This document shows positions 1-64,000 of a stretch of 64,000 bases of DNA, piece by piece (within the stretch, counting starts at the first letter, position 1; the number at the start of each line of letters is the position of its first letter). Below the pieces are notes generated by a model. That model ran no database searches, was not told where the DNA came from, and saw only the letters and a program-made list of their open reading frames with translations. This DNA comes from Acidobacteriota bacterium (GTDB taxonomy: Bacteria; Acidobacteriota; UBA6911): NCBI GenBank assembly GCA_963664705.1, contig OY761556.1:2272001-2336000 (forward strand), written 5' to 3'. The position numbers and the translations under genes were made by a program.

Positions 1-976
1 CCATCAACTCACGAATGGCCTCTTGAGGGGAGATCATCCCTCCCAGTATTCGGTGCACCTGCTGCGTTATTGGCATCTCGACTCCATGCTTCCGGGCGAG
101 AGCCACAGTAGCCCCTGTTGTCTTTACTCCTTCGGCCACCATCCGCATGGATCCGATGATCTCCGGAAGCGCACGGCCTTTGCCCAATTCTATCCCGACA
201 CTGCGATTGCGGCTCAGATTGCCCGTGCAGGTCAGTACGAGGTCACCCATGCCGGCCAGCCCGGCGAGAGTTTCACCACGCGCCCCGCAGGCAATTGCCA
301 GCCGTGCCATTTCCGCCAGGCCCCTTGTTATCAGTGCCGCCATCGGATTATGGCCCAGGCCAAGCCCCTCGATGACACCGGCGGCAATCGCAATGACATT
401 CTTTACTGCGCCTCCGATTTCAACGCCGACCACATCGGTAGAGGTATATATCCTCAGGGCGCCGGAGGAAAATTCTTCCTGTACAATCTGGGCTAAGTCC
501 TCATTATCCGAGGCCACAACCACAGCCGTTGGATCCCCGCGCACCACTTCCCGCGCAAAGCTCGGTCCCGAAAGAACCGTCAGACGCGGAGTGAAATGGG
601 GTTCAGTGACATCCCGGATTACCTCGCTCATCCGCATCAAGCGGTCTACATCCAGGCCCTTCGTGGCGCTTACCAGAATCATCTCCGGCCGGAGGTGGGG
701 AAGCATCTGTTCGTAGATGGACCGGCAGACATGCGAGGGTACTACATTTACCGCAAACTGTGCCCCATCGAGCGCCTCGGCAATAAGATTGGTAGCAAGG
801 ATGCGGTCGGAGAGAATGATGCCGGGCAAAAACAGCCGGTTTTCGCGATGAGCCTGGATGCTCTCCGCAACCGATTTTTCATAGGCCCAGAGCTTGACGG
901 AATGCCCGGCTCCCGCCAGGGAAATGGCCAGGGCCGTTCCCCAACTTCCTGCACCTATAACGGAAATGGATGACAT
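1..976 (-). CDS. gpsA: NAD(P)H-dependent glycerol-3-phosphate dehydrogenase, 3' end runs off the window
   Basis: Absent from the ORF track because there is no stop in the window. Manual minus-strand translation from ATG 976 gives MSSISVIGAGSWGTALAISLAGAGHSVKLWAYE...RENRLFLPG and ends ...MVAEGVKTT...HGVEMPITQQVHRIL, a Rossmann GAGSWGTA motif plus the GpsA C-terminus. Confidence 0.93.
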   Translation of the reverse strand, partial: MSSISVIGAGSWGTALAISLAGAGHSVKLWAYEKSVAESIQAHRENRLFLPGIILSDRILATNLIAEALDGAQFAVNVVPSHVCRSIYEQMLPHLRPEMILVSATKGLDVDRLMRMSEVIRDVTEPHFTPRLTVLSGPSFAREVVRGDPTAVVVASDNEDLAQIVQEEFSSGALRIYTSTDVVGVEIGGAVKNVIAIAAGVIEGLGLGHNPMAALITRGLAEMARLAIACGARGETLAGLAGMGDLVLTCTGNLSRNRSVGIELGKGRALPEIIGSMRMVAEGVKTTGATVALARKHGVEMPITQQVHRILGGMISPQEAIRELM

Positions 977-1027
977 ATAGAAGGCACTAAATCAGAAAAA
1001 AACAGGAGCCTGCAGGAGCGATCAGTT

Positions 1028-1185
1028 AGTAGCCGGGGGTAAAGTGTAGCGAAGCTCCCGATTGGATATTAGACTAATAACAAGTCCCGTGGGGGCAGCA
1101 GAACACCAATCTTTCTCCTAAACTTCGGGGCTCTTTCTCTCGCTCATCTCTACCGGGGGTTTGCTGCGCTTCACCCCCGGCTACT
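1028..1185. repeat. REP/REPIN-like imperfect inverted repeat pair
   Basis: Arm 1028-1060 AGTAGCCGGGGGTAAAGTGTAGCGAAGCTCCCG vs reverse complement of arm 1154-1185 AGTAGCCGGGGGTGAAGCGCAGCAAACCCCCG. A GTAG tetranucleotide sits at the foot of each arm. Confidence 0.75.
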
Positions 1186-1298
1186 CGCTTTCGGCCCTCC
1201 GGGCCTGTTGCTTTACTCGCGTCGCAGGACATAGAACAAATAAAGCAAGTGCTTCGGCGACGCTCCAGTGAACACCCTGCAATTCCCCAAAACCGTTG

Positions 1299-3011
1299 CT
1301 ACTTCTGCTCCGGAGGGAATACGCTTATTTCCACGCGTCGGTTGAGCGCCTGGTTATTCGGATCGTTCGGATCCGCCGGAGATTCCCACCCTTTGCCCTG
1401 AATACTGAATTTGTTCGGATCGAATTTGAATTTTTCGACCAGCGCCCGCTTGATAGCTTCGGCGCGCGCCTGGCTCAATTCACGCACAGCCTGGATTGGG
1501 ACACGTCCCTTCATGCTGGAATCCGTATGCCCTTCAATCAGAATCACTGCGCGGGCGAACTGTCCCGACAGCCTCGCAACCTGTTCGAGGGTTGCATCCA
1601 CGTTCGGATCATACAATTTCCCGGAAACTACGCTCCCATATTCATCCCTGGCCGGCTCATAGGGATTGGCCGAGTTGGGATAAAAATTGATCCGGATAGT
1701 CTGGGTAAGAATCGGAGATTCAGCCGGCATCTTCCGGAAGTTCGAGGGTGTAAACGCCGCAATGCTCTCATCCTTCTGATGAGCAAAGGTTCCCTTCTGC
1801 TGCAGCTTCTGAACAAAGGTAAAGTCCATGACCTGGTCGAACGGAATAGGCGCATTGATACGGCCAAGTTCACGGTAGATATAGCTCGCATTTTTCCATG
1901 TACGTTCGAAGTTGGTCGGATTGGATGAATTCAGAAAGAACTGAACATTCTCGGCAAAGTTGGTCGGGTGCGCGTCATTGCGCATGGACATCACTTCTTC
2001 CTGCTTCATGCCGAAAGCATCGGCCATCCATTTGGCGGCCTGGTCAGGGTTCTGCTTTACAAAATCCATCCCATCAAAGATCCCTGCAACCAAACCATCC
2101 ACAATCTCCGGATGATCTCTCGAGAAGTCCGCGCGCACGGCATAGACATCCGCAATCAACTTGTTTGCATCGCTGGTACTCGACAACACTTTCGTTCCGG
2201 CCACGCGTTCCGGAATTTTATAGATATCCGGCGCCCACGACACACAGGCATCCACTTTCTTATCCGCAACGAAGGCGGCCGCGGCTTCAAATGCCGTAGC
2301 CGTGTATTTCACCTTGATATCCGATGGCCGGAGGCCTGCGGACAGAAGCAGCGATGTCAGGTAGTATTCGCTGGGAGAATTCTGCGCCAGGGCCACTGTT
2401 TTGTTGCGGAGATCCGCGACAGACTTGATCGAATTTCGGACTACAATGCCGTCACCGCCGCTGGACCAGTCAATCTGCTGCGCAATTCTTGGGGATGTGC
2501 GCGAATCCTTGATCAGTTCCGGAGCCAGCAAGACCATCATATCGGCTGTGCCCCAGAGCGTGTGGACCTGGCCTGCCGCAAATGCATCTCGGGCAGCCAC
2601 CGGATCATCCATCAACACCATCTCGACCCGGAAGCCATACTTCTTGGCAAATACGCTGTCCGCATTCGGTTTGGTGCCATGATTGGCAGCAATCACCGGA
2701 AGCCATCCGGCCCAGACGTTATAGCTGAACTTCAGGATTTTCTCTTTTTCATCCCAACGATACTGGCTGACGCCCTTTACTGCGGGCAGTCTGTCGGCCG
2801 GCACATACTTATATTCTTTGACGGTTGTAACGCCGGCGGTATCCGGAGCTTCCGTTTCCACGGTTTGGGCATCCTTGTCACCACCCGAGAGGATCTTGCC
2901 ACCCGGGCTTCGCTTCATGACAATAAAGATGCCGAATCCGATCAGACCGAGTATCAAAACAATAGAAATCAGTTTTCCCAACGGCGTGAGTCTAGCAGGC
3001 TGATCAGCCAT
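1299..3011 (-). CDS. Membrane-anchored NMT1/SsuA-type ABC substrate-binding protein fused to a C-terminal OmpA-like peptidoglycan-binding domain
   Basis: N-terminal TM helix (LISIVLILGLIGFGIFIVM), PBP-II motifs (WAGWLP, DWSSGGDGIV, VSWAPD), and OmpA motifs (IEGHTDS, LSQARAEAIK, NRRVEI). Confidence 0.85.
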   Translation of the reverse strand: MADQPARLTPLGKLISIVLILGLIGFGIFIVMKRSPGGKILSGGDKDAQTVETEAPDTAGVTTVKEYKYVPADRLPAVKGVSQYRWDEKEKILKFSYNVWAGWLPVIAANHGTKPNADSVFAKKYGFRVEMVLMDDPVAARDAFAAGQVHTLWGTADMMVLLAPELIKDSRTSPRIAQQIDWSSGGDGIVVRNSIKSVADLRNKTVALAQNSPSEYYLTSLLLSAGLRPSDIKVKYTATAFEAAAAFVADKKVDACVSWAPDIYKIPERVAGTKVLSSTSDANKLIADVYAVRADFSRDHPEIVDGLVAGIFDGMDFVKQNPDQAAKWMADAFGMKQEEVMSMRNDAHPTNFAENVQFFLNSSNPTNFERTWKNASYIYRELGRINAPIPFDQVMDFTFVQKLQQKGTFAHQKDESIAAFTPSNFRKMPAESPILTQTIRINFYPNSANPYEPARDEYGSVVSGKLYDPNVDATLEQVARLSGQFARAVILIEGHTDSSMKGRVPIQAVRELSQARAEAIKRALVEKFKFDPNKFSIQGKGWESPADPNDPNNQALNRRVEISVFPPEQK

Positions 3012-3026
3012 ATATCCCCCATTTCA

Positions 3027-3059
3027 AATGACGAATGACGAATGACGAATGACGAATGA
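3027..3059. repeat. Heptamer tandem repeat (AATGACG)x4 plus a partial copy
   Basis: Read directly between the pspA-like gene and the SBP-OmpA gene; related arrays occur near 14980-15001 and 52716-52747. Confidence 0.9.
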
Positions 3060-3086
3060 ACGGCATTAACCTCTACTCGTAATTCG

Positions 3087-3824
3087 TTATTGCTTTGGTC
3101 CGATTTCCTTTGAAGCAGCGGGTGTATCCGTCGAAGCGGGAGCCTGGATTCCCTGGCTTGCCAGGAAATCCGCGAGCGCTGCCTGTTCCAAAGCCTTGCG
3201 CTCGTTCTCCTTTTCAACGACAGCATCCATGTTTACCATATCCTTGGCAACGCGGGCTTTGCCGGCGGACTTCTCATAGCGCTTTGCCAGGATGTCTTCG
3301 ACCGTCTTCATGGTATCGCCCAAGTCGCCGACTTTGAATGCCGCGCTGCCGAGGGCGGCGGCCGCTTCCGCTTGTGCTTCCTTGATCTGAACCTGCGAAA
3401 GCTGTTTCTCCAGCTTCTGCACTTTTTCTTCAAATTCCTTTTGCGCCACTTTGGCCTGGCGCAGATTTCCCTGATAGGCTTCCTCGGTTTCCGCCAGTTC
3501 CTGAGTATCGATGGCGAGGTCGGCCTTCAGCTCCTGCAGCTCCCTGGCCAGGCTGCCCGCAAGATCCATATTTCCGGCATGATGGTTGGCAATGATGCGT
3601 CGTTCGAGATCCTGGGCTCGAATGGTTTTGGCCTTGACCTGGGTTTTCAGCCGTTCCGCAATCCCGGCCATGCGGGCGAGCGCAGTATTGTATTGCACCA
3701 TTTTATCCCGGAATTCCTGGCGCGCGGCCTCCATGAGCGCTTCGGGATTCCGCTCTTCAATGCCGCTGACGAAAAGTCCCAAAAGACCTCGAAAAAGCCT
3801 TCCCAAACGAGCAAATACCGCCAT
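3087..3824 (-). CDS. PspA/IM30 (Vipp1, ESCRT-III-like) family protein
   Basis: Amphipathic N-terminal helix MAVFARLGRLFRGLLGLFVSGIEERNPEALM (E-x-x-N/D-P-E motif), a long coiled coil, G-x-x-D-L-A motif, 245 aa. Confidence 0.85.
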   Translation of the reverse strand: MAVFARLGRLFRGLLGLFVSGIEERNPEALMEAARQEFRDKMVQYNTALARMAGIAERLKTQVKAKTIRAQDLERRIIANHHAGNMDLAGSLARELQELKADLAIDTQELAETEEAYQGNLRQAKVAQKEFEEKVQKLEKQLSQVQIKEAQAEAAAALGSAAFKVGDLGDTMKTVEDILAKRYEKSAGKARVAKDMVNMDAVVEKENERKALEQAALADFLASQGIQAPASTDTPAASKEIGPKQ

Positions 3825-3930
3825 ATCCCACCCCTTTCCGGGATCAACCCCAATAATACGAATTACAGTATGGTTTTGTTCTCACAGTCCCACCGGCACG
3901 CCGTGGACAGACGGCGCTTCCGGCCATCCT

Positions 3931-4575
3931 TCATTCCTCTTCATCCGTCGTAACAACCGGATGATCCACTATATAGCCGGCTGAGGATGCCATGACGCGC
4001 TCCTGCGATCGCTTCATCCGCTTCCACTCACGCCATTTCCTGCTGTCCGCATCCAGGCTTGTCTCGATCTGGGTTTTCTCCTGGCGGAGACTGGCGATCT
4101 GGGCATCGATTTCGGCCATCCGCTTGCCGCAGGCCTGATTCCTGGCCTGCATTTTGTCAGCCACGCGAGCCTCGAAAGCATCCAGAGCCTGATCCCGGGC
4201 GATGGCGTCCCGAATCAGCGCTTCGGTCGACACTCCTTTGGCCTGCAGGCGATCCAGCACCGCCTTTTGAATGTCTTCTCGCGATTTCGCTTTTTCAGAC
4301 TCCTCGGCAACCATCAATCCCAGTTTTTCGATTGTCCAGTCGTCCGGTTTCCCGGATATACCCGCGGCGGTATAGATCTCTTCCAATGGAATCGAAAGCT
4401 CCGATGGAGTATCGGCCAGGGCCTGAATGTCGCCCGATCGGATTTCGCCGGCCAACTCACGAAGTTTTACCGTTCTGGTCTGAATTCGCCTGGCTGGAGT
4501 GGATTCGGAAGATGCCACCGATTCCAGAATTCCCAGTTTATCGCCAATTCCCTGCAATAGCTTGATAAAGGACAT
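3931..4575 (-). CDS. Hypothetical helical/coiled-coil protein
   Basis: 214 aa, abuts the AAA ATPase stop. Amphipathic N-terminus (MSFIKLLQGIGDKLGIL), DAIARDQALDAFE motif and a C-terminal coiled coil. Confidence 0.75.
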   Translation of the reverse strand: MSFIKLLQGIGDKLGILESVASSESTPARRIQTRTVKLRELAGEIRSGDIQALADTPSELSIPLEEIYTAAGISGKPDDWTIEKLGLMVAEESEKAKSREDIQKAVLDRLQAKGVSTEALIRDAIARDQALDAFEARVADKMQARNQACGKRMAEIDAQIASLRQEKTQIETSLDADSRKWREWKRMKRSQERVMASSAGYIVDHPVVTTDEEE

Positions 4576-6297
4576 CTATACAAATCTCCGCAGATCTTCG
4601 ATTCTTTTATCCAGTTCTTCCGGTGATATGGTGCGAAATCGCTCCGGAAGGAACCGGGCATCCGTGCATTCCTTGACGGCCACCAGATCCATATACTCCA
4701 GCTTGAGCTTGTGCGCGCTCGGACGAATTTCCGTCAATACATCCTTTAGTATTTCCAGAAACGGCTTCGGTGCCGATGCCAGCGCCTGCACTCGCAGAGC
4801 CCGCACCAGAATGCCCTCGATTTCGTTTCCGCCCAGTTCAAGGCCCTGCGGAATCGGAGGAATATCCGATGCGGTCAATTCCACTTTCAGTTTTCGCGCG
4901 ATAGAGAGGAACAGGCTGTTGATTTCATCCTGTGTTTCCGGTGGAAACAACGGGATGTGCACATCCAGTCGTCCCTGCCGTTTCAGATCTACCTCCAGCA
5001 GGTCAGGGCGCGACGTCGCAAACACCCAGATGATCCGTCCCCGGTTGCGCGTGTCGGACATTTCCTTGGCCAGCATTGCATAGACGCGGCCGGAGAGACC
5101 TCCATCCCCATCCCGTCCTTCACGTTTCCCGGCAGCTTGATCCGCTTCATCGACAAACACGACCACCTGCCCCAGGGCGTGCAGAATCGAAAATATCTTC
5201 TCCAGGTTCGATTCCGTAGCCCCGACCCATCGGTCACGAAAATTCTTGAATATGACGCAGGGGATCCCCAATTCTCCCGCCCAGCACTGAATCAGGAATG
5301 TCTTACCGGTCCCGATTCGTCCGGTGATCAGATAGCCCATCGGCAACGCGGAAAAGGCTCCGCGCTTCATCAGCGTAGCATCTTCTCTGAGCCAATTCTT
5401 GACCGCATCCGCGCCCGACAGGTTTTCCAGACCGAATGGAGATTCAAGAAACTCCAGCAAGCCCTGGCATTCCTTTTCAATGCGTTCCTTCTTCATTCGG
5501 GTCAGCCAGGCTTGGGTGATGGATTGGCCGTTTCTGAGCGCCCTTGCGAGAACTGTATGAGCACCGACACGGCTGAGCCCTGTCATACGGCGGCCAAGGA
5601 CTGGCAGCGGCAACTCGGATTTTGAGGCCAGTTCCGGCAGGACGCCCGATCCCAGCGCCTGGACATAATCCGCCATCTCCTGTTCTCCGGGCAGCGGAAT
5701 ATTCAGAGCGGCAGCATGCGGATTTTCCACGGCAAGGCTATTCAGATCGTGCAATCCCTCCGCAATCAGAACCGTCACGATATCGGAGCGAAGGATTGCC
5801 GGATCATTCGCCCACCCCAATACCTTCACGACATTGGAACTGAACGCGCCGCCCAGTTGCAGCGCATCGCCCCGCGGGATCACGAACTCGGCGAAATCAA
5901 TAATGACGGCTATTTTGCGCGGAGTATATTCATTCCCCCTCAAGGATTGCAGATTCAGACTGCGGAGGAGATAGCGATCAATCAGCTCCATCGCCGCTCC
6001 AGGCTCGCGAAGCTGTATCATGCTCGAAGCCTGATCGCCCAGCGCCATGCGAAGCCAGTCACCCCAATCTTCCGCCCCTCGCGTCGCCCGGATTCCCTTG
6101 CCGCGATCGTAGTGCAGAATGACCTCATACTTTTCGAACATGACGTCGTCGAGAAAAGTGCCGAGCGGCAACAGCCTGGGCTCCGGAATTCCAGGAGTTG
6201 GGATTACATCGAAAACATTCCCATGCAAAAGGAACTGGGATACAGATCCGGATTTGAACAGGTCCCGCATCTCCTCAGCCCATGCCGGCAATTCCAT
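4576..6297 (-). CDS. AAA+ ATPase (degenerate N-terminal AAA-like region plus active classical AAA domain)
   Basis: Walker A GRIGTGKT, pore loop RWVGATE, Walker B VVFVDEAD, sensor-1/SRH FATSRPDLLEVDLKRQGRLD. The N-terminal half retains VIIDFAE. Confidence 0.9.
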   Translation of the reverse strand: MELPAWAEEMRDLFKSGSVSQFLLHGNVFDVIPTPGIPEPRLLPLGTFLDDVMFEKYEVILHYDRGKGIRATRGAEDWGDWLRMALGDQASSMIQLREPGAAMELIDRYLLRSLNLQSLRGNEYTPRKIAVIIDFAEFVIPRGDALQLGGAFSSNVVKVLGWANDPAILRSDIVTVLIAEGLHDLNSLAVENPHAAALNIPLPGEQEMADYVQALGSGVLPELASKSELPLPVLGRRMTGLSRVGAHTVLARALRNGQSITQAWLTRMKKERIEKECQGLLEFLESPFGLENLSGADAVKNWLREDATLMKRGAFSALPMGYLITGRIGTGKTFLIQCWAGELGIPCVIFKNFRDRWVGATESNLEKIFSILHALGQVVVFVDEADQAAGKREGRDGDGGLSGRVYAMLAKEMSDTRNRGRIIWVFATSRPDLLEVDLKRQGRLDVHIPLFPPETQDEINSLFLSIARKLKVELTASDIPPIPQGLELGGNEIEGILVRALRVQALASAPKPFLEILKDVLTEIRPSAHKLKLEYMDLVAVKECTDARFLPERFRTISPEELDKRIEDLRRFV

Positions 6298-6349
6298 GAA
6301 TAGCTCCTCATCTCCCGATGATTGCGGTTGCTTCCTGAATGGTGTCTCG

Positions 6350-7195
6350 TTACTCGTCGATCGTCAACTTCACCGCGGGCGGTTCGGACATCAAGTCCTC
6401 AACGGCGCCATAAATCTTTTGCTGATCGGTTACCCACTGGGATGTGCTGCCCAGAGTGGTGGTGATCTGATCCACCCGCTGCGAAATGGTCACCGGATCA
6501 GCTGTCAGCACAGCCTGCTCCCTGACAAGCTCAATCTGCTCCTGGATGCGCGTGAGTTCTGCATCGAGGAAATCCAGCTTCTCCTTAGCCTCCCGGCGGC
6601 GCACCAGGCGCTGTTCCAGGATTTCGACCTGTCCGGAATAGCTTTTTCGCAGGTCTTCGGTCAGCTGCTCACTCAACTTGCCTTTCAGCTGAGTAATCCG
6701 CTCCTCCAGATCCTGGGCTGCGTCCAGGGATCCTTGCCCCAGGAGCATTCGATTGATGGCCTGGCGTGTCGACAGCAGCCGCAAATAGAGCCACAGCAGC
6801 CGCCCTAACCCCTCATTCTGAGCCTGCAGCGCCTGGGTTGGAGCCGTTTGCAGCTGCAGTTGTTGATCCAGCAGTGAACGGCAGCGCCCCTCCAGCTTCC
6901 GGTACCGCTGCTGGTCTTCGCTATTCAGCTGCTGCACGAGGAGATCCACTTTCGATTGCCATTGCTTACGCGTCGACACCTGCTGCGACGCCCCGACGAA
7001 CCGTTGAAACCGCTCGTTGTTTCCGAGCACCCAGAGGTAGCCCAATTCCAATCCCAGCCCGACAAGCCAGAACCCGGGATTGAGAATCCCCAGCATGCCG
7101 AATACGCCAAGACCGATCCAGTTGGGCGGAATAAACATGCCGATGGGTCGGGCGTTGAAGGCTTTGCGAATATAGTCCCAGGGGCTGGGATTCAC
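6350..7195 (-). CDS. Hypothetical membrane-anchored coiled-coil protein
   Basis: GTG start with AGGAG RBS. Two N-terminal hydrophobic segments followed by a long Gln/Leu/Glu-rich helical region. Confidence 0.78.
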   Translation of the reverse strand: MNPSPWDYIRKAFNARPIGMFIPPNWIGLGVFGMLGILNPGFWLVGLGLELGYLWVLGNNERFQRFVGASQQVSTRKQWQSKVDLLVQQLNSEDQQRYRKLEGRCRSLLDQQLQLQTAPTQALQAQNEGLGRLLWLYLRLLSTRQAINRMLLGQGSLDAAQDLEERITQLKGKLSEQLTEDLRKSYSGQVEILEQRLVRRREAKEKLDFLDAELTRIQEQIELVREQAVLTADPVTISQRVDQITTTLGSTSQWVTDQQKIYGAVEDLMSEPPAVKLTIDE

Positions 7196-7226
7196 GGTAC
7201 ACTCCTTTTATTTCTTTCGACCGGGA

Positions 7227-8045
7227 TCAAGGCGCGGTTGCCTGCTCCGAAACGCGTCGAAAAGCCTCAGTAACGACATAGACAGCATTTTTAAACTCAG
7301 ACCGCTCCTGTGCAACCAGGGGTGGAACTCCAATCGTATTCGGAATGGTATCGCTGATATCATAGGCGATTTGCCCCGGAGCATGGGTAAAAATCCAAAC
7401 GCGCTCCCCCAGGTAAACCGCTTCGGTAACATTGTGGGTCACACAGAGGATGGTGGGTTTGATGCGATGCCAGAGCTGCACGATCAGTTCCTGCATTTCC
7501 ATGCGAGTGGGTTCATCCAGCGCTGAAAAGGGCTCATCCATCAGCAGGATCTGAGGTTCCATTACCAGCGATCGGGCAATCGCGACGCGCTGCTGTTGTC
7601 CGCCCGATAGCTGATGCGGGTATTTTTTCATGTGCTGCACCAACTCCACCTGCTCCAGAATAGCCTCCGCGCGTTTTCGCCGCGCCTCACGACTTCCCTC
7701 TTCCCCATTGATTTCCAGACCGAACATCACATTCTCCAATACCGTCAGATGGGGAAATGAGCTGTACTGCTGAAATATCATCCCGCGGTCGCGGCCGGGA
7801 TCCGTCACCGGTTTGCCTTTAACCAGCACTTCACCCTCGGTAGGTTTCAGGAATCCTGTAACAAGATTCAGGAGCGTGCTTTTCCCGCAGCCTGATGGGC
7901 CGATGATTGTGATGAACTCGCCGTGCCCGGGGGTGTCCATGACGCGAAAGGAGATGTCGGTAATGGCGGTAAATGTGCCAAACCGAACACTCACATTGCG
8001 AAACTCAACGATCGGCGCTGCCTGTGAAGCATTGGTGTTGTTCAA
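7227..8045 (-). CDS. ABC transporter ATP-binding protein, NitT/TauB/SsuB family
   Basis: GPSGCGKST, LSGGQQQR, LLMDEPFSALD, VTHN. Start placed at TTG 8045, which overlaps the permease stop (TTGA). Confidence 0.92.
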   Translation of the reverse strand: MNNTNASQAAPIVEFRNVSVRFGTFTAITDISFRVMDTPGHGEFITIIGPSGCGKSTLLNLVTGFLKPTEGEVLVKGKPVTDPGRDRGMIFQQYSSFPHLTVLENVMFGLEINGEEGSREARRKRAEAILEQVELVQHMKKYPHQLSGGQQQRVAIARSLVMEPQILLMDEPFSALDEPTRMEMQELIVQLWHRIKPTILCVTHNVTEAVYLGERVWIFTHAPGQIAYDISDTIPNTIGVPPLVAQERSEFKNAVYVVTEAFRRVSEQATAP

Positions 8046-8866
8046 GACCGACTCCGGCGATAGGGGAAAAACAGCGTGCCGAGCCGAGCCCATAGCAGGT
8101 CCGCGACCCAGGCAATCACCGTAATAATAACGATAACAAGATAGACTCTCCCGGACATTGCCCGGCGCCGGGCCGTATCAATCAGGTCTCCCAGCCCGCC
8201 GCTTTTAACCACCACTTCGGCCAGCACCAGATAGGACCAGCCGATGCCGAATGCCAGCCGCATGGAATGCCAGATATCCGGAAGCGCCACCGGGACAAGA
8301 ACTCTCCGGATAAGCTGCCATCGCGTGGCACCCAGCGTATACGCGGTTCGAAGATAGATTTCCGGCACCGAGTCTATAGCCCGAACAATCATCGGAAGGA
8401 GAAAGATACAAAATGCCAGAGCAAGAAAGACAACTTTCTGACTTTCATCCAGGCCGAACCAAGACATTGTCAGCGGCACGAGAGTTGCGATCGGAATATA
8501 GCCGCTCGCGGTAACGACGGGGGCCATTATGGATCGGGCACTGCCAAAGGAACCCATCAGGATCCCGATCGGAAGCGCCACAGCAAGCCCGAGCAGGAAG
8601 CCGAACGCCACGCGACGCAGGCTCAGCCCGACATGGTCGAGCAACCCTCGGTTATCCTGATCGCTCGAAGACAGAAGGTCGCCCAGGCTCTGCACCACTT
8701 CCGATGGGCTGGGAAGAATGGTGGGCCCGAGGATTCGCTCCTCCGGCATTCCCCGGGTGAGCATCCACCAGAAGACGACGAGCAGGATGATAGGGATGAA
8801 TCCCAGCATTATCGAAACAGATGAAGGCACCTGTCCCCGAATTTCCGAAAACCATTTAGGAATCAT
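8042..8866 (-). CDS. ABC transporter permease, NitT/TauC/SsuC family
   Basis: LPSPSEV, SLRRV, EAA-loop equivalent TAYTLGATRWQ, LVLAEVV..GGLG, about 6 TM helices. Confidence 0.92.
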   Translation of the reverse strand: MIPKWFSEIRGQVPSSVSIMLGFIPIILLVVFWWMLTRGMPEERILGPTILPSPSEVVQSLGDLLSSSDQDNRGLLDHVGLSLRRVAFGFLLGLAVALPIGILMGSFGSARSIMAPVVTASGYIPIATLVPLTMSWFGLDESQKVVFLALAFCIFLLPMIVRAIDSVPEIYLRTAYTLGATRWQLIRRVLVPVALPDIWHSMRLAFGIGWSYLVLAEVVVKSGGLGDLIDTARRRAMSGRVYLVIVIITVIAWVADLLWARLGTLFFPYRRSRS

Positions 8867-9280
8867 GGTTTGACATTAAGCAAGTTAAACGGTTCTGTCA
8901 ATTGACGATTGACAAAACTGAGAGCTCGATAATCCGATCGGGCGGGCGGCGCCCCCATATCATCTCCGATCAAACACTGGATTACAGTAGAGCCGGTAGG
9001 ATAGTTCCGGCCAATATCCGTTTCTTGAGAGGCCTTGTCGCTTGAATTTGACCCGGCGGAATCCAGTGCGCGAGCAGGATGCTCCCGATCCTACCGTGGT
9101 AAGCGGCCGTGAATTTTCGCGAATTGATGCACTGGAATCGCCGGCAAGAGCGCAGCAACTTCCATGACAGATCTGTCCGCCTGTTCCGTTTTGGTGGACA
9201 AAAGATGCCGTCAAAATTTACAGTGTACAATTGAATCCTGATTGGAGCCGTTATTCCATCGCAAATATCCGGGAGGTCCT

Positions 9281-9922
9281 ATGAAACAAATCCGCACTTC
9301 TCTTTGCCTCGGCGCTTTTCTGCTGGCAAGTACTCTTTGCGCCATGGCGCAGGACATCATCAAGCTCCCCGCTCCGAAAACAGAGGGGGGCATGCCACTG
9401 ATGCAGGCTTTGAAGGAACGCCAATCACGTCGGGAATTCAGTACGCAGAAACTGCCGCTCCCGGTTCTTTCCAACCTGCTGTGGGCAGCCTGGGGTGTAA
9501 ATCGCCCGGATGGGCATCGCACCGCGCCATCTGCCCGGAATTCCCAGGAAATGGACGTTTATGTTGCGATGAGCGACGGGCTTTTTCTCTATGAGCCCAA
9601 AGAGCATCAACTGAAAAAGATATTGAGCGAGGATATCCGTGCGGCGACCGGCGTGAACGATTATGTCAAAGATGCCGCACTCAACCTGGTATACGTTGCA
9701 GACCTTACGCGTGGGAATCTGAAGGAACCGGATGCAATCGAATTCTATTCAGGAGCGGATACTTCCTTTCTTGCGCAAAATGTCTATCTGTTCTGCGCAT
9801 CCGAAGGCCTCTCCGTGGTAGTGCGAGGCGCCATTGATCGGCCGGCACTGGCCAAGAAGATGAAACTCCGGCCGGATCAGAAGATCACGCTGTCGCAATC
9901 GGTCGGCTACCCCAAGAAGTAA
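9281..9922 (+). CDS. SagB/ThcOx-type nitroreductase family protein with signal peptide
   Basis: GGAGG RBS at 9272. Motifs ALKERQSRREF, LSNLLWAA, RTAPSA, AQNVYLFCASEGL. Confidence 0.88.
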   Translation: MKQIRTSLCLGAFLLASTLCAMAQDIIKLPAPKTEGGMPLMQALKERQSRREFSTQKLPLPVLSNLLWAAWGVNRPDGHRTAPSARNSQEMDVYVAMSDGLFLYEPKEHQLKKILSEDIRAATGVNDYVKDAALNLVYVADLTRGNLKEPDAIEFYSGADTSFLAQNVYLFCASEGLSVVVRGAIDRPALAKKMKLRPDQKITLSQSVGYPKK

Positions 9923-9999
9923 TCGGGCGGGAGGGTCGCGGTCCATATATCCCGTGGCCCTCCCGCAATTCGATTTTCTCAACGGTCTCAAACTGGCGA

Positions 10000-10725
10000 T
10001 TACGGCTCATCGCCAGGTACCATGGCATTGCAGCGGTGAGCACTGGCTCCCAGCTCAAAAATGCGGACCAACACCGTCTCCACCATTCGATTGCAGCGCG
10101 GCTTTTCAAAGCTGTATACCTGCTGCCGCGTGATGCCGGCGCGGGCGTACAGGTCTTTTCTCATCAAAGCCCGCGCACGATGCAGCCTGGTTTTGACCGA
10201 TTCCTCGGAAATGGAGAGACACTCGGCTGTTTCTGCGGTGTCCAGGCCTTCCACCTCCCTCAATACAAAGACGCTCCGGTAGTGTTCCGGCAAATCGTCT
10301 ACGGCTGTCTCGAGCAGATTTTTGAGTTCATCGTTGAGAGCCTCCTTTTCAGGAGATTTATCTGCTGTGCCGAGCATACGTTTTCCTTTCTCCGACTCGG
10401 CGAATGTTTCTATATCGACAAACCGGGATCGCCGTCGAAGCCGGGCAAGAGCTTCGTGGACCGCAATGCGCGTCAGCCATGTCGAAAATTTTGACTTACC
10501 CGCAAATTGAGCCAGATGCGTATAAGCGAGAAAATAGGTTTCCTGCATGACCTGCTCGGCCTCCATCTCGTCGTGGATAATGGCACGCGCAGTGCGGTAC
10601 AGGCGCTGGTTGTATCGGCGCATGATGATTTCAAACATCTCGGTCTGACCGGCCAGAACCTTTTCGAGGACCTCGGAATCCGTCATAGAAGAGTTAATGG
10701 ATTCGCCCAGCATCGCATTGGACAT
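10000..10725 (-). CDS. ECF-type RNA polymerase sigma-70 factor
   Basis: Sigma2 (RRYNQRLYRTAR..EAEQVMQETY..FSTWLTRIA) and sigma4 (LPEHYRSVFVLREVEGL..TVKT-like SVKTRLHRAR). Confidence 0.92.
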   Translation of the reverse strand: MSNAMLGESINSSMTDSEVLEKVLAGQTEMFEIIMRRYNQRLYRTARAIIHDEMEAEQVMQETYFLAYTHLAQFAGKSKFSTWLTRIAVHEALARLRRRSRFVDIETFAESEKGKRMLGTADKSPEKEALNDELKNLLETAVDDLPEHYRSVFVLREVEGLDTAETAECLSISEESVKTRLHRARALMRKDLYARAGITRQQVYSFEKPRCNRMVETVLVRIFELGASAHRCNAMVPGDEP

Positions 10726-10831
10726 GTTTCACCTTCCCTGCCTATTGGAGCAGTCTCCTGAAAAAAGGTTACAGCGATTTGCTGCTGTAACCAAATACCG
10801 CCGGGTTTCTCTGTTTCAGCGGAGGTGGAAA

Positions 10832-11278
10832 ATGAATCGTTTCGAAACCAAAATGACTGCAGCCTGGTGGGCATTGCGCATCGGATTGGGCTCTGCCGCA
10901 TTCCTCGCCGGATTGGACAAGTTCTTCAACCTGCTGGCCAACTGGGAGGCCTATCTGAGCCCCCTGGCCATAAAAATGCTGCCGGTCAGCGGTGCGGTAT
11001 TCATGCACGCGGTCGGTATTATTGAAATGGCCGTGGGACTTTTGATCCTGACTCGTTGGACCAGGACAGGAAGCTATGTCGCAATGATTTGGCTTTCGGC
11101 AATTGCGCTAAATCTGCTGACAACCGGCAGATACTTTGACATCGCGGTTCGGGATCTGGAGATGGCCATCGCCGCATTTACACTCGGCCGTCTGACTGAA
11201 GCGCTCCGTCCGGCGGAAGCTGCGGACCCTGGAGTGACGAGAATCCCGGACGTCCCCGGTCATCATGCGAGAGCATAA
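10832..11278 (+). CDS. DoxX family membrane protein
   Basis: GGAGG RBS. LRIGLG..AGLDKFFNLL..W, GIIEMAVG, YFDIAVRD; 4 TM helices; divergent from the ECF sigma. Confidence 0.8.
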   Translation: MNRFETKMTAAWWALRIGLGSAAFLAGLDKFFNLLANWEAYLSPLAIKMLPVSGAVFMHAVGIIEMAVGLLILTRWTRTGSYVAMIWLSAIALNLLTTGRYFDIAVRDLEMAIAAFTLGRLTEALRPAEAADPGVTRIPDVPGHHARA

Positions 11279-11284
11279 TCTACT

Positions 11285-11358
11285 GGGAGCGCCCGTCCCG
11301 GCGGTATCAGCGGCCATGGAAATAGCCGCGCGCTTGCCGGCGAGGCGCTGGCGCTCCC
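11285..11358. repeat. REP-like long hairpin GGGAGCGCC...GGCGCTCCC
   Basis: Outer 9-bp perfect inverted repeat with inner CCGGC/GCCGG pairing; related half-sites near 13457, 32367 and 47948. Confidence 0.65.
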
Positions 11359-11440
11359 TGAGGTCCCGGCACCATATTGCGCTTCATCGCCAATCCAAAT
11401 GTCTATTCCTATTTTCTCCAGGTCACGCCATAATGGATGA

Positions 11441-12286
11441 ATGTTTAGAAGACAGAAAAGCGGTTCGGTTCTTTGCCCATCCTGTGGAAAATTGGTCGGA
11501 GTCCAGGATGATATATGCCTGAATTGCGGACGAAAAAATCCCGGATTATGGGGATTCGGCTCGGCAATTCGGCATCTGGGGAATTTTGGATTCTCATCGG
11601 TTGTAACCTGGGGATGCGCCATCCTGTACCTTGCCACGCTGATCATTGACCCGCGCGGTATTGGGATGAATGGGATGTCGATTCTCTCCCCCAGCAGCCG
11701 CAGCGTTTTGCTGTTTGGGGCCAGCGGCGCCATTCCGGTCTTTGTATTGGGCCGCTGGTGGACGGTCCTCAGCGCGGCGTGGCTCCACGGGAACCTGCTG
11801 CATGTGTTCTTCAACATGCTCTGGATACGGCAACTTGCACCGGCGGCTTCGGATTTGTACGGATCATCACGCACCGTCATCATCTATACGGCAGCCTCTA
11901 TTACTGGTTTTTTCCTAAGCAGTTGGGCCGGATATGTTTTCGCCGGGTCCCCGCTTTTCTTCCTGAGGGGGGCGGCGATTACCATTGGGGCATCCGCACC
12001 GATTTTCGGGCTGCTCGGAGCCCTGGTGGCATATGGGCGACGCACCGGCAGCAGTCATATCGGCGGCCAGGCCATGTACTATGCCGTGATCCTTTTCGTC
12101 TTCGGATTCATCATGCCGAACGTTGATAACTACGCCCACCTCGGGGGATTCCTGGGTGGCTATGGAACCGCATGGTTACTGGATCCGCTGCGTCCCGAAC
12201 GCGTGAATCACATGGTCATTGCCGGGTTGTGTATTGCAGCCACAGCGCTCTCGGTAATTGCGTCCGTGGTAATGGCCTATGTATAA
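11441..12286 (+). CDS. Rhomboid family intramembrane serine protease with N-terminal zinc ribbon
   Basis: CPSC..CLNC, WLHGNLLHVFFNM, catalytic GASA, and AHLGGFLGG. Confidence 0.92.
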   Translation: MFRRQKSGSVLCPSCGKLVGVQDDICLNCGRKNPGLWGFGSAIRHLGNFGFSSVVTWGCAILYLATLIIDPRGIGMNGMSILSPSSRSVLLFGASGAIPVFVLGRWWTVLSAAWLHGNLLHVFFNMLWIRQLAPAASDLYGSSRTVIIYTAASITGFFLSSWAGYVFAGSPLFFLRGAAITIGASAPIFGLLGALVAYGRRTGSSHIGGQAMYYAVILFVFGFIMPNVDNYAHLGGFLGGYGTAWLLDPLRPERVNHMVIAGLCIAATALSVIASVVMAYV

Positions 12287-12331
12287 TTCGGTTTTCTGTG
12301 GATTTTGGAGAGAGGGTTAGCGCTTTTCCGG

Positions 12332-13369
12332 CTAGCCGCCGAGACTGATCATCTCAATCTTTCTGCGCGACCCGGGTTGGTATTCCCCGGAATTCATGGC
12401 TTCGAGTCTTTCCTCGGAATATCGATTTGTCCTCGCCTGCCAGGCCGAGCGTATCGCTTCCACCAGATCCTCATCCGAGGCGCCTGACCGCATCATTTTC
12501 TTCAGGTCATGGCTTTGATCGGCAAAGAGGCACAATACCAGCTTTCCATCGGCGGTCAACCGGGCGCGCGTGCATCCGCGGCAGAAGGGCTCGGTTATGG
12601 ATGCAATCACCCCAACGTTCCCCGCTCCATCCAGGAATCGATAATTGACAGCCGGCGCGCTCATATCGTTTCGCCCGGCCTCTTCAATTGGAAATTTAGC
12701 GTGGATCCGGTCAATGATCTCCTTCTTGGAAACCATTCTCTCCGATACCCAGTTGTTTGAATTCCCCACATCCATATATTCGATGAACCGGACCGAATAG
12801 CCGTTGTTGCGGGAGAAATCAACCATATCAATGATATCCGACTCATTGATTCCGCGCTCGACCACAGAGTTGATCTTTATCGGCCTCAGGCCGTGGAGCG
12901 CTGCGGCGGAGAGTCCTTCGAGAACATTGGCCAGATCGTCGCGGCGGGTCATCATGCGGAATTTGTCCGGGTTGATCGTATCCAAGCTGACGTTGATCCG
13001 CTGCAATCCAGCCTGCGCCAGCAGGGCTGCCTTTTCCTTCAGCAGGGATGCGTTCGTGGTCAGGGAAAGATCCTTGAGCCCGTCCAGTTGGGCCAGTTGG
13101 GCGATCAGGTTCTCCACGCCATGGCGCAGCAGCGGTTCACCGCCGGTAATTCGTATTTCCTCAACGCCAAGCCGGACAAACAGATTAGCCAGACGCGTAA
13201 TCTCTTCAAATGAAAGGATTTCTTTCCGGTCGATCCATTCGTACTGGTCCAGTGGCATGCAATAGCGACAGCGGAAGTTGCAGCGGTCCGTTACTGAAAT
13301 GCGTAGATCCTTTACGGGACGATCCAGCGCATCCCTTAATCCTGCCCTCGCCCCGTCCGGATGTTCCAT
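12332..13369 (-). CDS. moaA: GTP 3',8-cyclase (molybdenum cofactor biosynthesis)
   Basis: LRISVTDRCNFRCRYCMP, C-terminal FCRGCTRARLTADG..LCL, terminal MISLGG. Confidence 0.96.
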   Translation of the reverse strand: MEHPDGARAGLRDALDRPVKDLRISVTDRCNFRCRYCMPLDQYEWIDRKEILSFEEITRLANLFVRLGVEEIRITGGEPLLRHGVENLIAQLAQLDGLKDLSLTTNASLLKEKAALLAQAGLQRINVSLDTINPDKFRMMTRRDDLANVLEGLSAAALHGLRPIKINSVVERGINESDIIDMVDFSRNNGYSVRFIEYMDVGNSNNWVSERMVSKKEIIDRIHAKFPIEEAGRNDMSAPAVNYRFLDGAGNVGVIASITEPFCRGCTRARLTADGKLVLCLFADQSHDLKKMMRSGASDEDLVEAIRSAWQARTNRYSEERLEAMNSGEYQPGSRRKIEMISLGG

Positions 13370-13588
13370 CTACTTCACAACCTCGCCATGCTTCTATTCA
13401 CTGGACCCATCATAACATAGGCATCGTAGGCTGTCAGCCAGTTCGAGATGCCCGGTTGGGAGCCTCTCTGCCCGGAACCCTCTGCCGCGGCGTTTTGAAC
13501 TCAAACATGACCGGCAGGCCAAAATTTGCATTCACGCGAGCTTTATTTTGTAATTCCGCATCTCTTCTTCTATTATCATGCGTCATTT

Positions 13589-14290
13589 ATGAACTTCAGG
13601 TTTAAGGGATATCTTAAGGAAACACGACGGCCCATTTACTCGGCGGCTTTGATCCTGCCATTCCTGTGCGTATACCATGTTGGCACGGTTCTGCTCCATA
13701 CCACCTATATCAACGGCGCGGATGCACTGATCATCCGGATCCTCAGCTCGTTGTCCGTTCACTCTATGTTCGGATCAGCGCTGGTTCTGGCTGTTTCCTT
13801 TACAATCTGGCAATTGAAGACCCGGGCAAGCTGGAAGGTTAAATCGGGAATCCTGCTGGTTTCGCTTCTGGAAAGCCTCTGTTTTGCCCTGATCCTGCTG
13901 TTTTCGTTTGGCTGGATGACCACACATTTAAGCATGTCCGCAGCCCCACGCAAATCCGGGCTGGCCAATCTGGTCTTGTACTGCGGAGCCGGCGTATATG
14001 AAGAGCTTGTTTTCAGAGCCTTTCTCTTGGGAATACTTATCGCGGGTTTCATGTTTTTCTTCCAGGTCAAACGACCTGTGGCCGCGACCTGTGCCGCAAT
14101 CATGGGTGCGCTGCTTTTTGCACTTTTTCACTATATAGGGCCCTCGGGCGATTCTTTTACGCTCAGCAGTTTTACACAGCGGACCATTGCCGGGCTGTTT
14201 TTCTCCGTTCTGTATGTCACGAGGGGCTTCGGCATAACGGCTGCCTCCCACGCCATCTATGACATTCTGGTCGGAATCATTCTTGCCTGA
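13589..14290 (+). CDS. CPBP (Abi/CAAX) family intramembrane glutamic endopeptidase
   Basis: AGVYEELVFR, FALFHY, RGFGITAASHAIYD; multiple TM helices. Confidence 0.87.
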   Translation: MNFRFKGYLKETRRPIYSAALILPFLCVYHVGTVLLHTTYINGADALIIRILSSLSVHSMFGSALVLAVSFTIWQLKTRASWKVKSGILLVSLLESLCFALILLFSFGWMTTHLSMSAAPRKSGLANLVLYCGAGVYEELVFRAFLLGILIAGFMFFFQVKRPVAATCAAIMGALLFALFHYIGPSGDSFTLSSFTQRTIAGLFFSVLYVTRGFGITAASHAIYDILVGIILA

Positions 14291-14313
14291 TCGATTGAGT
14301 CAAAAGGATTTCT

Positions 14314-14985
14314 ATGTCTCCTGTAATCACGCACATCATCTATGATAATGACGGCCTCCTTCTCGATACGGAGCCCTTTTATACCAAAGCCCATGAGATC
14401 ATCTGCTCCAGGTATGGAAAGGTCTTTGACTGGACGATAAAGGCGAAAATGATCGGGCTGCGCGCCGAGGATTCTGCAAACATACTGATTACTTCCCTGC
14501 AATTGCCTCTGTCGGTCCCGGATTACCTTGAAACCCGCAAGCATCTCCTCGCGGAGATGTTTCCTCAATCCGACGCCTTGCCCGGAGCCGAAAAACTGAC
14601 CCGGCACTTGCACCATGCCGGCATTCCTCAGGCAGTGGCCACCAGTTCAGACCGGTTTAATTTTGATTTGAAAATCACGCGTCACCAGGAGTGGTTCCGC
14701 ATATTTCAGCTCGTCGTCACCGGGGATGACCCGGAAATCAAACGGGGCAAACCAGACCCGGATATCTTTCTTTTGGCTGCCGAACGGATGAAAGCCACTC
14801 CGGCCCGGTGCCTGGTGTTTGAGGATTCGCCGGCAGGTATCGATGCGGCAAAGGCGGCCGGCATGTTTGCCGTGGCTGTGCCGGATCCACATATGGCCGA
14901 CAGTGCCTACCCGCATGCGGACCAGTTGATCCGCGACTTGAATGACATCGATCTCGCTTCCTGGGGATTGCCGATATTCGAATGA
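14314..14985 (+). CDS. HAD-IA family phosphatase (pseudouridine-5'-phosphatase/GPP-like)
   Basis: DNDGLLLDTE, VATSS, GKPDPDIFL, VFEDSPAG. Confidence 0.9.
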   Translation: MSPVITHIIYDNDGLLLDTEPFYTKAHEIICSRYGKVFDWTIKAKMIGLRAEDSANILITSLQLPLSVPDYLETRKHLLAEMFPQSDALPGAEKLTRHLHHAGIPQAVATSSDRFNFDLKITRHQEWFRIFQLVVTGDDPEIKRGKPDPDIFLLAAERMKATPARCLVFEDSPAGIDAAKAAGMFAVAVPDPHMADSAYPHADQLIRDLNDIDLASWGLPIFE

Positions 14986-15008
14986 CGAATCGCGAATGGC
15001 GTGGTTTG

Positions 15009-15431
15009 CTATTCGCCGATGAGTTTGATCATGATGCGTTTTCTGCGGCCGCCGTCAAACTCGCCGTAAAAGATCTGCTCCCATGGTCCGAAATCCAATT
15101 TGCCATTGGTGATGGCGACGACGACCTCGCGACCCATGATCTGCCTTTTGTGATGAGCGTCGCCGTTGTCTTCGCCGGTTCGGTTGTGATGGTATCGCTG
15201 CGGGCTGGGATCAAAAGGAGCCAGGGCTTCAAGCCAGCGAGCATAATCTTCATGCAGTCCAGGCTCATCGTCATTGATGAAAACGCTTGCCGTAATATGC
15301 ATTGCATTGACAAGTGCCAGGCCCTCCTTGATGCCGCTGTCCCGGAGCGCCTCCTGCACATGTCCCGTGATATTTAAAAACGCCATGCGCGTAGGCAGGT
15401 TGACCTCGATCACTTTGCGATAACTCTTCAT
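15009..15431 (-). CDS. yjbQ: YjbQ/UPF0047 family protein (secondary thiamine-phosphate synthase)
   Basis: [41 protein letters not shown] 15431 preceded by a GAGGTGG RBS. Confidence 0.92.
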
Positions 15432-15513
15432 TTTCCACCTCGCTGCAAAAACCAGACGGTCTCCATTATAGCGGGCCTGTAGTAAAAAAAATCGGAAGCT
15501 TTGTGCCATTCGT

Positions 15514-15572
15514 GGCAATTGGTGGCTGCTTTTTGGCGACGAAGCTAAAGCAAGCCTGCAATCCGCTCCGCG
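15514..15572. repeat. Left copy of a perfect 59-bp direct repeat (apparent target duplication)
   Basis: GGCAATTGGTGGCTGCTTTTTGGCGACGAAGCTAAAGCAAGCCTGCAATCCGCTCCGCG, identical to 17112-17170. Confidence 0.95.
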
Positions 15573-17111
15573 AGAAAATCTGGAAAAATCTGAAAAAATC
15601 TGGACACCCACAAAAAATCTGGACACCCACTATTTTTGAATATTTCTTCGCTCAATTCCCATGGTTCGCCATTAGTAACTATGCAAGGAGGCAAACCATG
15701 GGATTGGCAAGAAACAACTATGTCATCGAAGGGGAGGAAGGTGTTTATCACTGCATCAGCCGATGCGTCCGCAGAGCTTATCTTTGCGGATATGACCCGC
15801 TTAGCGGCCGGGACTTCTCCCATCGAAAAAAATGGATTCTCGATCGCTTGAAACATCTTGCCGGCATCTTCGCCATCGACGTATGCGCTTACGCCATCAT
15901 GGAAAACCACGTGCATTCCATCTTGCGCACTCGACCCGACATTCTTCGCTCCTGGTCTGATTCCGATGTCGCCGCTCGCTGGCTTGAGCTCTGCCCCAGG
16001 AAACCTCGCATCTGCAAACAACCCATTCCTTCTCTAGATAAACAGATCCAGGCATTAATCGATTGTCCGGAACGTATTGCTGTTCTGCGCAAGCGGCTGG
16101 GCAGCCTGAGTTGGTTCATGTCCAAATTCAATGAATTCATCGCGCGTAAGGCCAACAACGAAGACAAGGTCAAGCGCCGCTTCTGGGAATCCCGCTTCAA
16201 ATGCCAGGCACTCCTGGATCTCTTCGCTATTGTAGCCTGCATGGTCTATGTTGATCTGAATCTGGTCCGGACCGGCATTGCTCCCACTCCCGAGGACAGT
16301 GACTTCACTAGCATCCAGGAGCGTATCCGCGCCTGGCATTGCCAAACCTTAGCCCAGCAACCGGCCTCTCAACCCGGTGATTCGGATCCGGCTTCCGATC
16401 ACTCTCCTCTCGAAACCGCTTCCGACAGCTGGCTTTCTCCTATTCAGTCAACCCCCAGCCGACGGGGCATTCTCGACATAACCGCAGCTGAATATTTTGA
16501 TCTGGTCGACCAATCGGGACGCATGATTCGCTCTGATAAGCCCGGCTTCATCGACGCCCGCCTTGCCCCTATCCTGAATCGCATCGGAGCCGTTCCCAAG
16601 GGATGGAGGGAAAGCGTATCGCATTTTGGTTCCACATTCCTGCTAGCCGCCGGCAGTCTGACTCACATGCGTGAATTCGCGGCCCGGTTCAACCGACATT
16701 GGTTCAAGGGTTTGTCAGCCGCTCGAGCGGCTTTCATATAACCTTAAGGATAATCACATTCCAGATCAATAGGATCTGATCTAACCCAATCTACGCATCT
16801 CTTCTAGATTCCGTGATTCCTCCTCGCAATAATTTTGTCCGCCCGACTCCAGCAGAATAGCCAAGCCGGTCACAAGACCGTACTCCAACTTGTCGTAATG
16901 GTCCCTAAAGTGCCGGTCGCCCGATCGATGTCTTGCCTTCGTAGCAGGCTTAAGAACGGGGCAAGGGAAATAACGACGGATGTCCAAGTCTTCTCCCGGT
17001 TTTTCAGGTTTTTTTCGGCATGGGGGATCATGGGGAGCCAGGAATTCGATTTTGGGCAAATCATGGGTGTCCAGGTTTAGCCAGGTTTAGATGGGTGTCC
17101 AGGTTTAGGGC
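15573..17111 (+). mobile_element. Y1 HUH-transposase element with reiterated terminal inverted repeats, flanked by 59-bp direct repeats
   Basis: CTGGACACCCA at 15600 and 15619; its reverse complement TGGGTGTCCAG at 17064 and 17092. A single transposase ORF lies between them. Confidence 0.8.
15698..16741 (+). CDS. Y1 HUH tyrosine transposase (RAYT/TnpA-REP-like)
   Basis: AGGAGG RBS. YHCISRCVRRAYLCG, HUH motif AYAIMENHVH, FWESRFK, catalytic Tyr in MVYVDLN, SDFTSIQERI. Confidence 0.9.
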   Translation: MGLARNNYVIEGEEGVYHCISRCVRRAYLCGYDPLSGRDFSHRKKWILDRLKHLAGIFAIDVCAYAIMENHVHSILRTRPDILRSWSDSDVAARWLELCPRKPRICKQPIPSLDKQIQALIDCPERIAVLRKRLGSLSWFMSKFNEFIARKANNEDKVKRRFWESRFKCQALLDLFAIVACMVYVDLNLVRTGIAPTPEDSDFTSIQERIRAWHCQTLAQQPASQPGDSDPASDHSPLETASDSWLSPIQSTPSRRGILDITAAEYFDLVDQSGRMIRSDKPGFIDARLAPILNRIGAVPKGWRESVSHFGSTFLLAAGSLTHMREFAARFNRHWFKGLSAARAAFI

Positions 17112-17170
17112 GGCAATTGGTGGCTGCTTTTTGGCGACGAAGCTAAAGCAAGCCTGCAATCCGCTCCGCG
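17112..17170. repeat. Right copy of the 59-bp direct repeat; contains the 3' end and stop codon of the glycosyltransferase gene
   Basis: Identical to 15514-15572; the minus strand encodes ...AERIAGLL*. Confidence 0.95.
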
Positions 17171-18225
17171 GCGATGCAGTCGCCGCCGGCGCTCAAATCC
17201 GATGGAGGCTCCGGCCGGCTCCAGATCGATTCCAGGCTCTCCCGAAGATTGCCCTCGTACAGCTTTTCCGCGGGAATGTGCAGATGCTTCATATACTTTC
17301 TTATGGATGCCTCGAGGATTGGATATTCGCGAAAATGACTTCGGTCGGCATAAATCAAAGGCTTCCGGTTCACGATGCAGTCGGAGAGGATGCCGAAACC
17401 TGGCTTGGATATCACCGCATCTACCGAAGCAATTGCATCCGAAAATGTCATTTGCTCGCGGCTGATGGCATGAATGTTCCTTCGATGCCATTCCAGCGGA
17501 AGAACCGTAATGAATTCGCAATCCTGAATGCGTTCCACGCGATCCAGCGTTTCTTCACTCCAATCCAGGGTCGTAAATGAAAGGAGGATCCACCTCTTGC
17601 GCTCGTCACAGCCCGTCGCCGCCGCAATTTCGGAACGGCGTGCAATGCCCGGAGAGGCAACCAGCGGAATATCCTCAATGCGTGGAAAAGCCTCCATCTC
17701 CTCGCAGAAAGGAAGACGCAACAGGAGACTCGTCTGTCTGTATTGTTCCTGGAACATTTTGACAACCGGTTCCCAGGCAGCATCACGGGGTACGAATTCC
17801 GAATAAATCCAATCCCAGCCGAAATTGCCCACAGCGATGGAAGGGATTCCCTTGCGAGCCGCAGCCTCGATCGGAATCCCAGGGATATCGGCCACCACTG
17901 CGGCAATCCGATTCGCGGTAAGGAATTCCGATTCTATTTGCACAAGCTCATTCCGCCGATGCCCAATGTGCGAGATTTTCCCAAGGGTGGCGTCGATATC
18001 CACTCGAATGGAGTCCAGTTGAACCATCCCGACATCATAAGATTCGGCGCGAATGGGATTTCGCGTCGAATCCGCCTGATTTGCGATGAAGGCGGCGGGC
18101 AACTGGCTGACGATATGGACAGTCCAATCCGGATACAGCCGGTTGATGGCCCGGATGATGCTGCAGGAGCGCACACCGTGTCCATAGCCATGCGACGTTA
18201 TGTAATAAGCGATGGAAGGAGGCAT
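17143..18225 (-). CDS. GT-B fold glycosyltransferase-like protein (L-arabinokinase N-terminal type)
   Basis: YYITSHGYGHGVRS, VVADIP, NFGWDWIY, VISKPGFG..SDC, FREYP. Confidence 0.8.
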   Translation of the reverse strand: MPPSIAYYITSHGYGHGVRSCSIIRAINRLYPDWTVHIVSQLPAAFIANQADSTRNPIRAESYDVGMVQLDSIRVDIDATLGKISHIGHRRNELVQIESEFLTANRIAAVVADIPGIPIEAAARKGIPSIAVGNFGWDWIYSEFVPRDAAWEPVVKMFQEQYRQTSLLLRLPFCEEMEAFPRIEDIPLVASPGIARRSEIAAATGCDERKRWILLSFTTLDWSEETLDRVERIQDCEFITVLPLEWHRRNIHAISREQMTFSDAIASVDAVISKPGFGILSDCIVNRKPLIYADRSHFREYPILEASIRKYMKHLHIPAEKLYEGNLRESLESIWSRPEPPSDLSAGGDCIAAERIAGLL

Positions 18226-18230
18226 TCCCG

Positions 18231-19172
18231 TTACGCGTTCAAGGGGTGCATTTCAAGCCAGCGTTCGCTTCGCAGTGCAGCCATGCAGCCGAAGCCAGCA
18301 GCCGTAATAGCCTGGCGGTAATACCTGTCGTGCACATCCCCGGCGGCAAAAACTCCTTCCATGCTGGTTTCAACGCCGTTGTGGGTCACGACATACCCTT
18401 GCGCATCAAGATCGATGACCCCTTGCAGGAATTCCGTGTTGGGATGATGGCCGATTGCCATGAAGACACCGCCGATCTCCTGTGTCCATTCCTTGCCGGT
18501 CACAACATCCTTGAGTGCAACCGAGCGCAGGACATCTTCGCCCGTATAACCTGTGATAACCGTATTCCAGAGGAAGCTTATCTTCCCATTTTCAGTTGCG
18601 CGCTGCTGCATGATTTTACTGGCGCGCAAGGCATCGCGCCTGTGGACAACCGTCACTTTGGATGCGTGGTGCGCCAGTGTCAGCGCCTCCTCGAGCGCAG
18701 TATCGCCTCCCCCAACCACCATCACTTCCTGATTTCGGAAGAAGAGGCCATCGCAGACCGCGCATGCGGAAAGGCCTCGGTTGCGATATTTCGATTCATC
18801 GGGAAGTTGCAGCCATTGCGCAGTGGCTCCGGTGGCAATGATCACGGCTCGCGCCTCGCGCCAGCCTGAACCGGAACGTATCCGGAAGGGGCCGCCGGGC
18901 TTGAATTCCACTTCCTCGACATCCTCTTCGATGACCTCGGTGTTGAAACGAAGCACCTGTTTTTGCATGAGCTCCATCAATTCAGGCCCTTGTACGCCCT
19001 TCGGGAATCCGGGAAAATTCTCCACCTCAGTCGTAAACATGAGCTGGCCGCCGGGCATCTGCTGCCCCCTGGGCTCCGATGCAAAAAGAACCGGGGACAG
19101 ATTCGCCCGAGCTGTGTAAATCGCTGCAGTATATCCGGCCGGTCCGGAACCAATAATGATCACGTTATGCAT
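18231..19172 (-). CDS. trxB: Thioredoxin-disulfide reductase
   Basis: IIGSGPAGYTAAIY, ENFPGF, SACAVCDG, VGGGDTALEEA, FAAGDV, RQAITAAG. Confidence 0.96.
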   Translation of the reverse strand: MHNVIIIGSGPAGYTAAIYTARANLSPVLFASEPRGQQMPGGQLMFTTEVENFPGFPKGVQGPELMELMQKQVLRFNTEVIEEDVEEVEFKPGGPFRIRSGSGWREARAVIIATGATAQWLQLPDESKYRNRGLSACAVCDGLFFRNQEVMVVGGGDTALEEALTLAHHASKVTVVHRRDALRASKIMQQRATENGKISFLWNTVITGYTGEDVLRSVALKDVVTGKEWTQEIGGVFMAIGHHPNTEFLQGVIDLDAQGYVVTHNGVETSMEGVFAAGDVHDRYYRQAITAAGFGCMAALRSERWLEMHPLNA

Positions 19173-19312
19173 AGTTCAGCACCCTGTAAGTAATTGAAGA
19201 TTCATGACCCGCTGATTATATGCGAAATCCACGGGAGAAAAACAGAGGTCTCTCCGGCTCGCCTATCTGCCACTGCTTAAGACGGATGCAACGCAGTAAA
19301 CTGCATTTTGGG

Positions 19313-20956
19313 TTAGGTAATCACGGACGGAGCATCGCGATGAAATCGCATTTTCAACTGAAACAAATCGCCGGCGGCAGCGATCAGCGGCTGCAGCATG
19401 GGCTCAATGGGAGCATCTCCGCCGGCCATATAACGCTCGAAATAAAGACGGAGCGTGGCTCCTTCGGTGCCGGTGCCGGAGAGACGGCCGATAATCCGCG
19501 AGCCGTCGGCAAGCCGGATGCGAATACCCTGGCGCAGGCTGACGCTGCCGTCCACAGGATCGGTATATTGGAAATCATCCGCCTGAACGATCCGGCTTGC
19601 AGCCATGGAAATCCCCGTCATTTTTCCAACTTTCTCACGCAGCTCGCCAATCATTTCGCCCGCCGACTTCAGGTCCAATTGTTCGTAATCATGCCTCTGA
19701 TAATAGCTTCGTCCAAATATCCGCCAGTGGTCTTGAACCAGCCGGTCCACGGAGGTACGACGAACCGCAAGAATGCCCAGCCAGACGAGGACCGCCCAAA
19801 GCCCATCTTTCTCCCGAACATGGTCCGAGCCGGTGCCAAAGCTCTCCTCCCCACAGATTGTGCACAAGCCTGCGTCCATGAGATTGCCGAAAAACTTCCA
19901 GCCGGTCGGCGTCTCGTGGCAGCGGATCCCGAGTTTCGCTGCAACACGGTCCACAGCCGCACTGGTCGGCATTGATCGCGCAACGCCCTTCAATCCGGAT
20001 CTGTATCCCGGAAGGCATTCTGCAGCATGCTGGGCAATGACCGCGAGAGAGTCACCCGGGGTGACGAAAAAGCTACGGCTAAGGATCATATTTCGATCGC
20101 CGTCACCATCGCACGCCGCCCCCAGGTCCGGAGCATTCGGCAGAGACATGCTGCGTACCAATTCGGCCGCGTGCAACTGGTTGGGATCAGGATGGAGTCC
20201 GCCGAAATCCTCGAGCGGTTCTCCTCGAATAACAGTCCCGGAAGGAGCACCCAGGAGATTTTCGAAGATGTGCCGGGCATAAATCCCGGTAATGCCATGC
20301 ATGGCATCAAAACACAGGCGAAATCCGCTTTGAAACAGCGATTGCATCGCGCCGAAATCGAAAAGGGTTTGCAGCACTCCCGTATAATCCTGCAGGGGAT
20401 CGATGATGGAAACTTCCGTGCGGCCAAGGATCGTCGTACCTTCCCGATCCAGGTCGATATCGTTCGATTCCAGCGTCAGGTATCGCTCGATTTTGAGGCT
20501 TTGCTCGTAAATGCGCTCCGTGATCCCTTCCGGCGCGGGTCCGCCGTTGCGAATGTTGTATTTGATTCCGAAATCCTCATTGGCGCCGCCGGGATTATGA
20601 CTGGCAGTAAGCAGGATCCCTCCCATGGCGTTTCTGCGGCGAATCAGCGCCGACATGGCGGGAGTAGAAAGAAATCCACTTCGCCCCACCAGGACACGGC
20701 GAAAACCATTCGCTGCGGCAATCCGGATGATTTTCTGAATAGCCGCGCGGTTGTAATACCGCCCATCCCCGCCAATGGCGAGAATCTCCCCGGAAAAATC
20801 GGTGCTATCGCGCAGAGAGTCGAAAATGGATTGCGCAAAGTTTTCGACATAGTGCGGCTGCTCGAAAATTCTTGTCTTCTTGCGCAGTCCGGAAGTCCCT
20901 GGTTTCTGGTCATTGAACGGTTTTGTCTGAATAATCCGAATGGAATCGTCTGTCAT
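19313..20956 (-). CDS. pgm: Alpha-D-glucose phosphate-specific phosphoglucomutase (PGM1-like)
   Basis: DQKPGTSGLRKK, LTASHNPGG, DGDGDRN, CGEESFGTGSDHVREKDG, RLSGTGT. Confidence 0.95.
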   Translation of the reverse strand: MTDDSIRIIQTKPFNDQKPGTSGLRKKTRIFEQPHYVENFAQSIFDSLRDSTDFSGEILAIGGDGRYYNRAAIQKIIRIAAANGFRRVLVGRSGFLSTPAMSALIRRRNAMGGILLTASHNPGGANEDFGIKYNIRNGGPAPEGITERIYEQSLKIERYLTLESNDIDLDREGTTILGRTEVSIIDPLQDYTGVLQTLFDFGAMQSLFQSGFRLCFDAMHGITGIYARHIFENLLGAPSGTVIRGEPLEDFGGLHPDPNQLHAAELVRSMSLPNAPDLGAACDGDGDRNMILSRSFFVTPGDSLAVIAQHAAECLPGYRSGLKGVARSMPTSAAVDRVAAKLGIRCHETPTGWKFFGNLMDAGLCTICGEESFGTGSDHVREKDGLWAVLVWLGILAVRRTSVDRLVQDHWRIFGRSYYQRHDYEQLDLKSAGEMIGELREKVGKMTGISMAASRIVQADDFQYTDPVDGSVSLRQGIRIRLADGSRIIGRLSGTGTEGATLRLYFERYMAGGDAPIEPMLQPLIAAAGDLFQLKMRFHRDAPSVIT

Positions 20957-21077
20957 GTATTCATGATACCCCTAAAACCTGCATTTATTAACCTTAGACC
21001 GGAGCAATCCGAATAAAAAAATCTTTGATCCGCAAGATCCGAAAATTTCGCATTACCGAATGGAAGGAGATTGGATC

Positions 21078-21752
21078 ATGAAAGAAACCGTTACAATGCA
21101 TGTTCGGGAATATGGGGGGTTGCTGGCGGCTCCGGAGAAAAAGGCTCTTCTATGGCTGGCTCAGCGAACGCCCCGATGGATAAACTCGGATCACCTGACC
21201 CTCCTCGGCCTCTTCTCCATGGTTGGCGCAGGGTTGGCCTACTGGACTGCAAGCCGAAACAAATATGCTCTGCTGCTTGTTGTTGTTTCGCTGTTCCTGA
21301 ATTGGTATGGCGACAGCCTGGATGGAACCCTGGCAAGGTTCCGCAATTGTCAGCGGCCCCGCTATGGCTATTACGTCGATCATGTGATCGACCTTTTCGG
21401 CACAACAGCTCTGCTTGCCGGACTGGCTTTCTCCGGATATATGAATCACCTGATCACGCTGGCTTTGCTTGCCGCCTTTGTGCTTGTCGAAGCAGAGGTA
21501 TTCCTGGCAACCCATGTCCACCAGGTATTCAAGCTTTCCTGTTTCAGGATCGGGCCTACGGAACTGCGCATCGTCCTGGCGATTGGAACCCTGTATCTCC
21601 TTCACAGCTCAAAGGTGCACCTCGCAGGGCGGGAGTTTCTGCTCTTTGACATTGGAGGCATTGTCGCCATCGCGGGACTCTGCGCGGCTTTCGCCTTTTC
21701 ATCCATTCGAAATACGCTGGCGCTGTACAAGGCCGAACCCATGCCGCGCTGA
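21078..21752 (+). CDS. CDP-alcohol phosphatidyltransferase family protein
   Basis: DSLDGTLARFRNCQRPRYGYYVDHVID matches DxxDGxxAR...GxxxDxxxD; AGGAG RBS. Confidence 0.9.
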   Translation: MKETVTMHVREYGGLLAAPEKKALLWLAQRTPRWINSDHLTLLGLFSMVGAGLAYWTASRNKYALLLVVVSLFLNWYGDSLDGTLARFRNCQRPRYGYYVDHVIDLFGTTALLAGLAFSGYMNHLITLALLAAFVLVEAEVFLATHVHQVFKLSCFRIGPTELRIVLAIGTLYLLHSSKVHLAGREFLLFDIGGIVAIAGLCAAFAFSSIRNTLALYKAEPMPR

Positions 21753-21764
21753 AGGACGGACCGG

Positions 21765-22184
21765 ATGAATGAAATACACACAAAGATACGAGCGGTATCG
21801 CACCGGTGCCTGATCTTCTACACGGTCGGAGCAATGGGGATTGCAGTTCAAATCACAGTGCTTTTTGCACTGGCGCATTGCGCGCGCCTGGGATACCTGC
21901 TCTCCACCGCCCTGGGAGTTGAAGCGGCAGTATTGCACAACTTTGCCTGGCATGAACGATGGACATGGGCGGACCGCATAGGTCCGCACGGATCGGTTCT
22001 GAAACGACTGCTGCGGTTTCACATCGCAAACGGTGTGGTATCGCTGGCCGGCAATGTGATTTTGATGCAATTTTTCGTAGGCCATTTGGGTTGGAGCCTC
22101 CTCTGCGCCAACGGCCTGTCGATTGCTATCTGTTCCGTTCTCAACTTTGTCGCCGGAGACAGGCTTGTCTTCAGGAGAAGTTAA
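21765..22184 (+). CDS. GtrA family membrane protein
   Basis: FYTVGAMG, AVLHNFAWHERWTW, NFVAGDRLVF; 4 TM helices. Confidence 0.87.
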   Translation: MNEIHTKIRAVSHRCLIFYTVGAMGIAVQITVLFALAHCARLGYLLSTALGVEAAVLHNFAWHERWTWADRIGPHGSVLKRLLRFHIANGVVSLAGNVILMQFFVGHLGWSLLCANGLSIAICSVLNFVAGDRLVFRRS

Positions 22185-22257
22185 ACATGCGCTTCTCCAG
22201 GGTCTTTACGACTTTCTGAAGAGCCTCGGAAGTGCTCGAAAAAGGAGTGGTATAAAC

Positions 22258-23121
22258 ATGGCATCTGCTATTCGTCTCTTTCCCATCTCAGTCCTCGCCC
22301 TGCTTTTTGGAGTGATGCAGGGATACGCTGCCGACTTGAAACCGGAGACGCTGCGGGCATGGGATACTGCGGTGGAAAAACTCGAGAAACGCATTGCTTC
22401 CGAAGTGGCATCAAACAAGGGCTTCCTGTCATTGGATTTTCAGAATACAACAACTGCGGCCGCAGACCGGAAACGTCTGTTATCGGGGGAAGTCCCGGTT
22501 GAACAGATCAACAGCAGTGCGGAAACGGTGCCGGTCCCGAGCGGTATGCTGCACCACTGGAGAGGGCTGGTGTTTATTCCGGGCGTCAGTCTCGATTTTG
22601 TTCTGTCGAGAGTTGCCGATCCCAGGCTGGAGGATACGCGACAGGAAGACGTGCTCGACTCCAGAGTCCTGGAGAAACAGCCCGGTCAGCTCCGGCTCTA
22701 TCTCAAGCTGCACCGATCAAAGATCGTAACCGTGGTCTATAACACCGAACACCTGGTTCGATACCGCAAACTAGAAATCGCCCAGGCTATCAGCAGCAGC
22801 ATCGCAACCAAAATTGCGGAGATTGATAATGGGGACAACGGCGTGGAATATGAAAAGCCTCAGGGACACGATCACGGCTATCTCTGGCGCATGAACTCCT
22901 ATTGGCGTTACCAGGAAGTCCAGGGAGGCGTCATTGTGGAATGCGAGTCCATGACCCTGAGTCGATCCATTCCCAATATTCTTGAATACATGATTCGGCC
23001 GATCATCAAAAGCGTGGCCCGCGAATCGATGAAGAGAACGCTGGAATCGCTTCGCGCAAGGATGGTAAAAGCGCACAGACAGGGAACGCTACCAGGCTGC
23101 GCGCCAACTTGCCCGACGTAG
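22258..23121 (+). CDS. Conserved hypothetical exported protein
   Basis: AGGAG RBS and signal peptide. Motifs HHWRGLVFIPG and GYLWRMNSYWRY...VECESMTLSR. Confidence 0.75.
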   Translation: MASAIRLFPISVLALLFGVMQGYAADLKPETLRAWDTAVEKLEKRIASEVASNKGFLSLDFQNTTTAAADRKRLLSGEVPVEQINSSAETVPVPSGMLHHWRGLVFIPGVSLDFVLSRVADPRLEDTRQEDVLDSRVLEKQPGQLRLYLKLHRSKIVTVVYNTEHLVRYRKLEIAQAISSSIATKIAEIDNGDNGVEYEKPQGHDHGYLWRMNSYWRYQEVQGGVIVECESMTLSRSIPNILEYMIRPIIKSVARESMKRTLESLRARMVKAHRQGTLPGCAPTCPT

Positions 23122-23134
23122 ACTTTTTTGCCGA

Positions 23135-24622
23135 TCATTCGTCCCGGCCAAAGGCAGCTTTTGCCGTTGTCGGTTCAATCAAGAGGAATCCAACAAGCGC
23201 CCCGATAGCAACAGCCAGGAGAATGGTGGCATAGACGGCATGCATCGTGTGCATGCGGGCAGCGGAGATTGCCAATTCAAGCACAAAAACCCAGTCTGCC
23301 CACCGGATCCACCGGTGAACCTTATGGCGCTGCGGGGAGAGCTCCGACTTATAAAAACCGGATGTGAACCAGAGATGCAGCCGCAGATTGGCAGCTATCC
23401 CCACCGCAACAATGGCAGGGAAAAAATAAAGGGATCCTTCGATGCCTGGAAGCGACTGCTTGACGACCCAGAGCGGATACAGCATTCCGTAATAGCCAAA
23501 ACCGGCGACAGCCTGATGGAATTGCCACCACCAAAGCGCGGGGCTGTGGCGCAGCGCCGGCATCGCATTTCCACCGTCGGAAAGCCGAACCAGGGCAGAA
23601 AGGAGCTCCTCCGCATCCGCGTATCGCTCGCCGGGATCCTTCTTCAAACAGCGGAGCACGATCTCCTCCACGCCTTTCGGGACTTTCGGGTTCGCCCGGC
23701 ACAGATCAGGAACATTCGCCTCCAGGATTCGGGCAACCGTGGATACGGAGTCAGAAACTCCAAACGGGTGCTTCCCTGCCGCCAGTTCATAGAGCATTAC
23801 CCCAAGCGAAAATATATCCGTACGCCGATCAACGGTCGCACCCAACAATTGCTCGGGCGAAGCGTAAGCTGGTGTGCCAAGAAATGCGCCGGAGCGAGTG
23901 ATGCGGGTATCCGGATTCGCTCCATTTCCTGATTCAATCCTGGCCAGGCCGAAATCGAGTATTTTAATAGAACCCGAATCCGACAATATGACATTCTCGG
24001 GTTTCAGATCTCTGTGGATGATTCCCTGGGCATGTGCTGCCGCCAGCGCACGGGTGATCTGGATGGCAATGTCGATAAGCTGATGCATCGGAACCGGTCC
24101 GCTCTGCGCCAATTTGAGCAAAGTGGATCCCTGGACATACTCGGAAACGATAAAAAATGCATCCTCCAACTCCTCCAGGGAATAGACAGTGGCAATCCCT
24201 GGATGAGACAACCTGGCGGCTGCCCGGGCTTCTCTTCGCAGGCGTTCGCGAAACTGCGGATCGCTGGTATATTTTGGAGCCAGCATCTTGATCGCTACGA
24301 GGCGATCCAGCCGGTTATCCCGCGCCATATACACAATTCCCATCCCGCCCTGACCGACCTTGCCTGTAATCTCATAGCCGCCGATTCGCTGCCCTATCAT
24401 GGAACCGCCGCTCTCACTCTGAAACAGTTCGGGGACTGCCGCATATACCGGCTTTTCCAGAAAACTGTCGGCGCCGTAGCTCTCCAGCAATACCTGAACT
24501 TCCTTCCGAAGCTCAGGATCTGATTGACAGGCCTCGTCAAGAAATGCCGCGCGGGAGCCCGCATCCTTTTCGATGGCGGATTCGAACAGCCGCTTCAATA
24601 ACTGCCAGCGCTCAGGATTCAA
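23135..24622 (-). CDS. Hanks-type Ser/Thr protein kinase with C-terminal multi-TM domain
   Basis: GQGGMGIVY, VAIK, HRDLKPEN, DFGLAR, GTPAYASPEQ. TTG start (LNPERWQ) overlaps the upstream sigma gene. Confidence 0.93.
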   Translation of the reverse strand: MNPERWQLLKRLFESAIEKDAGSRAAFLDEACQSDPELRKEVQVLLESYGADSFLEKPVYAAVPELFQSESGGSMIGQRIGGYEITGKVGQGGMGIVYMARDNRLDRLVAIKMLAPKYTSDPQFRERLRREARAAARLSHPGIATVYSLEELEDAFFIVSEYVQGSTLLKLAQSGPVPMHQLIDIAIQITRALAAAHAQGIIHRDLKPENVILSDSGSIKILDFGLARIESGNGANPDTRITRSGAFLGTPAYASPEQLLGATVDRRTDIFSLGVMLYELAAGKHPFGVSDSVSTVARILEANVPDLCRANPKVPKGVEEIVLRCLKKDPGERYADAEELLSALVRLSDGGNAMPALRHSPALWWWQFHQAVAGFGYYGMLYPLWVVKQSLPGIEGSLYFFPAIVAVGIAANLRLHLWFTSGFYKSELSPQRHKVHRWIRWADWVFVLELAISAARMHTMHAVYATILLAVAIGALVGFLLIEPTTAKAAFGRDE

Positions 24623-25169
24623 CAGCTTTCTCCATCTCGGTTCGAAGCCAGGCCTTTGCCAGGCTCCAGTTGCGTTTAATGGTAGCCGGAGACGAACCAA
24701 GGATTTCCGCCGTCTCCTCGACGGTTAATCCGCCAAAAAACCTGAGCTCCACAATCCGGGCTAATTGGGGATCCATTGCATCCAGACGCTCCAGGGATTC
24801 ATGCAGGGCAAGCATGTCGATGGAAGCCTCTTCCTGGGCTACCACCGCATTTTCGAAACTGACGCGCACTCGCGATCCTCCGCGCTTGGTGGCAGCGCGC
24901 GCCCGGGCTCTCTCCACCAGAATCTCTCGCATGGCGTGCGCGGCAATTGCGCAGAAATGCGCCCGATTCTGCCAGAAATGCGCTCGTTCCTTTGCCAGGC
25001 GCAGGTAGGCTTCATTGACTAATGCGGTTGCCTGCAGGGTCTGGGCGGCCCGTTCCCGGGCCATATAGCGGCGAGCCAGCCGTCTTAATTCGTCATAGAC
25101 AGCAGGCATGACATTGGAAAGGCTGAGGGGTCCCGCTTCATTGTCGAACTGGTTTTTGACCATGGTCAT
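24612..25169 (-). CDS. Kinase-associated ECF sigma factor
   Basis: VYDELRRLARRYM..TLQATALVNEAYLRL, AMREILVERAR, VELRFFGGLT, WSLAKAWL. Confidence 0.92.
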   Translation of the reverse strand: MTMVKNQFDNEAGPLSLSNVMPAVYDELRRLARRYMARERAAQTLQATALVNEAYLRLAKERAHFWQNRAHFCAIAAHAMREILVERARARAATKRGGSRVRVSFENAVVAQEEASIDMLALHESLERLDAMDPQLARIVELRFFGGLTVEETAEILGSSPATIKRNWSLAKAWLRTEMEKAVES

Positions 25170-25284
25170 GTCCCGGTATTTTAATCCGAATTGCTATCCC
25201 TTTGCACAGCCGAAGACATGGAAAAGATCTTATGGTACTCTGGTCAGGAACAGGACTTTCATTGACAGTATAGGAGAAAAAACT

Positions 25285-25758
25285 GTGAAAAAGGACGAGT
25301 TTTTCCAATATGCGCTGGATGCGTTCAAGCCTGCCGAGACAATGCTGAAGATGGTTCCCGCTGATAAACTGGATTGGAAGCCCGGCCCGACTTTCATGAC
25401 CATGGGCCAGCTCATCTGTCATCTCAGCAGCGGCATCGGCACCGAATTGAAAATGGCGATCGACAACAGTTGGCCGACACCGGGCGAAGGCGGCATGCCG
25501 CAATTCCCCTCCTGCGGCGTTGCGGAAGCGATTGCGAATCTCGAAAAGGACAAAACCACACTTCGCGCCATTCTTGACGGCATGTCCGAAGAAGAATTCG
25601 CGACCAAAATTATCTCGGTCCCATGGGGATGGAAATCGAAAATAGAGAAGATGTCCCTCGATTTCCGCGATCACTTCATCCATCACAAGATGCAGCTCTT
25701 CACCTACCTCAAGCTGCTCGAACTCCCCGTCAACACCGAAACGCTGTACATGGGATAA
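25285..25758 (+). CDS. DinB family protein
   Basis: GTG start after AGGAG. LDWKP..MTMGQLICH and HFIHHKMQLFTYLK (His triad). Confidence 0.85.
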   Translation: MKKDEFFQYALDAFKPAETMLKMVPADKLDWKPGPTFMTMGQLICHLSSGIGTELKMAIDNSWPTPGEGGMPQFPSCGVAEAIANLEKDKTTLRAILDGMSEEEFATKIISVPWGWKSKIEKMSLDFRDHFIHHKMQLFTYLKLLELPVNTETLYMG

Positions 25759-26255
25759 TGATGATTGTTCGAGTATTCGTAACCGGCGGAACCTTCGACA
25801 AAGAGTACGATGAGTTGGAGGGAAAACTCTATTTCAGGGATACGCATCTGCCCGAAATGCTCGAGCTTGGCCGGTGCAAAGTAAAGGTGGATATCCGGAC
25901 GCTGATGATGATCGACAGCCTCGATATGACCGAGTCCGACAGGAACATCATCCTGGACAACTGTCAAAAGTGCAAAGAGGATTGCATCGTCATTACCCAC
26001 GGTACCGATACAATGGAAGAGACCGCTCGCGTGCTGGGTCAAGCCTCTTTAGATAAGACCATTGTTCTGACGGGCGCGATGATTCCCTTCAAGTTCGGGA
26101 GTTCGGATGGACTCTTTAACCTTGGCAGCGCCCTGGCCTTTGCACAGTGCCTTCCCCGCGGAGTTTACGTGGCAATGAACGGCCGGTATTTTCGCTGGGA
26201 TAATGTCCACAAAAATCGCCAAGTCGGGGAATTTGAGGAAAAACAGAATGCATGA
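25758..26255 (+). CDS. Asparaginase N-terminal domain protein
   Basis: TGGTFDK, IDSLDM, ITHGTDTM, LTGAMIP, SDGLFN. Start overlaps the dinB stop (TAATG). Confidence 0.9.
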   Translation: MMIVRVFVTGGTFDKEYDELEGKLYFRDTHLPEMLELGRCKVKVDIRTLMMIDSLDMTESDRNIILDNCQKCKEDCIVITHGTDTMEETARVLGQASLDKTIVLTGAMIPFKFGSSDGLFNLGSALAFAQCLPRGVYVAMNGRYFRWDNVHKNRQVGEFEEKQNA

Positions 26256-28878
26256 CCGCCCGAGCCTTCGAGACTTTGAGTTCTCAAGGGTCTTTCGAAA
26301 ACTCAAGATCTCGAAGGCTCGAATTGTATCCTTTCTTTCCGCCGCATTGTTTTGTTCCCTTTTCTCATTCGCCAAGGAGCCGACCGGGGATTGGACCGAA
26401 AGAACGCTGAAAAGCCTGTCTTTGCGGGAAAAGATCGGCCAGTTGGTCCAGATCCGCGTTCCGGGAAAGTTCCTCAACCGGCAAGGATACGAATACCGTT
26501 CGATCCAGGAACAGATAAAAAGGAATCATGTCGGCGGAGTTGTGCTGTTTGCAGGCAGCGTGTATGAATCCGCTATTCTACTGAACGAACTGCAGGTTTC
26601 ATCCAAGGTACCGCTGCTCGTCGCAGCCGATTTCGAGCGTGGATTGTCGTTCCGAATCAATGACACAACTCCGTTTCCATGGACAATGGCTCTCGGGGCT
26701 GCGGGATCCGAAGAGTTTGCGTACGAACAGGGCTTCATCACAGGGAAGGAATCAAGGGCGCTGGGAGTCCACTGGATCTTCGCGCCGGTTGTCGATGTAA
26801 ACAACAATCCCGACAACCCTGTCATTAATATCCGTTCATTTGCGGAAGATCCGGCGCTTGTTGCGCGCCTCGGCACGGCCTTTATCCGGGGGGCGAAAAA
26901 AGCGCAAGTCCTGACAACGGCAAAGCACTTCCCCGGGCATGGAGACACCAACACGGATTCTCATCTCGGGCTGGCTGTAGTCGAGTCCGATCTGGAACGG
27001 CTGCAGTCGGTCGAATTCATACCCTTCAAGGAAGCCATCCAGGCCGGCGTCGACTCCATTATGACCGCGCATGTAGCGGTCCCGAATCTGACGGACTCTC
27101 CGACCATCCCGGCAACGCTCTCATGGAAGGTTCTTACCGATGTGCTGCGAAACAGGTTGAAATTCGATGGACTCGTTGTCACCGACGCCCTGGAAATGGG
27201 AGGCATCACGGAAAGCTACTGGGGAGGGCTGGCGGCGGTGCGGGCCTTGGAGGCCGGCGCCGATGTTCTGCTCCTGCCCCCCAATGCAACGGTGGCTATC
27301 AACGAAGTGGAACGCGCCGTGCTGCGCGGGGATATTCCCGAATCCCGGATCAATGAGTCGGTACGCAAAATTCTGAATGCAAAATATCGTCTGGGGCTTC
27401 AGACCGTACGGACCGTACCGCTCAAGCAGGTCGCGGATGTCATTGCCTTGCCGAAAAGTGCGCAACTGGCCCAGCAGATTGCCGATCACTCCATCACGGT
27501 CGTCAAAGATGACCAGCGGCTGCTTCCGGTAAGCCCGTTGAAAGATCCACAGATTTTCAGCCTGGTCCTCGCCTCCGATTTCGAGTCGACTCCGGGATCT
27601 GCCTTCCAGTCGGAGCTAAAACGTCACTTCAGCACCGTGCGCACCGCCTGGGGCAATGCCCGAATCCCCGACGACGTGATCGCCGGAATTGAAAAAGGCA
27701 TTGCCGGGTCCGACCTCGTCATCTGCTCCACGCTTGCCCGTCTCAGCTCGGGACAGGATTCGCTGGCCCTGCCAATCGTTCAGCAGAGCATTTTAAAGAA
27801 ACTGGCGGACTCAAAAAAACCCTTCATCTGGATCGCCTTCGGCAACCCTTATGTGCTCCGCCTCGTTCCGGAAACAGGCACCTACATTTGCACATTCAGC
27901 TATTCGGAGGTTTCCCAGATCGCCGCAGCGAAAGCCATCGCGGGGGCTATCCCGGTCGCGGGTAAAATGCCGGTTTCAATTCCCGGGCACTCCAGGATTG
28001 GGGATGGTCTTCAGATTCCCAAGCTGCCCATGTTGCTCCCCTGGGCCCCTTCGTCCGATCGTTTCATTTCCAGTACGCAGTTGCTGGACTCACTCATCCG
28101 TAACGGCGTCTTCAGGAGCACAGAAGTCCTCGCTGGATACAAAGGCCAAGTGATATTCGATTACTGCGCGGGTAAAACAGGCTCAGGAAATCAGGCAAAC
28201 AATGTCTCGCCAAAGACGACTTTCGATTTGGCCTCGTTATCCAAAGTTATTGCCACCAGTTCGGCTGCAATGATGGCCATCGATTCCGGCATACTTCTAC
28301 CCAGGACTCTTGTACAGGACTATTTACCCGAGCTCGCATCTGATTCGGTGTCAAAACTTCGAGTACAGGAATTGCTGAAGGATTTTTCCCAGGCCAATAC
28401 CGCAACTATGAATTCCCGTGCGGCTATCCTGAACAAGATAGTGGCGCGCGCCTCGGGCATGTCCACAGAACGCTACCTGGCGGAAACGCTTTGGGAACCT
28501 TTGGAAATCGAGACCCGCACGACACCCGGATCAGCAAATCTGAGGCTCAACGGTCACGATCTGGCCGTCCTGGCCCAGATGATAATAAATAAAGGAATGT
28601 ATGATCATCATCGCTTCCTGAAGCCCGACACAATAGCCCGGTATACATCAACCCAAGGGCTCTGGTCGAAACCGGCCGATTATAGCTGGATGATTCCACT
28701 TTTTTCGACATCCGCATTCGGCCATTTCTCACAATCCGGCCCGATGCTCTGGATTGATCCGGCAAGACAGCTGTTTGTCATTTTGCTGACGGAACCGAAT
28801 TCTGAAGATGCGTCGCGGTCAGAGGCGCAAAGACGACTGATGGAATCTATCCTCGCGGAAATTGCGGACAATAAATGA
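26203..28878 (+). CDS. GH3 beta-N-acetylglucosaminidase fused to a shortened beta-lactamase/serine-hydrolase-like domain (start may be 26248)
   Basis: ADFERG, APVVDVNNNP, KHFPGHGD, IMTAH, VTDALEM; the C-terminal domain has FDLASLSK. Confidence 0.9.
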   Translation: MSTKIAKSGNLRKNRMHDRPSLRDFEFSRVFRKLKISKARIVSFLSAALFCSLFSFAKEPTGDWTERTLKSLSLREKIGQLVQIRVPGKFLNRQGYEYRSIQEQIKRNHVGGVVLFAGSVYESAILLNELQVSSKVPLLVAADFERGLSFRINDTTPFPWTMALGAAGSEEFAYEQGFITGKESRALGVHWIFAPVVDVNNNPDNPVINIRSFAEDPALVARLGTAFIRGAKKAQVLTTAKHFPGHGDTNTDSHLGLAVVESDLERLQSVEFIPFKEAIQAGVDSIMTAHVAVPNLTDSPTIPATLSWKVLTDVLRNRLKFDGLVVTDALEMGGITESYWGGLAAVRALEAGADVLLLPPNATVAINEVERAVLRGDIPESRINESVRKILNAKYRLGLQTVRTVPLKQVADVIALPKSAQLAQQIADHSITVVKDDQRLLPVSPLKDPQIFSLVLASDFESTPGSAFQSELKRHFSTVRTAWGNARIPDDVIAGIEKGIAGSDLVICSTLARLSSGQDSLALPIVQQSILKKLADSKKPFIWIAFGNPYVLRLVPETGTYICTFSYSEVSQIAAAKAIAGAIPVAGKMPVSIPGHSRIGDGLQIPKLPMLLPWAPSSDRFISSTQLLDSLIRNGVFRSTEVLAGYKGQVIFDYCAGKTGSGNQANNVSPKTTFDLASLSKVIATSSAAMMAIDSGILLPRTLVQDYLPELASDSVSKLRVQELLKDFSQANTATMNSRAAILNKIVARASGMSTERYLAETLWEPLEIETRTTPGSANLRLNGHDLAVLAQMIINKGMYDHHRFLKPDTIARYTSTQGLWSKPADYSWMIPLFSTSAFGHFSQSGPMLWIDPARQLFVILLTEPNSEDASRSEAQRRLMESILAEIADNK

Positions 28879-28944
28879 AACGGAGCATCGCTTCGAAATT
28901 CGTCGCATCCATTCCGGCATGCGCCATTCCCTGCTTTTAATTGC

Positions 28945-31473
28945 ATGGACTTGCTTCCCATTGACCGGCACCTGCCGGAAATAGTTGCCACTTTGCAAAC
29001 CGAGCGCGCACTGGTCATTTCTGCCCCGCCCGGGGCAGGAAAGACGACCCGCATTCCGCGAGCCCTCTATGATGCCGGATTTGCCGGCAAGGGCGAAATC
29101 GTCATACTGGAGCCCAGAAGGCTGGCGGCCCGCCTGTCCGCAGCCCGCGTCGCTCAAGAACTTGGAGCCCGGATCGGAGATACGGTGGGGTATACCATCC
29201 GCTTCGAAAATGCGGCTGGTCCAAACACGCGGATGCGATTTGTTACCGAAGCCATCCTGGCGCGCCAGATGGTTCGGGATCCCAACCTCAAAGGGATTGC
29301 GACCGTCATTCTGGATGAATTTCACGAACGCCATCTTGCCAATGATCTCGCTCTGGCGTTTTTAAGGCGATTGCAGGCGGTAAAATCCGGTCCGAAAATT
29401 GTTGTCATGTCGGCGACACTGGATGTTGAGCCTATTTGCAAATTCCTGCAAGCGCCGTCCCTGTCGGCGCCCGGTTCGCCTTTCGATCTATCGATTGAAT
29501 ATGAAGAGAGAGCCAGCGATCGCCCGCTTCACGAAAAAATCGCATTTGCGGCCACGCGGCTCATCCGCTCCGGATTGGCAGGCGATGTCCTGGCATTCCT
29601 TCCCGGTTCGGCGGAAATCCGCCGTGCGGCAGAAGCGCTGAAACCCGTGGTCGAAAAACACGGAATGCTGCTTTTCCCTCTTCACGGTGACCTTCCGATT
29701 GCGGAACAAAAACGGGCTATTGAACCGACGCATGCAAAGAAAATCATTCTTGCAACCAACGTAGCCGAAACCTCGATCACGATTCCAGGAATCGCCGCTG
29801 TCATTGATTCCGGGTTCGCCAGAATAGCAGGACACTCCCCCTGGAGCGGTTTTCAGACGCTCTCAACGATGAAAATTGCGAAATCGTCCGCCATTCAAAG
29901 AGCGGGACGGGCGGGGCGGACGCAAGCCGGGCAGGTTCTTCGCCTGTACACACGAGCGGATTTTGAATCGCGTCCCGAATATGAAACACCGGAAATCCGG
30001 AGAGTGGATCTTGCTGAAACAGCCCTGCTGCTGCACGGCGCGGGCATCCGTGATCTGCAATCCTTTCCATGGTACGAATCCCCTGCGCCGGCATCGATAG
30101 AGGCGGCAGAAACGCTTCTGCACAAACTGAATGCCCTTGACGATTCAGGCGCGATGACAGCCAGCGGCAAACAGATGCTTCAACTGCCGATACATCCTCG
30201 TCTGGCCAAGCTTGTAATTGAAGGTACGCGACTCGGTCTCGCCGAAGAAAGCATCCTGCTTGCGGCTCTTTTGTCGGAACGGGATATCCGGCTGAGCACA
30301 AGAACCAGTTTTGCTTCACCATCAGGAAGGCACCATGCGGCCGCGGCAGAATCGGATTTGATCGAACAACTGGATTCGTTTCAAAGTGCGGAAACCACGG
30401 GATTCGATGCAGCGAGCATGAAAGCATCCGGGCTGGATCCAGCCGCTATTCAAGCGGTTCGAAGGGGGCGCCTCCAATTACAGAAATTGCTTTCCCCCGG
30501 CCATCCAGCCGAGTCCGGCTTGCTGAGAACCGAGGATGAGGGTCTGCTCATCGCCACCCTGTCCGCATTCCCGGATCGGGTTTTTAGAAAGCGGAAACCA
30601 GACTCACGAGAACTGCTCATGGCAGGAGGAGGATCGGCCACTCTCTCCCAGACAAGTGTTGTCCATGCTCCCATGTTTGGCGTTGCCGTCGCCGCCGAAG
30701 AGCGTCGGGATCCGGCACAAAAGACAGCAGGCATCGTCGTTCGCCTCGCCTCGGCGATTGATATGGACTGGCTCGGAGCACTCTTCCCGAATGATATTCT
30801 TGAGAAGAAGGAGTTGATCTGGAATGATCGCGGCGGGAGAGTAGAAGAGGTTCGCAAAACCTCCTTTGGACAGATCCTATTGGAGGAAAGAATTCTTCCG
30901 GCTGAACCATCCGATGAAGCGGCGGCGATTTTGGAATCCGCCTTGTGGGCGCGTCAACTTGCCGATATTCGCGATGCCGATGCCCTCCCCGAACTCCAGG
31001 CCAGGCTCTCGCTGCTTTCTCAATATCTTCCTGAAGAAAAAATTGCAGAACCCGGGCAAGGAGAAATTCGGGAGGTCGTTCATGCTTTGTGCCGCGGCAA
31101 GACACGGCTGGATGCGCTTTCGAGTCTATCGCTGCCAGGCGCATTTCTGGCGACACTCACCGATCGAGAGCGTTCTCTGGTCAACCGGGAGACTCCGGAA
31201 CGAGTCAAACTCAAGGCAGGACGTTCGGTAAAGATTCACTATGAGTCCGGAAAGCCGCCGTGGATTGAATCCAGGCTGCAGGATTTTTTTGGGATGTCGG
31301 CATCCCCTGCCATTTGCAATGCACGGGTGCCCCTGACTATTCATTTGCTTGCCCCCAATGGCCGAGCAGTGCAGGTAACCAGCGATCTCGCCGGATTCTG
31401 GAAAAAGCACTATCCTTCCATCCGAAAGGAACTGCAGCGCCGCTATCCCAAACATGCCTGGCCGGAACTGTGA
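28945..31473 (+). CDS. hrpB: ATP-dependent helicase HrpB
   Basis: APPGAGKTT, LEPRRLAAR, DEFHER, MSATL, ATNVAETSITI, QRAGRAGR, C-terminal RYPKHAWP. Confidence 0.95.
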   Translation: MDLLPIDRHLPEIVATLQTERALVISAPPGAGKTTRIPRALYDAGFAGKGEIVILEPRRLAARLSAARVAQELGARIGDTVGYTIRFENAAGPNTRMRFVTEAILARQMVRDPNLKGIATVILDEFHERHLANDLALAFLRRLQAVKSGPKIVVMSATLDVEPICKFLQAPSLSAPGSPFDLSIEYEERASDRPLHEKIAFAATRLIRSGLAGDVLAFLPGSAEIRRAAEALKPVVEKHGMLLFPLHGDLPIAEQKRAIEPTHAKKIILATNVAETSITIPGIAAVIDSGFARIAGHSPWSGFQTLSTMKIAKSSAIQRAGRAGRTQAGQVLRLYTRADFESRPEYETPEIRRVDLAETALLLHGAGIRDLQSFPWYESPAPASIEAAETLLHKLNALDDSGAMTASGKQMLQLPIHPRLAKLVIEGTRLGLAEESILLAALLSERDIRLSTRTSFASPSGRHHAAAAESDLIEQLDSFQSAETTGFDAASMKASGLDPAAIQAVRRGRLQLQKLLSPGHPAESGLLRTEDEGLLIATLSAFPDRVFRKRKPDSRELLMAGGGSATLSQTSVVHAPMFGVAVAAEERRDPAQKTAGIVVRLASAIDMDWLGALFPNDILEKKELIWNDRGGRVEEVRKTSFGQILLEERILPAEPSDEAAAILESALWARQLADIRDADALPELQARLSLLSQYLPEEKIAEPGQGEIREVVHALCRGKTRLDALSSLSLPGAFLATLTDRERSLVNRETPERVKLKAGRSVKIHYESGKPPWIESRLQDFFGMSASPAICNARVPLTIHLLAPNGRAVQVTSDLAGFWKKHYPSIRKELQRRYPKHAWPEL

Positions 31474-31590
31474 TGCCCCGGCAGTTCGTGGCCACCCGCT
31501 TGAACTTGCATGAAAGTTGGCCGATACTACACCCGTTCGCAGTTGTGAATTCAAAGCTATAAACGCATCATGCACCTGAAGGAGTATTCG

Positions 31591-32361
31591 ATGAAAAAGT
31601 CAGTAACGCGTACCGCTGTTTTTGTTCTTTCCGCCATACTCATACTGGCGGCCGGCGCTTTGCAGAATGCCAAAGCGCAGATTTTTACCCAGGACCTGAC
31701 AATGCATACAACAAGCACAAGCCCGGGCATGGGCGGCAGAGGCGGCGGCACAACGACTGGAACCGAATATTTCAGCAAGAATGCTACCAAAGTGACCTCT
31801 TCGGATGGAAACGATACCATCGTTCGTTTTGACGCCGAGAAGATCATTCTTATCGACAATAAACAGAAGACCTATAGCGAGATGACCTTTAAACAGTTGC
31901 AGGAGATGGTCAGCCAGGCAAGCGCCGTCCTCGGTCAATTGAGCGGAGAACAGGCTGCGGCGATGAAGAAAATGATGGGAGGCCAGATGTCTGCTCCGGT
32001 CTCGCTCGCCAAGCAGGGTCCCGGTGAAACGATTGCAGGATATGCCACGGAGAAATACCTTCTTCAGGGCCCCATGGAAATGGAAATTCATTCTGCGTCC
32101 GCACTCAAAATCCCCTCGGCTTATTACGACATCATGAAGATCCGGATGCCGGCGAACCCGCTGTTCGATATGGGCAAGATGATCGAGGAAATGAAAAAGA
32201 TCAACGGCATCCCGCTCAAAACCGTCACCATTATGCGTATGATGGGGCAGGAAATGAAGACCACAAAGGTTGTCACTTCTGTTGACAAGGGCTCCATACC
32301 GGCTTCCATATTCGAGGTGCCGGCAGGCTACAAATCAGTTCCATTCAAGATTGGCCAATAA
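31591..32361 (+). CDS. Exported DUF4412-like protein
   Basis: AAGGAG RBS and signal peptide. ETIAGYATEKY, GIPLKT, terminal FEVPAGYK. Confidence 0.75.
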   Translation: MKKSVTRTAVFVLSAILILAAGALQNAKAQIFTQDLTMHTTSTSPGMGGRGGGTTTGTEYFSKNATKVTSSDGNDTIVRFDAEKIILIDNKQKTYSEMTFKQLQEMVSQASAVLGQLSGEQAAAMKKMMGGQMSAPVSLAKQGPGETIAGYATEKYLLQGPMEMEIHSASALKIPSAYYDIMKIRMPANPLFDMGKMIEEMKKINGIPLKTVTIMRMMGQEMKTTKVVTSVDKGSIPASIFEVPAGYKSVPFKIGQ

Positions 32362-32411
32362 CCAAGCTGGGAGCGCCTGCCTGGTTGCAAAAAGGCGCAC
32401 CCGAATGGGAG

Positions 32412-32447
32412 CCTTGGAGTGCGGTGGCAGGCCGCCGCACTCCAAGG
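32412..32447. repeat. REP-like hairpin between convergent genes, possibly a bidirectional terminator
   Basis: CCTTGGAGTGCGGTGGC / GCCGCCGCACTCCAAGG arms with one G-T pair. Confidence 0.75.
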
Positions 32448-32457
32448 GCTTCGCCAG

Positions 32458-34980
32458 CTATAAAGCACGCACGCGTTCTTCGAGGTCCTGCGCGATACGG
32501 GCGGCATCCGTGTCCGATTCATACCGTACCGGAACTCCTATCCGGACTCTGACGCGCCCCGGCAAAGCAAATATTCGTTTTTGCCTTCTCATCTCGAACA
32601 ATCCGTCAATTCGCATGGGAACAACGGGCACACCAAGTTCTGCGGCCAGAATTCCAATTCCTGTCCGGAATGAATCCATATTGCCATCCTGGGTCCGTTT
32701 CCCTTCCGGGAAGACGAGTACGGACCAACCGCGGTCCATGGATTCTCCCGCAAAGGAAAAACTCCCTCGAAAACCGCTTTTCTGCGGCAACGGAAAGACA
32801 TTAAACAAGGCAACAACAAGGCCGCAGGCCAGTCTTTTCATCCAGCCTCGCAGCCGTCCCTCCCGTGCGGGTGGATGCCGCATCTCCTGCAGCATTTCGC
32901 CGTTCATTGCCACTGCAACCCGATGTCGCAAACGGAATGGGAGCGCGGCCAGAATGAACCCGATATCAACCCTGGTGACGTGATTGGAAAGCAACAGGAG
33001 CGGTCCGCGCAGTTTTCTCAGATTCCCGCGTCCCTCAATCCGCGGGGAGGCCAACATGTGCGTTGCCGGCCAAACCAGCAGATAATAGACCCAGAGCCGG
33101 AACCAGGTTACCGGGGCCTTCTGAGCCCATTTCGAATAGGCAACCGCTTCTGGTGGCACAGGTCGATGCAGCATCCGATCGAGATCTCCAACCGTCCGCG
33201 CGGTCGCGAGAGCCGATTCATCCAAATCCACCTGAAACCGGTCTTCGAGTACGCTGAGCAATTCCACTCTTTCGATAGAGCTGAGATTCAGGTCAATGCT
33301 CAGATCTGTCTCGCTCCCAATGCGACCGATCTGTCGGCCGGTAATCTCGCGGATCAGAGCTGCGAGCATACCGGGGCTGTGTTCTTTCTGGGCGGCATCA
33401 GATAATTGCGCCTGAACGAAATCATGAATTGCAGGCATCTGTGGTTTTTGAGTGGAAGTCCTTGGAAAATCATCCTCGGGCCAAACAAACCAGCATCGAA
33501 CCTGCTGATGCTGCGCCAGCAATAGATTGGTTCGTCGGACTATGGCTTCCGGAGAGTGGTTTCCGGGACGGAGCACCAGGACCGCACAGGGTTCTGCATT
33601 CCCATTTTTTTCCGCTCCCAGCACAACACAGTCTCGCACCTCCGGCTGACGGCGAAATTCGACTTCCAGGTCTTCGGGATAAACATTCATCCCCTCGGCG
33701 GTCACAATCATGCTCTTGCGACGCCCTTTGAAATACAGGTTTCCCCGGGAATCCAATGCTCCGATATCGCCGGTATGAAACCAACCGTCCTCACCTGACA
33801 CCGGCCTGTTCTCCGATCCCTGCACATAACTCTTGGCAATGCTGGCACCACGAACAAGTATTTCTCCATCCGGAGCAAGCTTTAGTTCCCGTCCGGGCAG
33901 GACTTTTCCGATGGATCCCTTTCCCAATTTCATCGGATGATTCAGGCTGATCAGTGAAGTGGTTTCGGTAAGGCCATACCCTTGAATGACGGCAAACCCG
34001 AGCCGGCCCCAGAATTGCTCCGTATCCGCACTGAGGCTGGCACCGCCGGAAATCAACGCCCAAAATTTCCACCCCAGTTGATTGTGAATGCCGCGGAAGC
34101 GCCACCAACGGCGGAGAAAATGCTCTTCCTCGGCCGCCTTGAATTGCCGGACAAATGCATCCGAAGCCATTTTTGCTTTCAGATCGTGCTCGAATTTATC
34201 GCGAAGACTGTCCAGAATTCTGGGCACAGCAATGAGAACGGATATTTTCTCGCGTTTTATTGTACGGACAATTTCCGTGGGATTCAGGCTGTCCTGAAAA
34301 ACCACAACGCTTCCCAATATCTGCGGAATGAACAAACCGAGGAACTGTCCGAACACATGGCTGAGCGGCAGGAGATTCAAAAAGCGCAGCGGGTGAACGA
34401 CTCTCTCATATTTCAGGTATTTGCGAATTTCCCGATCAAGCGGCTCCAGATTTGCGAGAACATTCCGGTGGCTCAGAACCACACCCTTTGGAATTGCTGT
34501 GGTTCCAGAGGTAAAAACGATCTCCACAGGGTCTGAAGCCTTCAAGATTTCGGTCGGGAAAGGCTCCGAAGAATGGAGTGCCAGTAATTCAGATAATGAA
34601 TCCAGCAGGAGGGTTGGACACGCAGCCTCCGGCATCTGAAGATCTCGAGAGCGAATGCAAAGCCTGGTATCCGTCTGCAGACAAACGCGGTGTACGAATT
34701 CCGAAGAAGCGGCGCGATCCATTGGCACAACAATGGCGCCCCGCAGGATACATCCGAAGAAGCAGACTGCCCACTCGGGAGAATTATCGCCCCAGAGGAT
34801 GATCTTGTCTCCAGGGCCAATTCCCCTCTTGAGCAACTCCCTCGCCAATTGACGGCTGGCTTTTCCGATCTGCCGGTAGGACCATCGCTGGATTCGATAG
34901 CCACGCCGGATCACGTACGCTGTTTCGTTGCCCCGGCCATAGAAATTCTCTACGATCTGAGCCAGCGTTGGTTCTTGCAT
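32458..34980 (-). CDS. Long-chain acyl-CoA synthetase / acyl carrier / PlsC-type acyltransferase fusion
   Basis: FTSGTTAIPKG, GYGLTET, FHTGDIG (adenylation); LNLSSIERVEL (carrier Ser); NHVTRVD and FPEGKRT (acyltransferase). Confidence 0.9.
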   Translation of the reverse strand: MQEPTLAQIVENFYGRGNETAYVIRRGYRIQRWSYRQIGKASRQLARELLKRGIGPGDKIILWGDNSPEWAVCFFGCILRGAIVVPMDRAASSEFVHRVCLQTDTRLCIRSRDLQMPEAACPTLLLDSLSELLALHSSEPFPTEILKASDPVEIVFTSGTTAIPKGVVLSHRNVLANLEPLDREIRKYLKYERVVHPLRFLNLLPLSHVFGQFLGLFIPQILGSVVVFQDSLNPTEIVRTIKREKISVLIAVPRILDSLRDKFEHDLKAKMASDAFVRQFKAAEEEHFLRRWWRFRGIHNQLGWKFWALISGGASLSADTEQFWGRLGFAVIQGYGLTETTSLISLNHPMKLGKGSIGKVLPGRELKLAPDGEILVRGASIAKSYVQGSENRPVSGEDGWFHTGDIGALDSRGNLYFKGRRKSMIVTAEGMNVYPEDLEVEFRRQPEVRDCVVLGAEKNGNAEPCAVLVLRPGNHSPEAIVRRTNLLLAQHQQVRCWFVWPEDDFPRTSTQKPQMPAIHDFVQAQLSDAAQKEHSPGMLAALIREITGRQIGRIGSETDLSIDLNLSSIERVELLSVLEDRFQVDLDESALATARTVGDLDRMLHRPVPPEAVAYSKWAQKAPVTWFRLWVYYLLVWPATHMLASPRIEGRGNLRKLRGPLLLLSNHVTRVDIGFILAALPFRLRHRVAVAMNGEMLQEMRHPPAREGRLRGWMKRLACGLVVALFNVFPLPQKSGFRGSFSFAGESMDRGWSVLVFPEGKRTQDGNMDSFRTGIGILAAELGVPVVPMRIDGLFEMRRQKRIFALPGRVRVRIGVPVRYESDTDAARIAQDLEERVRAL

Positions 34981-34998
34981 GTCTTCTCGAAGAGTTTG

Positions 34999-35559
34999 TC
35001 AGATCGGCCGAACGTCGGAAGCATCGATCTCCACGGAAACAGCCTGTCGAATCAGATCGACCTGGATAACGAAGCGGAATCTCCCCCGCTTCTCAACCAG
35101 CAGTCCATGGATCCCTTTCAAAGGGCCGGCGGTCACCTCTACACGCGTGCCGATCTGCATATACGGATAGGGATCGACCGCAATGCTGGATTCCAGGAAC
35201 TTTCTTACATATTCGATCTGCTCATCGGGGATCACGTCGGCGTGCCCTTCCAGTCCGACAAACCTGACAGCTCCGGGAATGTTAAGGATCCTGAAGCGGT
35301 TTTCAGGAGAATCCACATGATTTACAAAAATGTATCCGGAGAAGAGTGGAATCCAGATCCTTTTTTTTCTGTCCTTCCAGCGGCTGAGCACTTCGCGCAT
35401 GGGAAGAAACACTTCAATATTCCTATCCGTTAGTTCGCCGAGCATCTTCTTTTCGAAACGACTGCGGGTATACAAGGCAAACCATTGAGATTTCCGAATA
35501 TTCTGTTCAGCGGTGTTTACAAGCGCATGGTCGACGGGATGGTCAGGTTTGATAATCAT
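34999..35559 (-). CDS. UpxY/RfaH/LoaP-type NusG paralog (antiterminator)
   Basis: WFALYTRSRFEKK, WKDRKKRIWIPLFSGYIF, KOW motif VEVTAGPLKG. Start uncertain. Confidence 0.88.
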   Translation of the reverse strand: MIIKPDHPVDHALVNTAEQNIRKSQWFALYTRSRFEKKMLGELTDRNIEVFLPMREVLSRWKDRKKRIWIPLFSGYIFVNHVDSPENRFRILNIPGAVRFVGLEGHADVIPDEQIEYVRKFLESSIAVDPYPYMQIGTRVEVTAGPLKGIHGLLVEKRGRFRFVIQVDLIRQAVSVEIDASDVRPI

Positions 35560-35793
35560 TTTTCCCGAAACTGCGACGAAAATCCATTCGATCCCCTGAA
35601 TGGAATGGAAATCCAACTTTGGCTAAGGCCCTGAATCAGGGCGTTTCGATTTCGCGTTGACTATAGCCGCTGGCCCCGGCACTGTCAAGTTGACACTCGG
35701 TATCTATTTGATCCTTTGAGTCTTCGGGACTTCAGGTTAAACTCAAATGCTTGTGAGTCGCTTGTGTTTTCGAGTGCGGTGGAGGTTGTTTTG

Positions 35794-36762
35794 ATGCCGG
35801 TGATTGTGGATGCCTTTGATGTGAATGCCCTGGTAACTGCGGCGGGGGTTATCCGAAAAGGGGGACTGGTCGCGTTCCCCACCGAAACGGTGTATGGGCT
35901 TGGCGCCGATGCAAGCAATCCTATCGCGGTAGCCGGGATTTTCGAAGCGAAGGCGCGACCCAAGATTGACCCTGTAATCGTCCATGTCTCAGATCCGGCC
36001 ATGGCCGCAAAATATGGAATATTTCCTCCAGCAGCCCTGCCCCTGATGAATCACTTTTGGCCGGGCGCTCTTACCTTGGTTGTACCCAAAACAACGGCGG
36101 TGCCGTCCATTGTCACCGCGGGTCTCGACACCGTGGCGATACGTGTTCCATCCCACCCGGCCGCGCTGGCATTCCTGCGAGCCTGCGGCTGCGCCATCGC
36201 CGCCCCCAGCGCCAACGCATTCGGATATGCCAGCCCGACCACAGCCCAGCATGTTGCAGAAAGCCTGGGAAACAAGGTTGATCTGATTCTGGATGGCGGT
36301 CCATGCTCGATTGGAGTGGAATCCACCATTGTTTCGCTATCCGGCCCTATTCCCGCAGTTCTGCGCGCAGGAGGCGTTCCGGTTGAGGAACTCTCCTCGA
36401 TCGTGGGAGAAATAAGGGTGCTGATCGGGACGGAGGAGCGGCCTGTGGTACCGGGCCAGTTGAGGCGGCATTATGCCACGCGCACGCCGCTGGAGATCGT
36501 GGATGAAAACGCTGAAGTGTTGAATCCATCCGAACAAATTGGGCTGCTCTGCCTGGTCGAACCTGCAAATCGATTACCCTATAAAGCCATAGAGATTCTT
36601 TCGCCCTCCGGCAATCTTCGTGAAGCCGCGGCCAACTTCTTTGGTGCACTTCGGCGACTGGACGCTTTATCCCTGGATAGAATTATTGCCAGGCCACTGC
36701 CGCAGCAAGGGCTGGGGCTTGCCCTCATGGATCGTCTGCAGCGAGCCGCAGCCCGAGAGTAG
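35794..36762 (+). CDS. sua5: L-threonylcarbamoyladenylate synthase (Sua5 type)
   Basis: VAFPTETVYGLG, FWPGAL, AAPSAN, GVESTI, PGQLRRHYA, DRLQRAA. Confidence 0.94.
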   Translation: MPVIVDAFDVNALVTAAGVIRKGGLVAFPTETVYGLGADASNPIAVAGIFEAKARPKIDPVIVHVSDPAMAAKYGIFPPAALPLMNHFWPGALTLVVPKTTAVPSIVTAGLDTVAIRVPSHPAALAFLRACGCAIAAPSANAFGYASPTTAQHVAESLGNKVDLILDGGPCSIGVESTIVSLSGPIPAVLRAGGVPVEELSSIVGEIRVLIGTEERPVVPGQLRRHYATRTPLEIVDENAEVLNPSEQIGLLCLVEPANRLPYKAIEILSPSGNLREAAANFFGALRRLDALSLDRIIARPLPQQGLGLALMDRLQRAAARE

Positions 36763-36896
36763 TTCTCATGCCGCCAGGTATTGTTTGTATTTCCTTGCGG
36801 TGGAGGAGCGCGAAAACTCGTGCTAAGATCGAGAGGATGTTTGACTGTAACGTTCTTGAAACCCACGAAGCTCACGAGCGGCACCGAAGATAAACC

Positions 36897-37829
36897 ATGG
36901 CTCATTCCATAGGAACTCCCTTTTTCTGGACTTCATTCATTGTTGTAGTTTTGTTTCTGCTTTCTCTGGACCTGGGAGTCTTCCACCGGCACGCCCACGC
37001 GGTGACAGTACGGGAGGCCACGCTCTGGAGCATCGTGTGGATTATCCTCTCATGCTCATTTGGAATGTGGGTTTACGGGAATTTCGGAAAGCAGTATGGT
37101 CTGGAGTTTTTTACAGGGTATCTGATTGAGTATGCCCTAAGCGTCGACAATGTTTTCGTCTTCATCATTATCTTCAGCTACTTCGGTGTCCCATCCAAGC
37201 TCCACCATCGTGTTCTTTTCTGGGGAATCCTGAGCGCGCTCCTGATGCGGGCCACATTTATCATTGCGGGCGCGGCCCTCATCAGCTCGTTTCACTGGAT
37301 TCTGTATATCTTTGGGGCATTCCTGGTTTTTACCGGAATCAAGATTCTGAAGCAGGGAGATGCCGAGGTGGAACCGGAGCGGAATCCTGTGGTGAAGCTC
37401 TTTCGGCGGATTGTACCCATGTCCTCCGGCTATGAATCGGGCAGGTTCCTTACAAGACAGGGGGGTGCCACCGTGGCAACGCCGCTGGCATTGGTGCTCG
37501 TCACTGTTGAAGCCACAGATCTCGTATTTGCCACGGACTCCATCCCGGCAATTTTCGGCATTACGAGAGATCCTTTTATCGTCTACACCTCGAACATATG
37601 CGCGATTCTCGGGCTGCGCTCCATGTATTTTCTGCTTTCCGCTGTGATTCGCAAATTCACCTATCTGGGAATCGGGCTCGGAATTGTGCTGATGTTCATT
37701 GGGCTCAAGATGCTTGCAAGCGGTTTTTACGTGGTACCGATCGGATTGTCACTTGGGATCGTTGCCGCGATACTGGTTGGATCGGTGATGGTGTCACTTC
37801 TTTTCCCGGCCAAAAACCAGGAATCGTAA
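36897..37829 (+). CDS. TerC/Alx family membrane protein
   Basis: GYLIEYALSVDN, HRVLFWG, DLVFATDSIPA, YTSNICAILGLRSMYF. Confidence 0.93.
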   Translation: MAHSIGTPFFWTSFIVVVLFLLSLDLGVFHRHAHAVTVREATLWSIVWIILSCSFGMWVYGNFGKQYGLEFFTGYLIEYALSVDNVFVFIIIFSYFGVPSKLHHRVLFWGILSALLMRATFIIAGAALISSFHWILYIFGAFLVFTGIKILKQGDAEVEPERNPVVKLFRRIVPMSSGYESGRFLTRQGGATVATPLALVLVTVEATDLVFATDSIPAIFGITRDPFIVYTSNICAILGLRSMYFLLSAVIRKFTYLGIGLGIVLMFIGLKMLASGFYVVPIGLSLGIVAAILVGSVMVSLLFPAKNQES

Positions 37830-37910
37830 GGCAGAATTTTACAAAGCGGGATATATCCCAATCGTGGTGGAATGGGTCATTCCACCACGGAATTAAGAAA
37901 CCGGTGATTC

Positions 37911-38498
37911 CTAGGCGCTTTTTCGGAGCTCGACCAGAACCTGTCGCGCCACGGCTTTCAGCGTCGTCAACACGCCCACACCCTGAGGTGCAACCGCCTC
38001 AATGACCGGCTCCCCTTTAACCTGGAGTTGACGCGTCAGCTCGTCTGCAGGCATTGCATTCGGCATATCGCGCTTGTTCAACTGCAGGACATAGGGGATT
38101 TTCTGAATATCAAATCCCTGTTCCTGGAGATTTTCGGTCAAGTTGGAGAGAGATTCCAGATTCGCATCGAAGCGCTCCTCCTGGGAATCCGCCACGAATA
38201 CGACGCCGTCTACTCCCTTCAAGATAAGCTTGCGGCTGGAGTCATAGAATACCTGGCCCGGAACCGTATACAGGTGGAAACGTGTGCGGAATCCACGAAT
38301 CTGTCCGAAATCAATCGGAAGGAAATCGAAAAAGAGTGTGCGCTCGGTCTCGGTGGCAAGAGAAATAAGCTTGCCTTTGTTCTCATTGCTCGTGATCTGG
38401 TACACGTACTGCAGATTGGTCGTTTTCCCTCCCAACCCGGGTCCGTAGTACACAATCTTACAGTTGATTTCCCTTGCTACATAATTTATGAAGGTCAC
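37911..38498 (-). CDS. mglA: MglA small Ras-like GTPase
   Basis: INCKIVYYGPGLGGKTTN, TERTLFFDF, LYTVPGQ, NKRD. Confidence 0.94.
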   Translation of the reverse strand: MTFINYVAREINCKIVYYGPGLGGKTTNLQYVYQITSNENKGKLISLATETERTLFFDFLPIDFGQIRGFRTRFHLYTVPGQVFYDSSRKLILKGVDGVVFVADSQEERFDANLESLSNLTENLQEQGFDIQKIPYVLQLNKRDMPNAMPADELTRQLQVKGEPVIEAVAPQGVGVLTTLKAVARQVLVELRKSA

Positions 38499-38523
38499 CG
38501 CTCAATCCTTCAGTCAAAGTAGA

Positions 38524-39045
38524 TTAATATTGCCTTCCCAGCAACTCTTCGATTTCCTCATCGCTGAATTGCGGAATACTCATCACATTCTCAGCTTTTT
38601 CAATCCTGCGCTGGAAATCCCGGATGACGTCTTCCAACAGCAGCGTTGTGCGTTTGCACTTGTATCGAACCAACCCGGAGGATGCCGTTGCATCAAAAAC
38701 GAGCACGAGCGAAAACCGCTTCAGCAGATCGGAAATAAAGATACTGCGCCGGCTTCCTTGATGGACGAGAACAGAAAACTCCCGTTCTCCAACTATGTTT
38801 GCCAGGCCATCGGTAGCCGCAAGATTGGCGGCTGCCAGCGAAGCCAAGGCTGTGTAATCGATGTTGTCTGCAGGCCCTGAAATGACGATGGGCTGACCAC
38901 TTCGACTGATCAGCAGCACCAGTTGAGCCCGTAACTCACTCTGCATCTTGGTGAGGATCGCATGAATACGCTTGAACTCAGCCTCGTGCAGATTGAAATT
39001 ACTTGAGTTCATATCCGTATTGCTGGGCGAAACCGTTGAGTACAT
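38524..39045 (-). CDS. mglB: MglB roadblock/LC7 protein (start may be 39012)
   Basis: ALASLAAANLAATDGLA, EREFSVLVHQG, SSGLVR, DEEIEELL; immediately upstream of mglA. Confidence 0.88.
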   Translation of the reverse strand: MYSTVSPSNTDMNSSNFNLHEAEFKRIHAILTKMQSELRAQLVLLISRSGQPIVISGPADNIDYTALASLAAANLAATDGLANIVGEREFSVLVHQGSRRSIFISDLLKRFSLVLVFDATASSGLVRYKCKRTTLLLEDVIRDFQRRIEKAENVMSIPQFSDEEIEELLGRQY

Positions 39046-39259
39046 AAGTATTTAGCCCATCCTTGCCATGTCAGTGCCGGCAATTGGCGCAGGCAGGCTC
39101 CTTTACCTGCGGCCTGAGGCTCCTCAAAAGCGGAGTATTCAGTTAAAAAGATCTTGCGCTTGACTTATCGGCTGTATTTTCGTAATAATCACGTCAAAAT
39201 TTTAGGATCGATGATCTATAGAGACAAGTTATTTGCCTTTATGGATTTATAGGATATTG

Positions 39260-40072
39260 ATGGCGAGGGCTCTGGCAAACAAAAAAACCGCAGGACAAAA
39301 AGCGCAGAAGGTTGTCCGTCCCGCACCAAAGGCAAAACCGAAAAAAGCCTCAAAACCTTCACCGAGCAAATCGTTGAAAGTTAAGGGACTTACGGCGAAA
39401 CCAAAGTCCAGGGACGCGGCGGCTGCTGCTAAAGATACGTCCCCCGCCAAACAGAAGTTTATTCATAAGGAAAGCATGATAATGGAAGTGGAATCCGGTA
39501 AGGCCGCATCGAGGACAGCGGCTCCTTCTGCCCTTGATGCAGCCCCTCGCCTGTTGCGTCACACCAAGACAACGTCGGCCGCGCTTGCCCTTCTGGAAAA
39601 GGGCATTGAGCTGATCTTTCAAAAGGAGTTTAAAAAAGCCAGGACTGAACTCAAGGCCCTCGTGGAAACATACCCTGGCGAGCTGGATATTCTTGCACGG
39701 GCCCGCAGCTATATCCAGATCTGCGATCGAGAGGAAGCGGCACAGAAAAAGCAATCCATCTCCACCGATCAAATGTATACGCTGGGCGTCCTGGAGCACA
39801 ACAAGGGCAACTACGATGCAGCGATTACCTATTTTCGCCAATCCCTTGAAAAACACCCGGGAGCAGATTACATCTATTACTCCGTGGCCGCTTCACAGGC
39901 GATGAAGGGAAATGCGGTTGAATCGATTGAAAATCTCCGCAAGGCCGTTGAACTGAATGAAGACAGCCGCATCTACGCTAAAAACGACAGCGATTTCTCC
40001 TCCCTGCAGGCTAGAAAAGAGTTTGCGGAGTTGGTTGGGATCACCCCTGTTCCGGGTACCGAACCGCAATAA
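39260..40072 (+). CDS. TPR-repeat protein with a Lys/Ala/Pro-rich N-terminal tail
   Basis: Low-complexity basic N-terminus. TPR helices (YTLGVLEHNKGNYDAAITYFRQSL; ENLRKAVELN..YAKNDSDF). Confidence 0.82.
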   Translation: MARALANKKTAGQKAQKVVRPAPKAKPKKASKPSPSKSLKVKGLTAKPKSRDAAAAAKDTSPAKQKFIHKESMIMEVESGKAASRTAAPSALDAAPRLLRHTKTTSAALALLEKGIELIFQKEFKKARTELKALVETYPGELDILARARSYIQICDREEAAQKKQSISTDQMYTLGVLEHNKGNYDAAITYFRQSLEKHPGADYIYYSVAASQAMKGNAVESIENLRKAVELNEDSRIYAKNDSDFSSLQARKEFAELVGITPVPGTEPQ

Positions 40073-40108
40073 CAATTCCGAGGACTGACTTAGCCCAGCG
40101 GATCCGCC

Positions 40109-40519
40109 ATGATCAAGTGTAAAAATTGCATTAACTGGCTGGATGAAAGTCTGGAGCAAATCCAGGCAGATCAAAGCAACCGGCCCCATGTCTTCATGGG
40201 ATGCCGGATCTTTGGCTTTCAGGAAAATAACGCGGAAGTGGAGAGCTGCGAATATTACGTTCTCAGCGAAAACCTCTTTACCATTTGCAGCTCTTGCCGC
40301 ATTACGGTTCCCAAAGTCTGTGTTTCCCTGGGAGAATGTGCCAACTGCACAGATACGGATCTATTCTGCGTCGATCACTGCCTGGGAGATGAGAACAGAA
40401 AATACTGCACTCATTTTGTCCGGTTGAATACTGAAGGACTTCAGCTGATCGACGGCGACAATAATGAAGTGTTCGATCTGTTCCCTTCGATAGGAATGCC
40501 CGGCAGTCAAAAACCCTGA
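40109..40519 (+). CDS. Cys-rich hypothetical protein
   Basis: 136 aa with 12 Cys, including CKNC, CSSC, CANC and CVDHC; fills the gap between the TPR gene and cysE. Confidence 0.7.
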   Translation: MIKCKNCINWLDESLEQIQADQSNRPHVFMGCRIFGFQENNAEVESCEYYVLSENLFTICSSCRITVPKVCVSLGECANCTDTDLFCVDHCLGDENRKYCTHFVRLNTEGLQLIDGDNNEVFDLFPSIGMPGSQKP

Positions 40520-40534
40520 GCTGCCGAAATATTC

Positions 40535-41473
40535 TCAAATCACCCAGTTGATATCGCCATCCTGGAGAGTCCCGACATTCAGCCCGCCTCTCCCCTGCGA
40601 AATTGAGCTCCCCGGCGGCACGCTCTGGGTGAGCCAGACATTGCCTCCAATGACTGATCCCGCGCCAACGGTAATCCGGCCCAGAATGGTCGCACCGGCA
40701 TAAATCACGACGTCATCTTCGATGATCGGGTGTCGATCGATGCCCTTGATGGGAGCCCCCTTCTCATCTAACGGAAAGCTCTTCGCACCCAATGTCACTC
40801 CCTGGTAGATGCGCACGCGCTCGCCAATAATGGCCGTCTCTCCGATCACCACGCCGGTCCCATGATCGATGAAAAAGCTTTTGCTGATTCTGGCCCCGGG
40901 ATGAATATCAATGCCGGTGGCGCTGTGCGCGTTTTCGCTGATGATGCGCGGAATGATGGGAACGCCCAGCTTATACAGTTCATGCGCTACACGATGATTG
41001 GTTATTGCAAAGATGCCGGGATAGCAAAAGATGGTTTCACTGGGACTCTTGGCGGCTGGATCTCCCGCGTATGCCGCCTCAACGTCATGGGCAAGCAGCA
41101 TCATGATATCCGGAACGCGGTCCAGGAATTCCGCGGTTATTTTTTCTGCCCTTCCCGCGCACTGCTCTACTCCAAGATGATCCTCACATGCGAAACAGAA
41201 TCCCCGGCGGATCTGCTCCTGCAGCCCGAGCGCCACGTGATCCAGGATCGCGCCCGTCCTGAAAAATATGCCTTCTTCGCTGTATTCGGATAGCCCGAAA
41301 TAGCCGGGAAACAGGACCGCGCGCAATTGCTGCATGATTTCGAGGCAGCTGTCCCGGGAAGGCAATTCCACCCTGCAGGATCTTGGAGCGTCCGGATGAA
41401 AAGAGAGGTTTCTGCTGGCCAGAACCATCCGGCTGGCAACGGCTTCAATGTGATACTTCCCCTTTATGCTCAT
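40535..41473 (-). CDS. cysE: Serine O-acetyltransferase
   Basis: GDPAAKS, TGIDIHPGA, FIDHGTGVVIGET, YQGVTLG, RHPII. Confidence 0.93.
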   Translation of the reverse strand: MSIKGKYHIEAVASRMVLASRNLSFHPDAPRSCRVELPSRDSCLEIMQQLRAVLFPGYFGLSEYSEEGIFFRTGAILDHVALGLQEQIRRGFCFACEDHLGVEQCAGRAEKITAEFLDRVPDIMMLLAHDVEAAYAGDPAAKSPSETIFCYPGIFAITNHRVAHELYKLGVPIIPRIISENAHSATGIDIHPGARISKSFFIDHGTGVVIGETAIIGERVRIYQGVTLGAKSFPLDEKGAPIKGIDRHPIIEDDVVIYAGATILGRITVGAGSVIGGNVWLTQSVPPGSSISQGRGGLNVGTLQDGDINWVI

Positions 41474-41628
41474 CGATGCAGCCTCCTGACTGCGTAATCA
41501 AGGCAGTCCTACATCTAATTGTATCCGAGATGTGGAAAGTCAAAGAAGAAGCAAAACCATATCGACCGCCGCTGGAACGAGCAGGCACCAAAAGCTGTGT
41601 CCCGTAACGATGAGGCGGTCCAGGGAAT

Positions 41629-44600
41629 CTACGATAGCGAATAGTAGGCTTCCGGTATTATGGTCGAAGATTGCCCGGAGCTTTTCGCCGTTCCATGATA
41701 TTCCTGAAGCGTGCGAACGCTCAGCTTTTCGCGCCGCAAAGTGCGGATGGCATTGGCTGCCGCAGCCGCCCCCGAAAGCGTTGTGATGCAGGCAACGCCC
41801 CATTGTGTGGCGGCACGTCGGATGGATTTTTCATCCGATTGAGACTGTTGCCCGAGAGGTGTATTGATAATCAAACCAATCTTTTTGCTCTTGATCAAAT
41901 CGATGACATTTGGCCTGCCCTCTCCAGCCTTGAATATATGGTCCGCCCGCACACCCTTGGAGGTCAGGAATCTATGGGTGCCGGTCGTTGCCAGCAGGAG
42001 GAACCCCAGGCTTTCAAAATCCCTGGCAATCGGCAGAAGCGTCTCTTTGTCGCTGTCGTTGACGCTTAAGAATATCGTACCGCTTTGCGGCAGGCGCAGC
42101 CCTGCCGACAGTTGCGCCTTGGCAAATGCACTGCCAAAGCTGTCGGCCACGCCCATCACTTCCCCGGTGGATTTCATTTCCGGGCCGAGAATCGAGTCCA
42201 CGCCCGGGAAACGACTGAATGGGAAAACGGGCGACTTCACAAAGCAGTGACTTACCTTTAACTCCTCTGTCAATCCCAGATCCCGCAGCTTTTCGCCCGT
42301 CATAACGCGCGCGGCAATCTTGGCAAGCGGAATTCCGGTGGCCTTGCTTACATAAGGTATTGTTCGAGAGGCACGGGGATTTACCTCCAGGACATACACG
42401 ACATCCTTTTGAATCGCAAACTGGATATTCATCAGTCCAACGACGCGCAAAGCTCTTCCCAGCTTTTCGGTGAATCGTTTCATTCGATCCAGCAGGGTAA
42501 GGTTGATCATTACCGGGGGCAGTATGCATGTGCTGTCACCGCTGTGGATACCAGCCTGTTCGATATGTTCCATCACACCCGCGATGATCACCTGCTCGCC
42601 ATCGCAGACGGCATCCACATCGTATTCGAACGCATCCTCCAGAAATCTGTCGATCAGAACCGGCCGCTCCGGAGACACCTCCACGGCGGAGGTCATATAC
42701 TCATCCAGGGAAGCCTGATCGTATACGATGGACATTGCACGCCCGCCAAGCACATACGACGGACGAACGAGCACTGGATAGCCGATCTCGGCGGCAACCT
42801 TGCGTGCATCTTCCAAACAAAGCGCCGTCCCATTTTGAGGCTGAGGGATTTCCAACTCCGCCAACAGTTGGCCAAAGCGCTTGCGGTCTTCGGCAAGATC
42901 GATCCGCTCCGGAGATGTACCGATAATCGGAACTCCGGCCTCCTGCAGTTTGAGCGCAAGGTTCAGCGGCGTCTGTCCTCCGAACTGCACGATGACGCCG
43001 TCCGGTTTTTCCACCGCGACAATCTCCATCACATCTTCAAACGTCAGCGGTTCAAAGTACAACCGGTCCGATGTGTCGTAGTCCGTGGAAACGGTTTCCG
43101 GGTTGCAGTTCACCATGATCGTCTCGAAGCCGATCTCATTCAGCGCAAAGGAAGCGTGGCAGCAACAATAGTCAAATTCTATCCCTTGACCAATGCGGTT
43201 GGGTCCACTCCCCAACACCATGATCTTCTTTCGGTCGGATGGATTCGCCTCGCACTCGCTTTCGTAGGTCGAATACAGGTAGGGAGTGTGGGACTCAAAC
43301 TCGGCAGCGCACGTATCGACGCGCTTGTAGACCGGTCGCACGCCAGTCTTATGTCGAAGCTCCATGACCTGGATAGCTGTTGGGTTGCCCTCGCTGGAAG
43401 GGGCCAGGAACTCGGAAATATTCTGGTCCGAAAATCCAGAACGCTTGCACTCCCGGAGAAGATCGGACGGCAGATTGGCAAGGGTGTGCGTCGACAGCTT
43501 TTTCTCGAGATCTACGATCTCCCTTAGCTGATTCAAAAACCAAAGATCGATCTTTGTCTGTTTGTGAATCTCCTCAATGGAACGACCGCTGGCTAAGGCA
43601 TAGTGTATATAAGCAAGCCGCTCCGGGAATGGCGTCTGGAGGAAACGATCCAGGCGCTCGGGAAATATTTTCTCGGAAGCCAGGCTCTTTCCTTTTTCTA
43701 GAGAACGGACGCCCTTCATCAAAGCTTCTTTAAAGGTCCGCCCGATTGCCATGACCTCCCCGACCGACTTCATCTGGGTTCCCAGAGTAGGATCAGCCTC
43801 TTTGAATTTCTCAAAGTTCCATTTGGGTATCTTGGCAACAACATAATCGATCGTCGGCTCAAAACTCGCGGGAGTTTTCTTGGTTATATCGTTCGGAATT
43901 TCATCCAGCGTATATCCGACGGCAAGCTTTGCCGCAATTTTTGCAATCGGGAAGCCGGTCGCTTTGGACGCAAGCGCGGAACTCCTCGATACTCGCGGAT
44001 TCATTTCGATGACGATTATTTCGCCGGTCGCCGGATTCACAGCGAACTGAATATTGGATCCGCCGGTTTCAACCCCGACTTTGCGAATAATGCGGATCGC
44101 AGCGTCGCGCATCAGCTGATACTCTTTGTCGGTAAGAGTCTGGGCCGGCGCGACAGTAATGGAATCGCCGGTATGCACGCCCATCGGATCAAAGTTCTCG
44201 ATCGAGCAGATAATTACAACGTTGTCCGCCAGATCCCGCATCACCTCCAGCTCAAATTCTTTCCAACCGATAAGAGACTGCTCAACCAGAACCTCATGCA
44301 CGGGAGAAATATCGAGCCCTCTGGAGATAATGGCTTCATATTCCTCCATGTTGAATGCGGTACCGCCGCCGAAACCACCGAGGGTAAAGCTGGGTCGAAT
44401 AATCGCAGGAAGGCCGATGGTTGCCAGATATTCCTTGGCCTCTGCGAGGCTCTTAACCACACGCGACCGAGCGGACTGCAGCCCGATCTCCGTCATCGCA
44501 TCCTTGAAAAGCTGTCGATCCTCGGCTACTTCCACCGCATGCAATTTTGCGCCAATCATCTCGACGCCGTATTGGGCCAGCACGCCGGATTTGGCCAATT

Positions 44601-44901
44601 CGACCGAGATATTCAGTCCAGTCTGCCCTCCCACGGTTGGCAGCAAAGCATCGGGGCGCTCCCGCGAGATAATCGCCGCGACCGATTCCGCTGTCAGCGG
44701 TTCGATGTAGGTGCGATCCGCAAGATCCGGATCGGTCATAATGGTCGCGGGATTGGAATTCACCAGGACTACATCAAAACCCTCGCTCTGGAGGGATTTG
44801 CAGGCTTGAGTACCCGAATAGTCGAACTCGCAGGCTTGTCCAATCACGATAGGACCGGAGCCGATGATAAGAATTTTGCGGAGATCAGTGCGTTTAGGCA
44901 T
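41629..44901 (-). CDS. carB: Carbamoyl-phosphate synthase large subunit
   Basis: [24 protein letters not shown], a duplicated ATP-grasp domain, and a C-terminal MGS domain. Confidence 0.97.
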
Positions 44902-45997
44902 TACGTTTCCGGAACTCCAACATGAGTTGTTTAAACTCTTCAAACAGATAGTGCGAATCGTGCGGACCAGGAGAAGCTTCAGGGTGATACTGTACGGAAA
45001 ATGCGGGAATACTCCGATGGCGTATTCCCTCCAGCGTCTGGTCGTTCAAATTTATGTGCGTAGCCTCAACCTTGCCCGCATCCAGTGAGTCGGGATCGAC
45101 CGCGAACCCGTGATTCTGCGCTGTTATTTCAACCCGACTTGTAGCAAGATTCTTCACAGGCTGATTGCCGCCGCGATGTCCGAATTTCAACTTATAGGTC
45201 TTGCCGCCGAACGCCAATCCCATCAATTGATGCCCGAGACATATCCCGAACACCGGGATTCGGCCTAACAGCTGTCGGATATTGCGGATCGCATATTCCA
45301 GGGGTTCCGGGTCGCCGGGCCCATTCGAGAGGAATACTCCGTCAGGATTTTGAGCGAGTACGTCCTCCGGGGAGGTCAAGGCCGGGACGACCGTGACATC
45401 GCACCCAACCCGCGCCAGGTTCTCCAGGATATTTCGTTTTATACCGTAGTCATAGGCTACGACTTTGAATCGGTTCGGAGCTTCGCTTCCGGCCGGGCAG
45501 GTATAGGCGGATTTGCATGTCACCGAGGACGCCAGATCACAACCAAGCATGCTTCTGGCAGATCGGGCTCGCTGAATGAGAGTCTCGGGATCAAGGTTAT
45601 CGGTGCTGATGATGCCGCGCATTGCGCCTCGATTGCGGATATGCAGGACGAGAGCGCGGGTATCCACCTCCGATATGCATACAATTCCGTGACGCTTCAG
45701 GTAAGCCTCCAGCGATTCGCTGGAGCGCCAATTGGATGCAATGGCGCTGAATTCGCGGGCAACAAAACCCTCGACATAGGGACGGCCAGATTCCTCGTCG
45801 GCTGCGTTGGTTCCATAATTGCCGATATGGGGATAGGTCATGACAACAATCTGACCGGCATAGGACGGATCCGTCAGGATTTCCTGATAGCCGGACATGG
45901 AGGTGTTGAAAACAACTTCCCCAACCGTCTCCCCTACGGCGCCAAAGCCCCGTCCCGCAAACGTACAGCCATCTTCCAGTGCTAGAATCGCTTTCAT
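44894..45997 (-). CDS. carA: Carbamoyl-phosphate synthase small subunit
   Basis: [33 protein letters not shown]. Confidence 0.97.
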
Positions 45998-46083
45998 TTG
46001 ATCAGGAATTTACCCAGAGTGAATGGTGTCGGCTCTGCAGCCTCACCGATGATGCTAGTCACAAACGACACCGCCAATTTCGA

Positions 46084-46656
46084 TTACTCAACCGGACCAA
46101 CGCGTGATACGGGCCAGTAGCTGAAGATAGCCTTGCCATAAATCAGATCGTGTTCCACAAATCCCCAGCTACGACTATCATTGCTTGAATTGCGATGATC
46201 GCCAAGAACGAAATATTGTCCCGTGGGAACGACCACCGGGGAATATGACTTCAGATCCATGAAGTCAGGGTTCAAATAAGGCTCATTCACCTTGACCCCA
46301 TTGATAAAAACGGTTCCAAACCGGATTTCTACTTTGTCGCCGGGAACCCCAAGGACCCTTTTGATAAACGATTTGCTGCGATCACGGGGATACCAGAAAA
46401 CCACGACATCCCCTCTATGGATATCCGCAAACCGGTAGATAAACCGATTCACAAAAATCCGCTCCTGGTCGACAAGCCGCGGCTGCATACTCGTGCCTTC
46501 TACTTTCACCGGCTGGACTACAAAAATAACGATGAAAATCGCTATCGCGAAGGCGAGGAGGATGTCACGGAACCAGGACCTTAATTCAAAGACCAATTTA
46601 AAACCGCCATCCCGTTGCGGTTCGGCCTCTGAAGCGCTTTTTTCGTTCATCTCCAA
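46084..46656 (-). CDS. lepB: Signal peptidase I
   Basis: GTSMQP, FIKRVLG, GDHRNSSNDSR. Confidence 0.94.
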   Translation of the reverse strand: MEMNEKSASEAEPQRDGGFKLVFELRSWFRDILLAFAIAIFIVIFVVQPVKVEGTSMQPRLVDQERIFVNRFIYRFADIHRGDVVVFWYPRDRSKSFIKRVLGVPGDKVEIRFGTVFINGVKVNEPYLNPDFMDLKSYSPVVVPTGQYFVLGDHRNSSNDSRSWGFVEHDLIYGKAIFSYWPVSRVGPVE

Positions 46657-46821
46657 ACGTGCTTTTCCCCGATCCTAATATCTGCAGGCACAAAACTTTA
46701 TGCTACCAGACAGAATATTAAAACCCAAATATGGATATTCAGCAAGACCTGATCTACGTCTAAGTGAGATTTAACTTCATCCGGACCAAAACCACGCGGT
46801 AATTGCATATTCGTCCGACCT

Positions 46822-47766
46822 TTATCCCCCAATTCCGTGCAGATCCGGTCGCGCCCGCGGGATATCGATTCGATCCAAATCATTGAGAGCAATAACGTTT
46901 GGAAATAAACAAGACGCCTCGGACAGATGTTGTTCCGGATTAGCGTAGCGCTGGGAGAAATGGGTCAGCGCCAATTGGCGTGCAGCCGCCTCCTGCGCCA
47001 CACTTGCGGCATCTTCGGCCGTGGAATGTCGGTAAAAGTCCGCCAGATCCCGATGCTCCGACGTGTAGGTGGCCTCCATCAGGAGGAGATCGGCATCTCT
47101 GGCCAATTTTATCGCGCCCTCACAAGGCTGTGTGTCCATAACAAAAGCAAAAGCGCTGCCCGGGCGCGGGGCGGAGACACTTTCCAGCGAGACCAATCCC
47201 CTGTCGGTCTGAATGGAACCTCTGCGCCTCAGTTCACCGACCGCCGGACCTCGAATCCCCGCCATTTCCAGCTTCTCCGGGATGAATCGTCTCCCGGGCA
47301 ATCCAGCAACCCGGTATCCAAGAGTAGGAACAGAGTGCTTCAGCGGATGTCCCCACAGTACAGACTCGCCGGAACGATTCAATTCACTCAATTCCTCGGT
47401 CATTTCAATCGGATGATAGATGATCTCGATCTGCGGCTCGTAGATGGAGGCCGCACAAAGCCGGTCCACATAAACCTGACCGCTCTGCGGGTAGTAGAGG
47501 TGCACCGGATGCCGGCAGTTGTCGAGAGACAATCTTTGCACAATGCCGGCCAGCCCCAGGCAATGATCTCCGTGAAAATGGGTGATGCAAATGTGATGGA
47601 TGGAACTCGCCGAAATCCCGGCCAGGGTCATCTGTCGTTGAGCTCCCTCGCCTGGATCGAACAGATATCCTATCCCATCCCAAAGCAACATATAGGCATT
47701 GTGGCTCCGTTCCCGTGTCGGCACCTGGCTGCTGGTTCCAAGGGCAATCATTAGACGACCGCTCAT
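46822..47766 (-). CDS. rnz: Ribonuclease Z
   Basis: LGTSSQVPT, DPGEG, THFHGDH, MDTQP, EATY, HSTA, THFSQRY. Confidence 0.92.
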   Translation of the reverse strand: MSGRLMIALGTSSQVPTRERSHNAYMLLWDGIGYLFDPGEGAQRQMTLAGISASSIHHICITHFHGDHCLGLAGIVQRLSLDNCRHPVHLYYPQSGQVYVDRLCAASIYEPQIEIIYHPIEMTEELSELNRSGESVLWGHPLKHSVPTLGYRVAGLPGRRFIPEKLEMAGIRGPAVGELRRRGSIQTDRGLVSLESVSAPRPGSAFAFVMDTQPCEGAIKLARDADLLLMEATYTSEHRDLADFYRHSTAEDAASVAQEAAARQLALTHFSQRYANPEQHLSEASCLFPNVIALNDLDRIDIPRARPDLHGIGG

Positions 47767-47870
47767 CTCACATCCTTTCGAAATTCCAGGTAGATTATGC
47801 CATTTTGAGCCGCAGCATCAGCGCCAGGAAGCGAAATCCGCTGCCGGAAATGCTATATATCATTTGCCAC

Positions 47871-47960
47871 GGGCGATGCCCTTCGGCGTGCGGTAGCTTG
47901 CCACGGCCTTCGGCTTTTATGGTTTTCAAAGGCGGCAGCGGGATGCCGGCGCTCCCAATA
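47871..47960. repeat. About 90-bp REPIN/MITE-like element, diverged inverted copy of 50081-50167
   Basis: Shares the ATGGTTTTCAAAG core and GTGCGG/CCGCAC-type arms with the reverse complement of 50081-50167. Confidence 0.7.
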
Positions 47961-48033
47961 GGCTTCATTCCAGGCCGCTGCAAATAATCCTTCGGCACTC
48001 GCAGCAGGCGCATACCGCATGGGACGCAAACCC

Positions 48034-48061
48034 TTGCTTTCCAAGCCCCTGCTGCTATAAT
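48034..48061 (+). promoter_or_regulatory. Putative sigma70 promoter of the radical SAM gene
   Basis: TTGCTT-N16-TATAAT with an extended -10 TG. Confidence 0.55.
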
Positions 48062-48126
48062 GACAGGTTTTTGTTTACAACCAAACTGCAGAGTGAGAAA
48101 AAGCTGCAGAGTAGTCTGGAAGAAGG

Positions 48127-49473
48127 ATGCCGGTGAAAATCGTAGTTCTTAACGCAAGTCGTCAGAAAAACTGTACCCTCAAAGATGTTGCCGGAGGGTT
48201 CGGAACCGTTTTTACAGTGGGCAAATCTCCGTTCGCAAAGCTCCTGGAAGTGGCAAAGCGGCGGATTGCAGCCATTCCGAACATCACGCTCGCATACCTG
48301 GATTCGATCCTGTCCGCAAACGGCGCATCGGTAAAGGTTCTGGACGTGCGTCGATCGGATCAGCTGATTCCCGCCGATCTCTATCTGATCTCTTCATCGA
48401 TAGTGGACTGCAATCTGGAACGAGAGCTTGGGTCTTACGCAAAGAGCCATTTTGGATCCAAAGTCGGCTACTTTGGGCCTTTTGCGGCAATGGTACCCGA
48501 GTTTTATGGCGGTTCTGCCGATTTTGTCGTTAAAGAGGAAATTGAAAACATTGCACCTGCTCTGGCTCATGGAGAAATCCCTGAGGGAATCGTGTCCGCC
48601 GGGTTTGTACAGGATCTCGATTCGCTCCCCTTCCCCAGCTGGGATCAATTTGAAATTCAGAAATTCCGGTACCAGATTGTTACGAACAAAGGAATTACGC
48701 TTCCAATGCTGGGGAGCCGTGGCTGCCCCTATACGTGCAATTACTGCCCCTATCTCGTCAACTCAAAATATCGGGTTCGCAGCCCCGAGAGCATTGTCGA
48801 CGAAATCCGTTATCTCTCGGCCAGGTACAATATTCGAGGTATTGCATTCCGCGATCCCAATCTGACATTTGACAAAAACAGGGCCCGTGAGTTCTCGGAA
48901 CTACTGCTGAAATATAACCTGGATATCCGTTGGGGCTGTGAAGCGCGAACCGATTGCCTCGATCCGGAATTGGTGGACCTGCTGTTCCGTTCCGGGCTGC
49001 GCAGCATCGAGGTGGGAGTGGAGTCCGCCAACCACAATGTGCTGCGTGGCAACCAGCGAAAAGCCATTGCCAAGCCGCAACAGGAAATGATCATTGATCA
49101 CTGTCACAAGCTGGGCATTCGGGTCATCGCGAACTACACGTTCGGGCTGCCCAACGATTCAACCGAAGGCATCCGGGAAACGATACGGTATGCAAAGAGG
49201 TTGAATACGTTTGCCATTCAGTTTACGGTCACGACGCCCTATCCCGGCACTCAATTCTATGAGGCGGTCAAACACCGGATTTTTGAAACCGATTGGGAAA
49301 AATTCAACGGTTGGACAAGCGTTTATCAGCATCCCGCGATTTGTTCTGCCGAACTTCATCGCCTGCGGGAGTTCGCCTACGTCTCCTATCACCTGCGGCC
49401 GCGATACGTCTGGCGGTTCTTGCAGTCGACCATCCTGCACCCGCTTCTGTTTCCGGAGCCGCGCGGAGCATAG
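48127..49473 (+). CDS. Radical SAM protein, B12-binding/BchE-like family
   Basis: SRGCPYTCNYC, FRDPNLT, GVES, FGLPND, TPYPGT. Confidence 0.88.
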   Translation: MPVKIVVLNASRQKNCTLKDVAGGFGTVFTVGKSPFAKLLEVAKRRIAAIPNITLAYLDSILSANGASVKVLDVRRSDQLIPADLYLISSSIVDCNLERELGSYAKSHFGSKVGYFGPFAAMVPEFYGGSADFVVKEEIENIAPALAHGEIPEGIVSAGFVQDLDSLPFPSWDQFEIQKFRYQIVTNKGITLPMLGSRGCPYTCNYCPYLVNSKYRVRSPESIVDEIRYLSARYNIRGIAFRDPNLTFDKNRAREFSELLLKYNLDIRWGCEARTDCLDPELVDLLFRSGLRSIEVGVESANHNVLRGNQRKAIAKPQQEMIIDHCHKLGIRVIANYTFGLPNDSTEGIRETIRYAKRLNTFAIQFTVTTPYPGTQFYEAVKHRIFETDWEKFNGWTSVYQHPAICSAELHRLREFAYVSYHLRPRYVWRFLQSTILHPLLFPEPRGA

Positions 49474-49490
49474 ATTTTTCAATTGGGGAA

Positions 49491-49982
49491 TCAGCGGTAA
49501 GCTACCACCAGCTGAAGCGCGAAGGAGCAGGATCCCATTTCAACTCCCACGTCCAGTCTTTCTGCATCTTTGGGAGCGCGCATGGAGTAGTGGGTTCCCT
49601 GGACAATTGAAGGGATGGAGATTTTGATCAGGTCGTCATCCCCGCTGCAGGCGAACTTCTTCAAGCCCCCGGCAAGCATATTAGACATTTCGCCGACCGC
49701 ATCCACGACAATATCATCGACCGCATCAAAGCTCATGCCCACGAGATTCCCCGCAAGTCTGCAGGCATCCTGGGGAGTCAAATGCATGGCCACAAATCCT
49801 GAAATTTTTCCGCCAAACCCGACCATGGCAGACAATCCGGTAGGAACAGCTGCGCTGTGGTCCCACGGAAAAACGTGGCTCTCGCAACTGAGCATTGTTC
49901 TGGCGATGCCGTTCAATATGTCTTCGAGGCCCTTTTCGAGGTCAAAAGGCGTGATCCCGCCTGCGGCCGCAATGCTCATCAT
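49491..49982 (-). CDS. cheX: CheX family chemotaxis phosphatase
   Basis: SAMVGFGG, DAVGEMSNMLAG (ExxN), ISIPSIV. Confidence 0.82.
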   Translation of the reverse strand: MMSIAAAGGITPFDLEKGLEDILNGIARTMLSCESHVFPWDHSAAVPTGLSAMVGFGGKISGFVAMHLTPQDACRLAGNLVGMSFDAVDDIVVDAVGEMSNMLAGGLKKFACSGDDDLIKISIPSIVQGTHYSMRAPKDAERLDVGVEMGSCSFALQLVVAYR

Positions 49983-50015
49983 GAGACTCCTTCTGTAAGC
50001 AATTCATGTGTCTAT

Positions 50016-50043
50016 CTATCGCCCAAATTATTACCCGACGTTA
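50016..50043 (-). promoter_or_regulatory. Putative sigma28 promoter of cheX
   Basis: TAAC-N16-GGCGATAG on the minus strand. Confidence 0.45.
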
Positions 50044-50080
50044 GGCATTCCCGCCGCCAAACACAAAAAGTTCACCGGCG

Positions 50081-50167
50081 ATTTTGGAGTGCGGCATTTC
50101 GCTTCCGGCTTTGAAAACCATGGAACGGAGGAAGATGGCCAGCCACCGCACTCAAAGGGCCTTGCCT
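50081..50167. repeat. REPIN/MITE-like element TTTGGAGTGCGG...CCGCACTCAAA
   Basis: Same arms as the 32412 hairpin; inverted relative of 47871-47960. Confidence 0.72.
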
Positions 50168-50222
50168 CGGAAAAATATACAGGCAGAACCCAATTTTTCA
50201 GCTATACACTGCACACCGCAGG

Positions 50223-50250
50223 TAAAGATCCGATCTCCTATCGTCGATAG
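50223..50250 (+). promoter_or_regulatory. Putative sigma28 promoter of the hypothetical/HD-GYP/GNAT operon
   Basis: TAAA-N16-GTCGATAG. Confidence 0.5.
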
Positions 50251-50282
50251 AGGATATAGCCCAACGGAGAAGATGGAGAGGG

Positions 50283-50618
50283 ATGATCGAAAAGCAGGCG
50301 CAGTGCAAAAGCGAGGGTAAAGCAGGCGGTGGCGGGGAAACTTCTGTGCCCGGCCTGAACAACAACCTCGAATTCATGGGCAAGCAGCTGCATGTTCAGA
50401 CCGAACGCATCAGCTTCCCGACCCCCCGGGTCGTAACCGAGGTGTTCAGTAATGGACGGGTTGTTTTTTCGAAAAAGTCTGAAATCCCGATGAGCGGTGC
50501 AGAATTGCAGGATTTCGCCACAATTGAAGAGTTGATGCGCACGCAGCATCTTCAGACAATTCGCGAAATAGAGGAAAAACAGAAGCGTATCCTTAGCTCG
50601 GCACCGGTGCGTAAATGA
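50283..50618 (+). CDS. Small hypothetical protein
   Basis: 111 aa; GLNNNLEFMGKQLHVQTE..VVTEVFSNGRVV..LMRTQH; ATGA overlap with the downstream regulator. Confidence 0.68.
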   Translation: MIEKQAQCKSEGKAGGGGETSVPGLNNNLEFMGKQLHVQTERISFPTPRVVTEVFSNGRVVFSKKSEIPMSGAELQDFATIEELMRTQHLQTIREIEEKQKRILSSAPVRK

Positions 50619-51739
50619 TTATGAGCCAGCAGCAGTCACCAGATCGTATCCTCATTGTTGACGACGAGGATAACATGCGCTCGGTGCTTCTCCGGCACCT
50701 GGAGGAGGAGGGGGCGGAATGCGTCGCCTGTCCCTCGGCCATTGATGCCCTCGACGAGATGAAAAAGCGGCCGTTCTCGCTTGTCATCAGCGATGTGATG
50801 ATGCCGGGAATGTCAGGGATGGAATTCCTTCGGCTGGCCAAGAAGGAGGATCCCGAGACTGCCTTTATCATGATCACGGGCCTCATGGACATCAATACGG
50901 CCATTGATTCTCTCCGGATAGGAGCTTGTGACTTCATCACAAAGCCATTTGAATTGCCGGCTATCAAACGTGCCGTCGATCGAGCCCTGGAAAACAGACG
51001 GCTGCTTATCGAAAATCGACGCTATCGGGGCGAATTGGAGCAGAAGGTACGAAAACGGACCTATGAACTAAACGAAGCCCTGCATGACGTGGAAGAAAGC
51101 TACAAAATCACGCTCGAGGCCTTGGTAACCGCCCTGGATGCGCGAGAACACGAAACGCAAGCCCATTCGCAGCGGGTGCGGGAGTACACTCTGACCCTGG
51201 CCCATCAACTGGGGCTCAAACATGACGATCTCATACAAACAGGCCGTGGAGCGCTTCTTCACGACGTTGGAAAGATCGGTGTGCGCGACTCCATTCTTCT
51301 GAAGCCGGGCAAACTGAACGAGGAAGAATGGGTTGAAATGCGAAAGCATCCCCAAATCGGGTACAATATATTGCAGAGTATAGAATTCCTGGCTCCTGCC
51401 GCGGAGATCGTATTATGCCACCAGGAGCGATGGGATGGGAAAGGATATCCCAACAGACTGGCAGGCATGGATATCCCGCTTGGAGCTAGAATTTTCGCGG
51501 TTGTTGATACGATGGATGCAATGACGAGCGATCGTCCATATCGAAAAGCGATGTCCTTTGATGCGGCGCTCAGTGAAATACGCGCCTGCTCTGGAACTCA
51601 GTTCGATCCCGATGTTACGGAAGCGTTTCTATCAATACCGGTTGCATCCTGGATTGCCATCCACGATTCCGTTAACCGGTCGCATCAGAATCAGGATTGC
51701 TTTGGTCTTCTATGTCCGATCTCCAATATCTCCCGATAA
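50615..51739 (+). CDS. Response regulator with HD-GYP (c-di-GMP phosphodiesterase) output
   Basis: REC domain (IVDDE, SDVMMPG, FITKPF); HSQRV, LLHDVGKIG, HQERWDGKGYP, DAMTSDRPYR. Confidence 0.93.
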   Translation: MIMSQQQSPDRILIVDDEDNMRSVLLRHLEEEGAECVACPSAIDALDEMKKRPFSLVISDVMMPGMSGMEFLRLAKKEDPETAFIMITGLMDINTAIDSLRIGACDFITKPFELPAIKRAVDRALENRRLLIENRRYRGELEQKVRKRTYELNEALHDVEESYKITLEALVTALDAREHETQAHSQRVREYTLTLAHQLGLKHDDLIQTGRGALLHDVGKIGVRDSILLKPGKLNEEEWVEMRKHPQIGYNILQSIEFLAPAAEIVLCHQERWDGKGYPNRLAGMDIPLGARIFAVVDTMDAMTSDRPYRKAMSFDAALSEIRACSGTQFDPDVTEAFLSIPVASWIAIHDSVNRSHQNQDCFGLLCPISNISR

Positions 51740-52652
51740 GCTATCTGGAAGAAAACCAGCTCTTGCCTCTCATGTATGAGGAGGAAGGCGCCTGGATGGC
51801 AGACCTGTGCTGGGATTACGCTTCGGTCCGGCAGATTCTCTCATCATTTGTGCGCAAGAAACTCCTGCCTGGATACGCGGCCGTAAGCCAAAACGAAGCC
51901 ATCGCCTACACCTATTTCCTGGTGAACCAGACCAAGGGAATCATTGGAGCGATGTATGCATCCAAGCTCAGGTATTCCCAGGAGGCGGTTGACGAACTCA
52001 TCTCTCTGACCGTCGCAAGCCTCAAGGACACGCCGAATATCAAGCGGGTTGAAGCTCAGATTATGCCTTTCAATAACTTGAGCTCACAGCAGCCTTCGTG
52101 CGTCACGGATTCAATTTTTATCCACGCTATTTCCTGGAAATGGATTTACGGAAATATCGTGAGAATCCGGATTCAACGCCCTTCGAGAAGATCATCCCAT
52201 GGTCATCCGCATACCTGATGCAAGCTGCAGAAATGAGCCTGCTCAGTTACCGCAATCAGACGGATGCCGAGATTTGCGAAGACTACTCAACCCGGGACGG
52301 CTGCGAAAGCTATCTACGCAGCCTTGTGGAAAACCCCGGTTGCGGCGTTTTTATGCCCGAAACATCGTTCATGGCATTGGACAGACAAGGCGCCCTGTGC
52401 GGATTTCTCATCTGCTCACGGATTTCATCCGGCGCAGCCATGGTCCCCCAGATCGCAGTGCACCCCTCCTATCAGGGCCGCGGCGTGGGAAATACGCTCA
52501 TGGATTATTCGGTCGAACAACTCAAAACGCTGGGATTCCGCAGCATCAGCCTCACCGTCACCAAGAAAAATCGCCGTGCCTTCGAATGGTATCAGCGCCT
52601 GGGATTCCGGATCCGAAAGGACTTCGGGGCCTACGTCTGGCAGAGAATCTAA
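51712..52652 (+). pseudogene. Tandem-GNAT acetyltransferase split by a single-base frameshift near 52084 (real or sequencing error)
   Basis: The N-half (ORF 51697-52218) reads to ...QIMPFNNLS. Another frame continues TAAFVRHGFNFYPRYF...QIAVHPSYQGRGVG...NRRAFEWYQRLGF. Confidence 0.75.
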
Positions 52653-52715
52653 TTTCGAATTATGAATGATGCATGGACACATTCGTTCGGGCTATGCACG
52701 CCGTGCGTGCCGCTC

Positions 52716-52747
52716 CATTCGAAATTCGTCATTCGTCATTCGTAATT
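52716..52747. repeat. Heptamer tandem repeat (ATTCGTC-type) between convergent genes
   Basis: CATTCGAAATTCGTCATTCGTCATTCGTAATT, the reverse complement of the 3027 unit. Confidence 0.75.
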
Positions 52748-53593
52748 TTATTTGGGTTCTACTGCCGCAGCTGCGGGATTGAGGACCACCAAATCGACGC
52801 GACGATTACGGGCCTTCCCCTCCGGTGTATCGTTTGGAGCGGTTGGATGGTATTCGCCATAGCCGGCGGCTGAAAGCTGTTCAGGCGAGAAACCAAGACC
52901 ATCGATCAGGTAGGAAATCATTACGGTGGCCCTGGCGGTAGAAAGCTCCCAGTTCGAGGGGAATTTGGAATTGCGGATCGGCACATTATCGGTATGACCT
53001 TCGATTCGCATCTGGTTGCCCAAATTCACCAGAGCTCCGGCAATATTCAGGAGTAGTGCCTTACCTTCGGGTTTGATCTGTTCGGAGCCGGAATCGAAGA
53101 TCCCCGCTTCTCCAAGGGTAATAATCAAGCCGCGCGCATCAATGTGCAGTTTTACTCTGTCCTTGAGGAGTTCAGAATTCAGCATGGTTTCGATATGCTT
53201 TTTAAGCTGGGTCAGGCCTTCTCCGTTCAGCGTTTCCTTCTTCGTATAAGCGCCTGCGCTGCGCAAACGCTGCAGCTCTTTCAGCTTGTCACCGCGCAGA
53301 TCCACGCTCTTCAGCAGCTCGCGTGAAGTGGGATTATCTCCGGTCCCCGGATTCAAGGTCAGGGTGGAGCTTCCACCGGCAAACAGGTTGCTGTCAAAGG
53401 AAGCCTTCATGGAAGTGACCATCTTGCCGTACTTCTGGGCATCCACGGTCGAAATTGCATACAGCGTGGTGAAAAATGCAAACAGCAAAGTGATGAAATC
53501 GGCGTACGACACCAGCCACCGTTCGCTGCCGCCCTCTTCTTCCTCGTGCTTTTTCTTTCTCACCTTACGCAGCCCTCTTTTGAGCAGCCCCAC
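52748..53593 (-). CDS. motB: Flagellar stator protein MotB
   Basis: WLVSYADFITLLFAFF, IEGHTDN, SNWELSTARA, NRRVD. Confidence 0.94.
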   Translation of the reverse strand: MGLLKRGLRKVRKKKHEEEEGGSERWLVSYADFITLLFAFFTTLYAISTVDAQKYGKMVTSMKASFDSNLFAGGSSTLTLNPGTGDNPTSRELLKSVDLRGDKLKELQRLRSAGAYTKKETLNGEGLTQLKKHIETMLNSELLKDRVKLHIDARGLIITLGEAGIFDSGSEQIKPEGKALLLNIAGALVNLGNQMRIEGHTDNVPIRNSKFPSNWELSTARATVMISYLIDGLGFSPEQLSAAGYGEYHPTAPNDTPEGKARNRRVDLVVLNPAAAAVEPK

Positions 53594-54395
53594 CGTCAGG
53601 CTTTTCTTCCTGTTCTTTGCGGCTCAGATAACTCTTCAGCTTGTCTTCTATCAGTCGCGGATTCTCGCCTTCAAGAATGGAGATCACGCCCACAAGCATG
53701 ATTTCCTTTGCAACCATATGCTCTTTCGACTTCAGCTTCAGCTTTCCGGACATGGGTAAAAAGAGAAGGTTGGCTGAACCGACACCATAAACCGTAGCGA
53801 CAAAGGCTACGGCAATCCCGCTCCCCAGTTTGCTTGGATCCGACAGATTCTCCATCACATGGATTAGGCCCAGAACGGCGCCCAGAATTCCAACAGTGGG
53901 CGCATATCCACCGGCCGCCTGCCAAAACTTGATCGGTTGTTCGGCCTCTTCTTCCAGGTTTGAAATCTCGAGTTCCATGGTTTCACGAAGCACTTTGGGT
54001 TCTACCCCATCCATTGCCATGGTGAGCGCTTTCTTGAGAAATGGATCGGAGATTTTCTGCGTATCCGATTCCAGCGAGATGACCCCCTCTTTTCTTGCCT
54101 TATTGGCAAGGCGAATGATCTCCTGGATTACTTCCCGGTTGTTGACCTTCGGATCCAGAAAGACCTGCACAACGGTCTTTATGCTCGCAATTGCAACGGA
54201 AAGCTGGAACTGCAGCAGGCATGCGCCCAGTGTTCCGCCCCACACAATAATGGCTGCGGTTGGCTGCATAATGGAACCGATGCTGCCGCCTTCAATCGCC
54301 TGTCCACCCAAAATGGCGACCCCGGCAATCAGCAGTCCCAAAAACGAAGCCAGATCAATCGACTTCTTGCCCGCGCTCCCTGAGTTGTCGCTCAT
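53565..54395 (-). CDS. motA: Flagellar stator protein MotA
   Basis: ARKEGVISLE, YAPTVGILGAVLGLI, AFVATVYGV. Confidence 0.95.
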   Translation of the reverse strand: MSDNSGSAGKKSIDLASFLGLLIAGVAILGGQAIEGGSIGSIMQPTAAIIVWGGTLGACLLQFQLSVAIASIKTVVQVFLDPKVNNREVIQEIIRLANKARKEGVISLESDTQKISDPFLKKALTMAMDGVEPKVLRETMELEISNLEEEAEQPIKFWQAAGGYAPTVGILGAVLGLIHVMENLSDPSKLGSGIAVAFVATVYGVGSANLLFLPMSGKLKLKSKEHMVAKEIMLVGVISILEGENPRLIEDKLKSYLSRKEQEEKPDGGAAQKRAA

Positions 54396-54591
54396 ATTCT
54401 ACGTTTATCAATCCGGAAATCAGGCGTCGATAATGCACAATCTTCTGGATGATCGATGACATGCTTTCTGTAACCACGACCTTTTCGCTGTTGGTCATGG
54501 TGAGCACCGTATCCGGAGTCTCTTCGATATATTGAATGAGATCCGCGTTTACGGCGATCGGCGCCTTGTTTATCTTAGTCAGTAGTATCAT
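54355..54591 (-). CDS. flbD: Flagellar FlbD/SwrD family protein
   Basis: MILLTKIN..VNADLIQYIEETPDTVLT; typical position upstream of motA. Confidence 0.9.
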   Translation of the reverse strand: MILLTKINKAPIAVNADLIQYIEETPDTVLTMTNSEKVVVTESMSSIIQKIVHYRRLISGLINVEYERQLRERGQEVD

Positions 54592-54622
54592 GCCGTTATT
54601 CGGGCTATACCGCCCTCGTCAT

Positions 54623-54650
54623 ATATCGTCAGGACAGGCTCTATCCCTTA
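54623..54650 (-). promoter_or_regulatory. Putative sigma28 promoter of flbD-motAB
   Basis: TAAG-N16-GACGATAT on the minus strand; same -10 as the flagellin promoter. Confidence 0.55.
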
Positions 54651-55363
54651 GTTTCTCTCTCCTGAAACATGCCAAGCGCAAAGGGAATATAATCGCTCAG
54701 CGGCAGCGGACTATCGCCTTCCGGCAGACAGCCCAACAAAAGGCTCATCGAAGCAAAATCATCGGGAGTGTCAACCGTGACCCGTATCTGCGGATATCGC
54801 AAACTTTCCGGAGCCGCCAGGAAGGAGACCCTGAATTTTTCGGGATTTTCCTTGATGTGCAAAGTAACGTGTTCCCGATGCGGCGGAGCCACGGCCATTT
54901 CGTGGGATCTGGCCAAAGCCTGCGCCCTGCAGGCTTCCGTGGCGGCGCCATAAGGAAGGTCCGTCTCCACACAGTAATCGAGATGCTCCAGGCGGAGCTG
55001 GCGAATGATGCGGGAAGCTGACCCGATGTCGATTAAGGGATTATCGGCTGTTGCCCGAATGATGATCTCCGGCCTAAATTGCCGCGAGGCTTCATGGAAT
55101 CTGCTCAAAACATCCGATTCCGCACCCCGGAAGACCAAAACTCCCAGACGGCTGGCTTCTTCGGCAACGCAGTCATCCTGGGAAAGGGATGTGGTGAGAA
55201 CGGCTACTGCGTCAATTTCCGGGACTGCCCGCAGTCGTGAAACAGCCCTTTCAAGAATGGATTTTCCCTGTATCGGCTTCAGCACCTTCCCAGGCAATCG
55301 CGTACTTCCCATCCTCGCCTGAAGGAATGCCATAACGTCATACGAGCCGGCTTGATCGGACAT
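54641..55363 (-). CDS. SpsF-like acylneuraminate cytidylyltransferase family protein
   Basis: QARMGSTRLPGKVL, DVLSRF, RATADNPLID, REHVT, TVDTPDD. Confidence 0.88.
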   Translation of the reverse strand: MSDQAGSYDVMAFLQARMGSTRLPGKVLKPIQGKSILERAVSRLRAVPEIDAVAVLTTSLSQDDCVAEEASRLGVLVFRGAESDVLSRFHEASRQFRPEIIIRATADNPLIDIGSASRIIRQLRLEHLDYCVETDLPYGAATEACRAQALARSHEMAVAPPHREHVTLHIKENPEKFRVSFLAAPESLRYPQIRVTVDTPDDFASMSLLLGCLPEGDSPLPLSDYIPFALGMFQERETKG

Positions 55364-56557
55364 TCACTTCCCACCCTTCACGGCATCGCGCAAAACCTCG
55401 CACACAGCGCTTACCTGTTCATAGGTCATACTCGGAAAAAGAGGCACTGTCAGGATGCGCCGTCCCAGGGCTTCAGTGTTTTCCAGGGCATGGCCGTCTC
55501 TCGCAAGACCGCGATAAAAAGAAAACTGGTGAATGGGAGGATAGTGAATGCTGGTCTGAATCCCCTGATCGCGCATAAAGCGCATAACCTCCATGCGCGA
55601 AACATTTTCACCAAGAACAACCGTCATCAGATGGCAGGCAGGATCCCCGCCATAGTTAGCAAATGGAACGGCCCAATTTTCATCCGCCCCGAGAATTTCC
55701 CGATACCATCGCACGCGCTCTCTTCGAAGGCGGTTCCAGTGATCCAACGACTGCAGTTGGACATGCAGCAGCGCCGCCCGGAGGTCATCCATGCGATAAT
55801 TGAAGCCCGGCAGGCTGACATCGTAGGAAAAGGAATGTCCCTGGAAACGATGCCATGTCAACGAATCCATGCCATGAGATCGAAGCAGACGAAGCTTTTT
55901 AGCAAGATCTTCGTTGTCCGTTACAAGGAGCCCTCCTTCGGCACAGGTGAGATTTTTATTCCCGAAGAAACTGAAGCAACCGATGTCGCCCCAGCAACCG
56001 CACTGTTTCCCGTTCCATGTTGCTCCGGGTGAGTGGGCAGCATCCTCCACGATCCACAGACCGTGACGGCGTGCAACATCCGCGATAGCGTCCATATCGC
56101 AGGCATAGCCCCCATAGTGCATCGGGCAAATGCAGCGCGTCTTCGGCGTTATTGCCTTTTCAATCGTTTCCGCGGAAACAAGGGGGATTTCAAGAGAGTG
56201 CACATCCGCAAACCGGGGAACGGCACCTGTATGCAAAATCGTATTTGCCGCAGCCACGAAGGTAAGCGACGGAGTGATCACCTCGTCGCCAGCGGCGATT
56301 CCCAGGGCTACAAACGCAAGATGAAGCGCTGCAGTCCCATTGGCAACTGCAATGGCATGCCGAACGCCCATCCGACTTTCAAAAGCTCTTTCCAGTGCAT
56401 CAACTTCCGGCCCGCTCGTCCACCAGCCGGAACGGAGAACCGCCGTTATCCTTTGGACCTCGTCTTCCGACCAGTTCAACTCGGATAGCGGAACCCGCCA
56501 CTCATGCGACTTGGAATTCTGCAGCCCTGGAGCTGTATTCCATTTGGGCAAGCTCAT
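55364..56557 (-). CDS. DegT/DnrJ/EryC1/StrS PLP-dependent aminotransferase (true start uncertain, see findings)
   Basis: NGTAALHLA, TFVAAAN, EDAAH, FSFFGNKN, GFNYRM. Confidence 0.9.
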   Translation of the reverse strand: MSLPKWNTAPGLQNSKSHEWRVPLSELNWSEDEVQRITAVLRSGWWTSGPEVDALERAFESRMGVRHAIAVANGTAALHLAFVALGIAAGDEVITPSLTFVAAANTILHTGAVPRFADVHSLEIPLVSAETIEKAITPKTRCICPMHYGGYACDMDAIADVARRHGLWIVEDAAHSPGATWNGKQCGCWGDIGCFSFFGNKNLTCAEGGLLVTDNEDLAKKLRLLRSHGMDSLTWHRFQGHSFSYDVSLPGFNYRMDDLRAALLHVQLQSLDHWNRLRRERVRWYREILGADENWAVPFANYGGDPACHLMTVVLGENVSRMEVMRFMRDQGIQTSIHYPPIHQFSFYRGLARDGHALENTEALGRRILTVPLFPSMTYEQVSAVCEVLRDAVKGGK

Positions 56558-57218
56558 AATCCTCGCGCCGTCCTATATCGAGCCAATAATCGTGTGAATG
56601 ATATCCTGCGATCTTCTCGCCCTTTTGCAGCAGAGTTTTGACCAGTTCCGGAAAATCAAGGTACTGTCCTTTGGGGATATACCTCAGCACGTGCGGCTCA
56701 TAAACGTACACGCCCATGCTGACCTTGAAGCTGTAAACCGGCTTTTCATCGTACGCGATCAATTCGCCGGTCTCATTGGTGTTTAACACGCCGAGATCGA
56801 TTTTGACGTCTTTCTGGTGCATCGCAATGGTCAACGCGGCGCGCTGAGTTTTGTGATGTCTGACAAGATCCTGATAATCAAGCGTGGTAAGTATGTCGCC
56901 ATTCATAACCAGAAACGTATCATTGAGTCCCGGAATCATCGACAGGGAGCCGGCCGTGCCTAAAGGCTGCTTTTCCCTGAAATACTCAAGACTGATCAAT
57001 CCCGGAATATTCCGATGCCCATTTTGGAAATAGGCTTCTATCAATTCCCCCAGATGTCCCACGGACAGCAGAATGTCGCCAAAGCCCTGCCGGGTCAGTT
57101 GACGAATGATGATCTCCAGGATGGGGCGATCACCGATCGGCACTAGCGGCTTCGGAAATATGGTGGTGTAAGGAGCCAACCGGGTTCCCTTTCCACCCGC
57201 CAGGATCACAGTTTGCAT
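56502..57218 (-). CDS. Sugar-phosphate nucleotidyltransferase
   Basis: VILAGGKGTRL, PKPLVP, PLGTAG, NGDILT, WLDIG. Confidence 0.92.
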   Translation of the reverse strand: MQTVILAGGKGTRLAPYTTIFPKPLVPIGDRPILEIIIRQLTRQGFGDILLSVGHLGELIEAYFQNGHRNIPGLISLEYFREKQPLGTAGSLSMIPGLNDTFLVMNGDILTTLDYQDLVRHHKTQRAALTIAMHQKDVKIDLGVLNTNETGELIAYDEKPVYSFKVSMGVYVYEPHVLRYIPKGQYLDFPELVKTLLQKGEKIAGYHSHDYWLDIGRREDYELAQMEYSSRAAEFQVA

Positions 57219-57263
57219 AGGGTCACCGAAAATCCGGAACAAATGGTTAAAAACTAGACTGCA

Positions 57264-58265
57264 CTAATTCCGCGCCACAGCCTTCCGCTCTTCCCTGGCG
57301 GCATCAACAGGAAGAAAAACAGCCGACTCATAGCACGCCATGATGAGTCCGTCCGTAAACTTCCCGATGCATGGGCGCACACGCCTTCCCCGGCGCAGCT
57401 CAATAAGCCATAGCGGGAAATCGGCGCCGGCGGCAATCGTAAGCGGAATCCCGCCGGAAAAACGAGGATTCACCTCAAAAATCGTCGCTTTTTCGCCATC
57501 GACCTTCATCTGGATGTTCGCCGGACCTCGGATTTCAAGAGCCTGCGCGGCTCTAACGGCCAGGTCAATCATGCGCGGACTATTGACGGTCTGTCCTCTG
57601 TCTGTAACACCGGACCGGATCACCATGCGTTCTCTCGGAACAGCACTGATCGCTTTCCCCGAAAAATCAACCAGGAGGTCCACGGTATATTCTTTCCCGC
57701 TCAGAAATTCCTGAACCACCGGGTCCGGGACATATTCGAGGAAGAATTTGAGCTCCCGCTCATCCTTTATGGTGTAGGCACCCACGCTCCCGCGTCCGCT
57801 GCGCGGCTTCAAAAACAGGGGGTACTGGAGCTTCGCATCCTTCAATTGCCCAGGCATCCAGGTACGGGCAAATGGAATACCGCGCGATGAAAGGAAACAG
57901 GCTGTCTCGTATTTGTCGTTACAGATCAGGTTTGTTTTTTCCCCTGAGACAGCGACGCGAATGCCGGTAGCAAGAAATTCCTCGGCATGCCTTCCGAAAA
58001 GCGGCAGCTCGTCATCAATCGTAGGAATCAGCAAATGGATACGCTCACGAAAACAGATCGATTTGATGATTGGTATGTACTGCGGATCAGTAGTCAGCGG
58101 CACAATATAGTGCTTGGATCCGAAATACAGACCCGGGCTCAAACGACTCATGTCCGTTGTGATCACATTACCCTTCAAGCCAAGCCGTTTCAGTGCCTGG
58201 CCAAATCCCTGTATCAACGGAACACGACGGCTCGCGGCCGTAATCAGAATGTTCATTTCACGCAT
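57264..58265 (-). CDS. ATP-grasp domain protein
   Basis: MNILITAASRRV, CNDKYET, LKPRSGRGS, QEFLSGKEYTVD, EVNPRFSGG. Confidence 0.88.
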   Translation of the reverse strand: MREMNILITAASRRVPLIQGFGQALKRLGLKGNVITTDMSRLSPGLYFGSKHYIVPLTTDPQYIPIIKSICFRERIHLLIPTIDDELPLFGRHAEEFLATGIRVAVSGEKTNLICNDKYETACFLSSRGIPFARTWMPGQLKDAKLQYPLFLKPRSGRGSVGAYTIKDERELKFFLEYVPDPVVQEFLSGKEYTVDLLVDFSGKAISAVPRERMVIRSGVTDRGQTVNSPRMIDLAVRAAQALEIRGPANIQMKVDGEKATIFEVNPRFSGGIPLTIAAGADFPLWLIELRRGRRVRPCIGKFTDGLIMACYESAVFLPVDAAREERKAVARN

Positions 58266-59400
58266 GGCGTCTTCTCCGGGCATGAATTTCCTGCGTCTCC
58301 ACACCCCGCTCCATTTTTCTTAAATTATCGGATTCTGTTTGTGATTGACTGGTGGGTTCCAGATCCTCCCATTGCAGGATTGTGTCCTTCCCTATATTCC
58401 GGCGGGCTTTCATACCGATGAGTTTGTCCCAATAGCGGGGCTCCAGTCCGCTTCCGGGGCGTTTGCAGGTCAACATCGTCGCGGTAATGCTCTGCTGCGC
58501 TCGAATATCGGCGGCAGCGACAATACTTCGGCGTCCGAACAACCGGCTCGCCTCTTCTACATCTGAAGGTTTCTTCCTTCCATCTCCCAGCCCGGCTTCC
58601 ACTTCCCTGAGGCTTTGGACCAGCAGCTTCAGATCCCTGGGATCCATGCTGGCTCTGTGATCCGGACCAGGCGCATTTTTATCAAGAGTAAAGTGCTTCT
58701 CTATCAGAACCGCACCTAAAGCCACTGAAACCAACGGCAGGGTAATTCCCTCACTGTGGTCCGACAGGCCCACGGGCAATTCGAAGTAGGATTCCAGGGT
58801 TCGGATTGCACGAAGGTTCATCTGGTGCGCGGCCGCCGGATAAGCGGACACGCAGTGCATCAGGAGAATTTCCTGCGCGCCGGAGGATCGTAGATTATAG
58901 ACGGCATCGGCCACTTCACTGAGAAACGACATCCCGGTTGAAAGCAGAACGGGCTTGCCTTTCGAGGCGACGTGGCGCAGCAGCGGAACATGGGTTAAAT
59001 CCGCAGAGGCTATCTTGAACGCCGGCACGCCGATCGAGTCGAGGAAATCAACGCTTTCTTCATCAAATGGAGTGGAGAAGAAAATGATCCCCCGCTGATC
59101 GGCATATTTTTTCAGATGTTCCTGGTCTTTCCAGCTCAATTCCAGGCGGCTCAGCATTTGATACGCAGATTCGGATCCATCCGCCTGCTGTGCATAACGG
59201 TCGCTGGATGCGATGAGCAGCCGGTCCACTCGATAGCTCTGAAATTTTACGGCATCTGCGCCGGAATCCACCGCGGCATCAATGAGCTTTTCAGCCTGTT
59301 GAACACTGCCGTCATGATTGATCCCGATTTCTGCAACAACAAAAACTCCGGATGTCGAACCGATTACCCTTTGACCAATCAAAATATCCGTCTCTTTCAT
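58258..59400 (-). CDS. NeuB-family nonulosonic acid synthase (NeuB/LegI/PseI) with SAF domain
   Basis: AEIGINHDG, AVKFQ, STPFD, KIAS, LSTGMS, HCVSAYP, GLSDH, IEKHFT, KRPGSG. Confidence 0.93.
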   Translation of the reverse strand: MKETDILIGQRVIGSTSGVFVVAEIGINHDGSVQQAEKLIDAAVDSGADAVKFQSYRVDRLLIASSDRYAQQADGSESAYQMLSRLELSWKDQEHLKKYADQRGIIFFSTPFDEESVDFLDSIGVPAFKIASADLTHVPLLRHVASKGKPVLLSTGMSFLSEVADAVYNLRSSGAQEILLMHCVSAYPAAAHQMNLRAIRTLESYFELPVGLSDHSEGITLPLVSVALGAVLIEKHFTLDKNAPGPDHRASMDPRDLKLLVQSLREVEAGLGDGRKKPSDVEEASRLFGRRSIVAAADIRAQQSITATMLTCKRPGSGLEPRYWDKLIGMKARRNIGKDTILQWEDLEPTSQSQTESDNLRKMERGVETQEIHARRRRHA

Positions 59401-59412
59401 CTCCGTCCAACC

Positions 59413-60090
59413 TCAATTGATCTGCTGCAAAATTTGTGGCAACTCGTGCAATGTATCGATAACAAACTCCGGCGCTTCCTGATTCGTGACGCGTATCTGA
59501 TCCTCACTCCATGAACGACTGCGTATCTGGACAGCGCGCATCCCGATCCCATGGGCGCCCCGGCAGTCCTTCTCCGGATTGTCCCCAACAAAAATAGCCG
59601 TGTCCGGACTCACGTTCAGATTTTCCAGCATCATCGAAAACGATATCGGATGAGGCTTCTGCTTTTCGGAACCGTATTCCCATGTATAGATGATGTGGTC
59701 GCAGACATCCCGCAATCCGAGCGCCAGGACCTTTCGCCTCTGCACCTCGGGTAAACCGTCCGTAATGATTCCAAGCTTGTGAGAGCGATGAAGCCGCTCC
59801 AACAATTGCAGATACCCCGGCAGCAGCTCGATCGATGGCGTGTGCTTTCGATAAATCTCGACCAGTTCCGTAATGGATAGGGAGACCGCAGTCAACCTCT
59901 CCAACAGAACCGGAAAAACCATTTGTCTCCCTGACATTTCCAATGTCCTGGCCATGGTGGCAAAGGCTGCCTCAAACTCACAGCAACCCATGCTTTCCAG
60001 ATGCCGCGCCACAGCTCTATAGCCGCTTTTCACATAATCCTTTTCGATGTACAACGTATCGTCCAGATCAAAGACCAAGGCTTGCAGCAT
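59413..60090 (-). CDS. HAD family hydrolase
   Basis: FDLDDTL, IITDG, KPHP, VGDNPEKD; GGGAGG RBS before ATG 60090. Confidence 0.88.
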   Translation of the reverse strand: MLQALVFDLDDTLYIEKDYVKSGYRAVARHLESMGCCEFEAAFATMARTLEMSGRQMVFPVLLERLTAVSLSITELVEIYRKHTPSIELLPGYLQLLERLHRSHKLGIITDGLPEVQRRKVLALGLRDVCDHIIYTWEYGSEKQKPHPISFSMMLENLNVSPDTAIFVGDNPEKDCRGAHGIGMRAVQIRSRSWSEDQIRVTNQEAPEFVIDTLHELPQILQQIN

Positions 60091-61165
60091 TGGCCCTCCC
60101 ATCGGATGCGCATGCATCGCACTGGATTGTCTGCCTGATAATCTGGGCAACGCGATCCGCACCACAACCGTCCACTAATCCTCGTCCCTGTGCTGACAAT
60201 TTCGTTCTTTTGCCGATATCGGAATTCAGCGATGCCATAGATCGCGAAAGGCGGACCGGATCCAATTCATCGCCCAAACCCAAATCGATGCAGGCACCTT
60301 TGGCCGCAAGAGTGGTAATGGTTCGCTGCTGCAGATCGTCATAGGAAAGAGCCGCAAGAGGAGTTCCTGAGGATAACGCTTCGTATGCGGAAAGCCCTCC
60401 GGCGGTGATTGCAACATCGGATCTGAAAAGAAGCTCCGCCAGCTTTTCCGACTCCCAGCGAAAATGGAGGGGACTCCAGTCGCGTTCAGCCAGTGAGGTC
60501 TGCCCCCAGTCGACAAAACCGGGAATGCCGATCACCTCGAGCTCCTGTCCCCACATTTGCAATCCTTCAAGAACGGTGGGAAAGTATTTGCTGGAGTTCC
60601 CTCCCCCCAGATTCACAAATACAGTTCCGATCTGCTTCCGGATCGGTTTCGGCCTTTTTCTCAAAGCGCGGTAGGCCGGGCCAAGAACCATAAAATCCAT
60701 CCCGCTGAACAGTTTGTGGCTTAAAGGAAAATCCCTGGCGCAGGCCGGAACCACGCTGCCGTCTATGGCAATATCCGAGCCGACCGGACTCAGGCCAAGG
60801 TCATGCATACTGATTACCGGAACACGGTGAGCCCTGGCATCGGAAATCAGAAGATCCAGGCCTTCGGTAATTCGAGTGTCGATCAGGATTCCGGCCGGAA
60901 GTGGCAATAAATCCCAGGCCCTGCCGAGTCCGCTGCAAACAAAGTCCCATCCCTCTTTTGAGATTTCTCCACTCGCAATCTCATCGCCACGGTCCAAAAG
61001 AAACAGCGGCTGGCAGTAGTCCCGAAGAATTTCAGCCAGGGCCAAGCATCTGCGCAGGTGCCCAAAGCCGATTTGCGGTCCGGCAGATGTGCGCACCCAT
61101 AGTGTTGGCATGGGGCGGATAGCTTCCGTTACAACTGTCAGAGTTTTGGCACTACGGCTCATCAT
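60068..61165 (-). CDS. PseG/SpsG-like NDP-sugar hydrolase (GT-B fold)
   Basis: IGFGHLRRCLALA, VNLGGG, DVAITAGGLSAYE, LVDGCGADRV. Confidence 0.82.
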   Translation of the reverse strand: MMSRSAKTLTVVTEAIRPMPTLWVRTSAGPQIGFGHLRRCLALAEILRDYCQPLFLLDRGDEIASGEISKEGWDFVCSGLGRAWDLLPLPAGILIDTRITEGLDLLISDARAHRVPVISMHDLGLSPVGSDIAIDGSVVPACARDFPLSHKLFSGMDFMVLGPAYRALRKRPKPIRKQIGTVFVNLGGGNSSKYFPTVLEGLQMWGQELEVIGIPGFVDWGQTSLAERDWSPLHFRWESEKLAELLFRSDVAITAGGLSAYEALSSGTPLAALSYDDLQQRTITTLAAKGACIDLGLGDELDPVRLSRSMASLNSDIGKRTKLSAQGRGLVDGCGADRVAQIIRQTIQCDACASDGRANAASLGL

Positions 61166-61191
61166 ATGACAGGCCTTTGACTGCGACTGCC

Positions 61192-61815
61192 CTACTGGGC
61201 GGTGTTTACCTTTTCCGCGACAATCTGAAACATTTCTCTCCAGACCGGCACAAGCGGGCAGATTTCGTACTGAAGCAAGTCGGAAATCAGAACGTAATCC
61301 CGCCTTTCCTGCGATTCAATCAACTGCCGGAGAATCGTAATAAACCGCTGATGATATTCGGACGCGGAAACCCCTTGAATCAGGGTACCATCATAATTAA
61401 TTTGGAAATTCGCTTTCAATTTATCGAGGAGAAGATTCAACCAATAGAGCCCCTCATAGAGCTGTCGAAGGCTTTCGAAGGCTTCCGGGCCTGGCGAGGC
61501 CTGGAAAGTATCTGAAAGTGAAGGAATTGCCGTTTCCACCCGATACAAATAGTCCAGGGCTTCGCCGATGGAGTCATGGGCAATATCCTGGATTGTTCCG
61601 GTAAAGATGTCGACTCGATTGCGCGATTCGATCTCGCTTTGGAGATTGAATTGCTCGCTGGAATCGGGCATCAGGGGAAGACCGTCAATTTGAATTTGTC
61701 TGATGACGGTATTCGGAGGAAGGTGAATGGATTCCACGTGCTTGAGTACCTGGTTAAAGGAACAGGCCTCTGTTGGTATTGCTATTTCCTGGCTATCGAG
61801 AAAATACCTGGTCAT
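61192..61815 (-). CDS. Hypothetical protein, first gene of the glycosylation operon
   Basis: 207-aa ORF from ATG 61815 with a helical C-terminus (DYVLISDLLQYEI). Confidence 0.72.
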   Translation of the reverse strand: MTRYFLDSQEIAIPTEACSFNQVLKHVESIHLPPNTVIRQIQIDGLPLMPDSSEQFNLQSEIESRNRVDIFTGTIQDIAHDSIGEALDYLYRVETAIPSLSDTFQASPGPEAFESLRQLYEGLYWLNLLLDKLKANFQINYDGTLIQGVSASEYHQRFITILRQLIESQERRDYVLISDLLQYEICPLVPVWREMFQIVAEKVNTAQ

Positions 61816-61864
61816 TGGTTTCCCTTCTGCATGCAGCCTGTTGCCGCACGACCACTTAGTGCTA

Positions 61865-61881
61865 TGCAAATTACAGGCCAA
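61865..61881 (-). promoter_or_regulatory. Putative sigma54 (-24/-12) promoter of the glycosylation operon
   Basis: Minus strand TTGGCCTGTAATTTGCA has exact GG-N10-GC spacing, about 50 nt upstream of the ATG. Confidence 0.65.
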
Positions 61882-61911
61882 ATAAAATTTTAAGGTTTTT
61901 TATTTTTCCGG

Positions 61912-61938
61912 TAATGTCCGACGGCAACCGGACGATAT
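61912..61938 (+). promoter_or_regulatory. Putative sigma28 promoter of flagellin
   Basis: TAAT-N15-GACGATAT vs consensus TAAA-N15/16-GCCGATAA. Confidence 0.6.
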
Positions 61939-62012
61939 GAAGCCACGGAAGTTGTAGATGACCGGAAGTCAAGAGGACCAAAAGTTCTCTACAACCGCCT
62001 CCCTAAGACACG

Positions 62013-62078
62013 GGGCACGGATGCCCACAAGTAGTCGAGGGAACCACATAACGCCCAAAAGAATTCACGGAGGAATTC
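62013..62078 (+). promoter_or_regulatory. Two CsrA-type binding hairpins in the flagellin leader
   Basis: GGGCA-CGGA-TGCCC (62013-62026) and GAATTC-ACGGAG-GAATTC (62061-62078, covering the Shine-Dalgarno). Confidence 0.7.
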
Positions 62079-62081
62079 ATC

Positions 62082-62945
62082 ATGGGATCATTCAGTATTC
62101 TCAACAATATCGCCAGTATCTACGCGCAGAATCAGCTTCGTTCCACCAATTCCAGTCTCAACCAGACCATCAATCGTCTTTCTTCCGGCAAGCGCATCAA
62201 CACGGGCGCCGATGATGCCGCAGGCTTGATGATCGCGGATACGCTTCGCGGAAACCTGCGTGCCCTCGACCAGGCGCAGCGGAATGCCAACGATTGCATC
62301 AGCGTCGGACAGATCGCGGACGGCGCGCTCCAGGAAATCAGTAACCTTCTCACCCGTTCCATTTCGCTGGCAGAAGAAGCAGCAACGGAAACGGTTGACT
62401 CGACCGGACGCGCCTCGATCAATGCCGAGTTCAGGCAGATAGAAGCTGAAATCGCTCGTATTGCCCAATCGACCAACTTCAACGGCGTAAAACTGTTCAC
62501 TTCGGCCGGCCTCAACGGCGACCTGAGCGTTTTCGTCGGCGATATTTTTGATACCAGTTCCATTGCGGTAACGATCAGCACGATTACCGCCACTGGCAGC
62601 TCTGTAACCGACCTCGGCGGAGAAAATCTTTCTCTGGTCGACCTGGCAACCCAGGCAGGTGCGCAGGGTGCCCTCGGAGTGATCAGGAACTCTCTGATTG
62701 CGGCCGCAAACGCTCGCGCCATCATTGGCGCCGGTTCCAACCGGCTTCAATCCGCGGTTCAGGTTATGCAAAGTCAATATCTGAATACGCAATCGGCCGA
62801 ATCAACTATTCGTGATGCCAACATGGCACTGGAGATTTCCAATCTCACAAAATATCAGCTTTTGTCACAATCAGGCATCGCAGCCCTGACGCAGTCGAAT
62901 GCGACGGGCGCAAACATCTCGCGACTCCTGCAGTCGATGGGATAA
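62082..62945 (+). CDS. fliC: Flagellin (short, D0/D1-dominated)
   Basis: RLSSGKRINTGADDAAGL, QIADGAL, TNFNG, IGAGSNRL, STIRDANMA. Confidence 0.94.
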   Translation: MGSFSILNNIASIYAQNQLRSTNSSLNQTINRLSSGKRINTGADDAAGLMIADTLRGNLRALDQAQRNANDCISVGQIADGALQEISNLLTRSISLAEEAATETVDSTGRASINAEFRQIEAEIARIAQSTNFNGVKLFTSAGLNGDLSVFVGDIFDTSSIAVTISTITATGSSVTDLGGENLSLVDLATQAGAQGALGVIRNSLIAAANARAIIGAGSNRLQSAVQVMQSQYLNTQSAESTIRDANMALEISNLTKYQLLSQSGIAALTQSNATGANISRLLQSMG

Positions 62946-62983
62946 ATCTCGCCCAACCCGGGACAGATTTGTAGTGGCGGACG

Positions 62984-63025
62984 CAAAGCGGGTCCTTTGA
63001 AAGGGGGGGCCCGCTTTGATTTTTT
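62984..63025 (+). terminator. Rho-independent terminator of flagellin
   Basis: CAAAGCGGGTCC...GGGCCCGCTTTG stem followed by ATTTTTT. Confidence 0.8.
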
Positions 63026-64000
63026 GCGCAGGCATTTCGTCAATGCATTATTGCATTGCATCGTTACTTCTTCGCCAGCGATCAGATTTTGAAATATCCT
63101 CCCTCCCTGCCCTCTTCCGTTTTTACATCAAACACTAATTGAAGCTCTCCACTATTCGCTGTGGCATCAGGCATCACCCGAAAGCTTTGTCATAGGGCCA
63201 GTCCATGAATAGCGCTTGTACCATTTTTCGGGGCCGGACGCACGGATACGAGGCGCTGCAATGCCTGTTATGCCCGGGCATCGTCTAAACGCGGATGCGA
63301 AGCATTGCCTGTCCGCTGATCGCGCTGTTCGTTTTTTCCATGAAACCCCGCATTCTCACCGCTTGTGTCTTGTCACAGTGGCTGGAGATCTGTAGCAAGG
63401 AAATGCTATTCATCGACAGGCCATTAACCATGATGAACGTATGGCTCCAAATGCAAGATGCCTCCAGGAGACCGAGTGACCCGATGCAGTCTGCGGCCAT
63501 CCGATAAGCGCATTCATGGATTTTCATGCCGCATGACACTGGCAGGCTCAACATCACATTCATATTATTTCTATTTTCCTATTTCCTATATTCTTATTAT
63601 GTTACTTCTGCGCACGGTCCCACAAACTATTTTGTGCTATGCTTTGCATCGTCGGGTCCAATTGACGCTCAACATTTCTCTGAACAATCTTTCTCCAGAA
63701 CCTCGCCTTCCTTGGGATCTGCATCTGAGGAATATCCGGATTATTCCCCGCCATGAAACGATAGAATTCAGGACGTTATTGCCGATATGGGGTTATGGAC
63801 AAGGCGGGAATCTGGGACACAGCAACATTATGAACTCGATAAATCCCATGGATGATTTCAAAATTGCTATTTTTCAATTTTTTTCTCGCTTCCGCGTATT
63901 TACTGCATTTTTCCGCTAATATTCATCACCCATCTGTCGATAAGCAGCTTGAATCAAAAAAATAAAGATGAAAGCCCCGACGGGGTATCAGTTCGCATAG

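Follow-up and report, generated by a model that had tools for sequence, protein, structure and literature searches.

Two published descriptions come close to the element analyzed here, the TnpA-Y1 protein subclass 2.3 (Quentin et al. 2018, PMC6006769) and the TIRtrons or TIRYTs, in which a tyrosine transposase lies between terminal inverted repeats (TIRs), as it does here (Di Nocera et al. 2013, PMC3733652). The protein subclass and the TIR-flanked tyrosine transposases are thus already published. The portions of these two naming papers that describe the groups give no mechanism for the movement of inverted-end Y1/HUH elements (PMC6006769, PMC3733652), and the 26 TIRtron examples considered by Quentin et al. 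are placed in subclasses 2.1, 2.2 and 2.5, not in 2.3 (PMC6006769). The words 'target site' and 'duplication' are absent from the main text of the TIRtron paper, whose Figure 9 or supplements could show tandem ends (PMC3733652). Cleavage by HUH enzymes yields a 5'-phosphotyrosine and a free 3'-OH, and for the addition of BIME units Ton-Hoang et al. proposed a series of nicking, extension, recutting and rejoining (their Fig. 7B; PMC3333891). A literature search of titles and abstracts, with subscription journals mostly outside its coverage, found none on reiterated tips of such elements.

The window, a stretch of 64,000 nucleotides from an Acidobacteriota genome, contains an element of about 1.5 kb in which a Y1/HUH transposase gene lies between inverted GGACACCCA cores. 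At both ends the terminal repeat is reiterated as a run of full and truncated units, referred to here as a stutter; re-reading of the sequence bears out the units as first described, and a repeat scan finds the cores to be 93% complementary over 15 nt, in keeping with the 14 of 15 matching core positions noted originally. The extent of 15573 to 17111 given in the original prediction holds on the left, while on the right the stutter stops at 17108 and is followed by a flank-like GGC. A perfect 59-bp direct repeat bracketing the element had gone unmentioned. The parts of the locus are as follows:

15514..15572, + strand: left copy of the 59-bp target duplication, a perfect direct repeat of host DNA
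15573..15611, + strand: left outer stutter, two units truncated at the core start and one 19-nt unit
15573-15583, + strand: left unit AG-AAAATCTGG
15584-15592, + strand: left unit AAAAATCTG
15593-15611, + strand: left unit AAAAAATCTGGACACCCAC, a 19-mer
15612..15630, + strand: innermost left end, arm AAAAAATCT and core GGACACCCA (core at 15621-15629), repeating the 19-mer of 15593-15611
15698..16741, + strand: 347-aa Y1/HUH transposase with the TnpA-Y1 subclass 2.3 signature (H71-V-H73, W163, Y184)
16977..17047, - strand: degenerate right-end remnants within the element, a GGATGTCC core with a short stutter and a second, decayed core-like word; probably older ends of the element
17063..17080, - strand: innermost current right end, arm CTAAACCT and core GGACACCCA, an 18-nt full unit
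17081..17108, - strand: right outer stutter, a 10-nt truncated unit (17081-17090) and an 18-nt full unit (17091-17108)
17109..17111, + strand: 3-nt filler GGC, identical to the first 3 nt of the right flank
17112..17170, + strand: right (original) copy of the 59-bp target duplication, overlapping the stop of the gene at 17143-18225 (- strand)

The window element and its transposase

The host repeat at 15514-15572 includes the terminal codons and the stop of a glycosyltransferase-like gene whose C-terminus, as seen in the repeat, is kept in relatives. Since the conserved last codons of the gene lie within it, the 59-bp repeat is duplicated host DNA. One of 11 loci from relatives (L123) has no element between the two genes: there, yjbQ follows 78 nt downstream of the glycosyltransferase-like gene, both pointing the same way. 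Two further loci have yjbQ sequence adjacent in another arrangement and eight show no yjbQ in the locus. The left core is located 76 nt upstream of the ATG in six of the nine full copies of the element in this genome and 88 nt upstream in the other three. A hairpin at 15657-15703 spans the ribosome-binding site and the ATG of the window copy. Folding, which was confined to left ends, revealed no consensus structure in 22 aligned ends, either as a hairpin over the ribosome-binding site or of the REP type, and the repeat scan of the window element returned no self-complementary end repeat.

The 347-residue transposase carries the motifs NHVH, FWE, YVDLNL and FTS, with H73 and Y184 separated by 111 residues. 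The family consensus for the third motif is YVDLNP, and a change of the proline to L or M is common to all nine genome copies. By motifs and length the protein fits subclass 2.3, for which the sections on this subclass report a median of 325 aa, the motifs NHxH, WE, YVDLN[P/L] and TS, an insertion between HUH and Y, a long C-terminal tail and several copies per genome, all of them with counterparts in the window protein and its family (PMC6006769). It falls below the cut-off for Pfam Y1_Tnp, a profile that recognizes 63 of the 123 family members (E<=0.01), and scores 26.5 against a cut-off of 80 for NF047646. At least 90% of 123 homologs retain H71, H73 and Y184, and the enzyme is predicted to carry out HUH catalytic chemistry, namely 5'-phosphotyrosine cleavage and strand transfer. 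The window copy itself may be impaired, because R160 and T192 replace a nearly invariant G and A that its sister copies keep.

A structure model built from 123 sequences (pLDDT 93.4), superseding an earlier one from 24 sequences (pLDDT 58.8), has E. coli TnpA-REP (4ER8) as its top fold match (Z 13.7, rmsd 2.8 over 159 residues), followed by IS608/IS200 TnpA, and above Z 6 the fold searches return only Y1 transposases. The next matches are Thg1-like 3'-5' polymerases at Z 5.5-5.8, which probably lies within the range of a shared palm fold and is not evidence for a polymerase domain; none was seen in the transposase by these searches. For the C-terminal 110 residues all atlas matches stayed below 0.9, and sequence searches of solved structures with the transposase gave nothing significant. 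The protein family comprises 1,110 clusters at 50% identity (E<=1e-30); among the best 80 of 587 matches the closest titled relatives are Acidobacteriota, the more distant ones Gammaproteobacteria and Planctomycetota.

Stutters across copies, relatives and mini-elements

The stutter in the window is confirmed as real and not an artefact of assembly. Run X5 (study P3) yields contigs over 15406-15648 and 16979-17135, and run X2 (study P2) one over 16516-17141, each with 0 differing letters, while one X2 contig has an extra A at 15611 (depth 2 of 8.7). This support for the locus comes from assembled contigs, not raw reads (the raw run X7, sampled at about 4%, placed 0 reads), either X2 or X5 is possibly the source sample of the window, and the support for the other copies consists of loose ends only. 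Subterminal repeats are common in DDE transposons. That the reiterated ends are nothing but fixed subterminal binding sites, or an artefact at a locus seen in contigs and not in raw reads, is nevertheless hardly credible: nine of nine copies differ, the contigs of the two studies are identical and isolate replicons show the pattern, the complete replicons L032 and L034 with long duplications.

The host genome contains nine full copies and one truncated copy of the element. Across the 18 ends of the full copies the number of units ranges from 1 to 7 with differing truncations, and no two ends are alike. Identical fixed ends, which the original prediction had named as the observation speaking against it, are not what is found, as all nine copies differ at their ends, and unit number and truncation points vary even among copies that are 98.7-99.2% identical. 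Copies 2 and 3 (98.7%), 4 and 5 (99.0%) and 7 to 9 (99.0-99.2%) reside at unrelated loci, and the sequences indicate that the element is mobile as a unit. Copies 1-6 form mosaics that switch sharply between one another's sequences; the window copy matches copies 2 and 3 up to about its middle and departs from them thereafter, and copy 6 combines the ORF of copies 4 and 5 with a different right-end region. By eye, tRNA-like genes adjoin copies 3, 6 and 9 as well as the elements at L005 and L029. At copy 2, where loss of a host gene was considered, comparison with six relatives shows upstream regions that are not conserved. Copy 10 (G000:C1:4158782-4159300, L134) has a stuttered left end and the first 130 codons but no right end, and continues through a short duplication into a second left-type end followed by unrelated DNA; it looks like an aborted unit of about 490 nt.

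Stuttering is family-wide. After removal of six duplicates the family set consists of 117 elements, with 160 ends that have a recognizable core and enough flank. A strict parser finds at least two units at 73 of these ends and a single unit at 87, against a background of 53 in 3,000 random positions and 20 in 1,632 partial-core sites of the same genome; it misses some stutters, such as those at both ends of copy 2. Stuttered ends make up 12 of 18 in the host genome, 34 of 65 in close relatives and 27 of 77 in other groups, counts that are descriptive only, as the elements are mutually related and the locus sample (best 80 of 587) is skewed to close relatives. Several solo GGACACCCA sites appeared by eye to be chance matches in coding DNA and were excluded from the end counts.

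The same stutter occurs on mini-elements, two inverted cores about 27-165 bp apart with no transposase gene, of which 12 were examined; stuttering therefore likely acts in trans. One mini-element family of about 37 bp has similar filler between its inverted cores (G000:C1:1320210-1320440, 3307384-3307420 and 4447370-4447408), and two of these three sites lie between imperfect direct repeats of 91-110 bp. Other core-containing structures in the genome comprise outward-facing cores around GC-rich hairpin repeats (G000:C1:1429444-1429944), a 251-bp tandem unit containing the core and repeated about 2.5 times (G000:C1:1489200-1489900), and an extended degenerate array whose 6-7-nt units, GGACGTT/GGACGAT-like, are interleaved with a mini-element left end (G000:C1:1362800-1363010). 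At L028 a subterminal region of left-end type recurs, inverted, at the right end, as though the ends had been exchanged.

A regular target duplication of fixed length was considered and rejected: abutting direct repeats of at least 8 nt flank 2 of 61 two-ended elements (59 and 8 bp), compared with 27 of 1,000 shuffled pairs. With mismatches allowed, a 109-bp repeat (88%) is found at L039 and repeats of 91-239 bp (80-97%) at four of the 12 mini-element rows, one cluster accounting for two of the four. Some of these mismatched repeats may pre-date the insertion; the clean target duplication is the 59-bp case in the window.

Geometry and source of the duplicated units

To describe the duplications we number positions relative to the core, with the G of GACA as 0. 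Strong conservation at the ends is confined to GGACA(C/T)CCA, the arm at -9 to -2 being looser, and inverted cores of this sequence are present at the left in 86 and at the right in 83 of the 117 elements. Among 487 exact matches outside the innermost core, for which no polarity was assumed, 136 start at -10 to -7, and the end points fall mostly at -1 to +1 (100 matches) or +7/+8 (67); inward of the core, a start at -10 to -7 is seen in just 12 of 195 matches. Adjacent unit pairs (147, from 67 ends) stop at -2 to +1, where the core begins on its outer side, in 100 cases and at +6 to +9, shortly beyond the core, in 25. Perfect adjacent duplications number 71, three triplications being counted twice, and 56 of them are 9-12 nt long. 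The best single start coordinate, -9, fits 31 of the 71, the bulk being spread over about -12 to -7, and overall the duplications begin some 7-14 nt outside the core. Sixteen long duplications (25-153 bp) follow suit, 13 of them starting at -9 to -14. No fixed start dinucleotide such as C|T was seen by eye in the 71 duplications. The start looks like a zone set by distance from the core, within 2-3 nt either way, and not like a fixed base. Of the proposal that all units begin at one outer boundary, the one-sided polarity is thus retained, and family-wide, whereas the single fixed site is not.

The junctions between units divide evenly: 74 of 147 contain no unexplained bases and 73 contain 1-20 extra bases, which are 66% purine compared with 49% in the flanks. 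Zero microhomology is found in 36 of the 71 perfect duplications (51%), close to the 52% of a random-cut simulation, and microhomology of at least 2 nt in 23 (32%, simulated 17%), an excess that stems partly from triplications. Slippage or template switching by a host polymerase that meets a protein block on the core, the transposase having no part in resealing, would account for stop points clustered at the core edges, for purine-rich extras at half of the junctions and for the excess of short microhomologies, partly triplication-derived as it is. It appears quite unlikely to us all the same, given that the share of duplications with zero microhomology equals that of random cutting and that units of up to 153 bp hold the same start register.

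The sharp 9-12-nt period and the lack of microhomology would also suit cutting of both strands about one helical turn apart at the element's own end, followed by fill-in and rejoining to leave an 'empty target duplication'. This reading requires a second-strand cut at the core edge, and units of 15-153 nt misfit a fixed stagger. Ku, moreover, was found in only two of 30 genomes of the genus and in one of five other genomes with such loci, and we regard staggered cutting as very unlikely. The host genome has one reverse transcriptase domain and one Ku gene (G000:C1:5755642-5756289 and 5478966-5479508), neither of them near an element. Because Ku is present in the host genome but in only so few of its genus, NHEJ is unlikely to be required; a requirement for Ku-dependent repair was likewise rejected on these counts, which include incomplete genomes where absence is unproven. 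No Ku was found in the 99%-complete genome G014, which has a nine-unit end at L004.

The copied bases appear to be local. Left and right arms of one element agree at 3.6 of 6 positions, compared with 2.4 of 6 for random pairs, and of 109 arms from outer full units 74 are nearer to their own end, 21 to the opposite end and 14 are tied. In 118 of 147 unit pairs at least one pre-arm base is shared, and these are junction bases private to that end. Outer units differ from their own inner unit at +4 in 14 of 101 cases where both ends agree, and at +8 in 31 of 77. Copying from the opposite end is unsupported, since +8 varies even where both ends agree. The description of the ends as telomere-like probably suits their appearance alone. 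As for telomerase-like addition, the repeat differs at every end and mostly copies local bases; the fold searches, with Y1 transposases alone above Z 6, leave room for a hidden polymerase activity in the transposase.

Orthologous insertions differ in their stutters. At L015 and L059 both flanks are 96-97% identical, and at the right end one of the pair has duplicated 34 nt, its own flank variant included, and the other 9 nt. L033 and L034 (flanks 81-88%) likewise differ, and the stutter of L012 is unlike those of L013 and L014, which are the same. These differences support the view that ends change after insertion. The original suggestion that ends may grow with each event is upheld as regards change but not as regards growth, gain and loss being inseparable in orthologous pairs: the differences could alternatively reflect a longer ancestral stutter that has lost units, or separate insertions into one hotspot. 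L045, at a different locus, has inner units in common with L015/L059, which together with the decayed cores of the window copy suggests that old units are carried along in later moves.

These shared inner units would equally be expected if stutters were made only at insertion, by serial joining of 5'-linked ends at the target, most attempts being aborted after a few bases, with new elements also entering old ends. The degenerate older ends inside the right end of the window copy, the partial-ORF unit of copy 10 with its fresh left-type end and the identical appearance of the window locus in runs of two studies would fit as well. Both the private junction bases shared by units of one end and the differences between orthologous insertions speak against this explanation, which we judge unlikely.

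A model for the stutter and its relation to known systems

We lean, by a modest degree, towards reading the stutters as re-copies of the tips made in place by nicking, extension by a host polymerase and resealing. In this reading the Y1 enzyme has its predicted binding site at the GGACACCCA core and would nick about 7-12 nt outside it; as in HUH cleavage generally, the element side would then carry a 5'-phosphotyrosine and the flank a 3'-OH. A host polymerase would extend the freed flank 3' end into the element and stall where protein occupies the core, so that most units would measure 9-12 nt and some 25-153 nt. The new 3' end would next attack the tyrosine-linked displaced 5' end and the enzyme would reseal the strand. 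A duplication formed in this way would start at the nick, end where copying ended and show no microhomology, and stalling or slipping before resealing would add extra purine-rich bases. Each stutter would represent an aborted start of transposition. In a completed event both ends would act as inward-facing origins whose 5' ends are transferred to a target 3'-OH on opposite strands; a target duplication of set size would not result, although long ones, like that of 59 bp, would arise now and then.

The repeated nick-and-rejoin originally put forward for the HUH enzyme is retained here in so far as joining occurs without microhomology; by itself, nicking and rejoining creates no duplicate DNA, so that copying has to come in as a further step. 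In favor of the proposal are copy-specific, one-sided duplications at both inverted ends, in a register that is tied to the core and not to sequence, together with the two favored stop points, joining that can do without microhomology, stutters that differ between orthologous insertions and like scars on mini-elements lacking a transposase. The scars, from which the putative cut site is deduced, predict cleavage of the inward-running strand between about -12 and -7 relative to the core. Simple resealing leaves the purine-rich extra bases and the unfaithful outer units unexplained.

More tentatively, and with more doubt than confidence, subclass 2.3 may constitute a distinct transposition class: double-ended HUH transposons, each of whose two ends serves as an inward-facing, rolling-circle-like origin. 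The enzyme would bind a 9-bp duplex core, nick any sequence about one helical turn outside as if by a ruler and pass the 5' ends to a free 3'-OH. The tip duplications, in place and in trans at mini-elements, would be a cumulative record of aborted transposition, accompanied by occasional target duplications of 60-240 bp. If true, nicking by distance from a short duplex motif, and not at a hairpin-guided sequence, would be a new behavior for the HUH fold.

Within the account of subclass 2.3, no flanking REP-like structures are reported and no ends are given, whereas the window family has inverted cores and stutters (PMC6006769). The free TIRs of TIRtrons, described as dimers and clusters in the genome, are like the mini-elements here; the window core CTGGACAC in part resembles the GGGGWSAS shared by some TIRtrons but differs from it (PMC3733652). 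The invariant GGACAC fits the last six positions of that motif, the two preceding bases being mostly CT, not GG.

E. coli TnpA-REP with its REP-BIME system has the closest solved fold (4ER8), and the model put forward for it adds tandem units by nicking, host extension and rejoining to the 5'-phosphotyrosine (PMC3333891). TnpA-REP needs a REP hairpin with GTAG and cuts C|T, while the starts in the window family have no common dinucleotide; REPtrons are portrayed in the parts of that paper concerned with them as low in copy number and not moving as a unit, in contrast to the multicopy window element with its nine full copies of up to 99.2% identity (PMC3333891). REP hairpins with a GTAG/CGTC foot flanking the gene were not encountered in the window element. 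The IS200/IS605 elements IS608 and ISDra2 have the Y1/HUH fold in common with the window transposase, but are described as having subterminal hairpins, no terminal inverted repeats and no target duplication (PMC3333891). Their TnpA of about 150 aa carries a Y---Q motif, as opposed to 347 aa, Y--LN, TIRs and a 59-bp duplication here.

Replitron-1 of Chlamydomonas, also an HUH element, shows fuzzy ends derived from the donor flank and target duplications of variable length (Craig 2023, PMC10288648). It differs in being eukaryotic and of another Rep lineage, with direct terminal repeats, a fuzzy end on one side and an RG target, and its treatment in the relevant sections of that paper includes no tandem re-copying (PMC10288648). 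To these systems the window adds an active multicopy family, a true 59-bp target duplication and tests of microhomology and of orthologous insertions, and its scars may be a natural footprint of the nick-extend-rejoin amplification proposed for BIMEs.
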